DNA of 63,765 nt, filler included, from Deltaproteobacteria bacterium (GTDB taxonomy: Bacteria > JAUYMQ01), in assembly GCA_030698575.1 (NCBI GenBank). It is 15 parts of 15 records of this genome, joined end to end, with 100 filler letters (N's around TTAATTAATTAA, not from the genome) between each part and the next. Parts side by side here need not be neighbours in the genome. Positions count along the whole stretch, not along the records: positions 23,069 to 26,350 come from JAUYMQ010000317.1; positions 26,451 to 34,399 come from JAUYMQ010000322.1; 13 more parts are not named here. One strand, written 5' to 3'. Made by a program: the position numbers and the translations under genes. Below, piece after piece: positions 1 through 63,765 of the stretch (position 1 is its first letter; each line of letters opens with the position of its first letter). Below the pieces are notes generated by a model. The model was not told where the DNA came from. It was given only the letters and a program-made list of their open reading frames with translations, and did no database searches.

Positions 1-1
1 C

Positions 2-352
2 ACGTTCGCCGTGCACACCGAATCGGAGTCGGGCGAGATCGCGATCGCGCCGCCGCCGCGGCCCGTGCGCGTGCCGACCGAGGCCGAACGCGCATCCAGC
101 CGCGAACAGATCGTCGGGAAGATCGCTGGAGCGGCCCGAGCGGTGGGCGTTGCCGTTGCCTTCATCGCGGCGTTCCTGGGCGTGATCGCGGTGGTCGCGA
201 GACGCTATCGCCAGCGTGCGCCGCGTTCGCTGGTACCGGCAGAGAGCGTTCCCCTCCGGCAACCTCGTAGACCGCAGGGGAGCCCTCGTCCCGTTGCTCC
301 CAGCAACGTTCGTGCCGCGGCGCGCCTGCGCCCGCCCCGGCGGCCGAGCTAA
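2..352 (+). CDS. Hypothetical membrane-anchored protein, C-terminal part (5' truncated)
   Basis: Frame open from the window edge; one hydrophobic helix (GVAVAFIAAFLGVIAVVA) then an Arg/Pro-rich tail; stops 21 nt before the AAA gene. Confidence 0.55.
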   Translation, partial: TFAVHTESESGEIAIAPPPRPVRVPTEAERASSREQIVGKIAGAARAVGVAVAFIAAFLGVIAVVARRYRQRAPRSLVPAESVPLRQPRRPQGSPRPVAPSNVRAAARLRPPRRPS

Positions 353-373
353 AGAGAGAAAGGAACCCACACT

Positions 374-1945
374 ATGGCCTGCGTATTCTACAGCCCCGAA
401 GCTTTCTCGGATGATCTCCGGCGCGTCATCCTGGCCAGCCGGAACGCTCACGCCGTCCGGGCCTGTCTCCTGACGACACGCGACCGAGACCATGCGTTCA
501 CCTGGCTGAAGCAGGTCGTTTCGGACGCCGACTGGCCTCTCTATGGCTTCACCGTCGCAGCGCGGCGCCGCTACAACTTCGACAAGCTCAAGTGGGAGGC
601 CGTAGGCGGGGAGTCGTCCGACACGCTCGGCCTGCTCCGCCATGCCCAGGAACTGCGCAACGGAGCAGTGGTCGTCCTCGAGGATTGCGCGGCGTTTCTT
701 CGCGACGAGGGCGGCGACCAGCGCGTGCGCATGAGTCTAGCGGAAATGCTTTCCTCCGAAACAATAACCGAGGGTCTCGTGCTCGTGTTCCTCGAGCCAC
801 CGGAGGCCGCCGGTCGCTTGCCGGCCATACTCGCGGACCAATTCGTTCGGCTCGAGGTGCCGTACCCGCGCGCCAGCGAATTGGAGGCGATAGCGCGAGC
901 CGAGCTCTCCATCGCCGCGCATCATGCGCGTGTACCGATGGACGTCGAGAGCATCCGCGAGAAGGCCGAGTACCTGGCGAGGGAGCTAGCCGGCCTTACT
1001 CGGACCGCCGCCCGCGACGCCTTGCGGGATGCGCTCGCGCCTAATCCGTCAGACCTTGACGCGGCCTTCGCCCGTCTTCAGCGTCGGAAGGCCCTTACCC
1101 TCCGAGAATCACTGGGGATGAACGTTCTTGATACCCTGGACGTCGAGGAACCCATCGGGCTCGATTATCTTTTTGAATACATCGAGGTTATTCAGCCCAA
1201 GCTTCTGGTGACTGGCGAAGAACGCGCTAAGGGGATCTGGCTCATAGGCCCGCCCGGTACGGGTAAGACAATGATTGCGCGGAGCATAGGACGACACGTC
1301 AAGCTCCCCGTGGTGGAGTTTCGGGTTTCGTCGCTGATGAACTCGCTCCTTGGCGAGACCGAGAATAGATTTAGGCGAGCATTTGCGACGCTGGAGGCCA
1401 TGAGTCCGAACGTGGCCTTGATGGACGAGATCGAGAAAGCGTTCGGCGATTCGTCCGAGCGGGACGGCGGCACCATGATGCGGGCCACCGGGGCGCTGCT
1501 TTCCTGGCTTTCGGATAACCCCCATCCGAACTTCATCGTCGCGACGTCGAACAGCCTCCGGCGCATGGGGGAGATCGGACAAACGATGACCCGCTCCGAA
1601 CGGTTCGACGCGTTCTTCTTCGTCGACGTGCCCTGCCTGGATTCGAGGCGGCGCATGCTCGAGCGCTGGCTCGCCGACAGGATGCCCAACTGCGACGCAG
1701 CCGCCGATGAACTCGCTCAGCTGACTGAGAAATTCTCGGGGGCCGATCTACGGTCACTGGTCAAGCGGGCAGTCAGATGCGCCGAGCATGACGACGTCGT
1801 GCTGACACTGGACATGGTAAAGACCCAAGTCGAGCGCAAGCGCATGCGCGCCCTGGCGCTCTATGACGAGTTCCAGGAGCTCCGTCGCTGGGGAATGAAG
1901 CACTGCGAGCCGGCAGGACTGACGGATACGCGAGGACTTCCATGA
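374..1945 (+). CDS. Ycf46-like (SpoVK/Ycf46/Vps4 family) AAA+ ATPase
   Basis: Walker A GPPGTGKT, Walker B ALMDEIEK, sensor VATSN, arginine-finger region RSERFD, lid FSGADL; degenerate N-terminal ATPase-like domain; AAGGA RBS. Confidence 0.88.
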   Translation: MACVFYSPEAFSDDLRRVILASRNAHAVRACLLTTRDRDHAFTWLKQVVSDADWPLYGFTVAARRRYNFDKLKWEAVGGESSDTLGLLRHAQELRNGAVVVLEDCAAFLRDEGGDQRVRMSLAEMLSSETITEGLVLVFLEPPEAAGRLPAILADQFVRLEVPYPRASELEAIARAELSIAAHHARVPMDVESIREKAEYLARELAGLTRTAARDALRDALAPNPSDLDAAFARLQRRKALTLRESLGMNVLDTLDVEEPIGLDYLFEYIEVIQPKLLVTGEERAKGIWLIGPPGTGKTMIARSIGRHVKLPVVEFRVSSLMNSLLGETENRFRRAFATLEAMSPNVALMDEIEKAFGDSSERDGGTMMRATGALLSWLSDNPHPNFIVATSNSLRRMGEIGQTMTRSERFDAFFFVDVPCLDSRRRMLERWLADRMPNCDAAADELAQLTEKFSGADLRSLVKRAVRCAEHDDVVLTLDMVKTQVERKRMRALALYDEFQELRRWGMKHCEPAGLTDTRGLP

Positions 1946-2079
1946 TGACGACTTCGGAAAGATATTCTGCCTTCATCTCCAGCACGGGCAAGGATCCCTT
2001 CGCGCTCAGCCCCGGGGTCCACAGCGCGTTCCGTCCCTACCACAACGCATTTTTCAACCAGCCGGAGAACAGACGATGA
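1942..2079 (+). CDS. Unannotated 45-aa protein MMTTSERYSAFISSTGKDPFALSPGVHSAFRPYHNAFFNQPENRR
   Basis: ATGA overlap with the AAA stop, ATGA overlap with the next start, GAGGA RBS at 1932-1936; fills the gap exactly. Confidence 0.65.
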   Translation: MMTTSERYSAFISSTGKDPFALSPGVHSAFRPYHNAFFNQPENRR

Positions 2080-2648
2080 GCAACGAGAGCACCGTTTCGC
2101 CGTACGCCGGAAGTGCCACTTCCAACATCGGGGGGGCTGTCATTGCTGCCGGCGCTGCCTGCGTGATCGGGGCCGTTGTCGGAACTGTGAGTCTCGCCCG
2201 CTGGCTGAGCGAGGAGACGCCCGAAGACCGCGAGAACCTCGAACAGGTGAGGGCAGACCGGCGGCGTGAGCGGCTCGCGGGCAGCAACGAACGTCCGCGT
2301 GCCATTACATCGGTCGAGCTTGTCCTGCGCGACCCCGAGACGCTCGTTCGCTCCGCCGAGCGGCTTGGCTATCGTCTCGAATCACTAGCCCGTCCTGCCG
2401 GAACGCTCCGCAGTCAGCCCCATATGCTCCTCCGCTCGGCGTCGGGCGAGCGGATGGCGATCGAGCCCACGAAAGAGGGCCGAGTCATTGTTCACACCGC
2501 CGGAGATCGTGGTCGGATCCACAAGGTCGTCCGCCAGCACTCCGGCGATCAGGTGACCCAGTTCTATGCGGCCAAAAGCATGACCGTGCAGAGCGTCCGC
2601 CTTGCTAACGGCGAAATGCAGTTCTACGGTCGCGAGCGGGACGCCGGC
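2076..2648 (+). CDS. DUF1257/Ycf35-like protein with an N-terminal hydrophobic helix (3' truncated)
   Basis: LRDPETLVRSAERLGY and C-terminal QSVRLANGEMQF match the DUF1257 pattern; lies downstream of a Ycf46-like ATPase; GGAG RBS. Confidence 0.6.
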
Positions 2649-2748
2649 NNNNNNNNNNNNNNNNNNNNNNNNNNNNNNNNNNNNNNNNNNNNTTAATTAA
2701 TTAANNNNNNNNNNNNNNNNNNNNNNNNNNNNNNNNNNNNNNNNNNNN
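2649..2748. other. Artificial contig linker (N44-TTAATTAATTAA-N44). The same linker starts at 5377, 13656, 16356, 19425, 22969, 26351, 34400, 41120, 43822, 47866, 54829, 57797 and 61006
   Basis: Identical 100-nt spacer with stops in all six frames; genes are cut mid-frame at the linkers. Confidence 0.99.
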
Positions 2749-3331
2749 GCTTCGAGCTGCCGAGCTGGCAGTCGGGGACGGTGCCCTGGGGTTCTGGGGT
2801 GCTGTGCGGGACGTCTTTGGCGGGAAGGTCACCGAGCAGCGTTGCTGGGTGCATCGAACCGCCAACGTTCTCGATGCCCTCCCCAAACGGCTCCACCCTC
2901 AAGCCAAGCAGGCGATCCATAGCATCTACCTTGCCGAGAAACGGGCCGATGCCGTCGACCGGGTCGGAGACTTCGCAGATGAGTTCTCCGCCTTCCCCAA
3001 GGCAGTCGGAAAGATCACCGGCGAGCTCGACACCCTGTTGGCGTTCTATGACTACCCCACCGAACATTGGAAGCACCTGCGGAGCACGAACGCGATCGAA
3101 TCGACCTTCGCCACCGTCAGGCTCAGAACCAAGGTGACCAAGGGCTCCGGGAGTCGTCGAGCCGCCCTGGCCATGGCCTACAAGCTGTGTGACGCCGCCC
3201 AACAACGGTGGCGCCGAATCGACGGACCCCACCTCACGGCTCTCGTCAGAGCCGGAATCAAGTTCATCGACGGAGAACCACAAGAAAGGAGCCGAAACGA
3301 CCAACCCCACCCCGAGGACGTCGCCGCCTGA
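2749..3331 (+). CDS. IS256-family transposase, C-terminal part
   Basis: VGDGALGFW, QRCWVH and RSTNAIES motifs; ends EDVAA. Confidence 0.92.
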
Positions 3332-3344
3332 CCATGCACCCATC

Positions 3345-5260
3345 ATCGCGGTAGGGACGCCGGTTGCCCGGCGCCCCCCGCGCAGATCCCAGCGGGCGCT
3401 ACTAACGCACTGGGCTCCTGCCTTGAGTGTTGGCGTCGAAGCGGACGGTGGGCCAGGGGTGCTGGATTCGTGCTGGTGGTAGCCATCGGTCGGCGAGACG
3501 ATCGATCCGCTTCCAGGTCATCCGGTGACGTTGGCTTCGGCGCCGCAGCGCCCGGAGCCAGAGCTGGGTGACCCGAAATCGGAAGGTGGTGATCGCTTTG
3601 CCGTTGTCGGGCACTGCGTAGTAGTTGAAGTGCCCGCGTACGACGCTGGCGAGCCAGCGTCCTTGCTCGGGAATGGGCTGATCGCGGCGTCTGATCAGCT
3701 CGGTTTTGACCTTGCTGAGTTTGCCGCGCATCCGTTCCTTGTCGGTGACCCGCTTGAGCTTGAAATGTCCGTTCTTCGTCGTCGCGCAGATGTGCGTGAA
3801 TCCGAGGAACGTGAACGTCTCAGGCTTACCGAGCCCGCGCTCTGCCCGGTTTAGTGCGGCGAACCGCCCGAACTGGATCAGCCGCGTCTTCTCGGCGTTT
3901 AGTTCCAGCGAGAACTTCGCGAGCCTGTCGCGAAGGTCGGCCCGGAACCGTTCGGCGTCGTCCCGATGCTGGAAACCCACCACGAAGTCGTCGCAGAAGC
4001 GCACGATGACAACATCGCCGCGTGCGTGTCGACGCCGCCACTGGTGGGCCCATAGGTCGAAGACGTAGTGCAGGTAGACGTTCGCAAGCAGCGGCGATGC
4101 CGATGCTCCTTGGGGAACGCCCTCCTTACTGGCCGTCCACGCCCCGTTTTCGATGACCCCTGCGGCCATCCATTTCTGGATTAGCCGCAGGACCCTCTTG
4201 TCTCCGATCCGGTGCTCAATGAACTTCTCCAGCCATTGATGGTCAAGGCTGGTGAAGAACTCGCGGATATCCGCGTCGAGCACCCAGTTCACCTTCTTAC
4301 GTACGATCCCGACCGACAGCGCATCCAACGCATGATGCGGGGACCGCCCCGGTCGAAACCCGTACGAGAATCCGACGAAGTCCTGTTCGTAGATCGCGTT
4401 CAGCACCTCGACCAGCGCCCGCTGGAGGATCTTGTCCTCCAGCGCTGCGACACCAAGCGGCCGAAGCCGCCCGTCCGTCTTCGGGATGAACACTCTCCGC
4501 GTCGGCTTCGCCCGGTATCGCCCTGCGTGAACCCGGTCATGCAGATCTTCGAGGTTCCCCTCGAGATCCGCCCCGTAGTCCTGCCACGTCACGCCGTCCA
4601 CCCCCGGCGCGGCTTTCGGGCGGATCGCCCAATACGCCGCCCGTAGGCGTTCGACATCGACGTGGTGCAAGAGCGCAGTGAACCTTGCTTTCCTGTCCGT
4701 TCGTGCCGCTCGGCGCACGCGATCCAGATCACTTGGCGCGCTGGTTCCGGCTCTGAGTCCGGAGCGCGTTTCACTGGCCGCGTTTCCCTCGGCCGATCCC
4801 CTTCCCTCCACCGACTCCGCCGCCCCACCCAGGGCATTGTTCGCCAGCTTCGCAGGTACTACGAGATCGTCTGACTTCCCACGATCGTGCATCACGGGAT
4901 TACGGCTCCTGCCTTTCCCGCACGACCCGCCCAACCATCATCACAAGCGGATGATCGTGGGATCTCCCGGTTCTCGCGCATGGAGATTCCGCGCATGCAC
5001 AGGTTCTTGGACCCCGCGAGGTCCGCCAGCGGCTCGCAAAAACGCCGCCCGCGGTGTTGCCTTCCGCACATTGTGAAAGCGTCAGCACCTCAACTGCACC
5101 AATTTCGGGGCTCGATAGCCCAGCCTACGCGTACCCCTACCGACGCTTCGCCGACGCCCTCACGGACGCCAACGCACGGCTCGGGGCCACCGTGGATCGC
5201 TACTCCTTCGATGTAGAGAACTCTCATCTCCTTCTCCATGCCGGTTTATCCCGGCGCCGC
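3345..5260 (-). mobile_element. Full-length group II intron, probably bacterial class E
   Basis: Minus-strand domain V GAGCCCAGTGCGTTAGTAGCGCCCGCTGGGATCTG, domain VI ending CCCTACCGCGAT; EBS1 CACAAU (5070-5075) pairs with IBS1 GUUGUG (5261-5266). Confidence 0.9.
3402..4892 (-). CDS. ltrA: Group II intron reverse transcriptase/maturase, no endonuclease domain
   Basis: AAPGVDG, RPLGVAALEDK, SYGFRPGR, GVPQGASASPLLANVYL, catalytic RFCDD, FLGF, maturase GHFNYY; start placed at MHDRGKSD. Confidence 0.95.
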   Translation of the reverse strand: MHDRGKSDDLVVPAKLANNALGGAAESVEGRGSAEGNAASETRSGLRAGTSAPSDLDRVRRAARTDRKARFTALLHHVDVERLRAAYWAIRPKAAPGVDGVTWQDYGADLEGNLEDLHDRVHAGRYRAKPTRRVFIPKTDGRLRPLGVAALEDKILQRALVEVLNAIYEQDFVGFSYGFRPGRSPHHALDALSVGIVRKKVNWVLDADIREFFTSLDHQWLEKFIEHRIGDKRVLRLIQKWMAAGVIENGAWTASKEGVPQGASASPLLANVYLHYVFDLWAHQWRRRHARGDVVIVRFCDDFVVGFQHRDDAERFRADLRDRLAKFSLELNAEKTRLIQFGRFAALNRAERGLGKPETFTFLGFTHICATTKNGHFKLKRVTDKERMRGKLSKVKTELIRRRDQPIPEQGRWLASVVRGHFNYYAVPDNGKAITTFRFRVTQLWLRALRRRSQRHRMTWKRIDRLADRWLPPARIQHPWPTVRFDANTQGRSPVR

Positions 5261-5600
5261 CACAACTTATGGGTATACCTCCACACGCCCCTGGGGCCAG
5301 AGGGAGGTCTGCAATGCAGAGGGGAAACCATCGTGCTCCGAGCAAGGGGATGGCGAGGGCTACAGGAGGAAGAGAANNNNNNNNNNNNNNNNNNNNNNNN
5401 NNNNNNNNNNNNNNNNNNNNTTAATTAATTAANNNNNNNNNNNNNNNNNNNNNNNNNNNNNNNNNNNNNNNNNNNNCCGGCCCGAGTCGTCCTAGGGCTC
5501 TGACAATCCTCCCACCCCTTGCCCGTAAGCCACCACGGCCGGTCCGACCGGCGCCGACTCCCGACTCTGAATTGACCCTCGACGCTGACAGGTCCACGCA

Positions 5601-6044
5601 ATGTTCACCGGGCGTTATGATCACACCATCGACCGCAAGGGACGCGTTGCGATTCCGGCTAAATTCCGCGATGTGATCACCCGGGAGTACGACAGCGGGC
5701 CCCTCGTAATCACCAACCTCGAGAAATGCCTCGTCCTTCTCCCTCTGCGGGAATGGTCGCGTACGCAGGAGCGCGCGAGCCAGATCCCTCTTTCCAATGC
5801 GGAAGCGCAAGACTGGCTCCGCTTCTTCGTTTCGGGCGCCGTCGAGTGCCCGATTGACCGCCAGGGACGAATTCTCATCCCCCCCACGCTGCGGGAACAC
5901 GCCGGTCTCGACAAGCAGGTGATCTTCGCCGCAATGCTCACCCGCTTCGAAATCTGGGACAAAGGCCGCTTCCAGCAGGAACTCAAGAAGACCGGATCCA
6001 ACTTCGCGAGTATCGCGGGCGCCGTAGAAAAATACGGCGTCTAG
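5601..6044 (+). CDS. mraZ: Division/cell wall cluster transcriptional repressor MraZ
   Basis: MFTGRYDHTIDRKGRVAIP and second repeat IDRQGRILIP; heads the dcw cluster. Confidence 0.95.
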   Translation: MFTGRYDHTIDRKGRVAIPAKFRDVITREYDSGPLVITNLEKCLVLLPLREWSRTQERASQIPLSNAEAQDWLRFFVSGAVECPIDRQGRILIPPTLREHAGLDKQVIFAAMLTRFEIWDKGRFQQELKKTGSNFASIAGAVEKYGV

Positions 6045-6080
6045 ATACGCGGCCTTCGCCGCCGCATGGGGGGACTCTGC

Positions 6081-6434
6081 ATGAACCGATCTCTGATCGC
6101 GGTCATCGAGCTCGCCGGCGATATCAACTGCCACGTCCTGGAGGAGCTTTCGGCGCTCATCGGGGCGCTCGTGGACGAGCATCGCAGGCACGTGGTGGTC
6201 AATCTCGCCGGCATGGCTCGTCTCGACGGACGGGACGTCGACTCGCTCGTCGAACGCGCCAAGCAGCTTCGAAGCATCGGTGGCGACCTCAAGATCGTCG
6301 GGCTCAACCGGACACCCGGCGCACCGACGGGGAGGCCCTATGCAGCAGGCTTCTTCGAACCCTACGACAGCCTCCAGGCGGCCGTCGACGGCTTCGAGCA
6401 GGAGCACGCCTCTCACCTCTCGCCGGGTCTCTAG
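6081..6434 (+). CDS. STAS-domain (anti-anti-sigma-like) protein
   Basis: ELAGDIN...VVVNLAGMARLD...GGDLKIVGLN fits the STAS fold; GGGGGA RBS. Confidence 0.75.
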   Translation: MNRSLIAVIELAGDINCHVLEELSALIGALVDEHRRHVVVNLAGMARLDGRDVDSLVERAKQLRSIGGDLKIVGLNRTPGAPTGRPYAAGFFEPYDSLQAAVDGFEQEHASHLSPGL

Positions 6435-6507
6435 CCCGGGCTGGTGACGATGCCGCCCGCCGATCGCCGCGGCCGCCAGGGCCGACACGGCCCGACAAAG
6501 GGGGCCC

Positions 6508-7455
6508 ATGCCGTCCGGACACGTTCCAGTCCTTTTGGAGGAAACCCTGTCCGCCCTCTCCTGCAGATCCGGGAAGCTCTATCTGGATGCCACGGTGGGG
6601 GCCGGCGGGCACGCCTTTGAAATCCTCCGCCGCTCATCGCCGCACGGGCGACTGATCGGCGCCGACCAGGATCCCGCCGCGCTCGAGCGCGCGCGGCAAA
6701 GGCTTTCTCCTTACAGCGGCCGCTTCGAACTGATCCATGAAAACTTCCGCCGCCTCCCCACGCTGCTCTCAGCGCGGGGAGAGAGTCCTTTCGACGGGAT
6801 TCTGCTCGATCTCGGCGTCTCCTCAGATCAGCTGGCCGATCCCGGGCGGGGCTTCTCCTTCTCGCAGGGCGGGCCCCTCGACATGAGGATGGACGTCCGA
6901 TCGGAGACGACTGCGGCTTCACTTGTCAAATTGCTCGATGCGGGGGCGCTCCGCCGGATCTTCCGCGAGCATGGCGAGGATCCCGACGCTGCCGCGATTG
7001 CGCGCGCCATCGTTCGCGAGCGTGAGCGCGCCCCAATCGACACGACCGACCGCCTTGCCGCGATCATCGCATCCGCAGTGCCGCCCGCGCGGCGCCACGC
7101 GCGCATTCACCCGGCGACCCGCGCCTTCCAGGCGCTCCGGATTGCGGTCAACGAGGAACTCGACGCGCTTAGCGAGGCGCTCGAAGTTTATCCCGACCTT
7201 CTCGCGCCCGGCGGGCGGCTCGCGATCATCTCATTTCACAGCCTGGAGGATCGCATCGTGAAGCGGCGGTTCCGCGCCCTCGAGGGGCGCTGCACCTGCC
7301 CTCCGAAGCTCCCCGTCTGCCGGTGCGGCGCGAGTGCGCAGATGCGCGTGCTCTCGCGACGCGCGGTGCGCCCCTCCGCGGCAGAGGTGGCGGCGAACCC
7401 ACGGGCGCGAAGCGCCCGCCTCAGGGCCGCCGAGCGCCTCGGAGAAGCAGCATGA
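6508..7455 (+). CDS. rsmH: 16S rRNA m4C1402 methyltransferase RsmH
   Basis: HVPVLLEE, DATVGAGGH, DLGVSS, LDMRMD, FQALRIAVNEEL, ISFHSLEDR, NPRARSARLR. Confidence 0.97.
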   Translation: MPSGHVPVLLEETLSALSCRSGKLYLDATVGAGGHAFEILRRSSPHGRLIGADQDPAALERARQRLSPYSGRFELIHENFRRLPTLLSARGESPFDGILLDLGVSSDQLADPGRGFSFSQGGPLDMRMDVRSETTAASLVKLLDAGALRRIFREHGEDPDAAAIARAIVRERERAPIDTTDRLAAIIASAVPPARRHARIHPATRAFQALRIAVNEELDALSEALEVYPDLLAPGGRLAIISFHSLEDRIVKRRFRALEGRCTCPPKLPVCRCGASAQMRVLSRRAVRPSAAEVAANPRARSARLRAAERLGEAA

Positions 7456-7760
7456 AGAGGGGGGCCGGAAAGGGTGCGCGGAGGAGCCTCCGTCGTTGGC
7501 GCACGGCGGGCGCTTCGGTGCTGGTCGTAGGCGTCATGATCGTCTGCGCGCTGTTCTACGTCTGGGCACGCCACGAGGCGACGAGCTGGGGCTACCGCCT
7601 CTCCGAAGCCGCCCAGGCGCAGAACGAGCTCAAGCAGGCCAACCGCGAACTGAGGCTCGAGGCAGCAAGCCTTCGGTCTCCAGCCCGCATCGAGAGCATC
7701 GCTCGAAAGAAGCTCGGTCTCGACTTTCCGAAACCGGGCCAGATTCAACCCTTGAACTGA
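7452..7760 (+). CDS. ftsL: Cell division protein FtsL
   Basis: Basic N-terminus, one TM helix, coiled coil ending SPARIESIARKKLGL; sits between rsmH and ftsI. Confidence 0.88.
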   Translation: MKRGAGKGARRSLRRWRTAGASVLVVGVMIVCALFYVWARHEATSWGYRLSEAAQAQNELKQANRELRLEAASLRSPARIESIARKKLGLDFPKPGQIQPLN

Positions 7761-7796
7761 GCGCGCTCTCGCCGAGGCCGCTCGCCGGGCACCGTG

Positions 7797-9845
7797 ATGA
7801 AGCCTCTCGTCTCACGCTGGGTCCGCATCCGGGTCGCCTTCGTCGCCCTGTCGTTCATCCTCGGCCTCTCGCTCATCCTCCTCCGCGCCGTCCAGCTGCA
7901 GGTCATCGATCAGGCGCACCTGGCTGCGCTGGCGGAAAGGCAGCACAGAACGGAGATCCAGGTCGCCCCGAAGCGGGGACCCATCTACGATCGGAACATG
8001 CAGGAGCTGGCGGTCAGCCTCGAAGTCGAGTCGATCCACGCCCGTCCCCGCGAACTCCGCTCCGCCGAAGATGCCGCCAAGCGCCTAGCTCCCGTGGTGG
8101 GCGTCGATCCATCAAAGCTCCTCGCACGCTTTAAAGGAAAAAGCCCCTTCGTCTGGGTGAAGCGGCAGGCCACGCCCACCGAGGCGACGGCCGTGCGCGC
8201 CCTGGGAATCGAGGGAGTCGGTTTTACCCGCGAGGGCCGGCGTTTCTACCCTCACCGGAGCCTCGGGGGAAAGCTCCTGGGTTTCGTAGGAATGGACGGC
8301 GAAGGGCTCGAGGGGCTGGAACTGCAGCATGACCAGGTTCTCCGCGGCAAGACCGAGAGACTGCACGCCATGCGCGACGCTCTCCGGCGCCGCATCCTCG
8401 TGGACGGGCTCGAGCCCGGAGGGGCCGCGGAGGGGCACGGGATCATCCTGACCATCGATCACGCTATCCAGTACATCGCGGATTCCGCGATCCAGACCGC
8501 CGTCGAGAACGCCCGGGCGCGCCGCGGAATCGCCGTCGTGATGGATCCGCGGACGGGCGACATCCTCGCCATTGCCGAATCGCCCGGCTTCAATCCGAAC
8601 GTCTACGCCGAGGCAGCGCCCGAAAACCGGCATTGCTGGGCGTTCTGCAGCACCTTCGAGCCCGGATCCACCTTCAAGATCTTCGTCGTGGCCGCAGCTC
8701 TCGAGGCCGGCGCCGTCCGCCACGATCAGCGCGTTTACTGCGAGGGCGGCGCCTACCGCGTGGGCAAACACACGATCCACGACGTGCATCCTTACGGCTG
8801 GCTCGATCTGGCGGGCGTCGTGAAGCACTCTTCGAACATCGGCGCGCTGAAGATCGCGGATCGCCTGGGCACCGAGGACTTCTACCGTTATATTCGGGCT
8901 TTCGGTTTCGGATCCCGCAGCGGCGCGGGCTTCCCCGGTGACCTCCCAGGCCTGCTCCCCCCCGTCAAGCAGTGGAAGAACATCACCAGGAGCACCATCG
9001 CCTTCGGACAGGGCATTGCCGTGACTCCGGTCCAGATCACGGCCGCGGTCTCGGCCATTGCGAACGGCGGGACGCTCCTGCAGCCGCGTCTGGTCATGGC
9101 GAAGGTCGATCAGAAAGGGGACGTGGTCGCGAGCTACGAGCCCCGCGCCGTGCGGCGGGTAATCTCGAAGGAAACGGCCACCTTGCTCACCGCCTTCATG
9201 AAGGGAGTCACCGAGGAGGGCGGCACCGGCACGGCGGCCCGGGCGCCCGGCTACGCAGTGGCCGGGAAGACCGGCACAGCGCAGAAGGTCCAGGAGGGGA
9301 AGCGGGGGTACTCCTCCAAGCGGGTGGGATCCTTTATCGGCTTCGTGCCTGCGGACAATCCGCGGCTTGCCATCAGCGTGATCATCGACGAGCCCCGGGG
9401 CATTCCCTACGGCGGACGGGTGGCCGCCCCGGCTTTCCGCGAGATCGCGGAGAAGGCCTTGCCCTACATGGGCGTCGCGCCCGATCAGGATTCTCCGGAG
9501 TCGCTGCGCGCCGCGGTGGAAGCGCAGGCGCCGCTTAAAGCGCGGGGAGAGGCCGGGCGTTTGCCGGTCCACCGCGCTCCTGCGGCCCCGGCTGCGATCA
9601 CCGCCGAGGGAAAGGCCGCAGCGGAGAAGGCGCCGCCTGGCGTTGAAACGGTCGCCCTGGCTCCCCGCGTACCGGATTTCCACGGGCTCAGCATCCGGGA
9701 TGCGCTCATTCTCGCGGAAGCTCAGAATATCGCGCTGGAGATAGAAGGCAGCGGGCTTGCCCACGCGCAATCACTGGAGGCGGGAGAGCCGCTGGAGCCA
9801 GGCGCGATCATCAAGATCAAATTCTCGCCTCCGGGGTCCTCGTGA
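7797..9845 (+). CDS. ftsI: Peptidoglycan D,D-transpeptidase FtsI (PBP3) with C-terminal PASTA domain
   Basis: RGPIYDRN, STFK, SSN and KTGT motifs; VPDFHGLS PASTA. Confidence 0.95.
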   Translation: MKPLVSRWVRIRVAFVALSFILGLSLILLRAVQLQVIDQAHLAALAERQHRTEIQVAPKRGPIYDRNMQELAVSLEVESIHARPRELRSAEDAAKRLAPVVGVDPSKLLARFKGKSPFVWVKRQATPTEATAVRALGIEGVGFTREGRRFYPHRSLGGKLLGFVGMDGEGLEGLELQHDQVLRGKTERLHAMRDALRRRILVDGLEPGGAAEGHGIILTIDHAIQYIADSAIQTAVENARARRGIAVVMDPRTGDILAIAESPGFNPNVYAEAAPENRHCWAFCSTFEPGSTFKIFVVAAALEAGAVRHDQRVYCEGGAYRVGKHTIHDVHPYGWLDLAGVVKHSSNIGALKIADRLGTEDFYRYIRAFGFGSRSGAGFPGDLPGLLPPVKQWKNITRSTIAFGQGIAVTPVQITAAVSAIANGGTLLQPRLVMAKVDQKGDVVASYEPRAVRRVISKETATLLTAFMKGVTEEGGTGTAARAPGYAVAGKTGTAQKVQEGKRGYSSKRVGSFIGFVPADNPRLAISVIIDEPRGIPYGGRVAAPAFREIAEKALPYMGVAPDQDSPESLRAAVEAQAPLKARGEAGRLPVHRAPAAPAAITAEGKAAAEKAPPGVETVALAPRVPDFHGLSIRDALILAEAQNIALEIEGSGLAHAQSLEAGEPLEPGAIIKIKFSPPGSS

Positions 9846-9875
9846 CGGCCCCCGGGCGAACGGACGGCAGGACCC

Positions 9876-11402
9876 ATGCGACTCGGGGATCTCATCGAGG
9901 GTTACGCGTCAGCGCGGGGAGGCGACCCGGATCGGGAGATCACCGATGTGACCCCGGATTCGCGGAAAGCCGCCCCGGGGAGCGTCTTCGTGGCCGTCCC
10001 CGGCCTCAGCACCGACGGACACCGCTTCATCGCCGAGGCCGTGCGCCGCGGCGCCGTCGCGGTCGTGGGCCAGCAGCTTGACGAGGTCCCTTCCGGGGTC
10101 GCGGCCGTCGAGGTTCCTGACAGCAGGGTCGCACTGGGACTGCTCGCGGCGAGGCTTCACGGCAACCCTTCGCGCGAGATGCTCGTTGTCGGCATCACGG
10201 GGACGAACGGCAAGACGACAACGAGCTATCTGATTGAATCGGTTCTGCGCGAGGCGGGCTGGCGCGTCGGCGTCATCGGGACGGTCGAGTACCGCTGGGC
10301 TGGAGAGCGGCGGCCAGCGCTTCATACGACGCCGGAATCGTCGGATCTGCAAGCGCTCCTGCGCGAGATGCGCCGGGCGGAATGCGACGCCGTGGTCATC
10401 GAGGTGTCGAGCCACGCCCTCGCGCTGGGCAGACTGGCGGGGTGCGACGTGGATCTCGGGGTGTTCACCAACCTGACCCAGGATCACCTCGACTACCACG
10501 GATCGATGGAAGCGTACTTCAACGCCAAGGCGCGGCTCTTCCACGAGCATCTCGCCGAGCCCGAGACGAAACGGCCGCGCTGGGCCGTGGTGAATGTGGA
10601 CGACCCGCGGGCCCCGGAAATCCTGGCCCGCACGCCCTGCGCTTCGATTACTTACGCCTGCGCGACCGAGGCGCGAGTGTCGGCCTGGGAGACCAAGTTC
10701 GATCTTACGGGCATCGCGACGGAGGTGGTCACACCCGTGGGGGGATTTGATCTCCGCTCGCCGCTGATAGGGCTCTACAACCTGTCGAACCTGCTCGCCG
10801 CGACGGCGGCAGGCGTGGCTCTGGAGATACCCCTGGAGACGATCCGGCGCGGGCTTTCAGAGGTGTCGAGGATCCCGGGGCGCATGGAGCGGGCGGGGGA
10901 GCTGGACGCGCCGCCGGTCTTCGTGGATTACGCGCACACGCCCGACGCGCTCGAGCGGGTGCTCGACACCGCGGCCGGCCTGGCGCCGGGGGGGCTCATC
11001 GCCGTGTTCGGCTGCGGGGGTGACCGGGATCGCGGAAAGCGGCGCCTCATGGGCGAGATCGCCGCGCGACGGGCCCGGCTTACCATTGTCACGAGCGACA
11101 ATCCCCGGAGCGAGGATCCGCTCGCGATCATCGACGAGATCCTTCCGGGGATCGTAGAGGCCGGAGCGACGCGACACCCGCCGGAGCTGCTCCATGACCT
11201 TCCCCCCGGGCCGGGCTTCGCCGTGGTGCCCGACCGGCGCGAGGCGATCGCCCTTGGCTCGAGGCTGGCCGCGCCCGGCCGCGTCGTCGTCATCGCGGGC
11301 AAGGGGCACGAGGATTATCAGATCATCGGAAAAGAGCGGCACCACTTCGATGATCGGGAAGAAGCAATGAAGGCCCTCGGCGCGACCCGGACGGCTACAT
11401 GA
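9876..11402 (+). CDS. murE: UDP-MurNAc-tripeptide synthetase MurE (meso-DAP type)
   Basis: GITGTNGKTT, EVSSH, QDHLDYH, DYAHTPD, GCGGDRD, DNPR, AGKGHE. Confidence 0.97.
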   Translation: MRLGDLIEGYASARGGDPDREITDVTPDSRKAAPGSVFVAVPGLSTDGHRFIAEAVRRGAVAVVGQQLDEVPSGVAAVEVPDSRVALGLLAARLHGNPSREMLVVGITGTNGKTTTSYLIESVLREAGWRVGVIGTVEYRWAGERRPALHTTPESSDLQALLREMRRAECDAVVIEVSSHALALGRLAGCDVDLGVFTNLTQDHLDYHGSMEAYFNAKARLFHEHLAEPETKRPRWAVVNVDDPRAPEILARTPCASITYACATEARVSAWETKFDLTGIATEVVTPVGGFDLRSPLIGLYNLSNLLAATAAGVALEIPLETIRRGLSEVSRIPGRMERAGELDAPPVFVDYAHTPDALERVLDTAAGLAPGGLIAVFGCGGDRDRGKRRLMGEIAARRARLTIVTSDNPRSEDPLAIIDEILPGIVEAGATRHPPELLHDLPPGPGFAVVPDRREAIALGSRLAAPGRVVVIAGKGHEDYQIIGKERHHFDDREEAMKALGATRTAT

Positions 11403-12796
11403 TATCCACCGGGACATCGCGCTTTCCCGTCGCCTGGATGGTCCGGGCTTCGGGAGGCAAGCTCGTACGGGGAAGCGCCGGGGGCGATTTTACAGGGCTG
11501 TCGAACGACACGCGGACCATCCCGCGAGGCGCGCTGTACGTCGCGCTCCGGGGGGAGCGCTTCGACGGCCACAAGTTCTGTCGCGAGGCCCTGACGAAAG
11601 GGGCCGGCGGCGTGCTGGTCGAGCGTGATCGCGCGCGCGCGCTCCGCCTGCCCGGCGGCGCTGTCGTGATAGAGGCGGCCAACACGCTTCGCGCCCTCGG
11701 CAGGATCGCCCGCGAGCACCGGCGGCGCTTCGACATTCCGGTGATCGCGATAACCGGCTCGAACGGCAAGACGACCACTAAAGAGATGGCGGCCGCAGTC
11801 ATCGGGCGGCGATTCAGGATCCTCAAGACCGAGGGGAACCTGAACAACCTGATCGGCCTGCCGCTCACGCTGATGGGGCTCGGGCCGGCGCACGAGGTCG
11901 CCGTTCTCGAGCTGGGAATGAACCATTCGGGCGAGATCCGCGACCTGACGCGGATCTGCGAGCCAACGGTCGGCGTCATCACGAACGTCGGCCCCGCGCA
12001 CATCGAGAACTTCCGGAGCCTCGACGGGATCGGAAGGGCGAAGGGAGAACTCTACCGCACCATGCGCGGCGGCACGATCGTCGTGAATGCCGACGACCCG
12101 CGGGCGGTTGAACAGGCGCGGGGCCTCCGCCTAAAGCGGATTACCTTCGGCATCGACAGGCCCGCCCGCCTGCGCGCCGAGCGGATCCGCCGCAAGGACA
12201 CGACCAGTCTCTCCTTCACGCTGGTCGCGGGCGGGAAGCGGACCCGGATCTTGCTGCCGGCCCCCGGGCGCTACAACGTTTCGAACGCGCTCGCCGCTGC
12301 GGGCGCGGCTCACGCCATCGGTCTCGGCGCCCCCGATGTGGCCCGCGGGCTCGCGGGCTTCGAGAACTCGAAGTGGAGGATGGAGATCGTGAAAGTCGGA
12401 AGAAACGTGATCCTCATCAATGACTGTTACAACGCGAACCCGGCCTCGATGGAGGCGGCCCTGCGCAGCTTCGTCGAGATGAAGGGCGATGCGAGGGGCA
12501 TCGCCGTGCTCGGCGACATGCTCGAGCTGGGAAAGAAGAGCGAGGCGGCCCATCGTGGTGTGGGGAAGCTCGTGCGGGACCTCGGGCTGGAAGTGCTGAT
12601 GACCTATGGACGGCAGGCTCGGGCTATCGCGGAGGAGGCCTCGGGACGGGGGAGCCCGACCGAGGTGCACATCGGGCGATCTCACGGTGAGATCGCCTCG
12701 AAGCTACGCGGCATGGTTCAGGGGAGGGACTGGGTGCTGGTCAAGGGATCCCGCGGTATGAAGATGGAGAAGATTGTGGAGGGCTTCGGCACCTGA
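11399..12796 (+). CDS. murF: UDP-MurNAc-pentapeptide synthetase MurF
   Basis: ITGSNGKTTTK, GNLNN, ELGMNHSGEI, DCYNANP, GDMLELG, KGSRG. Confidence 0.96.
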   Translation: MISTGTSRFPVAWMVRASGGKLVRGSAGGDFTGLSNDTRTIPRGALYVALRGERFDGHKFCREALTKGAGGVLVERDRARALRLPGGAVVIEAANTLRALGRIAREHRRRFDIPVIAITGSNGKTTTKEMAAAVIGRRFRILKTEGNLNNLIGLPLTLMGLGPAHEVAVLELGMNHSGEIRDLTRICEPTVGVITNVGPAHIENFRSLDGIGRAKGELYRTMRGGTIVVNADDPRAVEQARGLRLKRITFGIDRPARLRAERIRRKDTTSLSFTLVAGGKRTRILLPAPGRYNVSNALAAAGAAHAIGLGAPDVARGLAGFENSKWRMEIVKVGRNVILINDCYNANPASMEAALRSFVEMKGDARGIAVLGDMLELGKKSEAAHRGVGKLVRDLGLEVLMTYGRQARAIAEEASGRGSPTEVHIGRSHGEIASKLRGMVQGRDWVLVKGSRGMKMEKIVEGFGT

Positions 12797-13655
12797 TGCT
12801 CTACCACCTTCTCTATCCGCTGCATACCGATTTCACGCTGTTCAACGTCGTGCGCTACATCAGCTTCAGGAGCCTGGCTGCGGCGCTGACGGCGTTGCTC
12901 GTCTCGTTCCTGCTCGGCCCGAGCCTCATCCGCTGGCTCAAGGCGCGGCAGATCGGGCAGCACGTCCGGAACGACGGCCCGCAATCGCACCTCAGCAAGG
13001 CGGGGACACCGACCATGGGGGGATCCCTCATCATTATCGCGATGTCACTGGCGACGCTCGCCTGGGTGGAGCTCGACAACCCTTACGTCTGGCTCGTGAT
13101 CCTCATCGTGATCGGCTACGGATCGGTCGGCTTCGTGGATGACTACCGGAAGCTCATCCGCAAGAACTCCAAGGGGCTTTCCGCGAAGCAGAAGCTCTTC
13201 TGGCAGTTCCTCATGGCCGGCATCGTGGCGGGCTTCCTCTACGCGCTTCCGGACAGCGAGTTCGGCACCACCCTGACGGTGCCGTTTTTCAAGAATTTCC
13301 AGCCGGATCTCGGATGGCTCTACATTCCGTTCGTCATGCTCGTGATCGTCGGCACGTCGAACGCGGTGAACCTGACAGACGGGCTCGACGGTTTGGCGAT
13401 CGGCCCGGTTATCACATGCATCATCACCTTCGGCATGATGACGTACTTCGCGGGCCACCAGGAGATCTCGAACTACCTGCAGATTCCCTATGTCCCCGGC
13501 AGCGGCACGCTGGCGATCGTCTGCGCGGCCGTGTTCGGCGCGGGCCTCGGGTTTCTCTGGTTCAACACCTTCCCGGCCCAGGTGTTCATGGGGGACGTGG
13601 GAAGCCTCGCGCTCGGCGGCGCGCTCGGAACAGTCGCGGTGGTGACGAAGCAGGA
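12796..13655 (+). CDS. mraY: Phospho-MurNAc-pentapeptide translocase MraY (3' truncated)
   Basis: KAGTPTMGG, GFVDDY, NAVNLTDGLDGL, FMGDVGS. Confidence 0.97.
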
Positions 13656-13760
13656 NNNNNNNNNNNNNNNNNNNNNNNNNNNNNNNNNNNNNNNNNNNNT
13701 TAATTAATTAANNNNNNNNNNNNNNNNNNNNNNNNNNNNNNNNNNNNNNNNNNNNGTTTC

Positions 13761-14027
13761 ATGGTGGAGTTCTCAAAAAAAATAAATAACAAGATCGGTC
13801 TGCACTTGCGGGCCGCCGGTGAGTTTGTGAAGGTCGCCGCGCAGTTCGAGAGCTCCATCACGGTGTACAATGGTGACAGGCACGCCAACGGCAAGAGCAT
13901 CCTCGGCCTAGCCAGCCTGGCCGCTGCGCGCGGGGCCATCATTCGAGTCGAAGTCGACGGTCCAGACGAAAAGGCCGCGCAAAAGGCGCTGAAGACCTTG
14001 TTCGACAACAACTTCTACGAAGACTAG
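13761..14027 (+). CDS. ptsH: Phosphocarrier protein HPr
   Basis: GLHLRAA (His15) and NGKSILG (Ser46); upstream of enzyme I. Confidence 0.92.
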   Translation: MVEFSKKINNKIGLHLRAAGEFVKVAAQFESSITVYNGDRHANGKSILGLASLAAARGAIIRVEVDGPDEKAAQKALKTLFDNNFYED

Positions 14028-14099
14028 ACACAAGACGGTAATACCCAATCGGTCACATCCTGCCGCCCGCAGGGGTTGAGGGAGGGCCGGCGTGCTGCA

Positions 14100-15995
14100 A
14101 TGACCTCAGACAAACTAAGCAAGCTGAGAAAAGAGACCAAGGAAACCCTGGCGCAATCGGCGCGCGAGTCCGTCGAGAAAGCCGCCGAACAGGCGGCCCG
14201 GGATTCCCTCGCGGTTCCCATGGCACGGCGCGAGGAAGTGCGCCGCCGCGGTATCTCCGCCGCGCCCGGCATCGTCATCGGTCGCGGATTCCTCAAGGAT
14301 TCGGAGTTCTTCCACGTTCCCCGCACCGTTATCGACGAAGAGCGCATCGAGGCGGAAGTGGATGTATTCGAACAAACGCTCATCGATACACGCAAAGAGA
14401 TCGACGAGATCAAGACGCACATGGAGGAGCAGCTTGGCGAGGACCATGCACGCATCTTCGACGCTCACCTCCTTATTCTCGACGACGAAGTAATCACCGA
14501 CGGCACCATCGCCGTGATCCGCGAACAGCGGCTCAACGCGGCCGCCGCATTCGACACGGTGATTACCCGAATCACGGCCATGTTCGCCGAAATGGAGGAC
14601 GAGTACCTCAAGGACCGCTACATCGACATCAAGGACGTCGAGCGCCGCGTGATCCGTAACCTTCTGGGCAAGAAGCGCAGCTCGGTGCAGAAACCGCGTG
14701 AGCCGGCCAGCATTGTGGCCCACGACCTCTCGCCCAGCGACACCGCCCAGTTCGACCGTAGTTTGACGCTCGCGTTTGCAACCGACCTCGGCGGCCGCAC
14801 CTCGCACACCGCCATACTCGCTCGCTCGCAGGGTGTCCCGGCGGTGGTGGGGCTGGAAAACCTCTTCGAGCTCGTCGAGAACGGCGACACAGTGATCGTC
14901 GACGGCAACACGGGCACCGTTGTTGTCAACCCTACGCAGTCGACGATAGAGGAGTACGAGGAGGAGATAGCTCGCTTCAAAGAGCTCGAAGAGCAGCTCC
15001 TCACGCTCACCGGGTTCCCCGCCGTAACCCTGGACGACAAGCGCTACGGCCTCGTCGCCAATCTGGACCTTCCCGAAGAGGTGGAGCACGCGCTCGACTA
15101 CGGGGCGCAGGGGGTTGGGCTGTTCCGCACCGAGTATTTCTTCATCTCGCGGCAGTATCTGCCGTCGGAGGAAGACCAGTACCAGATGTATCGCGCCGTG
15201 GCTGAACGCATGGGCGATCGCCCCGTCGTGATCCGCACCCTCGACATCGGCGGCGACAAGATTGCGAGCTACCTGCACCGCTCGCCCGAGCTGAACCCGT
15301 TCATGGGCTGGCGCGGGATCCGGTTCTGTCTCACCCGCAAGGACATCTTCAAGACGCAGCTTCGTGCCATCTACCGGGCCAGCGTGCACGGGCGCATCCG
15401 CATCATGTTTCCGATGATCTCCCGGCTCGAGGAAGTCCTTCAGGCCAAGGAGATATGCGCCGAGGTCAGGCGCGAACTGGCCCGCGACCGCTTCAAATTC
15501 GACGAGAATGTCGAGCTGGGGATCATGGTCGAAACGCCGGCCGCGGTCGCCGTGGCCGACACGCTGGCCAAGCACGTCTCCTTCTTCTCCATCGGCACCA
15601 ACGACCTGGTGCAGTACACGATGGCGGTGGACCGCGGGAATGCCCGCATCGCGCACCTCTACCAGAACCACCACCCCGCCATCATCCGCTTTCTCCGGCA
15701 GACGATCACGGCCGGACACAAGCGCGGTATCCATGTGTCGGTGTGCGGCGAGATGGGCGGCGACCCGGCATCGGTGCTGCTCCTGATCGGGATGCAGGTG
15801 GACGAGATCAGTCTGAGCCCCAACATGATTCCCGAGGTAAAGCGTACGATCCGCTCGGTCACCTTCGACCAGTGCCGAGCGCTCGTCCGGCGGGTGATGC
15901 GACTCGGCACCACGGCCGAAATCGACGCGGAGATCGAGGAATTCATCGCGCGCCACGTCCGCAATTCGCACGACAACGGAGGGTCAACGAAGTGA
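14100..15995 (+). CDS. ptsI: PEP-protein phosphotransferase (PTS enzyme I)
   Basis: GRTSHTAILAR, GVGLFRTE, RTLDIGGDK, NPFMGWRGIR, SIGTNDLVQY, CGEM. Confidence 0.96.
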   Translation: MTSDKLSKLRKETKETLAQSARESVEKAAEQAARDSLAVPMARREEVRRRGISAAPGIVIGRGFLKDSEFFHVPRTVIDEERIEAEVDVFEQTLIDTRKEIDEIKTHMEEQLGEDHARIFDAHLLILDDEVITDGTIAVIREQRLNAAAAFDTVITRITAMFAEMEDEYLKDRYIDIKDVERRVIRNLLGKKRSSVQKPREPASIVAHDLSPSDTAQFDRSLTLAFATDLGGRTSHTAILARSQGVPAVVGLENLFELVENGDTVIVDGNTGTVVVNPTQSTIEEYEEEIARFKELEEQLLTLTGFPAVTLDDKRYGLVANLDLPEEVEHALDYGAQGVGLFRTEYFFISRQYLPSEEDQYQMYRAVAERMGDRPVVIRTLDIGGDKIASYLHRSPELNPFMGWRGIRFCLTRKDIFKTQLRAIYRASVHGRIRIMFPMISRLEEVLQAKEICAEVRRELARDRFKFDENVELGIMVETPAAVAVADTLAKHVSFFSIGTNDLVQYTMAVDRGNARIAHLYQNHHPAIIRFLRQTITAGHKRGIHVSVCGEMGGDPASVLLLIGMQVDEISLSPNMIPEVKRTIRSVTFDQCRALVRRVMRLGTTAEIDAEIEEFIARHVRNSHDNGGSTK

Positions 15996-16355
15996 CGCAG
16001 AATCTGGAAGCCCTCAGGGCCGAACACGACGTCGATGACATGCTGGGAAAGGTCGCGGGATTCCCGGCCCAGATGCGCGAGGCGTGGAAGATCGGCGCCG
16101 AGTTCGCGCCGCGCGTGAAGAAGGGTGACTACCGCGCTATCGTGGTGTGCGGCATGGGTGGCTCGGCCATCGGTGGCGATATGCTGCGCTCGCTCTTCGG
16201 CGAACGCCTGCGTGCGCCCATCGTCAGCTGCCGCGACTACACCGTCCCCGCCTACCTGGCCAGAGACTCCTTCGTCATCGTCTCCAGTTATTCCGGCAAC
16301 ACGGGCGAGACGCTTTCGTGCTACGACAGCCTGCGCGGCACCGACGCCACGCGCG
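15992..16355 (+). CDS. Bifunctional phosphoglucose/phosphomannose isomerase (SIS), N-terminal part
   Basis: CGMGGSAIGGD and SSYSGNTGET; GTGA overlap with ptsI. Confidence 0.88.
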
Positions 16356-16455
16356 NNNNNNNNNNNNNNNNNNNNNNNNNNNNNNNNNNNNNNNNNNNNT
16401 TAATTAATTAANNNNNNNNNNNNNNNNNNNNNNNNNNNNNNNNNNNNNNNNNNNN

Positions 16456-17384
16456 GCTTCCTCGATCCGGCTCTTAAGGACACCCTTTCCGGCGACTGGG
16501 AGCGGCGGATCCGGGAACTCGCAATCGACTACTTCGTCAAGCTCGATGCGCAGCTGGCCGAACTCGTGGAGATCGCCGGACCGGACACCCGCGTGTTCAT
16601 CGCTTCCGATCACGGGGCAGGCTCGAGCACCGAGATCTTCTTCCCGAACGCTCTTCTCTCCCGCCTGGGATACCTCCGGTGGAAGGATCAAGGGCCGACG
16701 GTGCCGGACGACCAGCTCACCGCCCCCTACATCTTCGATTTCTACAAATCGATCGACTGGCCCGCGACGACCGCCTACCTGCGCTCGTCGAGCGCCAACG
16801 GCATCTACATCCGCCGCGCCGAGCGCGGGTGGGGCGGCGTGACCGAGGCTGATTATCCCGCCTTCCGGGAGAAGCTCATCGCTGATCTCCTGGGCTACGT
16901 CGACCCGCGGGACGGCAAGCCGGTCATCACCCGGGTTCTCACCCGTGAGGAGGCCTTCGCGGGACCCGCGATGGAGGAAGCCCCGGACATCACTCTCTTC
17001 CTCCGCGACGGCGGACATCCGGCAGTGTTGAACTCCGATGAGATCGTCAAGCCCCGCCATCAGATCAGCGGGATGCACCGGCACGCGGGGGTTCTCGTCG
17101 CGGTGGGGCCCGGTCTGCGTCGCGGACTGTCGCTACCGCCCCGTGGAATTTCCGACATGACGCCCACGATGCTCTACAGCCTGGGGCTCCCGATTCCCGA
17201 GGGGCTCGAGGGCGAGCTCGTTCGGGAGGCTTTCGAAAAGGACCAGCTGGAGGCGGAGCCGGTTCGCTTCGAGCAGGCGGCGGCGAACAGCGAACGGCAA
17301 TCAGAAGGGCCGGACGAGACCATGAGCGCTGAGGATGAAGCCACGGTGCTCAAGCGGCTTCAGCAGCTCGGGTATCTGGATTAG
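16456..17384 (+). CDS. Alkaline phosphatase superfamily / type I phosphodiesterase, C-terminal part
   Basis: ASDHG, APDI, SGMHR, DMTPT, C-terminal RLQQLGYLD. Confidence 0.85.
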
Positions 17385-17396
17385 ACAGGACGACCG

Positions 17397-17435
17397 GGAT
17401 ACGACACCCCGGATACGACACTAGGGATACGACGC
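17397..17435 (+). repeat. Three 14-bp-period repeats GGATACGAC(A/G)C
   Basis: Copies start at 17397, 17411 and 17425 in the intergenic gap. Confidence 0.85.
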
Positions 17436-17465
17436 ATCATGAACGACAACTGACGGGCGAGATTC

Positions 17466-18356
17466 ATGGCCAAAGCAGTGCTCCAGGGAGTTCCGGTTCA
17501 CTACGTCCGGTCGGGCGAAGGGCCCGATCTGTTCCTGGTGCACGGGCTCGCCGCCGATCTCTCCTTCTGGTATCTGCGGGTCGTCCCGAAGCTCAGCGCC
17601 CGGTGGCGGGTGACGGTCTACGACATGCGCGGGCACGGCTTCAGCGGCATGCCGGACTCGGGATATACCCCGGAGGATCTCGCGCAGGAGCTGCGCGCCC
17701 TGATGGACCACCTCGGCATCGGCAGCGCGCACATCGGCGGCCACAGCTTCGGCGGCGCCGTGGCGCTTCAGCTGGCGCTGAGTGACCCCGAACGCGTCCG
17801 GAGCCTCGCGCTCTTCGACGTCCGGTTGCCCCAGCTCCAGCCGCTTCCACCCACGCACGAGAGCGCCTTCTGGCGCGAGCGGCGGGAGGCGCTGAGATCC
17901 AGGGGCGTCGAGGTGAGCGAGGAAACCCCCAAGATCCTCTACTCGCTTCTCGAGGAGATCGCCGGACAGACAGGAAAGAAGAACGGCGCGACGACCGGCG
18001 TACCGGGATTCGGAAGCTGGAAGCCCGGCAGCCGCATGGCCCGCCGCTGGGAAAGGCTGCGGGATGAGACGCGCATGGCGAAGGAGGTGGGGGCGTGCAC
18101 CACGCTGAACGCGAGCGCCCTTACGACGGTCGCGCAGCCGGTCCTGCTTTCCTTCGGCGAGAGATCGCGCTCACTCGACACATGCAAGGCCCTCGAGAAG
18201 TGCCTGCCCGATCACCGCACGATCATTCACCCGGGCGTCGGGCACTTCTTTCCGGCCGTCCGCCCCGACTACGTCATCGAGGATCTCCGCCCCTTCCTCG
18301 AAGAGGTGGAGGGGTCAGCCAGAGGCGCGGCACCACGCGAGGAGGGTCGCCCATGA
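17466..18356 (+). CDS. Alpha/beta hydrolase
   Basis: LVHGL, YDMRGHGFS, nucleophile GHSFGG, C-terminal GHFF. Confidence 0.92.
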   Translation: MAKAVLQGVPVHYVRSGEGPDLFLVHGLAADLSFWYLRVVPKLSARWRVTVYDMRGHGFSGMPDSGYTPEDLAQELRALMDHLGIGSAHIGGHSFGGAVALQLALSDPERVRSLALFDVRLPQLQPLPPTHESAFWRERREALRSRGVEVSEETPKILYSLLEEIAGQTGKKNGATTGVPGFGSWKPGSRMARRWERLRDETRMAKEVGACTTLNASALTTVAQPVLLSFGERSRSLDTCKALEKCLPDHRTIIHPGVGHFFPAVRPDYVIEDLRPFLEEVEGSARGAAPREEGRP

Positions 18357-19424
18357 ACGTCGCCGGGATGACCCATTCACCGCTCGTGGAGGAGCCCGGG
18401 CACCTGGGCCTCGAGCTCGGAAATTTCCGGCCGGTCGGTGTGCGCGGATTCGGAGATCCCCAGAACAACTACGCGCACTCCATGGCCTGGTTCAAGGATT
18501 GCCTCTACGTGGGCACGTCCCGGAACAGCCTCTGGCTCATCCAGCGCCGGGGAAAGGTCGCGCCTCCGCCGGAGATGGAGTGCTGGCCCGTGCAGTTTCC
18601 GGAGCCCATGCCCATGGACGAGATGTGCGCGGAGATCTGGCGATACGATCCCCGCTCTGATGAATGGGCGCGCGTTTTCAAGTCCCCGCTCGGCGAGCGA
18701 GACGGGCAACCGTTCCCCCGCGATCTGGGTTACAGGGGAATGCTCGTCTATCAGGGACGCAGCGATCCCGAACCGGCCCTTTACGTGGCCGGCATCTCCG
18801 GATCGGGAATGAATCTGATGCGGTCGGTCGACGGCGTGAACTGGGAGGTTGTCGGAGAGCCGGGGCTCGGCGATCCGCGCATGGTCTCTGCGCGCTCGAT
18901 GCTGGAATGGCGCGGCCGGATCTACGTCACACCCGTGGGCGCCATGGGAAAAACGCCGAACGAGACCGACGTGCCCGTGATCCTGGAGTCGGACGATCCC
19001 GCCGGCGGCCGCTGGCGCGAGGTGTGCCTCCCCGGATTCGGCGACGACACGAACAAGGCCGTAGCGGACCTTGTGGTTTTCGAGGATCACCTTTACGCGG
19101 CGACCCTCAACCCGACCTGCGGCTTTCAGCTCTACAAGACGAAGGCCCGGGGGGAGCCGCCCTACCGCTGGACGCGCGTCCTGTCGGCGGGTGCGTACCG
19201 GGGCTACCTGAACGAGGGCGTCGCACACATGTGCGTTTTCAAGGTCGCTATCTACCTCGGCACGGGCATCGAGGGCGGCGGTTACAACCGCTGGCATCAG
19301 ATCGGGCCGGCGGCCGCTGAGGTGATCCGGGTGCACGCGGACGATACCTGGGACCTGATCGTGGGCATGCCCCGCCTCTCGCCCTCCGGCCTGAAGCCGC
19401 CGCTGTCGGGGCTCGGGCCCGGGT
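18353..19424 (+). CDS. Beta-propeller-like protein, N-terminal part (3' truncated)
   Basis: Repeated blades GFGD..N...F.D.LYVGT / LYAAT / IYLGT and RS.DG.NW; ATGA coupling to the hydrolase. Confidence 0.7.
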
Positions 19425-19526
19425 NNNNNNNNNNNNNNNNNNNNNNNNNNNNNNNNNNNNNNNNNNNNTTAATTAATTAANNNNNNNNNNNNNNNNNNNN
19501 NNNNNNNNNNNNNNNNNNNNNNNNTC

Positions 19527-20744
19527 TTCCTATCCGCAGCCATCGTGCGAAGGCGTCGGCGGGGGGCGCTCGACCGGGCGGCGCGGCTGTATCTCGCGCT
19601 GTTCGTTTGGCTGGCCCTCCAGGTGCAGCTCTCGCGCGAGGCCTTTGCGGCGCTCGGGGAGTACATCCACCCAGATCATCTCGGGAGCACGCGCCTTCTG
19701 CGCGACGGGGCGGGGCAGGAGACCCGCCGTCAGGCGTACACGCCCTTCGGCGACACGGCGAGCGAGACGGGGACGGGGGAAATTCGCTATGAGTACGTCG
19801 GCGGGGCTCTGGACGCGGAGACGGGGCTCTATTATCTGGGAGCCCGCTACTACGCGCCGGCCATCGGCCGCTTCCTCCAGCCGGACGACCTGGGCAATCC
19901 TTTTGATCCCCAGTCCCTCAACCGCTACACTTACGCCCGCAACAATCCGGTCAACTTCCTCGACCCGACGGGGCAGTTTTTCGGCTTGTTCCTGGCTCTC
20001 TTTAGTTTTGCTGCAAACGCGCTTCTTTCGCTCTCCCCGATTGTGAGCGCCACGCTCCGTTTTTCAGGCGCCGCGCTCGAGTTCGGAGCGAGACAACTTC
20101 TAACAGGGTTCGGGCTCTTTCCCAGCGAGCTATCCACCGGTGATCTCTTGTTCGCGAGGTTCTTCCAGATCACAAGCTTTGCCGACAAGATTTTGAACTC
20201 GCGCATCCCGGTCAATACGGCCAGCGAAGGAGCCAGCAGCGCGTTCTTCAAAGATCGGGGCCTGGTCAGCAGAACCAATCCGGCGGAGAATCCCGAGCGC
20301 GTCGAGACCACGGGCGGAGGGGGCGGTTTCACGAACCTGGGGAACAGGGGTCGGATCCGGGTCCGGGATGTTGATCCCGAAGACCCTGTCCGGGGGGCGC
20401 GGACGTTTCAAGCCACCGGCGCAGAAGAGGTGAGCAAGGGGGTATTTGAAATTACCTTCGAAGGCTTGAATCCGCCTGAACGGCTGTTCCCGTTGTGGGG
20501 CTTTTTCCGTGCGCTGCTGTTCGGCCGCCCCGATATAGAACGGTTCACGGTCACGGTGGATTTCAACGAGAGTAAGGGTCAGATTTGGATTCATGGCCCC
20601 GCCGAGGGCGCGCCTTTCCCCCATTGGCCGAAAACGCCTCCAGCAAGAGATTTCCCTGCGACAGGCAAAAGCCTTGACGTGCTCATTAGACGTGGAGAAG
20701 GTGGCCGGTTGTATGAGATCGGTGAAATCCGGACAAGCCCCTAA
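19527..20744 (+). CDS. RHS repeat-associated core with an unrecognised C-terminal (toxin) domain (5' truncated)
   Basis: HPDHLGS, YTPFG, ETGLYYLGARYYAPAIGRFLQPD, LNRYTYARNNPVNFLDPTG. Confidence 0.9.
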   Translation, partial: FLSAAIVRRRRRGALDRAARLYLALFVWLALQVQLSREAFAALGEYIHPDHLGSTRLLRDGAGQETRRQAYTPFGDTASETGTGEIRYEYVGGALDAETGLYYLGARYYAPAIGRFLQPDDLGNPFDPQSLNRYTYARNNPVNFLDPTGQFFGLFLALFSFAANALLSLSPIVSATLRFSGAALEFGARQLLTGFGLFPSELSTGDLLFARFFQITSFADKILNSRIPVNTASEGASSAFFKDRGLVSRTNPAENPERVETTGGGGGFTNLGNRGRIRVRDVDPEDPVRGARTFQATGAEEVSKGVFEITFEGLNPPERLFPLWGFFRALLFGRPDIERFTVTVDFNESKGQIWIHGPAEGAPFPHWPKTPPARDFPATGKSLDVLIRRGEGGRLYEIGEIRTSP

Positions 20745-20745
20745 G

Positions 20746-22473
20746 ATGTCCTCTGGAAGGGTTGTCTGCGGGCTGTCCCTTGCCTTGGCCCTGTTGCTTC
20801 TGTCCTGCAGCACGCCAGGCGCGGGCTTCCCGCCACAGCCGTCGGCCGCGGATGTCTTGAAGGGGAAGCGAGCGATGCTCCTCTTCGATAAGGAGGACGA
20901 GCACGTAACCGCACTTTGCGAGGTCCTGCACCAGGAGCTGGGTGTCACCTGCGTCAGTATCTACACCGGCGAGGGGCGAAAGAAGCTGGAAGACGCCGGG
21001 ATCCAGTTCGAAGCCATGGGGGATGCCTGGTACAGCTTCATTGACCGCGGAGAGGACAGTGAAATCTATCGGCGAGGAGTCGAGACGCTCGGGGTGGAGG
21101 TTAGCATCATTCCGGCTAGGATGGGTGCGGGCCCTGTGAACCCCTTCACGTGGCAGGCCCACTACGATATCAACACTTACAGCGTGCATGAGCCCGCCAA
21201 GATCCTGGCCCACGAGGAAGTGCGAGTAAATGGTTGGGGGTTCCCCACCGCTAAGAAAGCCTATCGTAAGGCCGCGCTGGCCGCCGTGCGGGCCCTCGAA
21301 CGGCGCCCTTCGACGTGGCAAGCGGCAACCGGATATCCAGGACAGCAGTACTACGACCAGCCGTTGCCTCCTATTCCGGTTGCCGTCTGGATGATGTTGC
21401 GTCTTCCCCGCTTCAAGATGCGGGCGGACACCAGTTCTTTACTCTTCAAATCCGGCTTGAGCGTGGAACCCCTCTGGTGGAAGGATGAGCGAAATTTCCG
21501 CATTGCCCTGGTTGACGCCTTCAAAGAGGCGTTTGAAGAGCCGGCCCGAATTACTCTGAGGTCATTCCCGCTCGAAGAGGTGATGGACCCCAGGGATTAC
21601 CACGCTTTCGATTCTTTTCCGGCCGAAACAGGTATGGCGCTCAGAGACATTCGCAAGAAGTACCGAGGGGCCTGGACCCCCTATGACACCCTCATGCGGT
21701 TGGCCCACGAGTGGAACTTCACCGAACCGAAGGGCGCTTTCTTCTTTCGAACGCAAAGCCACCATGCGGTCGAAATGCACGAAAAAATTGTCCGGTGGAA
21801 CAAGTTCGGCACCCGCGCTGTGGGGCTCGAGACGCGCGGCGTGGCCGGCTGGGCCTGCCCTCCGAGCAAGCGATTCTTCCGATTAGAGGTCTCGGAAGAA
21901 ACGGACCCGTACGCGGGGAGTGTGAGCCTGTGGTTTTACGGAGAATCCGCGGTGGACGACGCGCTTCTTCCTGAACCTTTGCCTGAGGAGGTGTCGACTC
22001 CACTTCCCGTGCGCGGCGAGACGTGGGCGTACTTCAAGGGGCCCTTCCCCAAGGACGGTCGCCGGCATGCGCCCGATTACATGCTCCGGCTCGTGGAAGG
22101 GGGCAGCCGGCCCGAGGTCATCGCCTCGGAGCCGGTCGATCCCTCGGGGGAAACGGGCTACCGCTGGTTCGAGGTAGCGTACCCGCTGAAGGACCTGCAA
22201 TTTCCCCTGCGACCCGGCAAGACCTGGACGATGCCGGCGGGAGAGCAGGCCACGGTGAAGGCGGGCGTGGTGCTCCAGCCCGAAAACCTGGCAGCGTTTC
22301 CCATCACCTTCGAGAAGCAGGGGAAGGTGACGCGCACCCTCTATTATGCCCCCGAGGTGAACGCGATTGCGCGGGAGGAAGACGCGGAGGGGAAGACGGT
22401 CTTGAGCCTGTGGCTCTCGGCGGTGCGCTACGTTCCTCCCGCGCAGGATGAAGCGAAGCCAACCAGCCACTGA
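20746..22473 (+). CDS. Putative lipoprotein (575 aa), candidate immunity or partner of the RHS C-terminal domain
   Basis: Starts 1 nt after the RHS stop; hydrophobic signal ending LLLSC. Confidence 0.7.
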   Translation: MSSGRVVCGLSLALALLLLSCSTPGAGFPPQPSAADVLKGKRAMLLFDKEDEHVTALCEVLHQELGVTCVSIYTGEGRKKLEDAGIQFEAMGDAWYSFIDRGEDSEIYRRGVETLGVEVSIIPARMGAGPVNPFTWQAHYDINTYSVHEPAKILAHEEVRVNGWGFPTAKKAYRKAALAAVRALERRPSTWQAATGYPGQQYYDQPLPPIPVAVWMMLRLPRFKMRADTSSLLFKSGLSVEPLWWKDERNFRIALVDAFKEAFEEPARITLRSFPLEEVMDPRDYHAFDSFPAETGMALRDIRKKYRGAWTPYDTLMRLAHEWNFTEPKGAFFFRTQSHHAVEMHEKIVRWNKFGTRAVGLETRGVAGWACPPSKRFFRLEVSEETDPYAGSVSLWFYGESAVDDALLPEPLPEEVSTPLPVRGETWAYFKGPFPKDGRRHAPDYMLRLVEGGSRPEVIASEPVDPSGETGYRWFEVAYPLKDLQFPLRPGKTWTMPAGEQATVKAGVVLQPENLAAFPITFEKQGKVTRTLYYAPEVNAIAREEDAEGKTVLSLWLSAVRYVPPAQDEAKPTSH

Positions 22474-22968
22474 GAACGCTTTCCAGCGGGCGAGGTGGTC
22501 ACGCGGACCTACCTCGACGGGTATCTCAAGAAGGTCGAGGGGCAGGACCGCTACGCGACCGATCTCCGCTACGATGTGTTCGGCGGCCTCGCGCACGCAG
22601 CACTCGGCAACGGCGACACGCTGGACTTCTCCTTCCACCCCAACGGCCGACTCTCCGGGGTCCAATCCAACGGTGGCTTGGTGCAGGATCTTTCGTACAG
22701 CTACGACCCGAGCGGCAACATCGCCGCGGTGACCGACGCGCTCGACCGCCTGACCTCGGCCACGGGTCCTTCCACGAGCGACACCTACGCCTACAGCCCC
22801 GCGGGCAATCTCCTCTCGAAGGAAGGTCAGCCCCAGCTCTACACCATTCCCGCGCACCCGCACGCCGTCTCCGACGCCATCGGGCTTTCGATGAGCTACG
22901 ACGCCGCGGGGAATCTCACCGGGGCCGGGGACTACGCCTATACGTATGACGAAGAGGGGCGGATGAGC
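22474..22968 (+). pseudogene. Orphan RHS/YD-repeat fragment
   Basis: YD repeats (YDVFG, YSYDPSGN, YDAAGN, YTYDEEGR); starts mid-repeat; apparent internal deletion at VTD|ALDRL. Confidence 0.75.
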
Positions 22969-23068
22969 NNNNNNNNNNNNNNNNNNNNNNNNNNNNNNNN
23001 NNNNNNNNNNNNTTAATTAATTAANNNNNNNNNNNNNNNNNNNNNNNNNNNNNNNNNNNNNNNNNNNN

Positions 23069-23784
23069 CCGCCCGCCGCGGCAGGGCCCTCCTCCCGCTC
23101 GTCCGCATGAAAGGGTTTGCCCGTCTTCAGGCTCGCGGCGCAGGCGTGCCGGGTCCAGGAAATCTCCCGGGGCTCCTGATCGGTGACCACCAGGCCGCGC
23201 ACCGAGCGCAGCAGGAAGCGATCTTCGCTCTCACCTGCCGGGAGCCAGAGCACACCTCCCTGCGCCGAGGTCTCGGCCATGAGGCGCTCGAGGATCGCTT
23301 CGCAAGTATCGTCGGGATCGAGCTTCTCGAGAATCCTGAGTCCGCGCTGATAGACGCCGAGGGAGTCGAGGAAGAAGATGTTCTCGTCGAGCAGCCGCGT
23401 ATGCTCCTGTACGACGGCCTGGCGCTCGAACAGGCGCATCACCACGGCAAGCAGTTCGTCAGGATTGATGGGTTTGGTCAGGAAGTCGGAGGCGCCGCGC
23501 TGCATCGCGCTGGTGGCAACCTTGACGTCACGAAGGCTCGTGACGAAAAGAACTTCGATGGCGGGCCACTTCTCCTTGATGCGCTCGCCCACCCGGACGC
23601 CGTTCTCGCCCGGCATGATCACGTCGAGAATGACCACGTCGTAGGGCGCCCGCTCGAGTTCAGCAAGCGCTTTCGCGCCATCCTCCGCCGTTGTGACGGT
23701 GTATCCCTCGGCGCCGAGGAGATCCTCGTAGAGGACCCGGAAGAAGTGCTCGTCGTCGACCGCTAGAACTCGGCCCCTGCTCAT
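23069..23784 (-). CDS. Response regulator (REC + GAF-like; C-terminus lost at contig edge)
   Basis: VLAVDD, VILDVIMPG, FVTS, FLTKP. Confidence 0.9.
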
Positions 23785-23858
23785 GCAGCCCCCCGATCCT
23801 CTGAAGAGTTCCGTTCTGTTGCCGACCCTGGGGAGGCTCGCCACGGCAGGCCCAGGTC

Positions 23859-23883
23859 AAAAAAAACCCCCGCAAGGCGGGGG
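23859..23883 (-). terminator. Rho-independent terminator after the DUF151 gene
   Basis: Minus strand CCCCCGC-CTT-GCGGGGG followed by T8. Confidence 0.8.
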
Positions 23884-23916
23884 CGCCGGGGAGCCCCGAC
23901 GAATCTTATCGGCCAA

Positions 23917-24414
23917 TCACATCTTATACTTTCCGAAATCTTCGGGATCGAGGTTCTCCAGGATTTCCGCCCACTTGTCCTTCTCATCGTCCGTGAAGAC
24001 CGGCAAGCCCCGCCCCTCCTGGGTGCCCAGCTTCTCGATGACCCGTTCCTCCACGAAAATCGGGGCCTTGGCGCGGAGCGCCAGGGCGATGGCGTCGCTG
24101 GGGCGGGAGTCGAGCAGGTGGGTCTCCTCGCCGGCGCGAACGTGGAGCGTGGCGAAAAAGGTGTCTTCCTTAAGGTCGGTGACGACCACCCGGTCGACCC
24201 GGCAGCCCAGGGCCTCGATGATGCTCTTCAGCAGATCGTGGGTCATGGGCCGGGGAAAGTTCTCCTGCTGGAGTTCGGCGATGATCGCGCGGGCCTCCGG
24301 CAGCCCGATGACAATCGGGACGCAATAGCGCTCCGCCTCGTCCTTCAGCACCAGGAGGGGCACGTTGCCCATCCCGCCCACGACGAGCCCGGCTACTTTC
24401 ATCTCGATTGGCAT
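23917..24414 (-). CDS. Bifunctional nuclease family protein (DUF151)
   Basis: PIVIGLPEA, RPMTHDL, DSRPSDAIALALR; follows miaB. Confidence 0.92.
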   Translation of the reverse strand: MPIEMKVAGLVVGGMGNVPLLVLKDEAERYCVPIVIGLPEARAIIAELQQENFPRPMTHDLLKSIIEALGCRVDRVVVTDLKEDTFFATLHVRAGEETHLLDSRPSDAIALALRAKAPIFVEERVIEKLGTQEGRGLPVFTDDEKDKWAEILENLDPEDFGKYKM

Positions 24415-24438
24415 GATCCCTCCCACGCAGCACGGAGG

Positions 24439-25755
24439 TCAGACAGCCTCGCCTCCGAGCGAGTTGGGAAACGCCTGCAGGATTCGAACCGGTGCGAGCG
24501 TTCCGGCCAGCGCCGGATCTCCGGCGAAGGTGACGATCTTGTTCTGTCCCGTTCTCCCCGCGAGTTTTTCCGGACGGGTCTTGCTCCGCCCCTCGACAAG
24601 CACGTCCTCGACACACCCCACCCGGGAGCGGTTCTCCTCGAAGCCGATGGCCTTCTGCAGCGCGAGCAGGCGCGCCAGTCTCTCCTTGCGAATTTTTTCC
24701 GGAAGCTGGTCGGCGAATTCGGCCGCGCGCGTGCCGCCTCGCTCGGAATAGGCGAAGGTGTAGGCATCTGAAAAACGCACCTCCCGCATGAGCGCCAGCG
24801 TCGCCTCGAAATCCTCCTCGGATTCGCCCGGGAAGCCCACGAGAAGATCCGTCGTGATTGCGATATCGGGCCGCGCCTCGCGAACGCGCGCCACGATCGC
24901 GGCGTACTCCTCCCGGCTGTAGCGGCGGTGCATGCGCTCGAGCACGCGATCGGAGCCCGACTGGACAGGAAGGTGAAGATGAGGGCAGAGGTGCTTCAGG
25001 CGGCGGTAGGCCTCGATGAGGCCGTCGGTGACGTAGCGGGGGTGGCTGGATGTGAAGCGAATGCGGGCTATGCCCGGAACCTCGTCGAGGGCGGCAAGCA
25101 GCTCGTGGAAGGGCATCTCGCCCCGCCGGCGGCCGTAGGCGTTGACCGTCTGCCCGAGGAGCGTGATCTCCTTCACGCCCCTCTCCGCGAGAGCGCGCGC
25201 TTCGTCGAGGATCTGCTCCGGCGGTCGCGAGATCTCGCGCCCGCGCGTAAGGGGAACGACGCAGAAGGTGCAGAAGAGATCGCACCCCTCCATGACCGTG
25301 ACGTATGCCCGGGTGGGATGGCGTGAAAGCGGGATGAGGGTTGAGTCGAAGCGGTCGGCGAGATCGGTCGTGAAGTCCAGGCTGACCACCCCGCGGCGCG
25401 TGGCGGCTTCGTCGAGGAGTGAGGGCAGCTTCAGCATGCTGTGCGTGCCGAAAACCAGATCCACCTGCGGCATCTGCCGGAGGAGCGCCTCGCCGTTCTG
25501 CTGGGCCGCGCAGCCCCCCACGCCGATCAGGAGTTCGGGCTTTGTTTCCTTCAGCTCGCGATAGCGTCCCAGCAACGAGAGGTACTTCTGCTCCGCCTTC
25601 TCACGGATCGCACAGGTGTTCACCAGGATGACGTCGGCTTGCCGGGGATTCTGCGTGACGCGGTAGTCGTTGCGGGAGAGGAGCGCGGCGATCTTCTCCG
25701 AGTCGTGCTCGTTCATCTGGCAGCCGAAGGTTTCGAGATAAAGATACTTTTCCAT
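24439..25755 (-). CDS. miaB: tRNA methylthiotransferase MiaB
   Basis: TFGCQMNEHDS, NTCAIRE, radical SAM CDLFCTFC, HLPVQSG, TRAM domain. Confidence 0.97.
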   Translation of the reverse strand: MEKYLYLETFGCQMNEHDSEKIAALLSRNDYRVTQNPRQADVILVNTCAIREKAEQKYLSLLGRYRELKETKPELLIGVGGCAAQQNGEALLRQMPQVDLVFGTHSMLKLPSLLDEAATRRGVVSLDFTTDLADRFDSTLIPLSRHPTRAYVTVMEGCDLFCTFCVVPLTRGREISRPPEQILDEARALAERGVKEITLLGQTVNAYGRRRGEMPFHELLAALDEVPGIARIRFTSSHPRYVTDGLIEAYRRLKHLCPHLHLPVQSGSDRVLERMHRRYSREEYAAIVARVREARPDIAITTDLLVGFPGESEEDFEATLALMREVRFSDAYTFAYSERGGTRAAEFADQLPEKIRKERLARLLALQKAIGFEENRSRVGCVEDVLVEGRSKTRPEKLAGRTGQNKIVTFAGDPALAGTLAPVRILQAFPNSLGGEAV

Positions 25756-25799
25756 TCAGCTCGCTTTCATCGCACGGATCGGGAACCTTGGTCTTCTGG

Positions 25800-25828
25800 A
25801 GGCTAGCCATCGCCGTGGGGACCGTCAA
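25800..25828 (-). promoter_or_regulatory. Sigma70-type promoter of miaB
   Basis: TTGACG-N17-TAGCCT about 45 nt upstream of the start codon. Confidence 0.55.
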
Positions 25829-26037
25829 GACGAACCGCACCGTGTCGCGCCGGCTGTGCACGCGAGTTCCCGCGCGCCACGGCGTGTGCCCGCCGGAGTC
25901 GTGAGCTCGGATCGCTGCGCCGCGCCCGCCTGCGACCGGCCGCGTGTCCCCCGGAGGATGAGCCTTGTTCACCGCCGCCAAAAGGGGCCTGGAACAGAGG
26001 CAGCGCCAGGCCCCGGGATCCGAGCCCTTCCCGGGGA

Positions 26038-26077
26038 GTGGGAAAAATTTTTCCCACAATGGGAGATTTCTTTCCCA
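26038..26077. promoter_or_regulatory. Tandem palindromic enhancer sites TGGGA-N8-TCCCA
   Basis: Perfect 20-bp palindrome GTGGGAAAAATTTTTCCCAC (26038-26057) and a second copy TGGGAGATTTCTTTCCCA offset by 21 bp. Confidence 0.75.
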
Positions 26078-26134
26078 GATGTCCCGATCCCGCGTGTTCC
26101 GGGACACTCGCTCGGAAGACTAATAACGTCTATA

Positions 26135-26147
26135 TTTCAATAGGTTA
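26135..26147 (+). promoter_or_regulatory. IHF-like binding site
   Basis: TTTCAATAGGTTA versus consensus WATCAANNNNTTR (1 mismatch), in an AT-rich tract. Confidence 0.55.
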
Positions 26148-26175
26148 CATACAAGCTGAGAGGCTGCCTTTCCAC

Positions 26176-26191
26176 TGGCAAGAGAATTGCA
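26176..26191 (+). promoter_or_regulatory. Sigma54 (-24/-12) promoter
   Basis: TGGCAAGAGAATTGCA, exact GG-N10-GC spacing. Confidence 0.8.
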
Positions 26192-26201
26192 GTCAATCTG
26201 A

Positions 26202-26340
26202 CCCAGGAGGAGGCGGTGGTTTATTGGCACCTCATTAATATGGGATTGCCAACCTCTCACCCCCCCCAACGCTGCCCACTGCCTGCTCCTACCTCTTTGA
26301 CGGACCTGGCCGGAAGCGTAAAGTGCGCCCCGGCCGGACG
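26202..26340 (+). ncRNA. Putative sigma54-dependent structured small RNA or leader
   Basis: Starts at the predicted +1; outer helix AGGAG-g-AGGCGGTGG / CCACTGCCT-g-CTCCT, inner hairpin TTGGCA..TGCCAA, unpaired C8 tract, second hairpin 26306-26337. Confidence 0.55.
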
Positions 26341-26520
26341 AAACGGAAGTNNNNNNNNNNNNNNNNNNNNNNNNNNNNNNNNNNNNNNNNNNNNTTAATT
26401 AATTAANNNNNNNNNNNNNNNNNNNNNNNNNNNNNNNNNNNNNNNNNNNNCGCGCGGCTCAGGATGATCGACGAGACTCCGGCGTCGGTTTCCGTGCGAA
26501 GCGTCGTGCCATTCATCGGG

Positions 26521-27078
26521 TCACTCTCCGCTTCCCCCGCCGGTCGTCGCGTTGAACTCGCTTGTGCCCGTGTGGCTCTCCCCGTCCGCGCCTGTCGCGG
26601 TGACCTCGCGCTTCCAGGTCCCGGTTTCCTCGTCGTAGCTCCATCTCACTTCCCGCTCCACGGTCTCGCCTCCAGCCCCCGTCGTGGTGATCCTGCGCCC
26701 GGATCCATCCTCGAGTCGCTCGGATTCGCTTGTTCCCGTCCTGACCTGCCCGTCGGGGCCGGTCACCGATCGGATGCTGCGCCAGGTCTTCGTCTCGGGA
26801 TCCCACCACCCGCGCGTCTCCCCCGTGGCCGTCTGCCCATCGGGGCCGGTCAGCGTTCGCTGCCGGAGGAATCCTCCTTCGGTTCGCTCTCCCTCGGTCC
26901 GTGTCCTGAAAATGCGCCCGCCGGGGCCCTCATGCGTTCCCTCGACCGTGATCTTGTCAGGATTCTTGTCCCTGGCCCGCCGGCGGGCCATGCCGTTCGC
27001 CGGCTCGAGCGTCAGCGACAGCGTGAAGAGAATCATGATGGTGATGGCGATCGAGCGGACTGCGAGCTTCGCGTTCAT
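26521..27078 (-). CDS. Secreted Thr/Gly/Arg-rich beta-hairpin repeat protein
   Basis: Signal peptide, recurring TGPDG/TGAGG/TGADG turns; GGGGGA RBS. Confidence 0.7.
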   Translation of the reverse strand: MNAKLAVRSIAITIMILFTLSLTLEPANGMARRRARDKNPDKITVEGTHEGPGGRIFRTRTEGERTEGGFLRQRTLTGPDGQTATGETRGWWDPETKTWRSIRSVTGPDGQVRTGTSESERLEDGSGRRITTTGAGGETVEREVRWSYDEETGTWKREVTATGADGESHTGTSEFNATTGGGSGE

Positions 27079-27209
27079 TCAGTTTCCCCCTGTAGTTCCC
27101 TCAAGGAATATGCTGGCCACGCCGGGCGGCGCGTTGGTGTCAGGATTGCGAGATTCAGGGCCTCCGCGGCCCAACCGAACCACAGACCCGCCGCCGGGGT
27201 CAATTAGTC

Positions 27210-27236
27210 GAAAAAAAGATCGTGCCCGCGATCTTT
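27210..27236 (-). terminator. Terminator after the FAD oxidoreductase
   Basis: AAAGATCG-CGGGCA-CGATCTTT plus further Ts on the minus strand. Confidence 0.65.
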
Positions 27237-27271
27237 CCGCGGCTCCCTGGCAGGATCACGCTCCTGTGCGG

Positions 27272-28768
27272 TCAGACGCGCGCCGCGAACATGCGCTGAT
27301 AGTGGCGGTACCAGTCGCTCTGGAAGCGCTCCTGGGGGTCGTGCGCCCGTTTCAGCTTCAGGAATCCCCCGAACTGCGGGTAGGTGGCCGTGACCTGCTG
27401 GCGCGTCGCCCAGCGGTGGTAGGTCAGGAAGTAGCTGCCGTCGAAGCCGATGGCGCGGTCGATCAGGCGGCGAAAGTCGGCCTTGGCCTTCTCGATCCCC
27501 TTGGCGCCATGATCCACGTGAAGGTTGAAGATCGTGCAGGCATAGGGCTGCTTCGCCCAGGCGAGGAAGCTCTCGTCGTCTCGCTCGATGAGACGGATGG
27601 TGCCGTAGATCAAGCTGACGTCGTTCTTGCGGAAGTCTTTCCTTACCCGCCGCAGGAACGGCACGAGGGCGTCGCGGGGCACGTAGATCTCCGTGATCAT
27701 CTCGGTGCCAGGCGTGCGGGCGCCGAGACGGCGATCGAGCTCCAGGTGGTAGTCATCGATGTAGGTGCTGAGCTGATGGGTGTCGGACCAGTAGATCTGC
27801 CCCGAGGTGCCTGTGTAGTACTTCGCGTAGGCGTCGAAGGCAGCCTTCTTGTCGGCATGGGCGAGATAGAGAAGCTCGCGCCAGTCGGCTTCCGAGAGCG
27901 ACTTCTGCTTCTCCGGGATGTCCACGGGCGTATCGAGCGGGAGGTAGCAGGAGAAAACGCCCTTCTCGAGAAAATCATCGGAGCCGTCATCGGTCGAGAA
28001 CTGAAAGTCGCCGAACTCGAAGCCTTCCTCCTTGCGCTTATCGAGAGCCGGCATGAGGGATTCGAGCTCGATGAGCTCCACGACGCGTTTCACCTGGCGG
28101 CGCGGCGAGAGCCTGAGCGTCACCGTGACGATAATTCCGAACAGTCCGTAGCCGCCGATCGCGAGCTTGAACAGCTCGGCGTTCTCCGATCGGCTGCAAT
28201 TCCGGATCTCGCCGCCGGGCCCCATGGTTGTGAACGACTCGACGTCGTCGATGATGGGTTTCATTCTGAGGCCGCGACTGTGGATGTTCGACGCGAGCGC
28301 GCCGCCCAGGCTGAGCCGGTCGGCGCCCGTCTGCTTCTGCCGGATTCCCCAGGGCGCCTCGCTCTCGGTTTGCCGCGCCAGCAGCCAGTCGATGAGCTGG
28401 GGCCACTGGATTCCCGCTTCGGCCTCCACCAGGCCCTCGTCGTTGTCGAAGGCGCGCACACGGTTGAACCGGTTCATGTCGATGAGCACACTGTCCGCGC
28501 CGAACTGCTGCCCGCCCATCGAGTGCCTGCCCCCGGCGATGCTGACGGGGCGGCCGATGCGCGCCGCGCGGCTGAGCGCGTCAGCCATTTCCCCCAGCGA
28601 AGCCGGGCGTTCGATGCGGCTGACCCGCGTCGGGTTCAGCTGTGAGTGAACGTCGTTGACGACCGTCCCCTTGCCGGCCCACGTTCCCCGGTTGCAGCCG
28701 TAGGGCGCAAGCAGCGCCAGCGCCGAGGCCCGCGCGCTCCGCTCGAGGAACTCTCTTCTCGTCAGCAT
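27272..28768 (-). CDS. Tat-exported FAD-binding oxidoreductase (VAO/PCMH fold)
   Basis: TRREFL Tat motif, GGRHSMGGQ FAD His motif, SLGGALASNIH, AIGGYGLFG, C-terminal HDPQERFQS. Confidence 0.88.
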   Translation of the reverse strand: MLTRREFLERSARASALALLAPYGCNRGTWAGKGTVVNDVHSQLNPTRVSRIERPASLGEMADALSRAARIGRPVSIAGGRHSMGGQQFGADSVLIDMNRFNRVRAFDNDEGLVEAEAGIQWPQLIDWLLARQTESEAPWGIRQKQTGADRLSLGGALASNIHSRGLRMKPIIDDVESFTTMGPGGEIRNCSRSENAELFKLAIGGYGLFGIIVTVTLRLSPRRQVKRVVELIELESLMPALDKRKEEGFEFGDFQFSTDDGSDDFLEKGVFSCYLPLDTPVDIPEKQKSLSEADWRELLYLAHADKKAAFDAYAKYYTGTSGQIYWSDTHQLSTYIDDYHLELDRRLGARTPGTEMITEIYVPRDALVPFLRRVRKDFRKNDVSLIYGTIRLIERDDESFLAWAKQPYACTIFNLHVDHGAKGIEKAKADFRRLIDRAIGFDGSYFLTYHRWATRQQVTATYPQFGGFLKLKRAHDPQERFQSDWYRHYQRMFAARV

Positions 28769-28829
28769 AGATCCCCCCTGGAACCGGTCACTCCCTGCCC
28801 GACGCCATCTTGCCAGAAGCCGGCCGGCG

Positions 28830-29492
28830 TTACATCCGTTCCCTTGCGTCGCCGCCTGCCGCCTCGAGGTTGATAAGAATCCGGGCGCTCAGGAAGATCA
28901 GGAAGAGCCCGACGGCCTGAAGCAGATGATAAAGCGCGTTGTGATTGAAATAGGAAGGGTGCAGCCCGATCCCGGCCTGCTGCAGCGCGGCGGCCGCGAG
29001 TGTGAGCGCCAAACCGCACAATCCCCAGAGGGTCGATGGCCCGGCCTGCCGCCTTGCACGAATCGCGTACACGGCCAGCAGGAAAAGCGCCGCGGGCAGG
29101 TAGTTCACCACGGCCACGCGGAAGCTCGTGCTCACGAAAAGCACCGTCGCGGCGTAAGCCAGAAATCCGGCGAGGGCGGCCAGCTCGATCCGCCGCGCCG
29201 CTCCGGGTGAAAATTGCAGCCGCGCGCCGATGATCCAGGCGGAAAGCGCGGTGACCCCCACGCCGAGAAGCGTGGCGGGCCAGAGAACGGCGTCCCCCAG
29301 GGAAGACGGGTCCAGGAAGTATCCGTGGAACGTTCCCCCCAGGAACGATGTCACGCTGATCGACGCGAAGAAGATCACCCAGGGGACACGGAGACCGTTC
29401 GCGCCGCTTTCCCGTCGCCAGAGCAGCCAGGCCAGCGCGGCGCACTCCAGGGCCAGGCCGTAGTCCGTCAGCGTGACATCGGGTTCGGTCAC
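28830..29492 (-). CDS. Multi-TM membrane protein (DUF6962-like)
   Basis: MTEPDVTLTDY, GGTFHG, FNHNALYH; about seven hydrophobic helices. Confidence 0.7.
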   Translation of the reverse strand: MTEPDVTLTDYGLALECAALAWLLWRRESGANGLRVPWVIFFASISVTSFLGGTFHGYFLDPSSLGDAVLWPATLLGVGVTALSAWIIGARLQFSPGAARRIELAALAGFLAYAATVLFVSTSFRVAVVNYLPAALFLLAVYAIRARRQAGPSTLWGLCGLALTLAAAALQQAGIGLHPSYFNHNALYHLLQAVGLFLIFLSARILINLEAAGGDARERM

Positions 29493-29977
29493 CCGGCCTC
29501 CCGGTCAGGCTTTGACCAGGGCCACCACCGGCCGGTGTGGTACCGGCTGAACGTCAGGAGGTAAGCCGCCAGGACGAAGTGAAACCAGATCGGGATGGTC
29601 CCGCCGAACCATCGCCGTTCCGGATGCAGGCTCATCGTCAGGACGTAGCGCACGGCCATCGAGGTCGCATAGAAGACGGCGAACCACTGCACCAGCGCTG
29701 CTCCGCGCCGACGATCCCCCGTGAAGTATCCGCTCCCGCGGAGGAAGTCGGTGCAGATCTTCGCCTGCAGCAGAAGGATCAGCACCTGGCTGGCGAGAAG
29801 CCAGGGGTAGGGCAGAAGTCCGGACATCCACGCCTCCATCGGCGGCAGCCATGAGACGTGGAAAAAGGCGACGAGAAACTGCCCCAGCACGCGCAGGAAG
29901 AAGAGAAAGGTCAGCGCGCACAACCAAACGGCAACTGTAAGGCTCTTCGGCGGGGCACCGGAACGCGGCTTCATCAC
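29489..29977 (-). CDS. Hypothetical membrane protein
   Basis: About four hydrophobic helices; W.SGLLPYPWLLASQ and IPIWFHFVLA; GTGA overlap with the next gene. Confidence 0.7.
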   Translation of the reverse strand: MMKPRSGAPPKSLTVAVWLCALTFLFFLRVLGQFLVAFFHVSWLPPMEAWMSGLLPYPWLLASQVLILLLQAKICTDFLRGSGYFTGDRRRGAALVQWFAVFYATSMAVRYVLTMSLHPERRWFGGTIPIWFHFVLAAYLLTFSRYHTGRWWPWSKPDREAG

Positions 29978-30135
29978 CGCCTCCCCTTATCACCTGGCGC
30001 GCTCCATGCACAGCGCTTTTCCCGCTTGCGCTGTGCGTCGCCCCTTTCGAGGCCCCCCTGAACGGCCAGGAATATCAACAGGTTACGCGGCCTTCTAACC
30101 GATCCCTGCAAGCTCGGAAAAAATGCCGGCGGGCG

Positions 30136-30163
30136 GGAACCGATCTCCGGCCCGCGGGTCTAA
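30136..30163 (+). promoter_or_regulatory. ECF-sigma-type promoter
   Basis: GGAACC-N16-GTCTAA about 60 nt upstream of the RnfD-like start. Confidence 0.55.
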
Positions 30164-30224
30164 GCCCCAGGTCCAGGTCTTGAGGAGAGCATCGTTCGCG
30201 CGTCGCGCGGGCGAAGGAGGGCAG

Positions 30225-31121
30225 ATGCAGGCATCGAGATGGAACATGAGAACGGCGACGCGGGCGATCCAGGATCCGCGCCACTACCAGATCGCGACGC
30301 TGTCGCTTCTGCTTGCCTACGGCCTTCTGTTTCTCGACTTCGACATGGATGCGGCCAGGGCAACGCTCATCCTCGCCACCGCGCTTTCCACGCAGGCGCT
30401 CTGCAGCCGCATCAGTGGGCTGCCGCGCTTCGATCCGAAGAGCGCGTTCATCTCGGGGCTGAGCCTCTGTCTGTTGCTTCGCACGAATTCGCCGGAGATC
30501 GCCCTGGCCGCCGCCGCAGCGGCAGTCGCCAGCAAGTTCATCTTCCGCTGGCACGGCAAGCACATCTTCAACCCGACGAACTTCGGTCTCGTCGTCGCCA
30601 TCGGCCTCACCGGAGAAGCCTGGGTCTCGCCCGGCCAATGGGGGAGCGCCGCGTTCTTCGCGTTCCTGATGGCCTGCATTGGCGGACTGGTCATCCGCCG
30701 GGCCGCGCGGAGCGATGTCACCTACGCCTTCGTCTCGGCTTACGTGGCGATACTCGCTGCGCGGGCGCTCTGGCTGGGCGATCCGATCTGGATCCCCGTC
30801 CACCAGCTGCAGAACGGGGCGTTCCTTCTCTTCGCGTTCTTCATGATCTCCGATCCCAAGACCACGCCCGACTCGCGCCCCGGGCGCATCCTGTTCGCGA
30901 TTCTTGTCGCTCTCGGCGCGGGCTTCGTCCAGTTCGGGCTGTTCCGGACGAACGGACTTCTCTGGTCGCTGGCGCTCTTCGCGCTCGGCGTTCCCCTGAT
31001 CGACCGGATCCTTCCCGGCGGTCGCTATCACTGGAATCGAACCGGCTTTTCTCCCCGGCCCCTCAATGATGGAGCAAGCAATGAAAAAGAGTTTGGTCAT
31101 CGCAAGCCTCTTCCTGTTTAG
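30225..31121 (+). CDS. RnfD/NqrB-like membrane protein (stand-alone)
   Basis: SAFISGLSL, ASKF...HIFNPTNFG, FFMISDPKTTP. Confidence 0.8.
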   Translation: MQASRWNMRTATRAIQDPRHYQIATLSLLLAYGLLFLDFDMDAARATLILATALSTQALCSRISGLPRFDPKSAFISGLSLCLLLRTNSPEIALAAAAAAVASKFIFRWHGKHIFNPTNFGLVVAIGLTGEAWVSPGQWGSAAFFAFLMACIGGLVIRRAARSDVTYAFVSAYVAILAARALWLGDPIWIPVHQLQNGAFLLFAFFMISDPKTTPDSRPGRILFAILVALGAGFVQFGLFRTNGLLWSLALFALGVPLIDRILPGGRYHWNRTGFSPRPLNDGASNEKEFGHRKPLPV

Positions 31122-32424
31122 CCTGCTGCCCGCCCGCGCCGCTGATGCTTTCTGCGGCTTCTACGTGGCGAAAGCAGACACGACGCTGTTCAACAAGGCA
31201 TCGCAGGTGGTGCTCGTCCGGCACGACGACAAGACCGTGCTGACCATGGCGAGCGACTTCAAGGGCGACCCCAAGGAGTTCGCCATCGTCGTTCCGGTGC
31301 CGACCTTCATTGAACGCGAGCAGATTCACGTGGCCGACAAGGCGCTCATCGATCATCTCGATGCCTACTCGTCGCCGCGCCTGGTCGAGTACTACGACGA
31401 GAACCCCTGCCAGAGGATGGTCCGGGAAGAGCTCGCGTTCAAGAGCGCAGCACCCACGGGAGCCATGGACGCTGCGCGGGACAATCGGAGCCTTGGCGTC
31501 ACCGTCGAGGCGGAGTACACGGTGGGCGAGTACGACATCGTGATCCTCTCGGCGAAGCAGAGCGACGGGCTCGAGACCTGGCTCAAGACGAACGGCTACC
31601 GCATTCCCGACGGCGCATCGAAAGTGCTCAGGAGCTACATCCGCCAGGGCATGCGGTTCTTCGTGGCGAAGGTCAATCTCGAGGAGCAGACGAAGCTCGG
31701 CTTCTCCTATCTCCGCCCGCTGCAGGTGGCCTACGAGACGCCCAAGTTCATGCTCCCCATCCGGCTCGGCACGGTGAACGCCGACGGACCGCAGGAAATG
31801 TTCGTGTACGCCCTCACGCAGAAGGGCCGCGTCGAGACAACGAACTACCGCACCGTCAAGCTCCCGACGGGGATGGACATTCCGGCCTTTGTGAAGGAGG
31901 AGTTCGGCGACTTCTACAAGGCAATGTTCACCGAGCAGGTGCGGCGCGAGGACATGCGCTCGGTTTTCCTCGAATACGCCTGGGACATGGGTTGGTGCGA
32001 TCCTTGCGTCGCCGATCCGCTTTCGCGGGACGAGCTTCAGCAGCTCGGCGTCTTCTGGCTTGACGAGGGGCAGGGCATTCGGGCGCCGATGCCGGGCGGG
32101 GGGGCTCAGGACGTCTTCGTCACGCGCCTCCACGTCCGCTACGACGGCGCGCACTTCCCCGAGGATCTCGTCTTCCAGGAGACCTCGGATCGCGAGAACT
32201 TCCAGGGACGCTACGTGCTGCGCCACGCCTGGACCGGTGGCGAGAGCTGCCCGGCGGCTGAGGAGTATCGCGCCGGGCTCCCGGGTCGTCGCGACACGGA
32301 GGCGGAAACGCTTGCCTCGATCACCGGCTGGCGGCTTCCGGACATCCGCGAGAAGATGAACATCTCGGCGCCGAAGCCGGTCCCCTATGGGAAGAAGTGG
32401 TGGGAGCGCATCTGGGCGGAGTGA
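31081..32424 (+). CDS. DUF2330 family secreted protein
   Basis: Signal peptide then FCGFYV; FAIVVPVP, WLKTNGY, FFVAKV, MLPIRLG, EYAWD..WCDPC, FVTRLH. Confidence 0.85.
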   Translation: MKKSLVIASLFLFSLLPARAADAFCGFYVAKADTTLFNKASQVVLVRHDDKTVLTMASDFKGDPKEFAIVVPVPTFIEREQIHVADKALIDHLDAYSSPRLVEYYDENPCQRMVREELAFKSAAPTGAMDAARDNRSLGVTVEAEYTVGEYDIVILSAKQSDGLETWLKTNGYRIPDGASKVLRSYIRQGMRFFVAKVNLEEQTKLGFSYLRPLQVAYETPKFMLPIRLGTVNADGPQEMFVYALTQKGRVETTNYRTVKLPTGMDIPAFVKEEFGDFYKAMFTEQVRREDMRSVFLEYAWDMGWCDPCVADPLSRDELQQLGVFWLDEGQGIRAPMPGGGAQDVFVTRLHVRYDGAHFPEDLVFQETSDRENFQGRYVLRHAWTGGESCPAAEEYRAGLPGRRDTEAETLASITGWRLPDIREKMNISAPKPVPYGKKWWERIWAE

Positions 32425-32436
32425 GTGCCGTCCCTT

Positions 32437-32535
32437 CGCATGTCATTGCGTGGCGGGGCGAAGCCCCGACGAAGCAATCTCCCGGCAAGCGCGGGGGGGA
32501 TTGCTTCGTCGCTTCGCTCCTCGCAATGACATGCG
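32437..32535. repeat. Palindromic MITE-like element (GTCATTGCG...GAAGCAATC...GATTGCTTC...CGCAATGAC)
   Basis: Perfect 14-bp terminal IR CGCATGTCATTGCG; inner IR GACGAAGCAATC/GATTGCTTCGTC; between convergent genes. Confidence 0.8.
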
Positions 32536-32562
32536 CGCTGTCATGCGCCGGCGTGCGCCGGA

Positions 32563-34399
<1,837 letters not shown>

Positions 34400-34499
34400 N
34401 NNNNNNNNNNNNNNNNNNNNNNNNNNNNNNNNNNNNNNNNNNNTTAATTAATTAANNNNNNNNNNNNNNNNNNNNNNNNNNNNNNNNNNNNNNNNNNNN

Positions 34500-34785
34500 C
34501 ATTTCGGACATCGACAAGGCGAAGATGTGCTTCAACCTGGCGGTCGTTTATGAAAAATTGGAGAGCGACGGCGAAGCGCTGGTGTGGTGCGCGGCGGGCA
34601 TCGACTATGAGACGCGGCACGGGCGTTACTATGTGGCGGAGCAGCGCGCGGCCTACTACGCGCGCCAGGGGAAGCATCGCGAGAGCCTGAACGAATACAG
34701 GGATATCCTGGGGCGCCCGTCACTTGCAGAGCAGGAGAAGGAGCGAATCCGGCAAACCATCGAGGTGCTCGGCAAGCAAACCTGA
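34500..34785 (+). CDS. TPR-like protein, C-terminal part
   Basis: Helical repeat pattern FNLAVVYEKL...RAAYYARQGKHRESL. Confidence 0.55.
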
Positions 34786-34964
34786 CGAGGCCCGCCGGTG
34801 GGGACGGCCGCTGCCTCGGGCGGCTCCCACGGGTGATACCGCCGCCTCCCGTCGCTCACACCGTTGGCGGAAAATTAGACTGCGCCTCCGGGTAGCTGGT
34901 AAGATGCAGTAACTGGGCTGGAGGTCGTGCCAGAAGTCGATATCGACCCGGGGAGGGTGTCGCG

Positions 34965-35387
34965 ATGCCTTGGTGGGGTTGGTTGGTCGTGGGCGCGGTG
35001 CTCCTGGCGACGGAGACTGTAATCCAGACGGATTTCTGGCTGGCGTTGCTGGGTGTCGCCGCCTTCGCAATGGCGGCGCTCGTTCGTTTCGGGCTGATCG
35101 AGACCATCTGGATCCAGTGGGCCGCCTTCGGCGTTCTCGCGGTTTTCTTCTCGGTCTTCGTCCGGAGGCGGATTCACAAGCTGGTGGCCCCCGCGCCCGG
35201 ACTCAAGGCGGAGCTCATCGGAGAGTACGGGACCGTCCAGACCGAGATCGCGCCGGCAGGTGTCGGCACGATTGAACTACGCGGATCGAACTGGAAGGCG
35301 AGAAACGTGGGAGACAGCCCTCTTGCTGTCGGTGCGAGGGTGCGCGTGGAGGCCGTGGATGGATTCCTGCTCGACGTTCGAGTATGA
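34965..35387 (+). CDS. NfeD family protein
   Basis: WWGWLVVG...E, three TM helices, OB fold ELRGSNWKAR; precedes an SPFH gene. Confidence 0.88.
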   Translation: MPWWGWLVVGAVLLATETVIQTDFWLALLGVAAFAMAALVRFGLIETIWIQWAAFGVLAVFFSVFVRRRIHKLVAPAPGLKAELIGEYGTVQTEIAPAGVGTIELRGSNWKARNVGDSPLAVGARVRVEAVDGFLLDVRV

Positions 35388-35424
35388 CGCGGCTTCGATG
35401 ATGCCTGCATAGGGAGAGAATGGC

Positions 35425-36381
35425 ATGGGGACATTGATTGGCATCGGCGTTCTGGTCGCCCTCGTGATCGTGGTAATTGCGAAAACCGCCGTGGTCGTCC
35501 CGCAGCAGAACGCCTTCGTGATCGAGAATCTCGGCAAGTACAGTCGGACTCTCGATGCGGGATTTCACATCCTGGTGCCGTTCATCGAGCGCATTGCTTA
35601 CAAGCATTCTCTCAAGGAAGTCGCGTCGGACATTCCAGAACAGGTATGCATCACCAGGGACAACGTTCAGGTCCATGTTGACGGCGTGCTCTATCTCCAG
35701 GTGCTCGATCCGAAGCGAGCCTCCTATGGCATCGGCAACTTCTATTACGCCATCTCGCAGCTCGCCCAGACCACGCTACGAAGCGAGGTGGGCAAGATCG
35801 ATCTGGACCGGACATTCGAGGAGCGATCGACGATCAACGGCTACGTGGTTTCGGAGCTGGACAAGGCCTCGGAGGTCTGGGGCGTGAAGGTCCTGCGCTA
35901 CGAGATCAAGAACATCACGCCGCCCAAGGACGTGCTCCAGGCCATGGAGAAGCAGATGCGCGCCGAGCGCGAGAAGCGCGCCGTCGTTCTCGAGTCGGAG
36001 GGGCAGCGCGATGCCGCAGTCAATCGGGCCGAGGGCGACAAGCAGAAGGTGATCAAGGAATCTGAAGCAACACGGCAGCTGCAGATCAACGAGGCGCAGG
36101 GCGAGGCCGAGGCGATCCTGGCGGTTGCAACCGCCACTGCCGAGGGGCTGCGCCAGGTTGCCCAGGCGCTTCAGAGCCCTGGAGGAGATTCGGCGATGCA
36201 GTTGCGCATCGCCGAGCAGTACATCACCGAGTTCGGAAAGCTGGCCAAGGAAGGAAACACGTTCGTCGTGCCGTCGAACCTGAGCGACATCGCCTCGATC
36301 ATCGCGCTTGCCACGGGCGTGGTGCGCGACGGATCAGGCCGCTCCCTCGGAGGCCCGCCCAAGACGCCGATCGATCGCTGA
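35425..36381 (+). CDS. SPFH/stomatin-like (QmcA/paraslipin) protein
   Basis: QVCITRDNV, AQTTLRSEVG, WGVKVLRYEIK, QMRAEREKRA. Confidence 0.93.
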   Translation: MGTLIGIGVLVALVIVVIAKTAVVVPQQNAFVIENLGKYSRTLDAGFHILVPFIERIAYKHSLKEVASDIPEQVCITRDNVQVHVDGVLYLQVLDPKRASYGIGNFYYAISQLAQTTLRSEVGKIDLDRTFEERSTINGYVVSELDKASEVWGVKVLRYEIKNITPPKDVLQAMEKQMRAEREKRAVVLESEGQRDAAVNRAEGDKQKVIKESEATRQLQINEAQGEAEAILAVATATAEGLRQVAQALQSPGGDSAMQLRIAEQYITEFGKLAKEGNTFVVPSNLSDIASIIALATGVVRDGSGRSLGGPPKTPIDR

Positions 36382-36417
36382 CGTCTTCAGCCGGGATTCA
36401 ATCCGTCCGCTACAACC

Positions 36418-37677
36418 CTACTCGCCGCGACCCGAATACCGCGAGGCGCTGTTGGCCTTGGCGGGTGACGCATAGGAAGCCTCCCAGCAGGGGCCCTGGA
36501 GCGCCAGGAGCTGGACGGTGACCTGGCTGTCTTCCGATAGGGGCATGGGCGGCATGGACAGGCCGTTGCCCCTTGCCTCCGCGCGAATGTCCGCGCGGCC
36601 ACCCACGCCCGGGCGGAGCGAGACGCGCGTTATGCCGCCGGCCGCAGGCGTCTTGTCCTTGTAATCGAAACGCCCCTTCTTCCCCGCCCAGTTGCCGCCC
36701 GGCGGCGCGAACGCGCTCATGACGAGAACGGGCGTGTCGCTCACGTGATCATAGACGCAGAGGCTGTAGGGCGTCCCCGTCTCCGGATGGCCGAACTCAT
36801 CGGTCGTCGTCGCGGCGCCGTTCGACCAGCGCCACCGCCAGCCGTGCTTCGAGCCCTTCACGGAAAGTTCGAATGCCGCCCGCCCGGCCGCCACGGGACT
36901 GCGACAATCGTTGCGGGGCGCGGCGCCGCAAACGGCCGAGGTGGGCTGCGCGAACGCCAGGCTCTCGAAGCGGCCGGAGGGGACTTTCTCCACCAGCGTT
37001 GCGACGCCGGTCGCCTTGTCGATCGTTCCCGTTTCGCCCGGTGGATCGGTGACGGTCCAGAGCGTGTCGTCAGGCGCGAACGCGATGCCTCCGCCGGACA
37101 TGGTCGTCAGGTTCACGAGCGCCCCGACCGGAGCCGCCGCGCCCGTCGAGGTGTTGATCATGACCAGGTTGTTCGCGCCGTCGCCGCCGAGGCCGTAAAG
37201 CGTCGTGCCGAAGGCCGCGAGCCCCGTGACGGACTGGCCCATCGGTCCCACGGCCGAAGCGGCGCCCGACAGCGGGTCGACGGCGTAGAGGGTCTGACTG
37301 CTCCCCGCGCTCATCCAGAGGTTGCCCATCTGGTCGAAGGCAAGTCCGAGCCCCGCCACGGTAACGCCGAGATTGCCCGCACCCGCGCCGACGGCAGTGC
37401 CGGCGCCGGTCAATCTGTCGATGTTCAGGAGCGTTCCGGTTGCGGCGTCGACGCCGTGGAGCACGCCCGTCAGTGGATGAAAGGTCAGGCCCTCCACGTC
37501 GGCAAAGCCCACCGGCCCCACGAGGTTCTCCTGGCCGGTCGAGAGATCAAGGCGGTAGAGCTTGTCGTCGCCCTCGGAGGAGACCGAGTAGGCGAACACC
37601 TGGGCCTCTGCAGGGCCGCCGGCCAGAAAAAGGAAGAGGACGGTCAGTATGGCGAGTGCCTGGACTCGAAGCATCAT
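36418..37677 (-). CDS. Secreted beta-propeller protein with a Cys-flanked C-terminal domain
   Basis: Signal peptide ending AEA; blades IDxxTGAxTxVG / GLAF; separate domain starting CGAAPRNDC. Confidence 0.75.
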   Translation of the reverse strand: MMLRVQALAILTVLFLFLAGGPAEAQVFAYSVSSEGDDKLYRLDLSTGQENLVGPVGFADVEGLTFHPLTGVLHGVDAATGTLLNIDRLTGAGTAVGAGAGNLGVTVAGLGLAFDQMGNLWMSAGSSQTLYAVDPLSGAASAVGPMGQSVTGLAAFGTTLYGLGGDGANNLVMINTSTGAAAPVGALVNLTTMSGGGIAFAPDDTLWTVTDPPGETGTIDKATGVATLVEKVPSGRFESLAFAQPTSAVCGAAPRNDCRSPVAAGRAAFELSVKGSKHGWRWRWSNGAATTTDEFGHPETGTPYSLCVYDHVSDTPVLVMSAFAPPGGNWAGKKGRFDYKDKTPAAGGITRVSLRPGVGGRADIRAEARGNGLSMPPMPLSEDSQVTVQLLALQGPCWEASYASPAKANSASRYSGRGE

Positions 37678-37774
37678 GAGATTCTCTTCGGAAATCCAGT
37701 GGATAGCTTGAGTTGGGGAGATCCGAGCCGCGGGGCCGGAGGGAGGGTCGGACCCGGGGGTCCCGGGTTCAGGG

Positions 37775-37810
37775 AAAAAAAAACCCCCGTCCCGGAGTCG
37801 GAACGGGGGT
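37775..37810 (-). terminator. Rho-independent terminator after the carotenoid oxygenase
   Basis: CCCCCGTTCCG-ACTC-CGGGACGGGGG followed by T9. Confidence 0.85.
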
Positions 37811-37838
37811 GGAAGTGACGCCGCGCGCGGCGGGCCTG

Positions 37839-39323
37839 TCAGACGACGCCGTGCGCGTAGTTGCCGTGGAAGCCCATGGGCATGCGGTGGCTGAGGTGCG
37901 CCTTCGCCAGCGGCTTGCCCTCGATGTTTCGTGCGTCGAGCACGCTAACGAAACTCTTCCGCGTGGCGCCGTCGTAGACCACGCTCACCACGAAGCCGTC
38001 GTCCTCGGCCGCGTCGGGTGCGCGCGGCACGAAGACGGCTTCACTCGTCCACTGCCCGACACCGAAGTCGTGGCAGGCGCTGGGGCCGCCCTGGCGGTCG
38101 TACTTCTGGATGCAGCCCAGCACGCGCTCGTAGGAATTGCCGGCTTCGCGGCGCGCGACGACGGCATAGCCGAAGCGGTTCGGGTGCCCCACGAGCCGGT
38201 CGTCGAGGCGGGGGAACTCGGAGCCGCGATCGCTCAGCTGCTTCTCGCGGCACTCCCCGGTTTCGAGATCCAGCTCGTAGAGGTAGGGCACGGCGTCGAC
38301 GTAGTTCATCTTGCCCGTGCGCCACTCCCGGATGCCTTCGAGCAGATTGTCCGGATTCTGGTAGGTGCAGGCATCGAGGAAGATCTTGCCGTTCTCCTCG
38401 TAAGCGTTCCCCACGTGGAAGAAGAACGCCGACGAGGGCGCATCGAACCAGCGCACCTCGCCGCCCGCGCTGCGAGGCCGGACGCCGAAGCGAAGGGGCT
38501 TCTCGCGGTCCCAGCTCAGGGCCTGGTTGAGCGAGCCGCCGCCCATGAGGACGTTTCCGTCCATCATGATCGGCGCCAGCGGGAAGATCGCGTGGTTCTG
38601 CGAGATGGCCATGTCGTGCATCATCACGGAGTAGGGCGCGTCGACGCCCTCGGCCAGCGAGCAGTGTCCGTCGGGCTCGATGACGTAGAGCTGCAGGTAC
38701 GGCTCGTACCACTGATAGCCGTGGATGAGCATCTGGCCCGTGCGCCCGTCAATCTTCGGGTGCGCGCTCACGCTGTAGCCGACCATCGGCTTGTCGAACA
38801 CGTAGTTGCCGATGGAATCCAGAGTTCGGGGATCCAGCTCGAAGGGGTAGGCGTTTTCCACCAGCGCCAGGAGCTTCCCGGCGTGGTGGACGACGTTCGT
38901 GTTGTGCTGCTGACGGATGGTGAACTCGTCGTTCTCCGGCGGGACGACGACGTTGACGCCGTTCGGGTAGTAGCGCCCCAGCTTCTGCTCACGAAGGTAC
39001 GACGCGTCTTTCACGAATCGCCCCCTGTAGTGCAGATGGCCGTCGTCGAAGCGGAAACCGTTCACGAGCCCGTCGCCGTCGAAGAGATGAAGCTTGTGGT
39101 AGCCCTCCTCGGGAAGAACCACCTGCGAGGGACCGTTGCGGTAGAGCGTGCCGTGAAGCTCCCGCGGGATCTCCCCCTCGATGTCGGTGATCTCGTAGGT
39201 TTCCTCCTTCGTGGCCGGGCTCCAGGCCTCGGTCCACCAGGCGCGTAGCGCCTGGGCATCGGGATGCGTTTCCGTGGCGATCGCGGGTCGCGCCGCCGTT
39301 GCCGACTGTCTTTCAACGCTCAT
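37839..39323 (-). CDS. Carotenoid oxygenase / lignostilbene dioxygenase (RPE65 family)
   Basis: GTLYRNGP, FDGDG, SAHPK, MMHD, FHVGNAYE, EFPR, GFHG (four iron-binding His). Confidence 0.93.
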   Translation of the reverse strand: MSVERQSATAARPAIATETHPDAQALRAWWTEAWSPATKEETYEITDIEGEIPRELHGTLYRNGPSQVVLPEEGYHKLHLFDGDGLVNGFRFDDGHLHYRGRFVKDASYLREQKLGRYYPNGVNVVVPPENDEFTIRQQHNTNVVHHAGKLLALVENAYPFELDPRTLDSIGNYVFDKPMVGYSVSAHPKIDGRTGQMLIHGYQWYEPYLQLYVIEPDGHCSLAEGVDAPYSVMMHDMAISQNHAIFPLAPIMMDGNVLMGGGSLNQALSWDREKPLRFGVRPRSAGGEVRWFDAPSSAFFFHVGNAYEENGKIFLDACTYQNPDNLLEGIREWRTGKMNYVDAVPYLYELDLETGECREKQLSDRGSEFPRLDDRLVGHPNRFGYAVVARREAGNSYERVLGCIQKYDRQGGPSACHDFGVGQWTSEAVFVPRAPDAAEDDGFVVSVVYDGATRKSFVSVLDARNIEGKPLAKAHLSHRMPMGFHGNYAHGVV

Positions 39324-39335
39324 TGTTCTTCCTCC

Positions 39336-39947
39336 TTAGTTTCCGCCCGGTGCTGAGTTTCCCCTGACCAGCGTCGCCATCATGGGCTCGACGAGGTCCT
39401 TGACTGCTGCGCCGAAGGTCAGCTTTCCAGCGAGGTGGAGGGTGATCACCCCGTGGAGGCCCGCCCAGAGAAGATGAGCGACGACATCGGGGTTCCCGGT
39501 AATCACGCCGGCCTCGACGGCCTGGGCGACCGCGTCGCGAAGCGGGCGCCATGTGCCGAGCGCCGCCTCGTCCAGCTCGGCATAGCTTTCGGGGGGATCC
39601 CTGTGAATCTCGAACATGATCCGGTAGCCGTCCGGATCGTCGAACGCGAACTGAACATAGGCCCCGCCAAGTTTCCCGAGCCGATCGAGCGGATCAAGCG
39701 AGGCGCGACTTGCCTGCTCCTGCGCCTGCGCGAAGCGCGCGTAGAGGCCCGCCTTGATCATTGCGAAGATCTCGTCCTTGTCCCGGAAGTAGCGGTAGGG
39801 GGTCATGGGGCTGCAGCCGAGCTCGGCCGCGATGGCGCGCATGGTGACGCCGGCGTAGCCGCGCTCGGCGAACAGATGCGTCGCCGCATCGATGATGCGC
39901 TCGCGGTAGGCCTCTATGGCGTCCTGGCTGAGGGCGGGGCGGGGCAT
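39336..39947 (-). CDS. TetR/AcrR regulator (WHG-type C-terminus)
   Basis: N-terminal HTH TMRAIAAELGCSPMTPYRYF; WAGLHG. Confidence 0.92.
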   Translation of the reverse strand: MPRPALSQDAIEAYRERIIDAATHLFAERGYAGVTMRAIAAELGCSPMTPYRYFRDKDEIFAMIKAGLYARFAQAQEQASRASLDPLDRLGKLGGAYVQFAFDDPDGYRIMFEIHRDPPESYAELDEAALGTWRPLRDAVAQAVEAGVITGNPDVVAHLLWAGLHGVITLHLAGKLTFGAAVKDLVEPMMATLVRGNSAPGGN

Positions 39948-39953
39948 CCACTA

Positions 39954-39982
39954 CTTTTACGCGGTAAAATTTACGCTGTCAA
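39954..39982 (-). promoter_or_regulatory. TetR promoter with overlapping operator palindromes; probably leaderless
   Basis: TTGACA-N17-TAAAAG ending 6 nt before ATG; TTTTAC-GCG-GTAAAA palindrome and a second TTTAC-GCT-GTCAA. Confidence 0.65.
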
Positions 39983-40018
39983 CTAATTTATTTCCCTTTA
40001 ATTCAAGCTACTTAGGAT

Positions 40019-40106
40019 GGGATCAGGTCTTGAATTTGACCCTCAAAGTCCGGCGACGCCTGGATCCTGCCCACCCCGGCGCTGGTCAAATTCTAGACCT
40101 GACCCC
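40019..40106. repeat. REP-like inverted pair GGG(G/A)TCAGGTCT(T/A)GAATTTGACC
   Basis: 23-bp arms at 40019-40041 and 40084-40106 with 2 mismatches. Confidence 0.8.
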
Positions 40107-40231
40107 GAATTACGCGCGCAAGCCCCGTGAAGTGATCGCGGCGCCGCCACCCCAGCGTCGAAGAGCAGGTGTAAACTGGTCCGGTCGACCGCGAACTCAC
40201 CAGGAACGAGGATAGGAGGAAGATCCGGAGC

Positions 40232-40666
40232 ATGCCTAGACCTAGCGAGATATTGGATTTGATCCTCAAGGGTCAGGGAACGCCGCCGCCCTTCGTGCAC
40301 GCGCTGCGCTTCCCCAAAATCGAAGGGTGGGAGCCCGGTCACGTCTGGGCGAAGTGGGAGGTCGACCGCGACTTCTTCCACCTTTTCGGCGCGGTCTTCG
40401 GCGGCTATCTTGCCGCGCTTGCGGATCAATTCGTCGGGCTCGCAATGCTTTCAACACTGGACGAAGGCGAGCGCTTCACGACTTCCGATCTGCGATATTC
40501 GTTTTTTCGCCCCGTGACCGGCGGCACGCTCACGATCGATGCCCGGGTCGTCCACCGCGGGCGCCGCATGGGGCACGTCGAGGCGATTTTCACCACCGCG
40601 GACGGCAAGGTCGCCGGCAAGGCGACCGCCACCCAGGTGATCATCCCCGTCCGCGAGGCGGACTAG
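40232..40666 (+). CDS. PaaI family thioesterase
   Basis: GAVFGGYLAALAD, FFRPV, HRGRR hot-dog fold pattern. Confidence 0.88.
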   Translation: MPRPSEILDLILKGQGTPPPFVHALRFPKIEGWEPGHVWAKWEVDRDFFHLFGAVFGGYLAALADQFVGLAMLSTLDEGERFTTSDLRYSFFRPVTGGTLTIDARVVHRGRRMGHVEAIFTTADGKVAGKATATQVIIPVREAD

Positions 40667-40676
40667 GCCCGGGCGG

Positions 40677-41018
40677 CTACACGCGCGTCCTGCGCGGGCG
40701 GGCCGCCCATGATTTTGCCCACTTGTGCAGCGGCGCCAGTGCCAGCAGCAAGCCACGCCCTTCCCGCGTCAGCACGTAGCCCCCTTCCTCGCGGAGTACG
40801 ACCACCCCCGCCTCCCGGAGTTCCGTCAGCCTCTGATTGAGAACGCTCGGCGACATCGCGTCACACCGATCGCGCAGATCCCGAAACGTCGGTGTCTCCT
40901 CGCGCAGCTCCCAGAGAATCCGGAGCGTCCAGCGGCGACCCAGGAGATCCAGAAGCGCCATGATCGGGCGCCCAGTTCGGGAGCCCCTGACGCGCTTTCC
41001 CGGTCGAGGCACGGCCAT
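40677..41018 (-). CDS. HxlR family winged-helix regulator
   Basis: LDLLGRRWTLRILWEL, SVLNQRLTEL, YVLTREG. Confidence 0.88.
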   Translation of the reverse strand: MAVPRPGKRVRGSRTGRPIMALLDLLGRRWTLRILWELREETPTFRDLRDRCDAMSPSVLNQRLTELREAGVVVLREEGGYVLTREGRGLLLALAPLHKWAKSWAARPRRTRV

Positions 41019-41219
41019 AACCGCCCCTTTTTCCTTCAGGCATTTCCCCCTGGCGCTACGGATTTCATAGTGCTAGGCTGTTGCTACTGAATCCGAAGCG
41101 GAGCTTAGGCTACAAGCGGNNNNNNNNNNNNNNNNNNNNNNNNNNNNNNNNNNNNNNNNNNNNTTAATTAATTAANNNNNNNNNNNNNNNNNNNNNNNNN
41201 NNNNNNNNNNNNNNNNNNN

Positions 41220-41651
41220 TCTAATCATGGTTCCCAGGACGGCCCGGTCGGCAAGGAACATCCCCTTCAGATTGGCGTTCATGATCTCGTCCCAGGTCTC
41301 CATGGACATCTGGGCCACGGATGTTCGACCGCCCCGGGTCTTCGAGGTGCCGAGCGAGACGCCCGCCGAGGCGACGAGGATGTCGATGCGCCCGAAGCGA
41401 TCAACGGTTCGCCGCGCCATCTCCTCCATGTCGGTCTCGTTCGTTACGTCCAGCGTGAGTCCCATGCGCTGCTCCGGCGCGCGGCCGGGCAGGGCGTCGA
41501 TCTGCCGGATCGTCTCCTCGATGTGAGCGGGCGTTCGCCCCACAACGACCACGCTGGCGCCCTCGGCGGCCAGGCCAAGGCAGGCGCCCTGACCGATGCC
41601 GCTCGATCCGCCGGTCACGATCGCCACGCGCTCCTGCAGACGGCCGCTCAC
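41220..41651 (-). CDS. SDR family oxidoreductase (3' truncated)
   Basis: VTGGSSGIG, FGRIDILVASAG, NLKG. Confidence 0.92.
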
Positions 41652-42565
41652 CGATTCTCCTTGGCGCGCTCGTCCGGCCCCTCGGGCTTCAGGGCCGCCA
41701 TCTCGAGCCAGCGCGCCGGCACCGTCGTGAACCCGGTCTGGTCGAGCGCCGGCTGCACGGCTGCCTGGAGCGCCTCGCAGGCGAGCTCGACGGGATAGCC
41801 CGCAAGGACAACGGAGGCGAAGCCGCCGTAGGAGCCTACGGTCTCGTAGCTCCGGCGGGTCATGCGGACCTCACGCTCGTGAACTCGCGAGACCCGAAGG
41901 CCGTTGGATTCAAGGACGTCCTGCCACTCCCTGGGGAGCAGCCATCGGCGGGCGGAGGCGCGCGATACCGTGCCGCGTTTCCGCTTGAGCCCCGGCTCGC
42001 CCTTCGCGCGAAGCTCGCGATCCCGGTTCATCACGTAGATCAGCGCCTCCTTCACCCAGGCCTGGTGGAACTTCTCCGTCCCCGGAACGTAGGTGCCGGC
42101 GTAGAAGGCGCTGTTGAAGGCGAACAGCCCTCCCGGCCGCAGCACGCGCCGGATCTCGCCGACGAGGCGGCCGGGGTCGGGGAGGTTGTGAATGGAGTTG
42201 CCCATCAGCACGGCGTCCATCGTTCCCGATGCGAAGGGAAGTGTGTCGGCGCTCCCTTCGACCAGGATGAAGCTGGGGAGGCCCCGGGCGGCGCCCGAGG
42301 CGCCGTTGCCGGCATAGAGCCCCTTCTCGCCGAAGCGTTCCTCGGTGAGCTTCAGCTGCTGGCGATCGAGATCCAGCCCGCAGACGGTGATGCCGGGGCG
42401 TTGCTCCAGCACGAGGTCCGAGAGGAGCCCGGTGCCGCAGGCGAGATCGAGCAGGCGGCTCACTTCCGAGAGATCCAGCGAGCGAATGAGGCTGCGGTTC
42501 GTCTCGATGTACTCGGGCTCCGCCGAGTGTGCCTCGTAGGAGGTGTTGAACGCCGTCGAGGGCAT
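41648..42565 (-). CDS. Class I SAM-dependent methyltransferase
   Basis: LLDLACGTG, LPFASGTMDAV, RVLRPGG. Confidence 0.9.
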   Translation of the reverse strand: MPSTAFNTSYEAHSAEPEYIETNRSLIRSLDLSEVSRLLDLACGTGLLSDLVLEQRPGITVCGLDLDRQQLKLTEERFGEKGLYAGNGASGAARGLPSFILVEGSADTLPFASGTMDAVLMGNSIHNLPDPGRLVGEIRRVLRPGGLFAFNSAFYAGTYVPGTEKFHQAWVKEALIYVMNRDRELRAKGEPGLKRKRGTVSRASARRWLLPREWQDVLESNGLRVSRVHEREVRMTRRSYETVGSYGGFASVVLAGYPVELACEALQAAVQPALDQTGFTTVPARWLEMAALKPEGPDERAKENR

Positions 42566-43821
42566 CAGGTTCTTCCTCCAGGAGGCTTCGTAGCGCCGAC
42601 CAGGACATAGTGACGCAGGAAGAGCGCGTGGAGTGAAATGAGCCCCATGAGGGTGTTGAAATCGCCCTCGGTGGTCTTCCGCTTCATGAAGCTTCCGATG
42701 TAGTGGCGGCGAATGGCGCCGAGATAAGCCTGGGCGCATTCGCTCGTCGCGTCGATGACCTGGATGTCCACGTATCCCATCTTCTCGAGCAGCTGCTCGT
42801 ATGCGCGCGGCCCCGAGAGATAGTTCTGGCGGTGCCGGTCGATGCTCAGGGCCTCGCCGGTGCGCGAGTGAAGGATGTCCGACAGAACGAGGCGCCCGCC
42901 CGGCTCGAGAACGCGGAACGCCTCGCGCAGGAAATCCCTGCGCGTGTTGAAGTAGCAGGCGCGCTCTGCGGAGAGGATGCTCCGGAAAGAGTTGTCGGGG
43001 AAGTGAAGCATCGTGGGGCTCATGATCTCGAAGGCGGCGCGGGGCATCCGCGCGCGGGCGATGTCGAGCGCGAGGGGAAAGGGATCGACCCCCGTGATGC
43101 GATCTTCCGGATAGTGGCGGAGCAATGCCTCCGTGGTGGCGCCTTGCCCGCACTCGATCTCGAGCACCCGGCCCCCCTTGTCGGGAACGAGGGCCAGCAG
43201 CGCCTCCATCAGGTTGTCGCAGGCTTCGCGTCCGTTGGCGGTTCCCGGACGCCAGTAGCCCATCTGCGTATAGCCGCTGTGCTCGTAGAAATCTTCGGTG
43301 ACGCGCGTGTAGACCAGAACCCTGAAGAGGCTCGCGAGCGAGGCGAGTGTCTCCCGGTGATCGGTGACGGCCGTTTCGCGATGAGGGTCGGCGAGTCGCA
43401 GAGCCCGGCTCTTCGCGGCAGGGCGTGATTCCCCGTGCGAGCGCTCGCCCCGCCAGACCTCCAGGCCTCCCCGCGGGTTGTCCTCGTAATGCCAGGCGCC
43501 GTCGCGTTTCACACCGACATTGGGCCCGAAGGGATTGGAGGTCCCGACGAACAGCCCCTTGGGGGTGGAACAGAGCTGGCGGATGCCGTGGTTGTAGGTC
43601 GAGCCGAATCCGTTGGTGGTCACCGGCAGGAAGTGCTCCCCGTCGGGCGAACGCCACAGGTGACATCCGCCGTAGCGGGTCTGGAACTCCTCCGAATCGC
43701 TGAGCTTCAGGAGCCTGAGAATTTCCTCCGGTATCGGGAAGGGCTTGAAGGGGAGGAACACCGAGGCGTTGTACGTCCCCACGTAAAGCCATCCGTCGTG
43801 CTCGCATACGCGCCAGACGTA
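42565..43821 (-). CDS. Beta-propeller C-terminus fused to a SAM methyltransferase (5' truncated)
   Basis: YVWRVCEHDGWLYVGT, LWRSPDG, GFGSTYNHGIR, then MGYW, VLEIECGQG, RVLEPGG. Confidence 0.8.
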   Translation of the reverse strand, partial: YVWRVCEHDGWLYVGTYNASVFLPFKPFPIPEEILRLLKLSDSEEFQTRYGGCHLWRSPDGEHFLPVTTNGFGSTYNHGIRQLCSTPKGLFVGTSNPFGPNVGVKRDGAWHYEDNPRGGLEVWRGERSHGESRPAAKSRALRLADPHRETAVTDHRETLASLASLFRVLVYTRVTEDFYEHSGYTQMGYWRPGTANGREACDNLMEALLALVPDKGGRVLEIECGQGATTEALLRHYPEDRITGVDPFPLALDIARARMPRAAFEIMSPTMLHFPDNSFRSILSAERACYFNTRRDFLREAFRVLEPGGRLVLSDILHSRTGEALSIDRHRQNYLSGPRAYEQLLEKMGYVDIQVIDATSECAQAYLGAIRRHYIGSFMKRKTTEGDFNTLMGLISLHALFLRHYVLVGATKPPGGRT

Positions 43822-43921
43822 NNNNNNNNNNNNNNNNNNNNNNNNNNNNNNNNNNNNNNNNNNNNTTAATTAATTAANNNNNNNNNNNNNNNNNNNNNNN
43901 NNNNNNNNNNNNNNNNNNNNN

Positions 43922-44152
43922 CACGTCTCCCCCGAGGCGGCGGCGGGAGGGCCGATCGCCTTGGTGCACCCGGGGGACCGGATCCGGCTGAACATCCCGG
44001 AGAGGAAGCTCGACCTGCTCGTCTCCGAGGCGGAACTTGCCGAACGGCGCTCGAAATGGCAGCTTCCGCCGAAAGAGAAACCGGCCGGCTGCCTCGGGAA
44101 ATACGCCGCGATGGCCACCAGCGCGAGCACCGGGGCGATCCTGAAGTGGTGA
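43922..44152 (+). CDS. ilvD: Dihydroxy-acid dehydratase, C-terminal end
   Basis: HVSPEAAAGGPIALV..GD and KYAAMATSASTGA. Confidence 0.9.
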   Translation, partial: HVSPEAAAGGPIALVHPGDRIRLNIPERKLDLLVSEAELAERRSKWQLPPKEKPAGCLGKYAAMATSASTGAILKW

Positions 44153-44236
44153 CCGAAAATTTCCTATCTGGTTCTTCCAGTTTCCTGAAGATGGTGGGTT
44201 GTCATTGCCTGGCTTGTGAATGAGGGACTTGATTCG

Positions 44237-45700
44237 ATGAAAAAATCGATCATTTTCGTCGGCAGTGTTCAAAAGGAATTCCGCGAAGAACGGACGGCGA
44301 TCCGCGACTTCGTGCGAGGCGATGCCCTGCTCCGCCGTTTTTTCGATGTCTTTCTCTTCGAAGACATCCCGGCCTCGGACCGCAAGCCGGACGACGTGTA
44401 TCTCGACGAGGTGGACCGCTGCCGCGTCTATGTCGGACTCTTCGGAAACGAATACGGGACGCCCGTTGCGAATGGGAAATCGGCGACCGAATTGGAGTTC
44501 GATCGGGCCACGGCGAAGAAAAAAACGCGTCTCGTCTTCGTCAAAGGTTCCGATGACACGGACCGGCACCCGAGGATGCTTGCGCTGATTCGGAAGATCG
44601 GCTCTCAGCTCGTTCGCCGGCGCTTCAGCGGTATCCCCGATCTGACTGCGGCCCTGTATGCCGCCTTGGTGGAACATCTCGAACAGACCGGCCATCTTCG
44701 CACCTTGCCGTTCGACGCCTCTGCATGCGACGGGGCGACGATGGACGATCTGTCGGACGAGAAATTGCGATGGTTCCTGGGAACCGCCCGTCGGGAGCGG
44801 AACTATGCCCTGCCCGGGAAGACACCGCGGGAAAAAGCACTCCGGCACCTGAACCTGATCGACCGTGGCCATCCCACCCACGCCGCCGTACTCCTGTTCG
44901 GCGAGGAGCCGCAGCGGTTTCTGATTGCCTCCGAGGTGAAATGCCTCCACTTTCACGGAACGGAAGTCCGCAAGCCCATCCCGTCCTACCAGGTCTTCAA
45001 GGGCACGGTGTTCGATTTGGTGGACCAGGCCGTGGATTTCGTCCTGTCGAAGGTGGCGCGGAGCGTCGGCACGCGCGAGCACAGCGTCCAGGCCCCTGTG
45101 GAATATGAACTGCCCAAAGAGGCAGTGAGAGAAGCCATTGTCAACGCCGTTGCCCATCGCGATTACGCGAGTAACGCCAGCGTCCAGGTCATGCTCTTCG
45201 CCGATCGACTGGAGGTCTGGAACCCGGGTGAACTGCCGCCATCTTTGACTCCGGAGCTCCTGCGCGGTCCGCATGCCTCGATACCGCGCAATCCGCTCAT
45301 TGCCGAGCCCCTCTTTCTTGCCCGCTACATCGAAAAGGCGGGCACCGGGACGCTCGACATGATCGCCCGCTGCCGCGAAGCCGGCTTGCCCGAGCCAGAC
45401 TTCGAGCAACGCGCGGGCCAGTGGGTGGTGACCTTGTGGCGGGACTGGCTGACGGAACAGGCAATGTCGCGCATGGACTTATCTGACAAACAGAAACAGG
45501 GCATTGCCTTCGTCAAGGCCAACGGGCGTATTACAAACAGGGATTATCGTGAATTGACCGGGGCGATCATCAGAACGGCCTCAAGGGATTTCGAAGATCT
45601 GGTCAGCAAGGGGATCCTCGGCAAAGTGGGGACCACGGGACGAAGCGCCCACTACGTGTTGGCCCTAAAACAGGACACAAACAGGACAAACAGGACATGA
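44237..45700 (+). CDS. DUF4062 + HATPase_c_4 (RecG-C-like) + wHTH protein
   Basis: IFVGSVQKEFREER and SATELEF; REAIVNAVAHRDY, NPG, RNPLIA, IEKAGTG; ITNRDYREL. Confidence 0.82.
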   Translation: MKKSIIFVGSVQKEFREERTAIRDFVRGDALLRRFFDVFLFEDIPASDRKPDDVYLDEVDRCRVYVGLFGNEYGTPVANGKSATELEFDRATAKKKTRLVFVKGSDDTDRHPRMLALIRKIGSQLVRRRFSGIPDLTAALYAALVEHLEQTGHLRTLPFDASACDGATMDDLSDEKLRWFLGTARRERNYALPGKTPREKALRHLNLIDRGHPTHAAVLLFGEEPQRFLIASEVKCLHFHGTEVRKPIPSYQVFKGTVFDLVDQAVDFVLSKVARSVGTREHSVQAPVEYELPKEAVREAIVNAVAHRDYASNASVQVMLFADRLEVWNPGELPPSLTPELLRGPHASIPRNPLIAEPLFLARYIEKAGTGTLDMIARCREAGLPEPDFEQRAGQWVVTLWRDWLTEQAMSRMDLSDKQKQGIAFVKANGRITNRDYRELTGAIIRTASRDFEDLVSKGILGKVGTTGRSAHYVLALKQDTNRTNRT

Positions 45701-45746
45701 TCCCGTTACCGCGGCAAACTGGACATAAACTGGACAAACGGGCCAT
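45668..45746 (+). repeat. Two 31-bp triplet units of AAAC(A/T/G)GG(A/C)C
   Basis: AAACAGGACAC-AAACAGGAC-AAACAGGACAT at 45668 and AAACTGGACAT-AAACTGGAC-AAACGGGCCAT at 45716. Confidence 0.8.
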
Positions 45747-45774
45747 GGGAAATAAAGGATGAATAGGGAAACTC

Positions 45775-46014
45775 ATGTCTGACGACCGCAGATTGATCGA
45801 AGACTTCCTGCCGATCCAGGCGATCAGTGCCGAGGCGTCGCGGGAGAAGTCTGTCCGCAAGGGGCACATCTCGACCCTGCACCTCTGGTGGGCGCGGCGG
45901 CCCCTGGTGGCGTGCCGGGCCGCAGTGTACGGGGCACTCGTGCCGACGTCGCGGTTCATCCCGGAGAACGGACCGGACAACAAGAAACAGAGCTTGGGCA
46001 GGGCCAACGCGGCC
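45775..46014 (+). pseudogene. DUF1156 (DNA methyltransferase-associated) gene, N-terminal 80 codons only
   Basis: RLIEDFLPI...REKS...STLHLWWARRPLVACRA; breaks after RANAA. Confidence 0.85.
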
Positions 46015-46273
46015 TGGACGAACTGCTCGAACGATACCTCCCCCCTGCCGACCGCCGCTGCCGCCTCGCCCCCTCTCGCGCCCTTGGGCTTCTGCTGCGC
46101 AATATCCTGCTCGGCGATCCCCGGTCTACGCTCTCGAACAATGGGCCACCCCCTTCGATCCGGCCCTGCTCGGGGTGGCCTCCTCGCAGATCCCGCTTCT
46201 CAACGACGATCGGATCGGGCGGTCCCTGGATCGCCTCTTCTCGGCCGATCGGGCCTCGTTGCTCACGGAGATC
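46011..46273 (+). pseudogene. IS1634-family transposase internal fragment, frameshifted
   Basis: GLDELLERYLP...LLRNILLG / PVYALEQWA...LNDDRIGRSLDRLF..DRASLLTEI. Confidence 0.75.
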
Positions 46274-47005
46274 GGTGTTGAGAGCGGCGAACAGCGTGGT
46301 GGTGCCGTGGCGCTTGTAATCATGGGTCATCGTGGCCGCGCGCCCCTTCTTCAGCGGCAGTCCGGGTTGGGTGCGATCCAGCGCCTGCACCTGACTCTTC
46401 TCGTCGCAGCACAGCACGATCGCATGCTCGGGAGGATTCAGATACAAACCGACGATGTCCTCCAACTTCTCGATAAAATGGGGATCGCGCGAGACCTTGA
46501 AGGTGTCGATCAGGTGCGGCTTGAGGCCGTGCCGATGCCACACCCGCAAGACGCTGCTGTCGCTCACCCCCACCTTGGCGGCCAGCGTTCGGGTACTCCA
46601 ATGCGCAGCCCCCTCGGGTTTGCTCTGCGTGGTCAGCTGAACGATCCGGTCCGCATCCACGTTACGGGGTCGCCCTCCGCGGGGTCGATCGCGTTCGATC
46701 GCCGCCCGCCCGCCTTGCGCATAGCGGTTCCGCCAGCGGCCGGCTTGAATGCGCCCAATCCCCAGCAGCCGGCCGATCTCGTCGTTCTCCTTGCCTTCGG
46801 CAGCCAGCAGCACGATACGCGCTCTCCGCGCCAGCCGCACGCTCACCGTGTTCGAGCGCGCCAGACGTTCCAACTCCCGTCGTTCCGACTCCGTCAATTC
46901 GATCCTCGGGGCTACGCGCATCGTCTCTCTCCTCGTGATCAGCGATGCGCATAGTCTACTACAAACAAGGATATTAAGTCTTATTAATTATGAAGCACTA
47001 CACTA
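46274..47005 (-). mobile_element. IS630-family element, left end plus truncated transposase (46921 to 46274)
   Basis: HWSTRTLA, FKVSRDP, CCDEKSQVQALDR, THDYKRHGTTTLFAALN; terminus TAGTGTAGTGCTTCATAA. Confidence 0.88.
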
Positions 47006-47077
47006 GGGGGTGGCGTTCGCGGACGATGCTGACCTGGGGCGGAAGGTCCTGGAGGTGGGTAGTGTGTCGTATCTTCC

Positions 47078-47865
47078 TTCGACCGTGTGAACCGCGACGT
47101 GCTGATGGCACGGGTGGCAAGACGGGTCGGAGACAAGCGTCTCCTTCGGCTGATCCGGCGGTACCTCACCGCCGGCGTGATGATCGAGGGAATTGCACAG
47201 GTCCGCGAAGAGGGAACCCCGCAGGGCGGTCCGCTGTCGCCGTTGCTCTCCAACATCCTGTTGGACGATCTGGACAAGGAGTTGGAACGGCGGGGCCACC
47301 GCTTCTGCCGGTACGCCGACGACTGTAACGCCTACGTGAAGTCGAAGGCGGCCGGGGACCGGGTGATGGAGTCGATCGCCCGGTACTTGGAGAAGCGGCT
47401 GCGCCTGAAGATCAATCGGGACAAGAGTGCGGTGGATCGTCCGTGGAACCGCAAGTTCCTCGGGTATACGATGACATCGCACCACCGCACGAAACTCAAA
47501 GTGTCGCCCCAGTCGGTGAAACGGGCCAAGGCGCACATCAAGGAGATCGTGCGGAAGGGCCGTGGACGCTCGCTGCCGAAGGTGATCGGGGAGATCACCC
47601 CGTTCCTTCGGGGGTGGGTGGCATACTTCCGGCTATCCCAAGTGAAGAACGTCTTCGAGGATCTGGACAAATGGATACGGCGGAAATTGCGCCTGATCCT
47701 GTGGCGGCAGTGGAAGAAGCCGCGCACCAGAGCCGGGAAGATGATCCGACTCGGGATCGAGAGGGGGAAAGCCTATGCCTCGGCCTATAATGGCCGTGGA
47801 CCTTGGTGGAGCGCCGGAGCGTCGCATATGAACGCTGCGATCACCGTCAAGTGGCTCACCCAACG
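47078..47865 (+). pseudogene. Group II intron RT internal fragment (class C-like)
   Basis: FDRVN, GTPQGGPLSPLLSNI, RYADD, RKFLGY, GWVAYF, WRQWK; N-terminal domains and 5' RNA absent. Confidence 0.88.
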
Positions 47866-47965
47866 NNNNNNNNNNNNNNNNNNNNNNNNNNNNNNNNNNN
47901 NNNNNNNNNTTAATTAATTAANNNNNNNNNNNNNNNNNNNNNNNNNNNNNNNNNNNNNNNNNNNN

Positions 47966-48357
47966 AGCTGTGACGTGACAAGGGTGAGCGGCCCGAGGCG
48001 CAGCATCGGATGCGGAGCGCGGCCCCCGTAGGTCTCATACAGGTACGCAATGATCGTATCGGACTCGAAGAGGTCGGCGCCGGTATTGGGATCGAGCAGA
48101 TAGGGGAAAGTCGCCTGCTTGCCCGCGGGCCGCACCTTCGGCCTGAAGACGCGGCCGCCCTTCGGGCAGGGATAGACGACAGCTCCGAGGTCGAGGTCGG
48201 TGAGCGCTTCGCGCACCTTCCGGCAGAAGGGGCAGGCCTCGAACTCGTACAGTTCGAGCGGTCGCGCTGGCCGCTTCGCCGACGGCGTGGCGTTCATACC
48301 GAAGCCGAGGCGCGCGGCGCTGGCGGCGTAGGAAGTGGCGATGTTCAGGAAGCTCAT
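47966..48357 (-). CDS. Glutathione S-transferase N-terminal / glutaredoxin-like protein (3' truncated)
   Basis: LYEFEACPFCRKVRE, FPYLLDPN, FESDTI. Confidence 0.85.
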
Positions 48358-48400
48358 GGCTGGCTCGTGGCTCCTCTCAAGAACGGCGGCCGGACAGGGC

Positions 48401-48766
48401 TCAGGCCACCGGCGTGATCTCGACGGGCACCGCGTGCTTGTATCCGCCGAAGAGGCCGGAAAGGCGGGCGAGCAGGTATTTCTTGAACATGAGCTGGCGC
48501 ACCCGGTCGGCCTGCTTCGTGCCCTTGAGGACGCGGCCCGTTCCCTTGAAGCGCACGCCGCCGATCTCGACCTCGACGTCGGGGTTCTTCTGGATGTTGC
48601 GGGCCCAGTGGGGAAACTTGCGCCCGCCGGCGAGGTAAACCTTGCCGCCGTCGCAGGCGAACCAGACCGTGACCCGCCGTTTCTTGCCGGTCTTCCGCCC
48701 AACCGTCGTCACCCGCACATGCCACCGCCCGTCTAGCTTCTCCAGATCCGGTCTCTTGGCCGCCAT
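48401..48766 (-). CDS. Deazaflavin-dependent nitroreductase-like (DDN / split beta-barrel) protein
   Basis: TTVGRKTGKKR, WF, WARNIQKNPDV. Confidence 0.8.
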   Translation of the reverse strand: MAAKRPDLEKLDGRWHVRVTTVGRKTGKKRRVTVWFACDGGKVYLAGGRKFPHWARNIQKNPDVEVEIGGVRFKGTGRVLKGTKQADRVRQLMFKKYLLARLSGLFGGYKHAVPVEITPVA

Positions 48767-48790
48767 CGCTCCCCCCGATTGCTCCCAACA

Positions 48791-48813
48791 GGTCAAATTT
48801 TAGGCCTGACCCC
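48791..48813. repeat. Single REP-like arm GGTCAAATTTTAGGCCTGACCCC
   Basis: 21/23 identical to 40084-40106. Confidence 0.75.
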
Positions 48814-48820
48814 GAGCATT

Positions 48821-49810
48821 TTACCCGCTCATGTTGCGGATGAACTGGTAAGGGTAGCCCTCGGGGACGCGGCTGGCCTCGTCGATTCGCTTCCAGGCGT
48901 CCTCCGGGAGCGCCCAGTCGGCGCAAGCGAGGTTCTGATCGAGCTGCACCAGCGTGCGGGCTCCGATGATGGGGCTCGTCACGCCCGGCACCTGAAGCAG
49001 CCAGCGCAGGGCCACCGCCGCTACCGGCCGGTCATGTTCGCCGCCAATCGCCCTCAGCAGATCGAGCAAGTCGAAGTTGCGAGGGGTCATGTGGCGCGCG
49101 GCCGTGTCTTCCCAGCTTGCAAGCCGCGTTCCCGTCGGCGGTTTCGAAGCTCGATCCAGCTTGCCCGCCAGAAAGCCCGAGCCGAGTGGGCTCCAGGGGA
49201 TGATCCCGAGCCCTTCCTCGCGGCACACGGGCAGGATCTCCCGCTCGATGTCGCGCATCACGAGGCTGTACTGCGGCTGCAGGCTCACGAACTGCTCGAG
49301 GTGCTCGCGCTCGGCCACACGCACGGCCTTCTCGATGTGCCAGGCCGCGAAGTTCGAGCAGCCGAAGTAGCGGATCTTCCCCTCGCGAACCAGGTCGGTG
49401 AAAACCGAGAGCGTCTCCTCGATCGGCGTCCGCGCATCCCAGCAGTGGATCTGGTAGAGATCAACGTGGTCGGTCCCCAGGCGCCGGAGGCTCTCCTCGA
49501 TCGCCCGCCGCACGTGCACGCGACCCGCGCCACGATCGTTCGGCCCCGGCCCCGTGGGGAAGAAGACCTTTGTCGCGATCACCACCTGGTCACGCTTCCC
49601 CTTCATCCACCGGCCGATGATCTCCTCCGACGCGCCGCTGGCGTAAATGTCGGCGGTATCAATGAAGTTCACACCGGCATCGAGCGCGCGGTCGAGAATG
49701 CTCCGCGACACATCCTCGTCGCATCCCCAGTTCTGATTGCCGAAGGTCATCGTGCCAAAACAGACCTCCGACACACGCAGCCCGCTTTTTCCGAGCTTTC
49801 TGTACTCCAT
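48821..49810 (-). CDS. Aldo/keto reductase
   Basis: LGKSGLRVS, DTADIY, ATKV, DLYQIH, WSPLGSG. Confidence 0.95.
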   Translation of the reverse strand: MEYRKLGKSGLRVSEVCFGTMTFGNQNWGCDEDVSRSILDRALDAGVNFIDTADIYASGASEEIIGRWMKGKRDQVVIATKVFFPTGPGPNDRGAGRVHVRRAIEESLRRLGTDHVDLYQIHCWDARTPIEETLSVFTDLVREGKIRYFGCSNFAAWHIEKAVRVAEREHLEQFVSLQPQYSLVMRDIEREILPVCREEGLGIIPWSPLGSGFLAGKLDRASKPPTGTRLASWEDTAARHMTPRNFDLLDLLRAIGGEHDRPVAAVALRWLLQVPGVTSPIIGARTLVQLDQNLACADWALPEDAWKRIDEASRVPEGYPYQFIRNMSG

Positions 49811-49819
49811 CTGGTTCCT

Positions 49820-50308
49820 CTATTTTCCCCGCCGCTTCAAGCTCTTGCGCTGGACGCCGGCGGTCCGCCGCTTGGTATGCGTGGCAGTCACCACGGTTTT
49901 TATGTTCCCGCGGACATTGAAGTCGCCGATGATTTCGACCCACTTCGGATCGGCTGCGGCGACGAAATCATCGAGAATGGTGTTGACCACCGCCTCGTGG
50001 AAGATCGCGACGTCGCGATAGCCGTTGATGTAAAGCTTCAGGCTCCGGAGCTCGATCAGCCGCCGGTCGGGGACATAGCGTATCCGGATGGTCGCGAAGT
50101 CCGGAAAGCCCGATCGCGGGCAGACGCAAGTGAACTCGGCAATGGTGAAGCTCACTTCGTAATCGCGCTGGAGCGAGTTGTTGGGGACCGTCTCGAGGCT
50201 CGCCTCGGCGATCATCCGCGTGCCGTAAGGAATGATCTTGCGCCTCGCCACCTTCGACCCGCCGGCTTTCCGCGGGCGCCCGCGCTTTTCAGCCATTTTT
50301 TTAGCCAT
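49820..50308 (-). CDS. queF: PreQ0 reductase QueF (type I)
   Basis: [33 protein letters not shown]. Confidence 0.93.
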
Positions 50309-51320
50309 TGAACGCCTTGATGATGGGTGCCCACCGGCCGCGGTCGTCAGGAGTGTAGGGGAAATAGAAGGCAAGGCGGTCCAGGATCCCCTCGTATCGC
50401 GCCTGCACCTTGCCTGGAATCTCGTCCGGCTCGCCGATCACGGCGTAGCACTCGAGCATCTCGTCGGTGATCGCGTCGGCCATGCTTCCCCAGTCGCCCC
50501 GCCTCGACATGGCGTTGAGTTTCTCGGACTTCTCGCCGAAGCCATTCGCCTCGAGCACCTTCAGATAGGTGCGCGTGCTCGCGTAGAAGCTGATCTGCTG
50601 CTTCACGAGCGCCTTCGCCGACTCGATCTCATCCTTGTCATGTCCGGTGATGACGAACACGGAGCTCGACAGCGCGATGTCCTTGCGCGTTCGCCCGCTC
50701 TTCTTGAGTCCGTCTTCCACGTTGGGAAGCACCGTCTTCTTCAGATACTCGATGGAATGGAACGGGTGAACGTGGAGGCCCTGGCACAGTTCACCGGCCA
50801 GCCGGCACATGTAGTCGTTGACCCCGGCGATGTAGATCGGGATCTCCCAGTGATTCATCGGTCCCGGCGCGAAGAAGGGCGTCATCAGCGTGTGATTGTA
50901 GTGCTCGCTCTCGTAATGAAGCGGCGTCCCCTTGGCCCAGCACTCCCAGATGGCACGGAGCGCCCCGATGTAATCGCGCATGCGCGGCCCAGGCGCCTCC
51001 CACTTCACGCCGAAGCGCCGCTCGATGTGCCCCTTCACCTGCGTGCCGAGCCCCAGCATGAACCGGCCGCCGGACAGCTCGGCCAGATCCCAGCCGATCA
51101 TCGCCGTCACCATCGGGCTTCGCGGAAACGCCACCGCGATGGAGGTGCCGAGCTTCACGCGCTCGGTGTGCTCGGCGGCGAGCACGAGGGGGAGGAACGG
51201 ATCGTGCCCGGTGTCGGCCGTCCAGAGGCAGTCGAAGCCGGCCTCCTCGGCCGACCGGGCCGCCGCGGGAATATCCTTGAGCGCCGTTGTGACGAGCGCG
51301 GTATCGAGCTTGATGGACAT
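50301..51320 (-). CDS. LLM-class F420-dependent oxidoreductase (TIGR03617-like)
   Basis: [46 protein letters not shown]. Confidence 0.88.
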
Positions 51321-51533
51321 GAAAACTCCTTGAAATGGTCCCCCCGCCAGGCGGACCTCCGACTCGCGCGGAAGCGCTCCGGTGGCCGGCACGGAAGCCC
51401 TGGGGAATGGATGGGTTCTTACAATCGCTCTGCGCGACCGCGAGCGATGCTGCGAAACAGCCAACGAGGCGTCGCACTCGATCCTGCCGAGAGTATACGG
51501 GGGCACGCAGAGGGGCTCAAGAGGGGCTCCCGC

Positions 51534-53918
51534 TCAGGAAATTCGCGTGTGATGACTCCTTCTCTTGACGATCCCGGTCGACCAAACCAGCAGCCCCACC
51601 AGGGTGAGCAGCGACAGGATCATGCCGAGGCGCCAGCTCATGGGTGAAAAAGCGATCTGCACCTCGTGTACACCCGCTGGGACCTGAACGGCCTGGAACA
51701 GATAATTCGCCCTCAGGAGATCTGCCTTTTTGCCGTCCACTCGCGCCTTCCACCCGGGATAGTAAACGTCTCCGACCACGACGAACCCATCGGATTCCAT
51801 CTTTACTCGAAGGGTCTTGTGATTCACGCCTAAATCCAGGGCCTCGACGGAAGAACCGTCCTGCAAGCGGAGATCCGGGGCGAGGTCCGATCGCGGCGGC
51901 CCCTCGAGGATCACGCCTCCCTCCACGTTGTAACCTCCTTTGAGTAACCGTAACGCCTCTTCACCGTCCGATACATAGTGAGAGCGATGGACGATCAGAA
52001 CGCGTGGAAGGACGCGAACGCGCTCGAAAATCGTGACCTCTCTCTCGTAAACCTTCTTGAGCCCAAGCATTTTTTGGCGTTCCGCGGGAATCGTGGAGCC
52101 GGAAGGAATGATGAAGTATTTCAGATTGAGGAGATCAAGAAATCGGCTCCCTGGATCCACGAGCTCCGCACGGAAAGCATGGAAAGAATCGTCGCCTAAA
52201 AAACGTGAATCCAGGAGTTCGTGAACGTATCGTGCAAAGCGCTTCACGAAGAGCGCCTCGTACATGCCTATATCCTCCAGCCCGAATGCCGTCGCCGTGT
52301 TCGGGAAGAGGCAACCGTCGATTCCATACACTCGAAAGGTCGACGGGTCGTGACGCAGGAACTCAACGTAGGGAGGGACCTGGAAAGTCTCGGCCCGCGG
52401 CGTCCGCTCACGGGGAATGAGCACGAAGAGCTCAACGAGGAGAATCAGCGATAAGAGGCCCGCAAATACATGGGGCCGGATCATGGATCGGTGGGAAAGG
52501 ACCCCGCCCAGGATTGCAACCGACAGGAGAACACAAGGCACAGTCAAGAAGTCTCCCGGCGAATTGGCCGGCGCTCGAAAATGCCAGAACCAAGCGACCC
52601 CGCCAATCAGCGGAACGAGCGCCAGGAGCAGGCGCAAGCTCTCGTCCCTTCCGCGCGCCAAATAAGCGATCGCCGCCCCCACGAGGACGCTTGCGGACAA
52701 CGCCACGCTCTGCGTGGCATGGAGCTGGAACTTTACCTGATCGAGCACGGGCATCCGTCCAACCCAGTTCACCAGCGGAGAGCCGAAGATCTTGAGAAGG
52801 TAGAAGAAGAACACGAAGAGGAATGCGTGGGTGGCAGCGCTCTTCTCCCGCGCAAGAAGAGCGTAAAGCGCGAACCACACAGGGAAGAAGCCCAGCCATC
52901 CACCGGCCCAGGTAAGCACCATCCACTCCGGGAGGACCACCATGCCGTGCGCGTAGTACCAGGGGAATACGAGCGTGATCAGGTTCTGAAGAAATTCCGA
53001 CTGGATCCCGACTCCGGGCGGATGAACGTGCCAGGATTCGCTTCTCACATATTCCAGGAAGGGTAGAAGCACCAAGGCCGACAGGCCAACCCCTCCCGCA
53101 AACGCCCCGATCACCCTCCCCAGCGCGCGCCCGCGGCTCCCCGAGACCGGGGCCGATCTCATCCGGAAGGCGAGGAACACGGCGCCCATGAGCATCGCGA
53201 AGAATGCATGCTCGGGATGGCCCCCTGCAATGATCTGGAAAACAACGAAGGAACAGATGAAAACGTAACGTCGTTTCCCCTCGGTCAGGATCCGTTCTAT
53301 CAGGAACAAGAGCAGGGGCATGAGCACGTCGGTGTTCACGGAGACGTGCGCCACAAAACTCAGTATTGGACCGGAGAACATGTATGCGGCAGACGAAACG
53401 AGAGAGGGAAGTCTCGCAAATCCCAATGCGCGCATCAGCCAGTAAGTGAAAATTCCCGCCAGGTAGAGCCGGAAGAGGAGGTAGGCGTCCCAGCCCCATG
53501 GGGACGGGGCGGCGTACAAGATGATCTCCGGCAGATAGAAAAGGGATGACTCCATTGCGGAGACGAATGGGTAACCGCCGCCCTGATATGGATTCCAGAG
53601 GGGGAAGATCCCTTGGGCGAAAGAGCGTGACTTGAATACGAAGTAGGGTTCCTCGATCAACGCCGGGGTGTTTTCGAACACGGGCAACATCTTCGGAAAG
53701 CCGCCCGGGTAATCGTAGTGCCCGGTAGGCAGCGCAGTGGGCACGGTGTTCGAGACACGGAGGGTCTTGCCGAGAAAGACGATGTCGTAGAAGAAGATCA
53801 CCAGGAACGCCACGAGCGTGGCGCTCACAAGCAGCGATTCCCGGCTCAGCGCACCCGGCCATTCGGGGTGGGCTCCGCCCGAGCCCTCGTCTGGTTCCGC
53901 CGCCTGGTTGGACCTCAT
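51534..53918 (-). CDS. YfhO family (GT-C) membrane glycosyltransferase
   Basis: FPLWNPYQGGGYP, many TM helices, YYPGWKARVDG, RANYLFQAV.VPAG.H. Confidence 0.88.
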   Translation of the reverse strand: MRSNQAAEPDEGSGGAHPEWPGALSRESLLVSATLVAFLVIFFYDIVFLGKTLRVSNTVPTALPTGHYDYPGGFPKMLPVFENTPALIEEPYFVFKSRSFAQGIFPLWNPYQGGGYPFVSAMESSLFYLPEIILYAAPSPWGWDAYLLFRLYLAGIFTYWLMRALGFARLPSLVSSAAYMFSGPILSFVAHVSVNTDVLMPLLLFLIERILTEGKRRYVFICSFVVFQIIAGGHPEHAFFAMLMGAVFLAFRMRSAPVSGSRGRALGRVIGAFAGGVGLSALVLLPFLEYVRSESWHVHPPGVGIQSEFLQNLITLVFPWYYAHGMVVLPEWMVLTWAGGWLGFFPVWFALYALLAREKSAATHAFLFVFFFYLLKIFGSPLVNWVGRMPVLDQVKFQLHATQSVALSASVLVGAAIAYLARGRDESLRLLLALVPLIGGVAWFWHFRAPANSPGDFLTVPCVLLSVAILGGVLSHRSMIRPHVFAGLLSLILLVELFVLIPRERTPRAETFQVPPYVEFLRHDPSTFRVYGIDGCLFPNTATAFGLEDIGMYEALFVKRFARYVHELLDSRFLGDDSFHAFRAELVDPGSRFLDLLNLKYFIIPSGSTIPAERQKMLGLKKVYEREVTIFERVRVLPRVLIVHRSHYVSDGEEALRLLKGGYNVEGGVILEGPPRSDLAPDLRLQDGSSVEALDLGVNHKTLRVKMESDGFVVVGDVYYPGWKARVDGKKADLLRANYLFQAVQVPAGVHEVQIAFSPMSWRLGMILSLLTLVGLLVWSTGIVKRRSHHTRIS

Positions 53919-53971
53919 AATTCCTCGTCAGAGCCGGCGGGAGCCGCGAGCCTGCTTCAACGGCCGCCCGC

Positions 53972-54828
53972 TCAGCGTTCCCCTGCCGGCACAAGCTCCC
54001 CGAGTTCGATCAACGGCCCGGCCACGGGGCTTCGGAAGCGATGCAGGTCGAGCTCCTCGCGGTTCTGATACGGGGTATCGTGGGCGTCAAGCGCGATGCG
54101 CCGATAGGTCGCGCGTTGCAGCCAGAAATTCAGGGCGTCGTTCTTGGGGCCGTGGGTCGGCCTGACGACCAACCAGCGGGGGGGCGGCTGGCCCTCGCCG
54201 TTGTCCTGCGGTCTCAGCCCCGTGTGAAACGCCACCGCAGCCTCCTCGTAGACGGTCGCGAAGCGATCACCGGGTCTCTTGTGCGCGTTGAGGTACTCGG
54301 CAATCGCATCGACCGGGCCACGATAGCCGACCGTGATCTCGGTCAAGTAATCCGCAAGCGGGGCGCGCACGTCGAGCGAAGGCCGGACCTCCGGGCTCCA
54401 GCCCGGCATGAAGAACGCGCTCTGGTAATCGAAGCCCCGAAGGAACGCCGGGAAGCGATTCTGACGAAGCTCCGCTTCGCTCCTTCCCCGCGCCGCGAGC
54501 AGCGAAAAATCGATGTGATCGTCGACTATCCGGAGCGGCCAGACGGCCAGGGCGTTGGTGGCCAGCAGGACGGCGACTGCCGACCATGCGAGCCAGGTCG
54601 GACGCAACAGCACATGGACCGCCTGCGCGAGGATGATCGCGAAGAGCGGCCAGATGGGAAACAGGTATCGCAGGAAGGGAGCCCCGGAGATGATGGGAAT
54701 GACGCCGATGAAGACCGCACAGACAAGCCCGACGAGAGACCAGGGCATCCACCCCCGCTCGCCGGGCGGCTTGCGGAGATCGGTCGCGATCATGGCGAAG
54801 CCGAAGCCTCCGAAGACGACGAGAAGAA
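53972..54828 (-). CDS. Membrane protein, probable GT-C glycosyltransferase, C-terminal part
   Basis: TM helices with RYLFP.WP followed by a soluble domain; upstream of the YfhO gene. Confidence 0.6.
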
Positions 54829-54962
54829 NNNNNNNNNNNNNNNNNNNNNNNNNNNNNNNNNNNNNNNNNNNNTTAATTAATTAANNNNNNNNNNNNNNNN
54901 NNNNNNNNNNNNNNNNNNNNNNNNNNNNGGGGAGCCATGCTCTCGCGCCCTGCGCGTGCTCC

Positions 54963-55102
54963 GTCTCGGTAGGCCGTCCCGGGGCCGCCAGCGGCCTTGC
55001 CTCATCCCGGGACTGATTACGGGGCGTCGCTCTCCGGGGCGGTCCACACGCTCTCGCGCAGGGCCGTCCCGTTGCAACGCCGCTCCACCCACGGTCTTCG
55101 AC
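54963..55102 (-). promoter_or_regulatory. Ribosomal protein L10 leader (upstream of rplJ, which is cut off)
   Basis: GTCGAAGACCGTGGGT...TAAT...CCTACCGAGAC downstream of rplA. Confidence 0.7.
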
Positions 55103-55193
55103 GTCAGGATCCTGGGTTGCAACTCTGGTGGTCGATGGCCTCCTTCGTGTATCTCGTTCGTTTCTTGTTTGTTGCTTGCCTGTCCCGCGCGGC

Positions 55194-55901
55194 CTACTTC
55201 TTGAAGACCGCCTGGATCTCATTCGTGTTCAGGCGGACTCCCGGCCCCATCGTGTTCGAAATCGTTACGCCAAGCAGGTAGTTCCCCTTGCTCGAGGCCG
55301 GCTTCGCCTTCAGGATGATGTCCAGGATGGCCAGCAGGTTCTCCCGCAGCTTGTCCTTGCCGAAGGAGACTTTGCCCGCCGGCGCGTGCACGATGCCGTC
55401 CTTGTTGACCTTGAACTCGACCTTGCCGGCTTTCTGCTCCTGGACCGCCCGGCCGACGTCGAAGGTGACCGTTCCGACCTTCGGATTGGGCATGAGGCCG
55501 CGGGGACCGAGGACCTTGCCGAGCTTGCCCACCTGGGCCATGAGGTCCGGCGTGGCGATGACCTTGTCGAACTCGAGCCAGCCTTCCTGGACCTTCTTGA
55601 TGTACTCGTCGCTGCCGACGAAATCGGCCCCGGCGTCCGCCGCCTCCTTCTCCTTCTCACCCTTGGCAAAGACGAGCACGCGCGTTTCCTTGCCAATTCC
55701 ATGAGGCAGGACGATCGCACCCCGGACCATCTGGTCGGCATGCTTGGGATCGACTCCCAGTCGCACGGCGAGGTCGACGTTCTCGTCAAATTTCGTGTAG
55801 TGGGTCTGTTCGATCAGGTCGAGCGCCTCGTCGAGCGAGTACTTCTTCTCGCGGTCCACCTTTGCCCGCGCTTCCGCGAACTTCTTCCCAGGCGCAGCCA
55901 T
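55194..55901 (-). CDS. rplA: 50S ribosomal protein L1
   Basis: [29 protein letters not shown]. Confidence 0.98.
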
Positions 55902-55946
55902 GTTCCTCCCTCCGCCGGTGCGAGCGGGTTTCCCCTCCCGGACGGA

Positions 55947-56372
55947 TTAGCCCTCAACCGTGATGCCCATGCTCCTTGCCGTGCCGGCAACGATTTTCAT
56001 GGCGGCGTTGATGTCGTGGCAGTTCAGATCGGGCATTTTCGTTTCTGCAATCTCGCGGACCTGGGCGGAGGTCACGCGTCCCACCTTCTCGCGCTTCGGA
56101 TCGCCGGAGCCTTTCGCAACCTTCGCGGCCCGCTTCAGCAGGATCGATGCCGGCGGAGTCTTCAGGATGAAGCTGAAGGACCGATCCGCGTAGACGCTGA
56201 TCAGCACTGGAATGATCAGACCCTCCTGCCCCTGCGTCTTGGCGTTGAACTGCTTGCAGAATTCCATGATGTTCACGCCGTGCTGCCCGAGCGCCGGCCC
56301 GACGGGCGGGCTCGGATTTGCGGCGCCGGCAGGGCACTGAAGCTTGATCAGGGCCGTTACTTTCTTGGCCAT
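55947..56372 (-). CDS. rplK: 50S ribosomal protein L11
   Basis: [30 protein letters not shown]. Confidence 0.98.
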
Positions 56373-56373
56373 C

Positions 56374-57093
56374 TTAGGTCTTCTCCACTTCGACGAAGGA
56401 AAGCTCCACGGGCGTGGCGCGCCCGAAAATTGTCACCAGGACCTTCACCTTCCCCTTCTCGGGCTTCACGTCCTCGACGACGCCGGTGAAATTGGCGAAG
56501 GGCCCATGGACCACACGGATGGCCTCGCCGCGCTCGAACTGAACCTTGGGCTTCGGCCGCTCCGCCCCCTCTGTCTGCTGCTTCAGGATCCGGCGCAGCT
56601 CCTCCTCGCTGATCGGCGGGGGCTCGGTGCCGCCCCCGACGAAGCCGCTGACCTTCGGCGTCTCCCGCACGAAGTGACGGCTCTCGTCGTTGCTTTCCAT
56701 CTGAACGAGGATGTAGCCGGGGAAGAACTTCCGGGAACTCGTCCGTCGCTGCCCCTTGACGAGCTCGACGACATTCTCTGTCGGGATGAGTATCTCGCCG
56801 AAGTAGCTCGCGATTTGCCGGTGGCGCGGGTTCTTGCTCGCGCGGTACATCTCCAGCTGCTTCACCAGCGAGAGTCTTACCTTCTGCTCGTAGCCGGAAT
56901 AGGTGTGGGCGATGTACCACTGCATTTTGCCGTCACCGGCCAGATCCAGCGCGGGCGCACCTTCGCCGTCCGCTCCGGCGTCCCCGCCTTCGGCCGGAGC
57001 TGCCGCCGGGCTCTCCTCGGCTGGATTGGTCAACGCCGCCTCAGCTTGTTCGTCCTTCGCCTGGGGAGCTTCCTGTTCCTTCGTTTCTTCCAT
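56374..57093 (-). CDS. nusG: Transcription termination/antitermination factor NusG
   Basis: [40 protein letters not shown]. Confidence 0.96.
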
Positions 57094-57115
57094 GCAATCC
57101 CGTCCCGGCGCGCGC

Positions 57116-57310
57116 TCAGCCCATCAGCGCGTCGATTAACCTCGACAGAGCAAAATCCACACCAAAGAGGAACACGGCCGTGATAATCGTCACGACGATC
57201 ACGACAATGGTGGTGCCTCTGGACTCCTCGAAACTCGGCCAGGTCACCTTGCGCGTCTCGTACCGGACCTCCTTCAGGAACTGCAGGCCCTCGTCTATTT
57301 GCGTTGGCAT
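57116..57310 (-). CDS. secE: Preprotein translocase subunit SecE
   Basis: FLKEVRYETRKVTWP plus one TM helix. Confidence 0.93.
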   Translation of the reverse strand: MPTQIDEGLQFLKEVRYETRKVTWPSFEESRGTTIVVIVVTIITAVFLFGVDFALSRLIDALMG

Positions 57311-57380
57311 GGCGCTGCTCCGGAGAAGCTTTCCAGATGTATTTGGCCAGATGTGCTTGGCCGGGTGTGGTCGGCTCATG

Positions 57381-57457
57381 TGGCAGGCCAGGAGGGATTC
57401 GAACCCCCAACCCGCGGTTTTGGAGACCGCTGCTCTACCAGTTGGAGCTACTGGCCT
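57381..57457 (-). tRNA. tRNA-Trp (CCA)
   Basis: AGGCCAG acceptor stem, anticodon arm GCGGT-CTCCAAA-ACCGC, GTTCGAATC T-loop, encoded CCA end. Confidence 0.97.
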
Positions 57458-57489
57458 TCAATCTCGTTGGTCTCGCGCGTAACCCAGGG

Positions 57490-57639
57490 CTACTTGGTCT
57501 CTTTGTGCGCGGTGTGGGAGCGGCAGAAACGGCAAAATTTCTTCAGCTCCAGCTTGTCCGGCGTGCGGCTCTTGTTCTTGGTCGTGTTGTAGTTCCGCCG
57601 CTTGCATTTCTGACAGGCGAGGGTGATCAGATCGCGCAT
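57490..57639 (-). CDS. rpmG: 50S ribosomal protein L33 (zinc-binding form), absent from the ORF track
   Basis: [49 protein letters not shown]. Confidence 0.96.
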
Positions 57640-57676
57640 TGAAAGTTCCCCGAGAAGGCGGCCCGCCGGGGGCCGC

Positions 57677-57796
57677 TTACTTCTGAATCTCCGCTACGAC
57701 GCCGGCGCCGACCGTACGGCCGCCCTCACGAATTGCGAACCGGAGTTCCTTGTCCATCGCGATGGGGGTGATCAGCTTCACCGTAAGCTCCGCGCT
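57677..57796 (-). CDS. tuf: Elongation factor Tu, C-terminal end
   Basis: [27 protein letters not shown]. Confidence 0.96.
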
Positions 57797-57896
57797 NNNN
57801 NNNNNNNNNNNNNNNNNNNNNNNNNNNNNNNNNNNNNNNNTTAATTAATTAANNNNNNNNNNNNNNNNNNNNNNNNNNNNNNNNNNNNNNNNNNNN

Positions 57897-58946
57897 GTCT
57901 TCTCCGCTTCGAGCGCGGACGACAGCATCGCCTGGTACCGGAACAAGGGCGGGCATTTCGCGCTTCCGACCATGAGCAGCGCACCGCTTCTCATCATGGA
58001 GGGGACGCAGGACGACGCGCTGAAGATCACAGCAACCCATCGCGGCCGCGCCGGCGACAACGACGTGGAGCTGGTGACCTTCGATCTGCTCTTCGAGGAG
58101 ATGGCGGGCGATGCGCTGACCAGCGCCGAGGCGAACAACCTCATCGAGAACCTGCACATCTATCTCGACGATGGCTCGACGGTCTTCGAGTCGGGCAGCG
58201 ACACCCTCGTGGCGACGGTGGTTTCGCTTTCTCTCGCGGCGGGTGTGCAGACGGCGAGCTTCACCGACAACGACGTGAACGTCCAGGTCATGCAGGGAAC
58301 GCCACGAACTTACTTCGTGGTAGCCGAACTGACGGCGAACGCGGGGAGCCAGGTGCCGACCACCTTCCGCGTCTCCCACCTCACCGAAACCACAAGTACG
58401 GGCGAGGACCGTGACAACGATCTGCCGCTCGTTCTCGAGTTCGCGACAAACGTGGCGTCGAGCCTCATCCTGGCCTCTTGCCCGACCTGCGACTTCGACA
58501 TGGACGGTCTGCTCGACACGGTCGAGAACAATACGGGCAACTTCGCCGGGCCCAGCCAGACGGGGACCAGCCCGTTCGATCCCGACAGCGACAACGACGG
58601 GTTGCTCGACGGTGTCGAGACGAACACCAACACCTTTGTCGACGCGAACGACACGGGCACCGACCCGAACGACGCCGACAGCGACAACGACGGCCTGCTG
58701 GACGGCGTCGAGACGGGCACCGGGGTATTCGTCAACGCGAACGACACGGGCACGAATCCGAACGACGCCGACAGTGACAACGACGGCTTCAATGACGGCG
58801 ACGAGGTCCTGGCGGGGACGGATCCCAACGATCCCTTCGATCCAGGTGGAACGGGCGTCCCGGCGCTGAACCCGGTCGGCGTGGGCCTCTTCCTCACCCT
58901 GCTGGCGGCGGGCGCAGCCTTACGCCGCAGACGCAGTGCGCGCTGA
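57897..58946 (+). CDS. Surface protein C-terminus: FG-GAP-like repeat end, TSP3-like DxDxDG repeats, IPTL-CTERM-like sorting tail
   Basis: DDSIAWYRN; 31-aa repeats DSDNDGLLDGVET...DTGTDPNDA; VPALN + TM + RRRR. Confidence 0.8.
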   Translation, partial: VFSASSADDSIAWYRNKGGHFALPTMSSAPLLIMEGTQDDALKITATHRGRAGDNDVELVTFDLLFEEMAGDALTSAEANNLIENLHIYLDDGSTVFESGSDTLVATVVSLSLAAGVQTASFTDNDVNVQVMQGTPRTYFVVAELTANAGSQVPTTFRVSHLTETTSTGEDRDNDLPLVLEFATNVASSLILASCPTCDFDMDGLLDTVENNTGNFAGPSQTGTSPFDPDSDNDGLLDGVETNTNTFVDANDTGTDPNDADSDNDGLLDGVETGTGVFVNANDTGTNPNDADSDNDGFNDGDEVLAGTDPNDPFDPGGTGVPALNPVGVGLFLTLLAAGAALRRRRSAR

Positions 58947-59000
58947 GCCCGTAACGGCGAAGGGCGGGACCGAGAGGTCCCGCCCTTCCTGTTTGGGGAA

Positions 59001-59735
59001 TCAGGGCCGCTTTTCCCGCCAGGGTTTCAGCCGGATACGCGGGGAGTCCTCGACGGCCTCGCCCGCCCGCCGCCCGAGCACGTGGACCATCTGCTCGGCC
59101 CAGGTGTCGATGACCGATTCAGAGTGGCCCAGCTTGTTGAAGTCGTCCGCGTGGATCGGGGAGTAAGGCGCGTTCTCCTTGTCCGCGAAGGTGGTGATCG
59201 TCTCGCCCGACTTGCTGTCCCGCACACGCGCCTCCATGGCCACGCCGCCCCGCTGAATGGCGGTGTAGATGAAGAAGAAGCTCACGGCGTTGACCCCCGG
59301 GCGCGAGGCGGTAAAGTCGGTGATGGCGAACTCGAGGTCGAGGATCCCGGGCCCACGGTCCTCGACGACCTGAAAGCGGTGGCCCGGGTCGTCCCGGAAG
59401 GCCCGCTTGAGCGCCTGCCGGGCATAAAGCGCGAGATCCTGAATCTGAGCCTCCCGGTCGCCGGCGCCGGCGGTGAGGATCGGGCTCACGGGCGGGAGCA
59501 GATGCTTGGTGTCCACCGCCGAGACCATCACTTTGGTGTAAGAGTCCCAGTTCACCCCGGGCTTGAACCAGGCGCTGTGGAACGGGAGGTCGGGCGGCTT
59601 TTGCGCCTCGGGCCGCTCGAGGACGAAGCCCGCGTTCGGGGCGGGGCCGGACTTGCAAGCCGCAAGCGGCGCGAGGGCCGCGAGCATGAGGAGGCACGCC
59701 ATCGGACGCGCGCGCTTCGCACCTCTTCCCGTCAT
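59001..59735 (-). CDS. DUF3313-like lipoprotein
   Basis: Lipobox LAAC, NAGF, LEFAITD, MEARVRDSKSGE, DTWA. Confidence 0.75.
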   Translation of the reverse strand: MTGRGAKRARPMACLLMLAALAPLAACKSGPAPNAGFVLERPEAQKPPDLPFHSAWFKPGVNWDSYTKVMVSAVDTKHLLPPVSPILTAGAGDREAQIQDLALYARQALKRAFRDDPGHRFQVVEDRGPGILDLEFAITDFTASRPGVNAVSFFFIYTAIQRGGVAMEARVRDSKSGETITTFADKENAPYSPIHADDFNKLGHSESVIDTWAEQMVHVLGRRAGEAVEDSPRIRLKPWREKRP

Positions 59736-59801
59736 GAGTCGACCCTCCCCCAATGAGCGCGAGTCAGGATAACGCGGGTACTAGAAGTTACCAAACGCGC
59801 G

Positions 59802-60542
59802 CTAAAGTGGGCGGGGAGCTTTCGGAAGATTCGGAACCAGCGGATCCAGGTCGAACCGGCCGACAAGCGGCGCGAGCGCGGCCGGGCTCCAGGTGTGGCT
59901 GGGGCCGAGCGCGAGCGCGGGGAGGTCCGCGATGACGGGCGTCTCGAGGCGCTCCCGGAGTTCCTGCAGGTTCAGAGCGTCGGCTTCCGAGAGCGGGTCC
60001 CCGGACGGATCCCATTCGTTCAGCACGACGCCCGCTATGCGGAGCCCCCGCCGATCGGCCTCACGCAGCGTGAGCAGCGTGTGGTTGATCGTGCCGAGGC
60101 GCTGGCGGGCGACGACGATCAGTGGGCAACCGAGCGTGCGCGCGAGGTCGGCCATCGTCGTCTTGCCGTCGATGGGAACGAGCAGACCGCCGGCGCCCTC
60201 GACGAGCACGACGTCGTGGCGCGCTTCGAGGCGGGCGCAGGCTTCGCGGATGCGGGCCAGATCGATGGTCGCGCCCTCGAGGCGGGCGGCGGCGGAGGGT
60301 GCTGTGGGGAGCGCCAGGGCGATCGGGTTCACGTCCTCGATCGGATCCCCGGGAGCCAGCAGGCGGTGGAGCACGGCCGCGTCCTCACCCCGCCGGCGTC
60401 CCGAGACCAGCTGCGCCCCGGTCTCGATCGGCTTCATGACCCCGGCGTTAACGCCGGCCTCGCGAAGGGCCAGGCCCAAAGCGGCGGTGGCCACCGTCTT
60501 GCCCACCCCCGTATCCGTCCCCGTGATGAAGATCCCCGCCAT
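59802..60542 (-). CDS. bioD: Dethiobiotin synthase
   Basis: FITGTDTGVGKT, MKPIETG, VEGAGG, LGTINHTLLT. Confidence 0.95.
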   Translation of the reverse strand: MAGIFITGTDTGVGKTVATAALGLALREAGVNAGVMKPIETGAQLVSGRRRGEDAAVLHRLLAPGDPIEDVNPIALALPTAPSAAARLEGATIDLARIREACARLEARHDVVLVEGAGGLLVPIDGKTTMADLARTLGCPLIVVARQRLGTINHTLLTLREADRRGLRIAGVVLNEWDPSGDPLSEADALNLQELRERLETPVIADLPALALGPSHTWSPAALAPLVGRFDLDPLVPNLPKAPRPL

Positions 60543-60544
60543 GG

Positions 60545-61005
60545 TCAGCTCCCCGAGACGGCGTCGATCGAATCACGCGTGATGTCGAGAAGCTGGTCCA
60601 GCTCCCGCGGCTTGATCCCGAGGGGCGGCATGAGGACGAGCACGTCGCCAAGCGGGCGGAGGATGGCGCCGCGTGATCGCGCCTCCATGCAGGCGCGATG
60701 GGCCATGCGATCGGCCAGCGCGTAGGCCTCCTTCGTTGCGCGATCGCGCACCAGCTCGATGCCCGCCATGAAGCCGCGCTGCCGCACGTCGCCCACGTGG
60801 GGCAGCGCCGCAATCTCCTTCAGGCGCCGCGTGAGACGGCGGATCCTCGGCTGGAGCTTCTCGAGGGTCCGCTCCTTATCGAACAGATCGAGATTCGCGA
60901 TCGCCGCGGCGCACGCCAGCGGGTTGCCCGTGTAGGTGTGGCCGTGGAAGAACGTCTTGAACTCGTCGTAGCGACCCAGGAAGGCCTGGAAGATCGTTTC
61001 GGTGG
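60545..61005 (-). CDS. bioA: DAPA aminotransferase BioA, C-terminal part
   Basis: TFFHGHTYTGNPLAC, RQRGFMAGIEL, LRPLGDV..LMPP; next to bioD. Confidence 0.92.
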
Positions 61006-61287
61006 NNNNNNNNNNNNNNNNNNNNNNNNNNNNNNNNNNNNNNNNNNNNTTAATTAATTAANNNNNNNNNNNNNNNNNNNNNNNNNNNNNNNNNNNNNNN
61101 NNNNNGTCATTTCATCTCCTCCTCTTTTCGTTCGGAACGGGGCCGAATCCAAGATCTACCTGCAAGAGCCCCGGACTTCCAATCGTTCTGGAAAGAATTA
61201 TACTTCAACCGGCCGCCTGAGCAGTTTCATGCGGAGGTCGCTGCTCTCAAGCGATTGATTCTTCGTGCAATCTAGAGGAGTCGAAGG

Positions 61288-61638
61288 ATGAAAGCGTACA
61301 CGTTTATCGGAAAAATCACGCCATCGAATGAGCGCGAGGTGTTCGTAAGAAACGGATCTGGCGCCGAAGAAACACTGCCTGTGCGTCACGACCTCTGCAA
61401 TCACTCTCCCGTTGGATTTGCGTGGGGGTATGGAGGTTCGCGTCCCGCTCAATTAGCCCTTGCCATGCTTGCCTATTTGTATGGCGATATCCAAGCGCTG
61501 AGATACTACCAATCTTTCAAGGACGATACAGTCACCGGTCTCAGCCAAGACGAGGGGTGGGAGATGACTTCCGAGCAAATTGATCTACGATTGGAGGCGT
61601 TGAAGGAGAAAGTGAAGTTCTTTCATGGTTGTATATGA
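61288..61638 (+). CDS. DUF6166-like protein
   Basis: NHSPVGFAWGYGGSRPAQLALAML and YQSFK. Confidence 0.75.
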   Translation: MKAYTFIGKITPSNEREVFVRNGSGAEETLPVRHDLCNHSPVGFAWGYGGSRPAQLALAMLAYLYGDIQALRYYQSFKDDTVTGLSQDEGWEMTSEQIDLRLEALKEKVKFFHGCI

Positions 61639-61799
61639 TCATCGCGGCAGCGCGCCTCCGCCACGCGGCAGGCCGCGGTGGCAATCTCGACGGGCGTGGC
61701 GCCCCGGGATGGGCAGGTGCGGGAATCACATAGAACGCGATCCCATGCCGAAGCCGCCGCGGGAGTGGGGGCGGAGGCAGGGCCGCTCGGAGTGGCGAC

Positions 61800-62057
61800 T
61801 CAGCCCTCCACCTTCATCTGCGCTTTCGATTTCCTCCCCGGCGCCGCCGGAGGTACATAGCCCGACACCCGGCAAAGCATCCCTTCGATCTTCTTGCCAT
61901 CGGTGTAACGAGTCAGGCGGCACATGATTATCTCACCTCGGGCCGATAGGGCTGACACGCCACGAGTCACGTTTGCAAGCGAAATACCCGTCGCCGATGC
62001 GATCTCCGAGTCGAGTCGCTCGCCGTGCGCTTTAAGGTACTGCATGATTTCTTGCAT
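61800..62057 (-). CDS. Small winged-helix DNA-binding protein
   Basis: IMQYLK..GERLDSEIASATGISL; GAGGAG RBS with TTG start. Confidence 0.75.
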   Translation of the reverse strand: MQEIMQYLKAHGERLDSEIASATGISLANVTRGVSALSARGEIIMCRLTRYTDGKKIEGMLCRVSGYVPPAAPGRKSKAQMKVEG

Positions 62058-62451
62058 TTCAAATACTCCTCATTCTTGCAGGTAGTGCAGAAGCGTCTCC
62101 GTTCTATCGATGGAGAGTGAATGCGGGATAAGTACAGGATCTACCAGCGAAATTTCGTGCGTGGAATCAGTGTAAACGCCGTGCATTATCGCACAAAAAC
62201 CCCTTAAAAATCAACACATAGATTTTGAACATGCACAACCATGAGCGCAAAACTGCCGACTTATCCACAGGGACGCGTCCGTGCGGGGGAAGGTCCGCAG
62301 GTTTAGCGCGTGGGTGGCGGATTCCCAACCAAGCGGCGGCACTTGAGAATTGCGCCAGTTTGGTTCGTCATGATTGTCCCGATATGATGCTCGAACCTGG
62401 GCGTCCGGAAGACCGGACGGACGAAGACCCTGCGCGTAAAGGAGAGCCGTT

Positions 62452-63660
62452 ATGAAGGACCGGAGAATTCTCGTGCGTTACGCGTTGACTTTCCTGGCGA
62501 CCCTCGGCTACGGAATCATGATCCCGACCCTGTCCGTTCACGCGCACTCGCTGGGGGCCGACCACGCCGCGATCGGCGTCATCATTTCCGCGTTCGCGGC
62601 GGCGCAGCTGTTGACCCAGGTCCCCATGGGCCGCCTCTCGGACCGGATCGGAAGGGTCCAGCTCGTGGTTTTCGGCTTTGGTCTCATGGCCCTCGCCGCC
62701 ACGCTTTACCATTTCGCGACCATCCCCGGGCAATTCGTTGCGTTGCAGGCGCTCGCGGGCGTGGGTGCCGGGTGCCTGTGGCCTCCGCTGATGGCCATGC
62801 TGACCGACAACGTCGGCCCCGCCGAGCGCGGCAGGATGATGGGCATATTCAACACGGTGTTCTTTCTCGGTGTCGGGATCGGCCCGCTGGCAGGCGGGTT
62901 CATCGCCAGTGCATTCGGAAATGACGCCGTGTTCAATGCGTGGACAGGCGTGGCGCTGGTGGGCGCACTGCTTTGCTTTGCCGCGATCAAGGAGTCGGCG
63001 ACGGAAAAGCGGGCTGCGGCGGCGAACGTGCGCGCCTCGGCGGCCGCGAATGCGCCGTTGATCAAGCCAGGCCTGTGGAGCACGTTTGCGGCAGGCTGCG
63101 TGATCCGCGCACGGGGCGGCGTCTGCACGAGCTTCAACTACGCGCTGCTCCCGCTCTACGCGATCGCGCTTTTTGATGCGACGCCCGCGATGATCGGAAG
63201 TATCATGTTCATACACGGCATCGGCCTGGCTTTCTTCAACATTCCGGGAGGCATGATGAGCGACCGCGTGGGCCGCAGGCTCCCGGCGCTGGCGGGGTCG
63301 CTGGTCGCGACCGCCGGCGTGCTGTGGTACTCGGCGGCAACCGGCTACTGGACGCTGTTCGCGGCGGTCGGGCTGGCCGGGGCAGGTATCGCGTTCAGCA
63401 CGCCCGCCGTGGCCGCCCTGACAGCCGATGTGTGCGACCCCAGGCGTAGAGGCGAGGCGTTCGGATATTTCCTGACCTCGTTCAATCTGGGGATGGTTCT
63501 GGGGGCCCTGGTGTTCGGTTTTGTCTCCGACAGTCTGGGTTTGTGGGGCGCGGTTTTCACCTGGGGCGTCGCCAGTTTCGCTCTCTCCCTGTTCGGTCTG
63601 CTCATCCGTGAGACCGCGAAACGGCCCGCAGTGGAGCTTGCGCCGCAATTGCGGGGATAA
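62452..63660 (+). CDS. MFS transporter
   Basis: About 12 TM helices, GRLSDRIGR and GMMSDRVGRR, ERGR; AAGGAG RBS. Confidence 0.93.
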   Translation: MKDRRILVRYALTFLATLGYGIMIPTLSVHAHSLGADHAAIGVIISAFAAAQLLTQVPMGRLSDRIGRVQLVVFGFGLMALAATLYHFATIPGQFVALQALAGVGAGCLWPPLMAMLTDNVGPAERGRMMGIFNTVFFLGVGIGPLAGGFIASAFGNDAVFNAWTGVALVGALLCFAAIKESATEKRAAAANVRASAAANAPLIKPGLWSTFAAGCVIRARGGVCTSFNYALLPLYAIALFDATPAMIGSIMFIHGIGLAFFNIPGGMMSDRVGRRLPALAGSLVATAGVLWYSAATGYWTLFAAVGLAGAGIAFSTPAVAALTADVCDPRRRGEAFGYFLTSFNLGMVLGALVFGFVSDSLGLWGAVFTWGVASFALSLFGLLIRETAKRPAVELAPQLRG

Positions 63661-63765
63661 GGGCTCGATTACCGGGTTGCACGACATCACTCGTCGCGAG
63701 CAGGCATCGTGCCGATTCGACTTGCAAAATGCCATTGGCAAAGTACCTTCTCCAGGGGAGAAGAC

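Follow-up and report, generated by a model that had tools for sequence, protein, structure and literature searches.

The stretch divergent from miaB in this genome contains a real and previously undescribed small RNA gene, one that is present across a class of Myxococcota-like bacteria. At most of the related loci the RNA follows a sigma-70 promoter, whereas in this organism, alone among 81 copies, the conserved RNA has undergone a swap to a predicted sigma-54 promoter, as read from the sequence. We consider the best explanation, with a probability of about 0.55, to be that a conserved free-standing sRNA was recruited into an exosortase/PEP-CTERM-type sigma-54 regulon and uses its C-rich loop to act in trans.

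The miaB-divergent locus and its predicted RNA

The window is the whole stretch of 63,765 bases that was analysed. Within it the source contig occupies 23069-26350 (3282 nt), and its end at 26350, reported by the first-pass annotation, was confirmed; an N/TTAATTAATTAA spacer lies beyond, and the terminal 12-25 nt of the contig do not recur at any other contig end within the window. Every feature described in that annotation was found in the window sequence at the same coordinates. The features of the locus are as follows.

24439-25755, minus strand: miaB, 438 aa, from its ORF and translation; divergent from the RNA and the anchor of its family
26039-26056, unstranded: distal dyad TGGGAAAAATTTTTCCCA, a putative enhancer-binding-protein site
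26060-26077, unstranded: proximal dyad TGGGAGATTTCTTTCCCA, ending 98 nt before the -24 element
26080-26106, unstranded: third inverted repeat, TGTCCCG-N13-CGGGACA, seen in the sequence and forming a hairpin when the minus strand is folded
26135-26147, plus strand: IHF-like site TTTCAATAGGTTA, one mismatch to WATCAANNNNTTR; weak evidence
26176-26191, plus strand: sigma-54 -24/-12 element TGGCAAGAGAATTGCA, the sole TGGCA-N6-TTGCW match in the window
26202, plus strand: predicted transcription start, placed from the -12 GC at 26189-26190, 4 nt 5' of P1
26205-26219, plus strand: 5' strand of P1 (GGAGGAGGCGGUGG), from the fold, model alignment and covariation
26224-26252, plus strand: P2 hairpin, from the fold and the family alignment
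26251-26267, plus strand: unpaired AACCUCUCACCCCCCCC, the family's invariant loop, from the alignment; 8 C in the window compared with 6 in relatives
26275-26290, plus strand: 3' strand of P1 (CCCACUGCCUGCUCC), from the fold, covariation and model alignment
26291-26299, plus strand: second unpaired C/U-rich stretch ACCUCUUUG, resembling CUCUCCGACCUCU of one subfamily (alignment columns 96-110)
26306-26337, plus strand: 3' hairpin at the position of the relatives' terminator, not followed by a U tail within the 13 nt that remain of the contig

The miaB start and the RNA are 494 nt apart and divergent. In the predicted fold of 26200-26350, the outer helix P1 pairs 26205-26219 with 26276-26290 around the hairpin 26224-26252 and an unpaired segment, 26253-26275, that contains CCUCUCACCCCCCCC; a second hairpin follows at 26306-26337. 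With a minimum free energy of -57.8 kcal/mol, the fold has z = -2.48; an equally stable structure was reached by 3 of 200 shuffles. P2 is longer in the window than in relatives and differs in sequence, and the family's AACCUCUCACCCCCC is present at 26251-26265, after P2 and ahead of the P1 3' strand, with its C run extended to 8. A start just ahead of GGAG is also found in L184, L190 and L197, relatives with promoter-proximal cores.

An RNA family beside miaB in related bacteria

The first lead was a set of weak BLAST matches at the same site upstream of miaB in three genomes (G001, G002 and G004). Relatives retrieved by tblastn with miaB were 47-55% identical to the window MiaB, and no MiaB relative above 52% identity was found among the matches listed for genome and metagenome contigs. 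Among the matches listed, the RNA motif was present in 12 of the 160 MiaB-anchored loci. An exact 16-mer occurred in 68 of the 401 genomes of the phylum sample, as a single copy save in one genome with two, and the reversed control gave 2 matches. When the covariance model R1 was run on 161 sources, it matched those 12 MiaB-anchored loci and the window only; in the phylum sample it matched 27 of 151 genomes and none of the other 124, and it matched 40 of the 41 sampled genomes of one class, once each. The window has a single R1 match, at 26199-26303, covering all 99 model positions (45 bits, E 5e-9, filters off). This is the second-weakest member, the others scoring 69-103 bits and G068 37.6 bits, and when 26030-26350 was searched by BLAST in the class (all 225 genomes), no close relative of the window copy came up. 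The family comprises the window and 80 other loci. In 77 of these 80, miaB lies 200-590 nt upstream and divergent, and the remaining three are truncated by contig ends.

Pairing was evaluated on 77 distinct sequences and 18 pairs. Paired cells amounted to 96.3%, compared with 40-50% when the partner was slid, and 9 of the 18 pairs had changed on both sides, compared with 3.0 in shuffles, none of 500 of which reached as high a number. An example from P1 is the replacement of U-A by C-G in 12 of the 77 sequences; in P2, both-sided change affects five of the eight pairs. The structured RNA proposed by the first-pass annotation is borne out by these miaB-upstream regions, in which both P1 and P2 covary and to whose family the window copy belongs. 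The 15-nt unpaired AACCUCUCACCCCCC is identical in all copies seen except one. This constancy is partly built in for the 68 genomes found by the exact 16-mer; independent evidence of it comes only from the copies found by the model and from the 12 MiaB-anchored loci. MiaB identity at the same loci is 48.6-97% (median 64%).

The novelty of the RNA stands after the Rfam search. With Rfam 15, the best match in 25700-26350 of the window had an E-value of 0.71 and everything was far under the gathering threshold; the loci of six relatives (36.7 kb) gave no matches, and a search of L009 at E up to 10 gave nothing but microRNA noise. Nor was a description of a miaB-linked RNA found in the literature. 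Several known RNAs were considered and rejected. SRP RNA (RF00169) was not listed for the region and is located elsewhere in 3/3 related genomes. 6S RNA (RF00013) was likewise not listed for the region and was found in 0/3 related genomes, its model being detected in just 5 of 14 control genomes. Sub-threshold matches to sX13 and RsaE lie outside the RNA, at 25980-26076 of the other strand.

In the relatives the RNA has the appearance of a gene of its own. A strict sigma-70 pattern, absent from the window, is found upstream of it in 70 of 80 relatives, and a promoter scan of L009 gave TTGACT-16-CATAAT. By our own criterion a hairpin with a T-rich tail follows the RNA in 78 of the 80; a stricter terminator scan of L009 found no terminator. 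The next gene is a convergent VWA_CoxE gene in at least 41 of 75 loci. The earlier reading of a free-standing sRNA is thus upheld by the promoter, terminator and convergent next gene of the relatives. Contigs from four sequencing runs (X1, X2, X3 and X8, of 16 listed) were compared at closer range. A 1054-nt X8 contig is colinear with the window and differs over 26204-26350 by four changed letters and two gaps, with flanks at most about 85% alike; its P2 differences are confined to the loop (26237).

Sigma-54 element and dyads

The sigma-54 consensus has GG at -24 and GC at -12 at a fixed spacing, near TGGCACG-N4-TTGCW, and enhancer-dependent promoters carry activator sites approximately 80-200 bp upstream, with IHF or an intrinsic bend between. 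In the window, TGGCA-N6-TTGCW has one match in 127 kb of strand (0.11 expected; one or more in 11 of 100 shuffles), which lies 10 nt ahead of the RNA 5' end. TGGGA-N8-TCCCA has two matches in both strands of the window, where 0.07 are expected and none of 100 shuffles reaches two; their centres are 21 bp apart, and their distance to the -24 element downstream is 98-137 nt. The two dyads and the exact -24/-12 element are as the first-pass annotation had them, and each element type was found nowhere else in the window. Its IHF-like site at 26135 fared less well: it is present with one mismatch, within an A+T-rich trough of 40-42% G+C, but such sites are no more frequent than chance allows, the window having 10 one-mismatch matches compared with 8.09 expected and 30 of 100 shuffles reaching 10.

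Sequence upstream of the RNA in the window yielded no sigma-70-like site, and no sigma-54-like motif facing miaB was found. No rpoN, PrsR-like activator or PEP-CTERM gene was seen within the 63-kb window, and it contains no GAFTGA-type protein. A REC-domain protein encoded downstream of miaB was rejected as the activator, as its visible 258 aa contain no sigma-54 activator domain. A possible RNA on the minus strand with its end at the hairpin 25984-26014 was also set aside: no promoter was found for it, and in the X8 relative part of the hairpin is broken up. Among the close relatives, the X1 strain variant has no change inside the -24/-12 element. The proximal dyad is identical in X8 and changed only at spacer base 26069 in X3; in the distal dyad, spacer base 26047 differs in X3 and X8, and the left half in X8 lacks one G. 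The X8 promoter stretch, 26090-26204, is of the same length but diverged.

A sigma-54 promoter with dyads at this RNA is found in the window copy only (1/81). No sigma-54-like match adjoins the RNA core in any of the 80 relatives, and relaxed dyads upstream of it occur in three of the 80, every one a poor match. Elsewhere in related genomes the dyad is tied to sigma-54 motifs. The exact form TGGGAA-N6-TTCCCA has 10 sites in five related genomes and none in controls; a sigma-54-like motif lies 36-129 nt downstream of seven of these 10 sites, giving independent support to the enhancer and sigma-54 reading of the first-pass annotation. All seven sigma-54-like matches in 59,476 strand-bases fall inside the 4,000 bases at dyad sites. 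Sites 86-89% like the distal dyad adjoin sigma-54 promoters in G478 and G523. The strict tandem TGGGA-N8-TCCCA-N2-5-TGGGA is not enriched (6 of 225 class genomes compared with 4 control matches).

The genes that follow dyad/sigma-54 sites encode PEP-CTERM proteins, with TIGR02595 above its cut-off in L306 and L298 and C-terminal PEP-CTERM matches in L301 and L314. An exosortase gene neighbours one such site, G478 encodes an exosortase, and a site also precedes an operon of a sensor kinase and an NtrC-family activator. The Prs look-alikes in G523 and G478 are below equivalog cut-offs; the G523 activator, encoded at L316:48-1412 on the minus strand, scores 425.5 bits against the PrsR model TIGR02915, under the cut-off of 502.6. 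On these sequence patterns, TGGGAA-N6-TTCCCA is likely the activator site of PEP-CTERM/exosortase genes outside Proteobacteria, a site that Haft et al. 2006 left open in the passages of that paper on such genes (PMC1569441).

Readings of the RNA and known systems

Control by an activator responding to a PEP-CTERM signal is proposed because dyads of this kind precede the sigma-54 promoters of PEP-CTERM and kinase/activator genes in relatives. Under the recruitment model, the usual sigma-70 promoter would have been lost in this lineage, with the sigma-54 element standing before the RNA in its place. An enhancer-binding protein, probably PrsR-like, would bind the two dyads and activate sigma-54 RNA polymerase, and transcription would start from 26202, tying RNA synthesis to the signal that governs the exosortase/PEP-CTERM surface programme. 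The closing helix P1 and inner hairpin P2 keep the 15-nt loop unpaired, with the second C/U-rich stretch after it, and the C-rich loop would most likely pair in trans with G-rich, Shine-Dalgarno-like mRNA sequences. A search of five related genomes for the complement of the 15 nt with at most two mismatches gave approximately the control level, the exceptions being a repeated sequence of G133 and the gene for the RNA, and no extended complement was found elsewhere in those genomes. Pairing of the loop with the miaB translation start was no better than that of the reversed-loop control (median -11.9 compared with -11.1 kcal/mol).

The sigma-54 transcript might instead read on into a gene past the contig end, for example a PEP-CTERM gene, making the RNA the 5' part of an mRNA or a product processed from it. 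The 3' hairpin of the window, lacking the T-rich tail of 78 of the 80 relatives, would fit this, as would conservation with X8 that reaches 26350, beyond which the X1 and X8 contigs run 305 and 490 nt further, and the finding that such promoters in relatives and, in the passages of PMC1569441 on them, in Proteobacteria usually drive single protein genes with long leaders. We nevertheless think it unlikely, given that every relative whose sequence extends far enough shows termination of the RNA and a convergent gene after it, that the predicted start precedes P1 by 4 nt, like the start in relatives where the sigma-70 promoter lies directly against the core, and that the 159 nt after the promoter contain no ORF start and a sole open frame that is not conserved. 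That frame is the one on which the first-pass annotation had built its alternative, a leader peptide or attenuator in which a GTG ORF at 26216 has AGGAGG (26206) as its ribosome-binding site, sequestered in P1. Although GGAGGAGG does lie within P1 and the frame stays open from 26216 through the contig end, the homologous frame ranges from 2 to 143 codons over 81 copies, 13 of which have GCG in place of GTG, and the X8 relative, approximately 96% identical, has +1 and -1 indels that break it. Base pairs are conserved and codons are not, and relatives terminate straight after the core; the leader-peptide idea is already contradicted and almost certainly wrong.

It is distinctly improbable that the dyads and the -24/-12 element do not form a working promoter for the RNA, being fortuitous or regulating miaB while some unrecognised promoter drives the RNA. 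The divergence of the promoter stretch in X8, the chance frequency of IHF-like sites, the failure to see an activator gene in the window and the occurrence of the sigma-54 promoter in one of 81 family members are consistent with this; the position of the sole element in 127 kb of strand 10 nt ahead of the RNA, the failure to find either a sigma-54-like motif toward miaB or a sigma-70-like site upstream of the RNA, and the strong association of dyad and sigma-54 motif in relatives argue against it. The promoter reading may equally hold if the RNA is a housekeeping RNA that binds a protein or the ribosome, its invariant loop being a protein recognition site. Conservation as deep as that of the loop, beside so variable a MiaB, is unusual among trans-acting sRNAs, and counts for a housekeeping role, as do the single copy in 40 of 41 class genomes, the near-consensus strong promoters of relatives and the failure to find an extended complementary target. 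Conserved synteny, however, reveals no partner protein gene beyond miaB and VWA_CoxE, and the size, terminator and single-stranded C-rich stretches suit base-pairing sRNAs, so that we regard a housekeeping role as a minority possibility. A more specific form, in which the miaB-linked RNA is an ancient, class-wide RNP or translation RNA that was put under exosortase/PEP-CTERM two-component control in this lineage, is rather doubtful; its loop would be read by a conserved cellular component, possibly linked to MiaB-modified tRNAs or the ribosome.

Recruitment of a free-standing sRNA remains the preferred reading, and several known systems bear comparison with it. The 6C, sX13 and RsaE/RoxS RNAs present unpaired C-rich stretches on stem-loops that pair with G-rich ribosome-binding sites. 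The window RNA also presents an unpaired C-rich stretch, but does so in a multi-branch loop whose closing helix has 15 bp. Passages of PMC5568312 describe Pxr of Myxococcus xanthus and its relatives as an RNA of approximately 100 nt with several stem-loops, a predicted sigma-54 promoter and an enhancer site, and give all pxr homologues the same neighbours, nla19 (an activator gene) on one side and an NADH dehydrogenase gene on the other. Both are small structured Myxococcota RNAs with a predicted sigma-54 and enhancer promoter, but the window RNA adjoins miaB (and VWA_CoxE in relatives) rather than nla19. The same kind of promoter exchange within a homologous sRNA family is seen in the part of PMC3045617 on GlmY/GlmZ of Enterobacteriaceae, where some members have sigma-54 promoters with GlrR sites and IHF and others sigma-70 promoters. 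GlmY/GlmZ are unrelated in sequence, structure and phylum, however, and sigma-54 is common among them in that account, compared with 1/81 in the miaB-linked family.

For proteobacterial PEP-CTERM genes, the relevant passages of Haft et al. 2006 (PMC1569441) describe an activator site, a spacer of approximately 63 nt and a sigma-54 motif, under PrsR/PrsK control; their motif 1 is 17 nt long, ends in TTTACA and is sometimes repeated, and the spacer has a mean of 62.8 and a maximum of 92 nt. The window layout of activator sites, spacer and -24/-12 element is analogous to this PrsK/PrsR/PrsT system but not identical, and in the window's relatives the dyad is found near exosortase, PrsT-like and kinase/activator genes. 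In contrast to the TTTACA-ending motif, the window site is of the TGGGAA-N6-TTCCCA type. Its spacer of 98 nt exceeds the proteobacterial maximum given there yet is within the 36-129 nt of relatives, and the promoter precedes an RNA, whereas PEP-CTERM genes follow in L298, L301, L306 and L314.

The miaB-linked RNA constitutes a new and easily recognised non-coding RNA family, marked by an invariant 15-nt loop, a constant position beside miaB and a single copy per genome, in a class of mostly uncultured Myxococcota-like bacteria. If the RNA were an ancient RNP component, a core cellular process would be coupled to surface and biofilm signalling. Promoter exchange can also be studied in this family as a natural experiment, with one and the same RNA sigma-70-driven in relatives and, as predicted, sigma-54/enhancer-driven in the window.

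The RNA locus and its putative promoter

The window consists of MAG contigs chained by N/TTAATTAATTAA spacers, and the structured RNA is divergent from miaB on one of these. The genes and promoter elements are:

23069-26350: contig of 3282 nt, carrying the RNA at its 3′ end
23069-23844, minus strand: response-regulator receiver-domain protein gene, after the nuclease-domain gene and cut by the contig end
23917-24426, minus strand: bifunctional-nuclease-domain gene, downstream of miaB
24439-25755, minus strand: miaB ORF
26039-26056: distal TGGGA-N8-TCCCA dyad (pattern search)
26060-26077: proximal TGGGA-N8-TCCCA dyad (pattern search)
26176-26191: putative sigma-54 element TGGCAAGAGAATTGCA (pattern TGGCA-N6-TTGCW)

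No sigma-54 activator domain is present in the visible part of the receiver-domain protein (23069-23844). All features listed by the first-pass annotation, which proposed an enhancer-IHF-sigma-54 promoter driving a small RNA, were found in the window. The dyads are its only two TGGGA-N8-TCCCA matches (0.07 expected; two reached in 0/100 shuffles), and TGGCAAGAGAATTGCA is the single match to its pattern (0.11 expected; at least one in 11/100 shuffles). The IHF-like site is present at 26135-26147 with one mismatch, within a trough of 40-42% G+C, although such sites occur at chance frequency (10 found vs 8.09 expected). Taking C26190 as the -12 position places the predicted start at ~26202, 4 nt 5′ of the outer helix, P1. 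Immediately 3′ of the two dyads lies a third inverted repeat, TGTCCCG-N13-CGGGACA (26080-26106), with half-sites like those of the dyads in reversed order. Between the dyads and miaB, the minus strand contains a G+C-rich hairpin (25980-26015; GGGGCCUGG...CCAGGCCCC, then UUUU), with no gene and no promoter upstream on that strand; the relative from sequencing run X8 differs at two stem positions and in the U run.

Four of 16 sequencing runs were compared with the window. A 1054-nt contig from X8 is colinear with it, exhibiting 12 differences in 25711-25851, 21 differences and two gaps in 25947-26090, and a diverged sequence of the same length in 26090-26204. Just four differences and two gaps fall in 26204-26350, so that conservation within the intergenic region is highest over the RNA; the differences listed there affect the loop of the inner hairpin, P2 (26237), and the number of residues in the C run (26260). 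X8 carries the proximal dyad without change and a distal dyad short of one G, and in run X3 both dyads are altered in their spacers only. A strain variant in run X1, which is possibly the window's own source sample and not independent, has seven changes in 26078-26226 and none within 26176-26191; because only ~0.75 would be expected there by chance, the intact sigma-54 element carries no weight alone.

A large RNA family with a conserved fold and loop

Folding of 26200-26350 (z = -2.48) reproduced the helices described in the first-pass annotation, P1 (26205-26219 with 26276-26290), P2 (26224-26252), and a second hairpin (26306-26337), and the region matched no Rfam family at its threshold. 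MiaB-anchored scans identified relatives that were 50-52% identical, among the matches listed. BLAST of 26195-26350 against five of the MiaB-relative genomes gave short matches in G001, G002, and G004, in each case at the corresponding position, a few hundred nt 5′ of miaB and directed away from it. A motif search detected the RNA element in 12/160 MiaB loci, among the matches listed; the genome loci are deposited under the names 'Myxococcota bacterium', 'Deltaproteobacteria bacterium', and 'Proteobacteria bacterium', with a single 'Spirochaetales' MAG. The exact 16-mer CAACCTCTCACCCCCC is found in 68 of the 401 genomes sampled from the phylum of G002, as a single copy in each except for two in one genome, vs two matches for the reversed control in the same sample. 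The 69 16-mer places and 12 MiaB loci, less one duplicate, form a set of 80 relatives with 76 distinct sequences of the folded core.

Alignment A2 (77 rows, window included) supports both helices: pairing holds in 96.3% of cells, vs 40-50% with the partner slid. Nine of 18 pairs are changed on both sides vs 3.0 in shuffles, with as many in 0/500. In P1, a U-A to C-G switch is found in 12/77 sequences, and 5/8 pairs of P2 are compensated. Among 161 sources, R1, the covariance model built here, retrieves the 12 loci, the window, and nothing else. It matches 27/151 genomes in the phylum sample, with no match in the other 124 under Infernal's stricter filters, and 40/41 genomes of the Myxococcota-like class of G002 (225 genomes), with one match each. 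The window copy scores 45 bits and all others except that of G068 score 69-103 bits.

Model-found copies without the exact 16-mer (L246, L250, L257) still have AACCUCUCACCCCCC, and loop invariance is therefore not merely a product of the pattern search; the sole differing copy among them is that of G068 (...GGUUUCGCCCCCC). The conserved fold leaves AACCUCUCACCCCCC and the next C/U-rich stretch single-stranded. The G068 copy (L264; G068:C171, 441-542), from a lower-G+C genome, is the most divergent member; its P1 and C run are retained and AAAGGUUUCG stands in place of AACCUCUCA, which should help to define which loop bases matter. MiaB proteins of the family loci share 48.6-97% pairwise identity (median 64%), and 47-55% with the MiaB of the window, which indicates that the RNA is old and the window organism a deep branch or outgroup. 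Literature searches on the motif, miaB with small RNA in Myxococc-, Myxococcota non-coding RNA, and PEP-CTERM/PrsR with small RNA turned up no account of it. The window RNA belongs to a large, undescribed family, a new RNA family of known kind.

Transcription and possible mode of action

The RNA lies divergently upstream of miaB in 77/80 relatives, the other three being cut by contig ends. A sigma-70-type promoter (TTGAC.-N16-18-.AT[AC][AC]T) lies upstream in 70/80, and most of the others have one-letter variants, by eye; an independent promoter scan gave TTGACT-16-CATAAT in L009. The promoter abuts the core in loci L184, L190, and L197, and is elsewhere up to ~300 nt upstream. In L198 (G020:C213), long imperfect tandem repeats (AAGATCC/AAGATTC units) separate the core from a sigma-70 promoter located 239 nt 5′ of it. 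In 78/80 relatives the core is followed immediately by a G+C-rich hairpin and T-rich tail, by our own criterion; a scan with a stricter rule detected no terminator in L009. The predicted RNAs are 120-378 nt long (median 170.5, n = 68). The 3′ neighbor gene is convergent, encoding the same VWA_CoxE-type protein in at least 41/75 loci. The alternative that the RNA is the leader of a GTG ORF at 26216 is rejected: the frame varies from 2 to 143 codons, GCG replaces GTG in 13/81 copies, and the X8 differences shift the frame. A free-standing small RNA, rather than a leader, is supported for the family.

Other small RNAs with C-rich loops pair with G-rich sequences, and by analogy this RNA may act likewise. 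No extended complementary target of the loop was found in five related genomes, and pairing with the miaB leader was not above control. Conservation this deep would also be compatible with a protein-binding role. SRP RNA is located elsewhere in 3/3 genomes, and the 6S model RF00013 matched 0/3, the same model matching only 5/14 control genomes. In G133:C1, the 15-mer GGGGGGAGAGAGGAT, a dispersed repeat by chance partly complementary to the loop, recurs at least 14 times.

Putative dyad promoters and a proposed promoter exchange

Among the 81 copies, that of the window alone has a sigma-54-type element adjoining the core and alone lacks a sigma-70-type site. Relatives whose promoter abuts the core start at the same place as the window's predicted start. 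BLAST of 26030-26350 detected no orthologous promoter region in the 225 class genomes; there were two dyad matches (35-36 nt, 86-89%), in G478 and G523, each adjoining a -24/-12 motif. The exact TGGGAA-N6-TTCCCA occurs at 10 sites in five genomes vs zero for the reversed control, and at 7/10 a sigma-54-like motif follows on one side after 36-129 nt; these seven are every such match in 59,476 strand-bases of dyad loci. Against the enhancer reading, the strict tandem pattern was not enriched in the class (six genomes vs four controls), and the window itself showed no rpoN, PrsR-like activator, or PEP-CTERM gene.

Behind the dyad promoters are genes for PEP-CTERM proteins, with TIGR02595 above cut-off in L306 and L298 and only C-terminal PEP-CTERM matches with a visible VPEP/FPEP-TM-RR end in L301 and L314. 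The gene in L302 encodes a small secreted protein. One G478 site adjoins an exosortase gene and one G523 site a PrsT-like TPR protein gene (score below cut-off). In L316 (G523:C283, 48-3444), a TGGGAAAACTATTTCCCA dyad and sigma-54 motif precede an operon with two genes, for a sensor kinase and an NtrC-family activator (PrsR TIGR02915, 425.5 bits, below the 502.6 cut-off; AtoC, 478.6), which suggests autoregulation and makes the activator a candidate dyad-binding protein. At L312/L299 (G478:C137, ~825-1390, minus strand), a dyad and sigma-54 motif by an exosortase gene precede a stretch of at least 350 nt in which no ORF reaches 60 aa, possibly a further non-coding transcript or a long leader.

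Proteobacterial PEP-CTERM genes, according to Haft et al. 2006 (PMC1569441), have an activator site, sometimes repeated, a ~63-nt spacer, and a sigma-54 motif, under control by PrsR/PrsK/PrsT; the layout is that of the relatives' dyad promoters but the site sequence is different. RpoN dependence of such genes is reported to have experimental support in other bacteria (PMC9850573). Besides this regulatory site, the nearest known cases are Pxr of Myxococcus, a sigma-54-driven small RNA at a different locus (PMC5568312), and GlmY/GlmZ, one family with both sigma-54 and sigma-70 promoters, with activator and IHF sites (PMC3045617). The main lines of the earlier interpretation are supported and made more specific: judged from sequence, the RNA represents a new family with an unusual, apparently lineage-specific promoter exchange, from a sigma-70-type to a putative sigma-54-type promoter.
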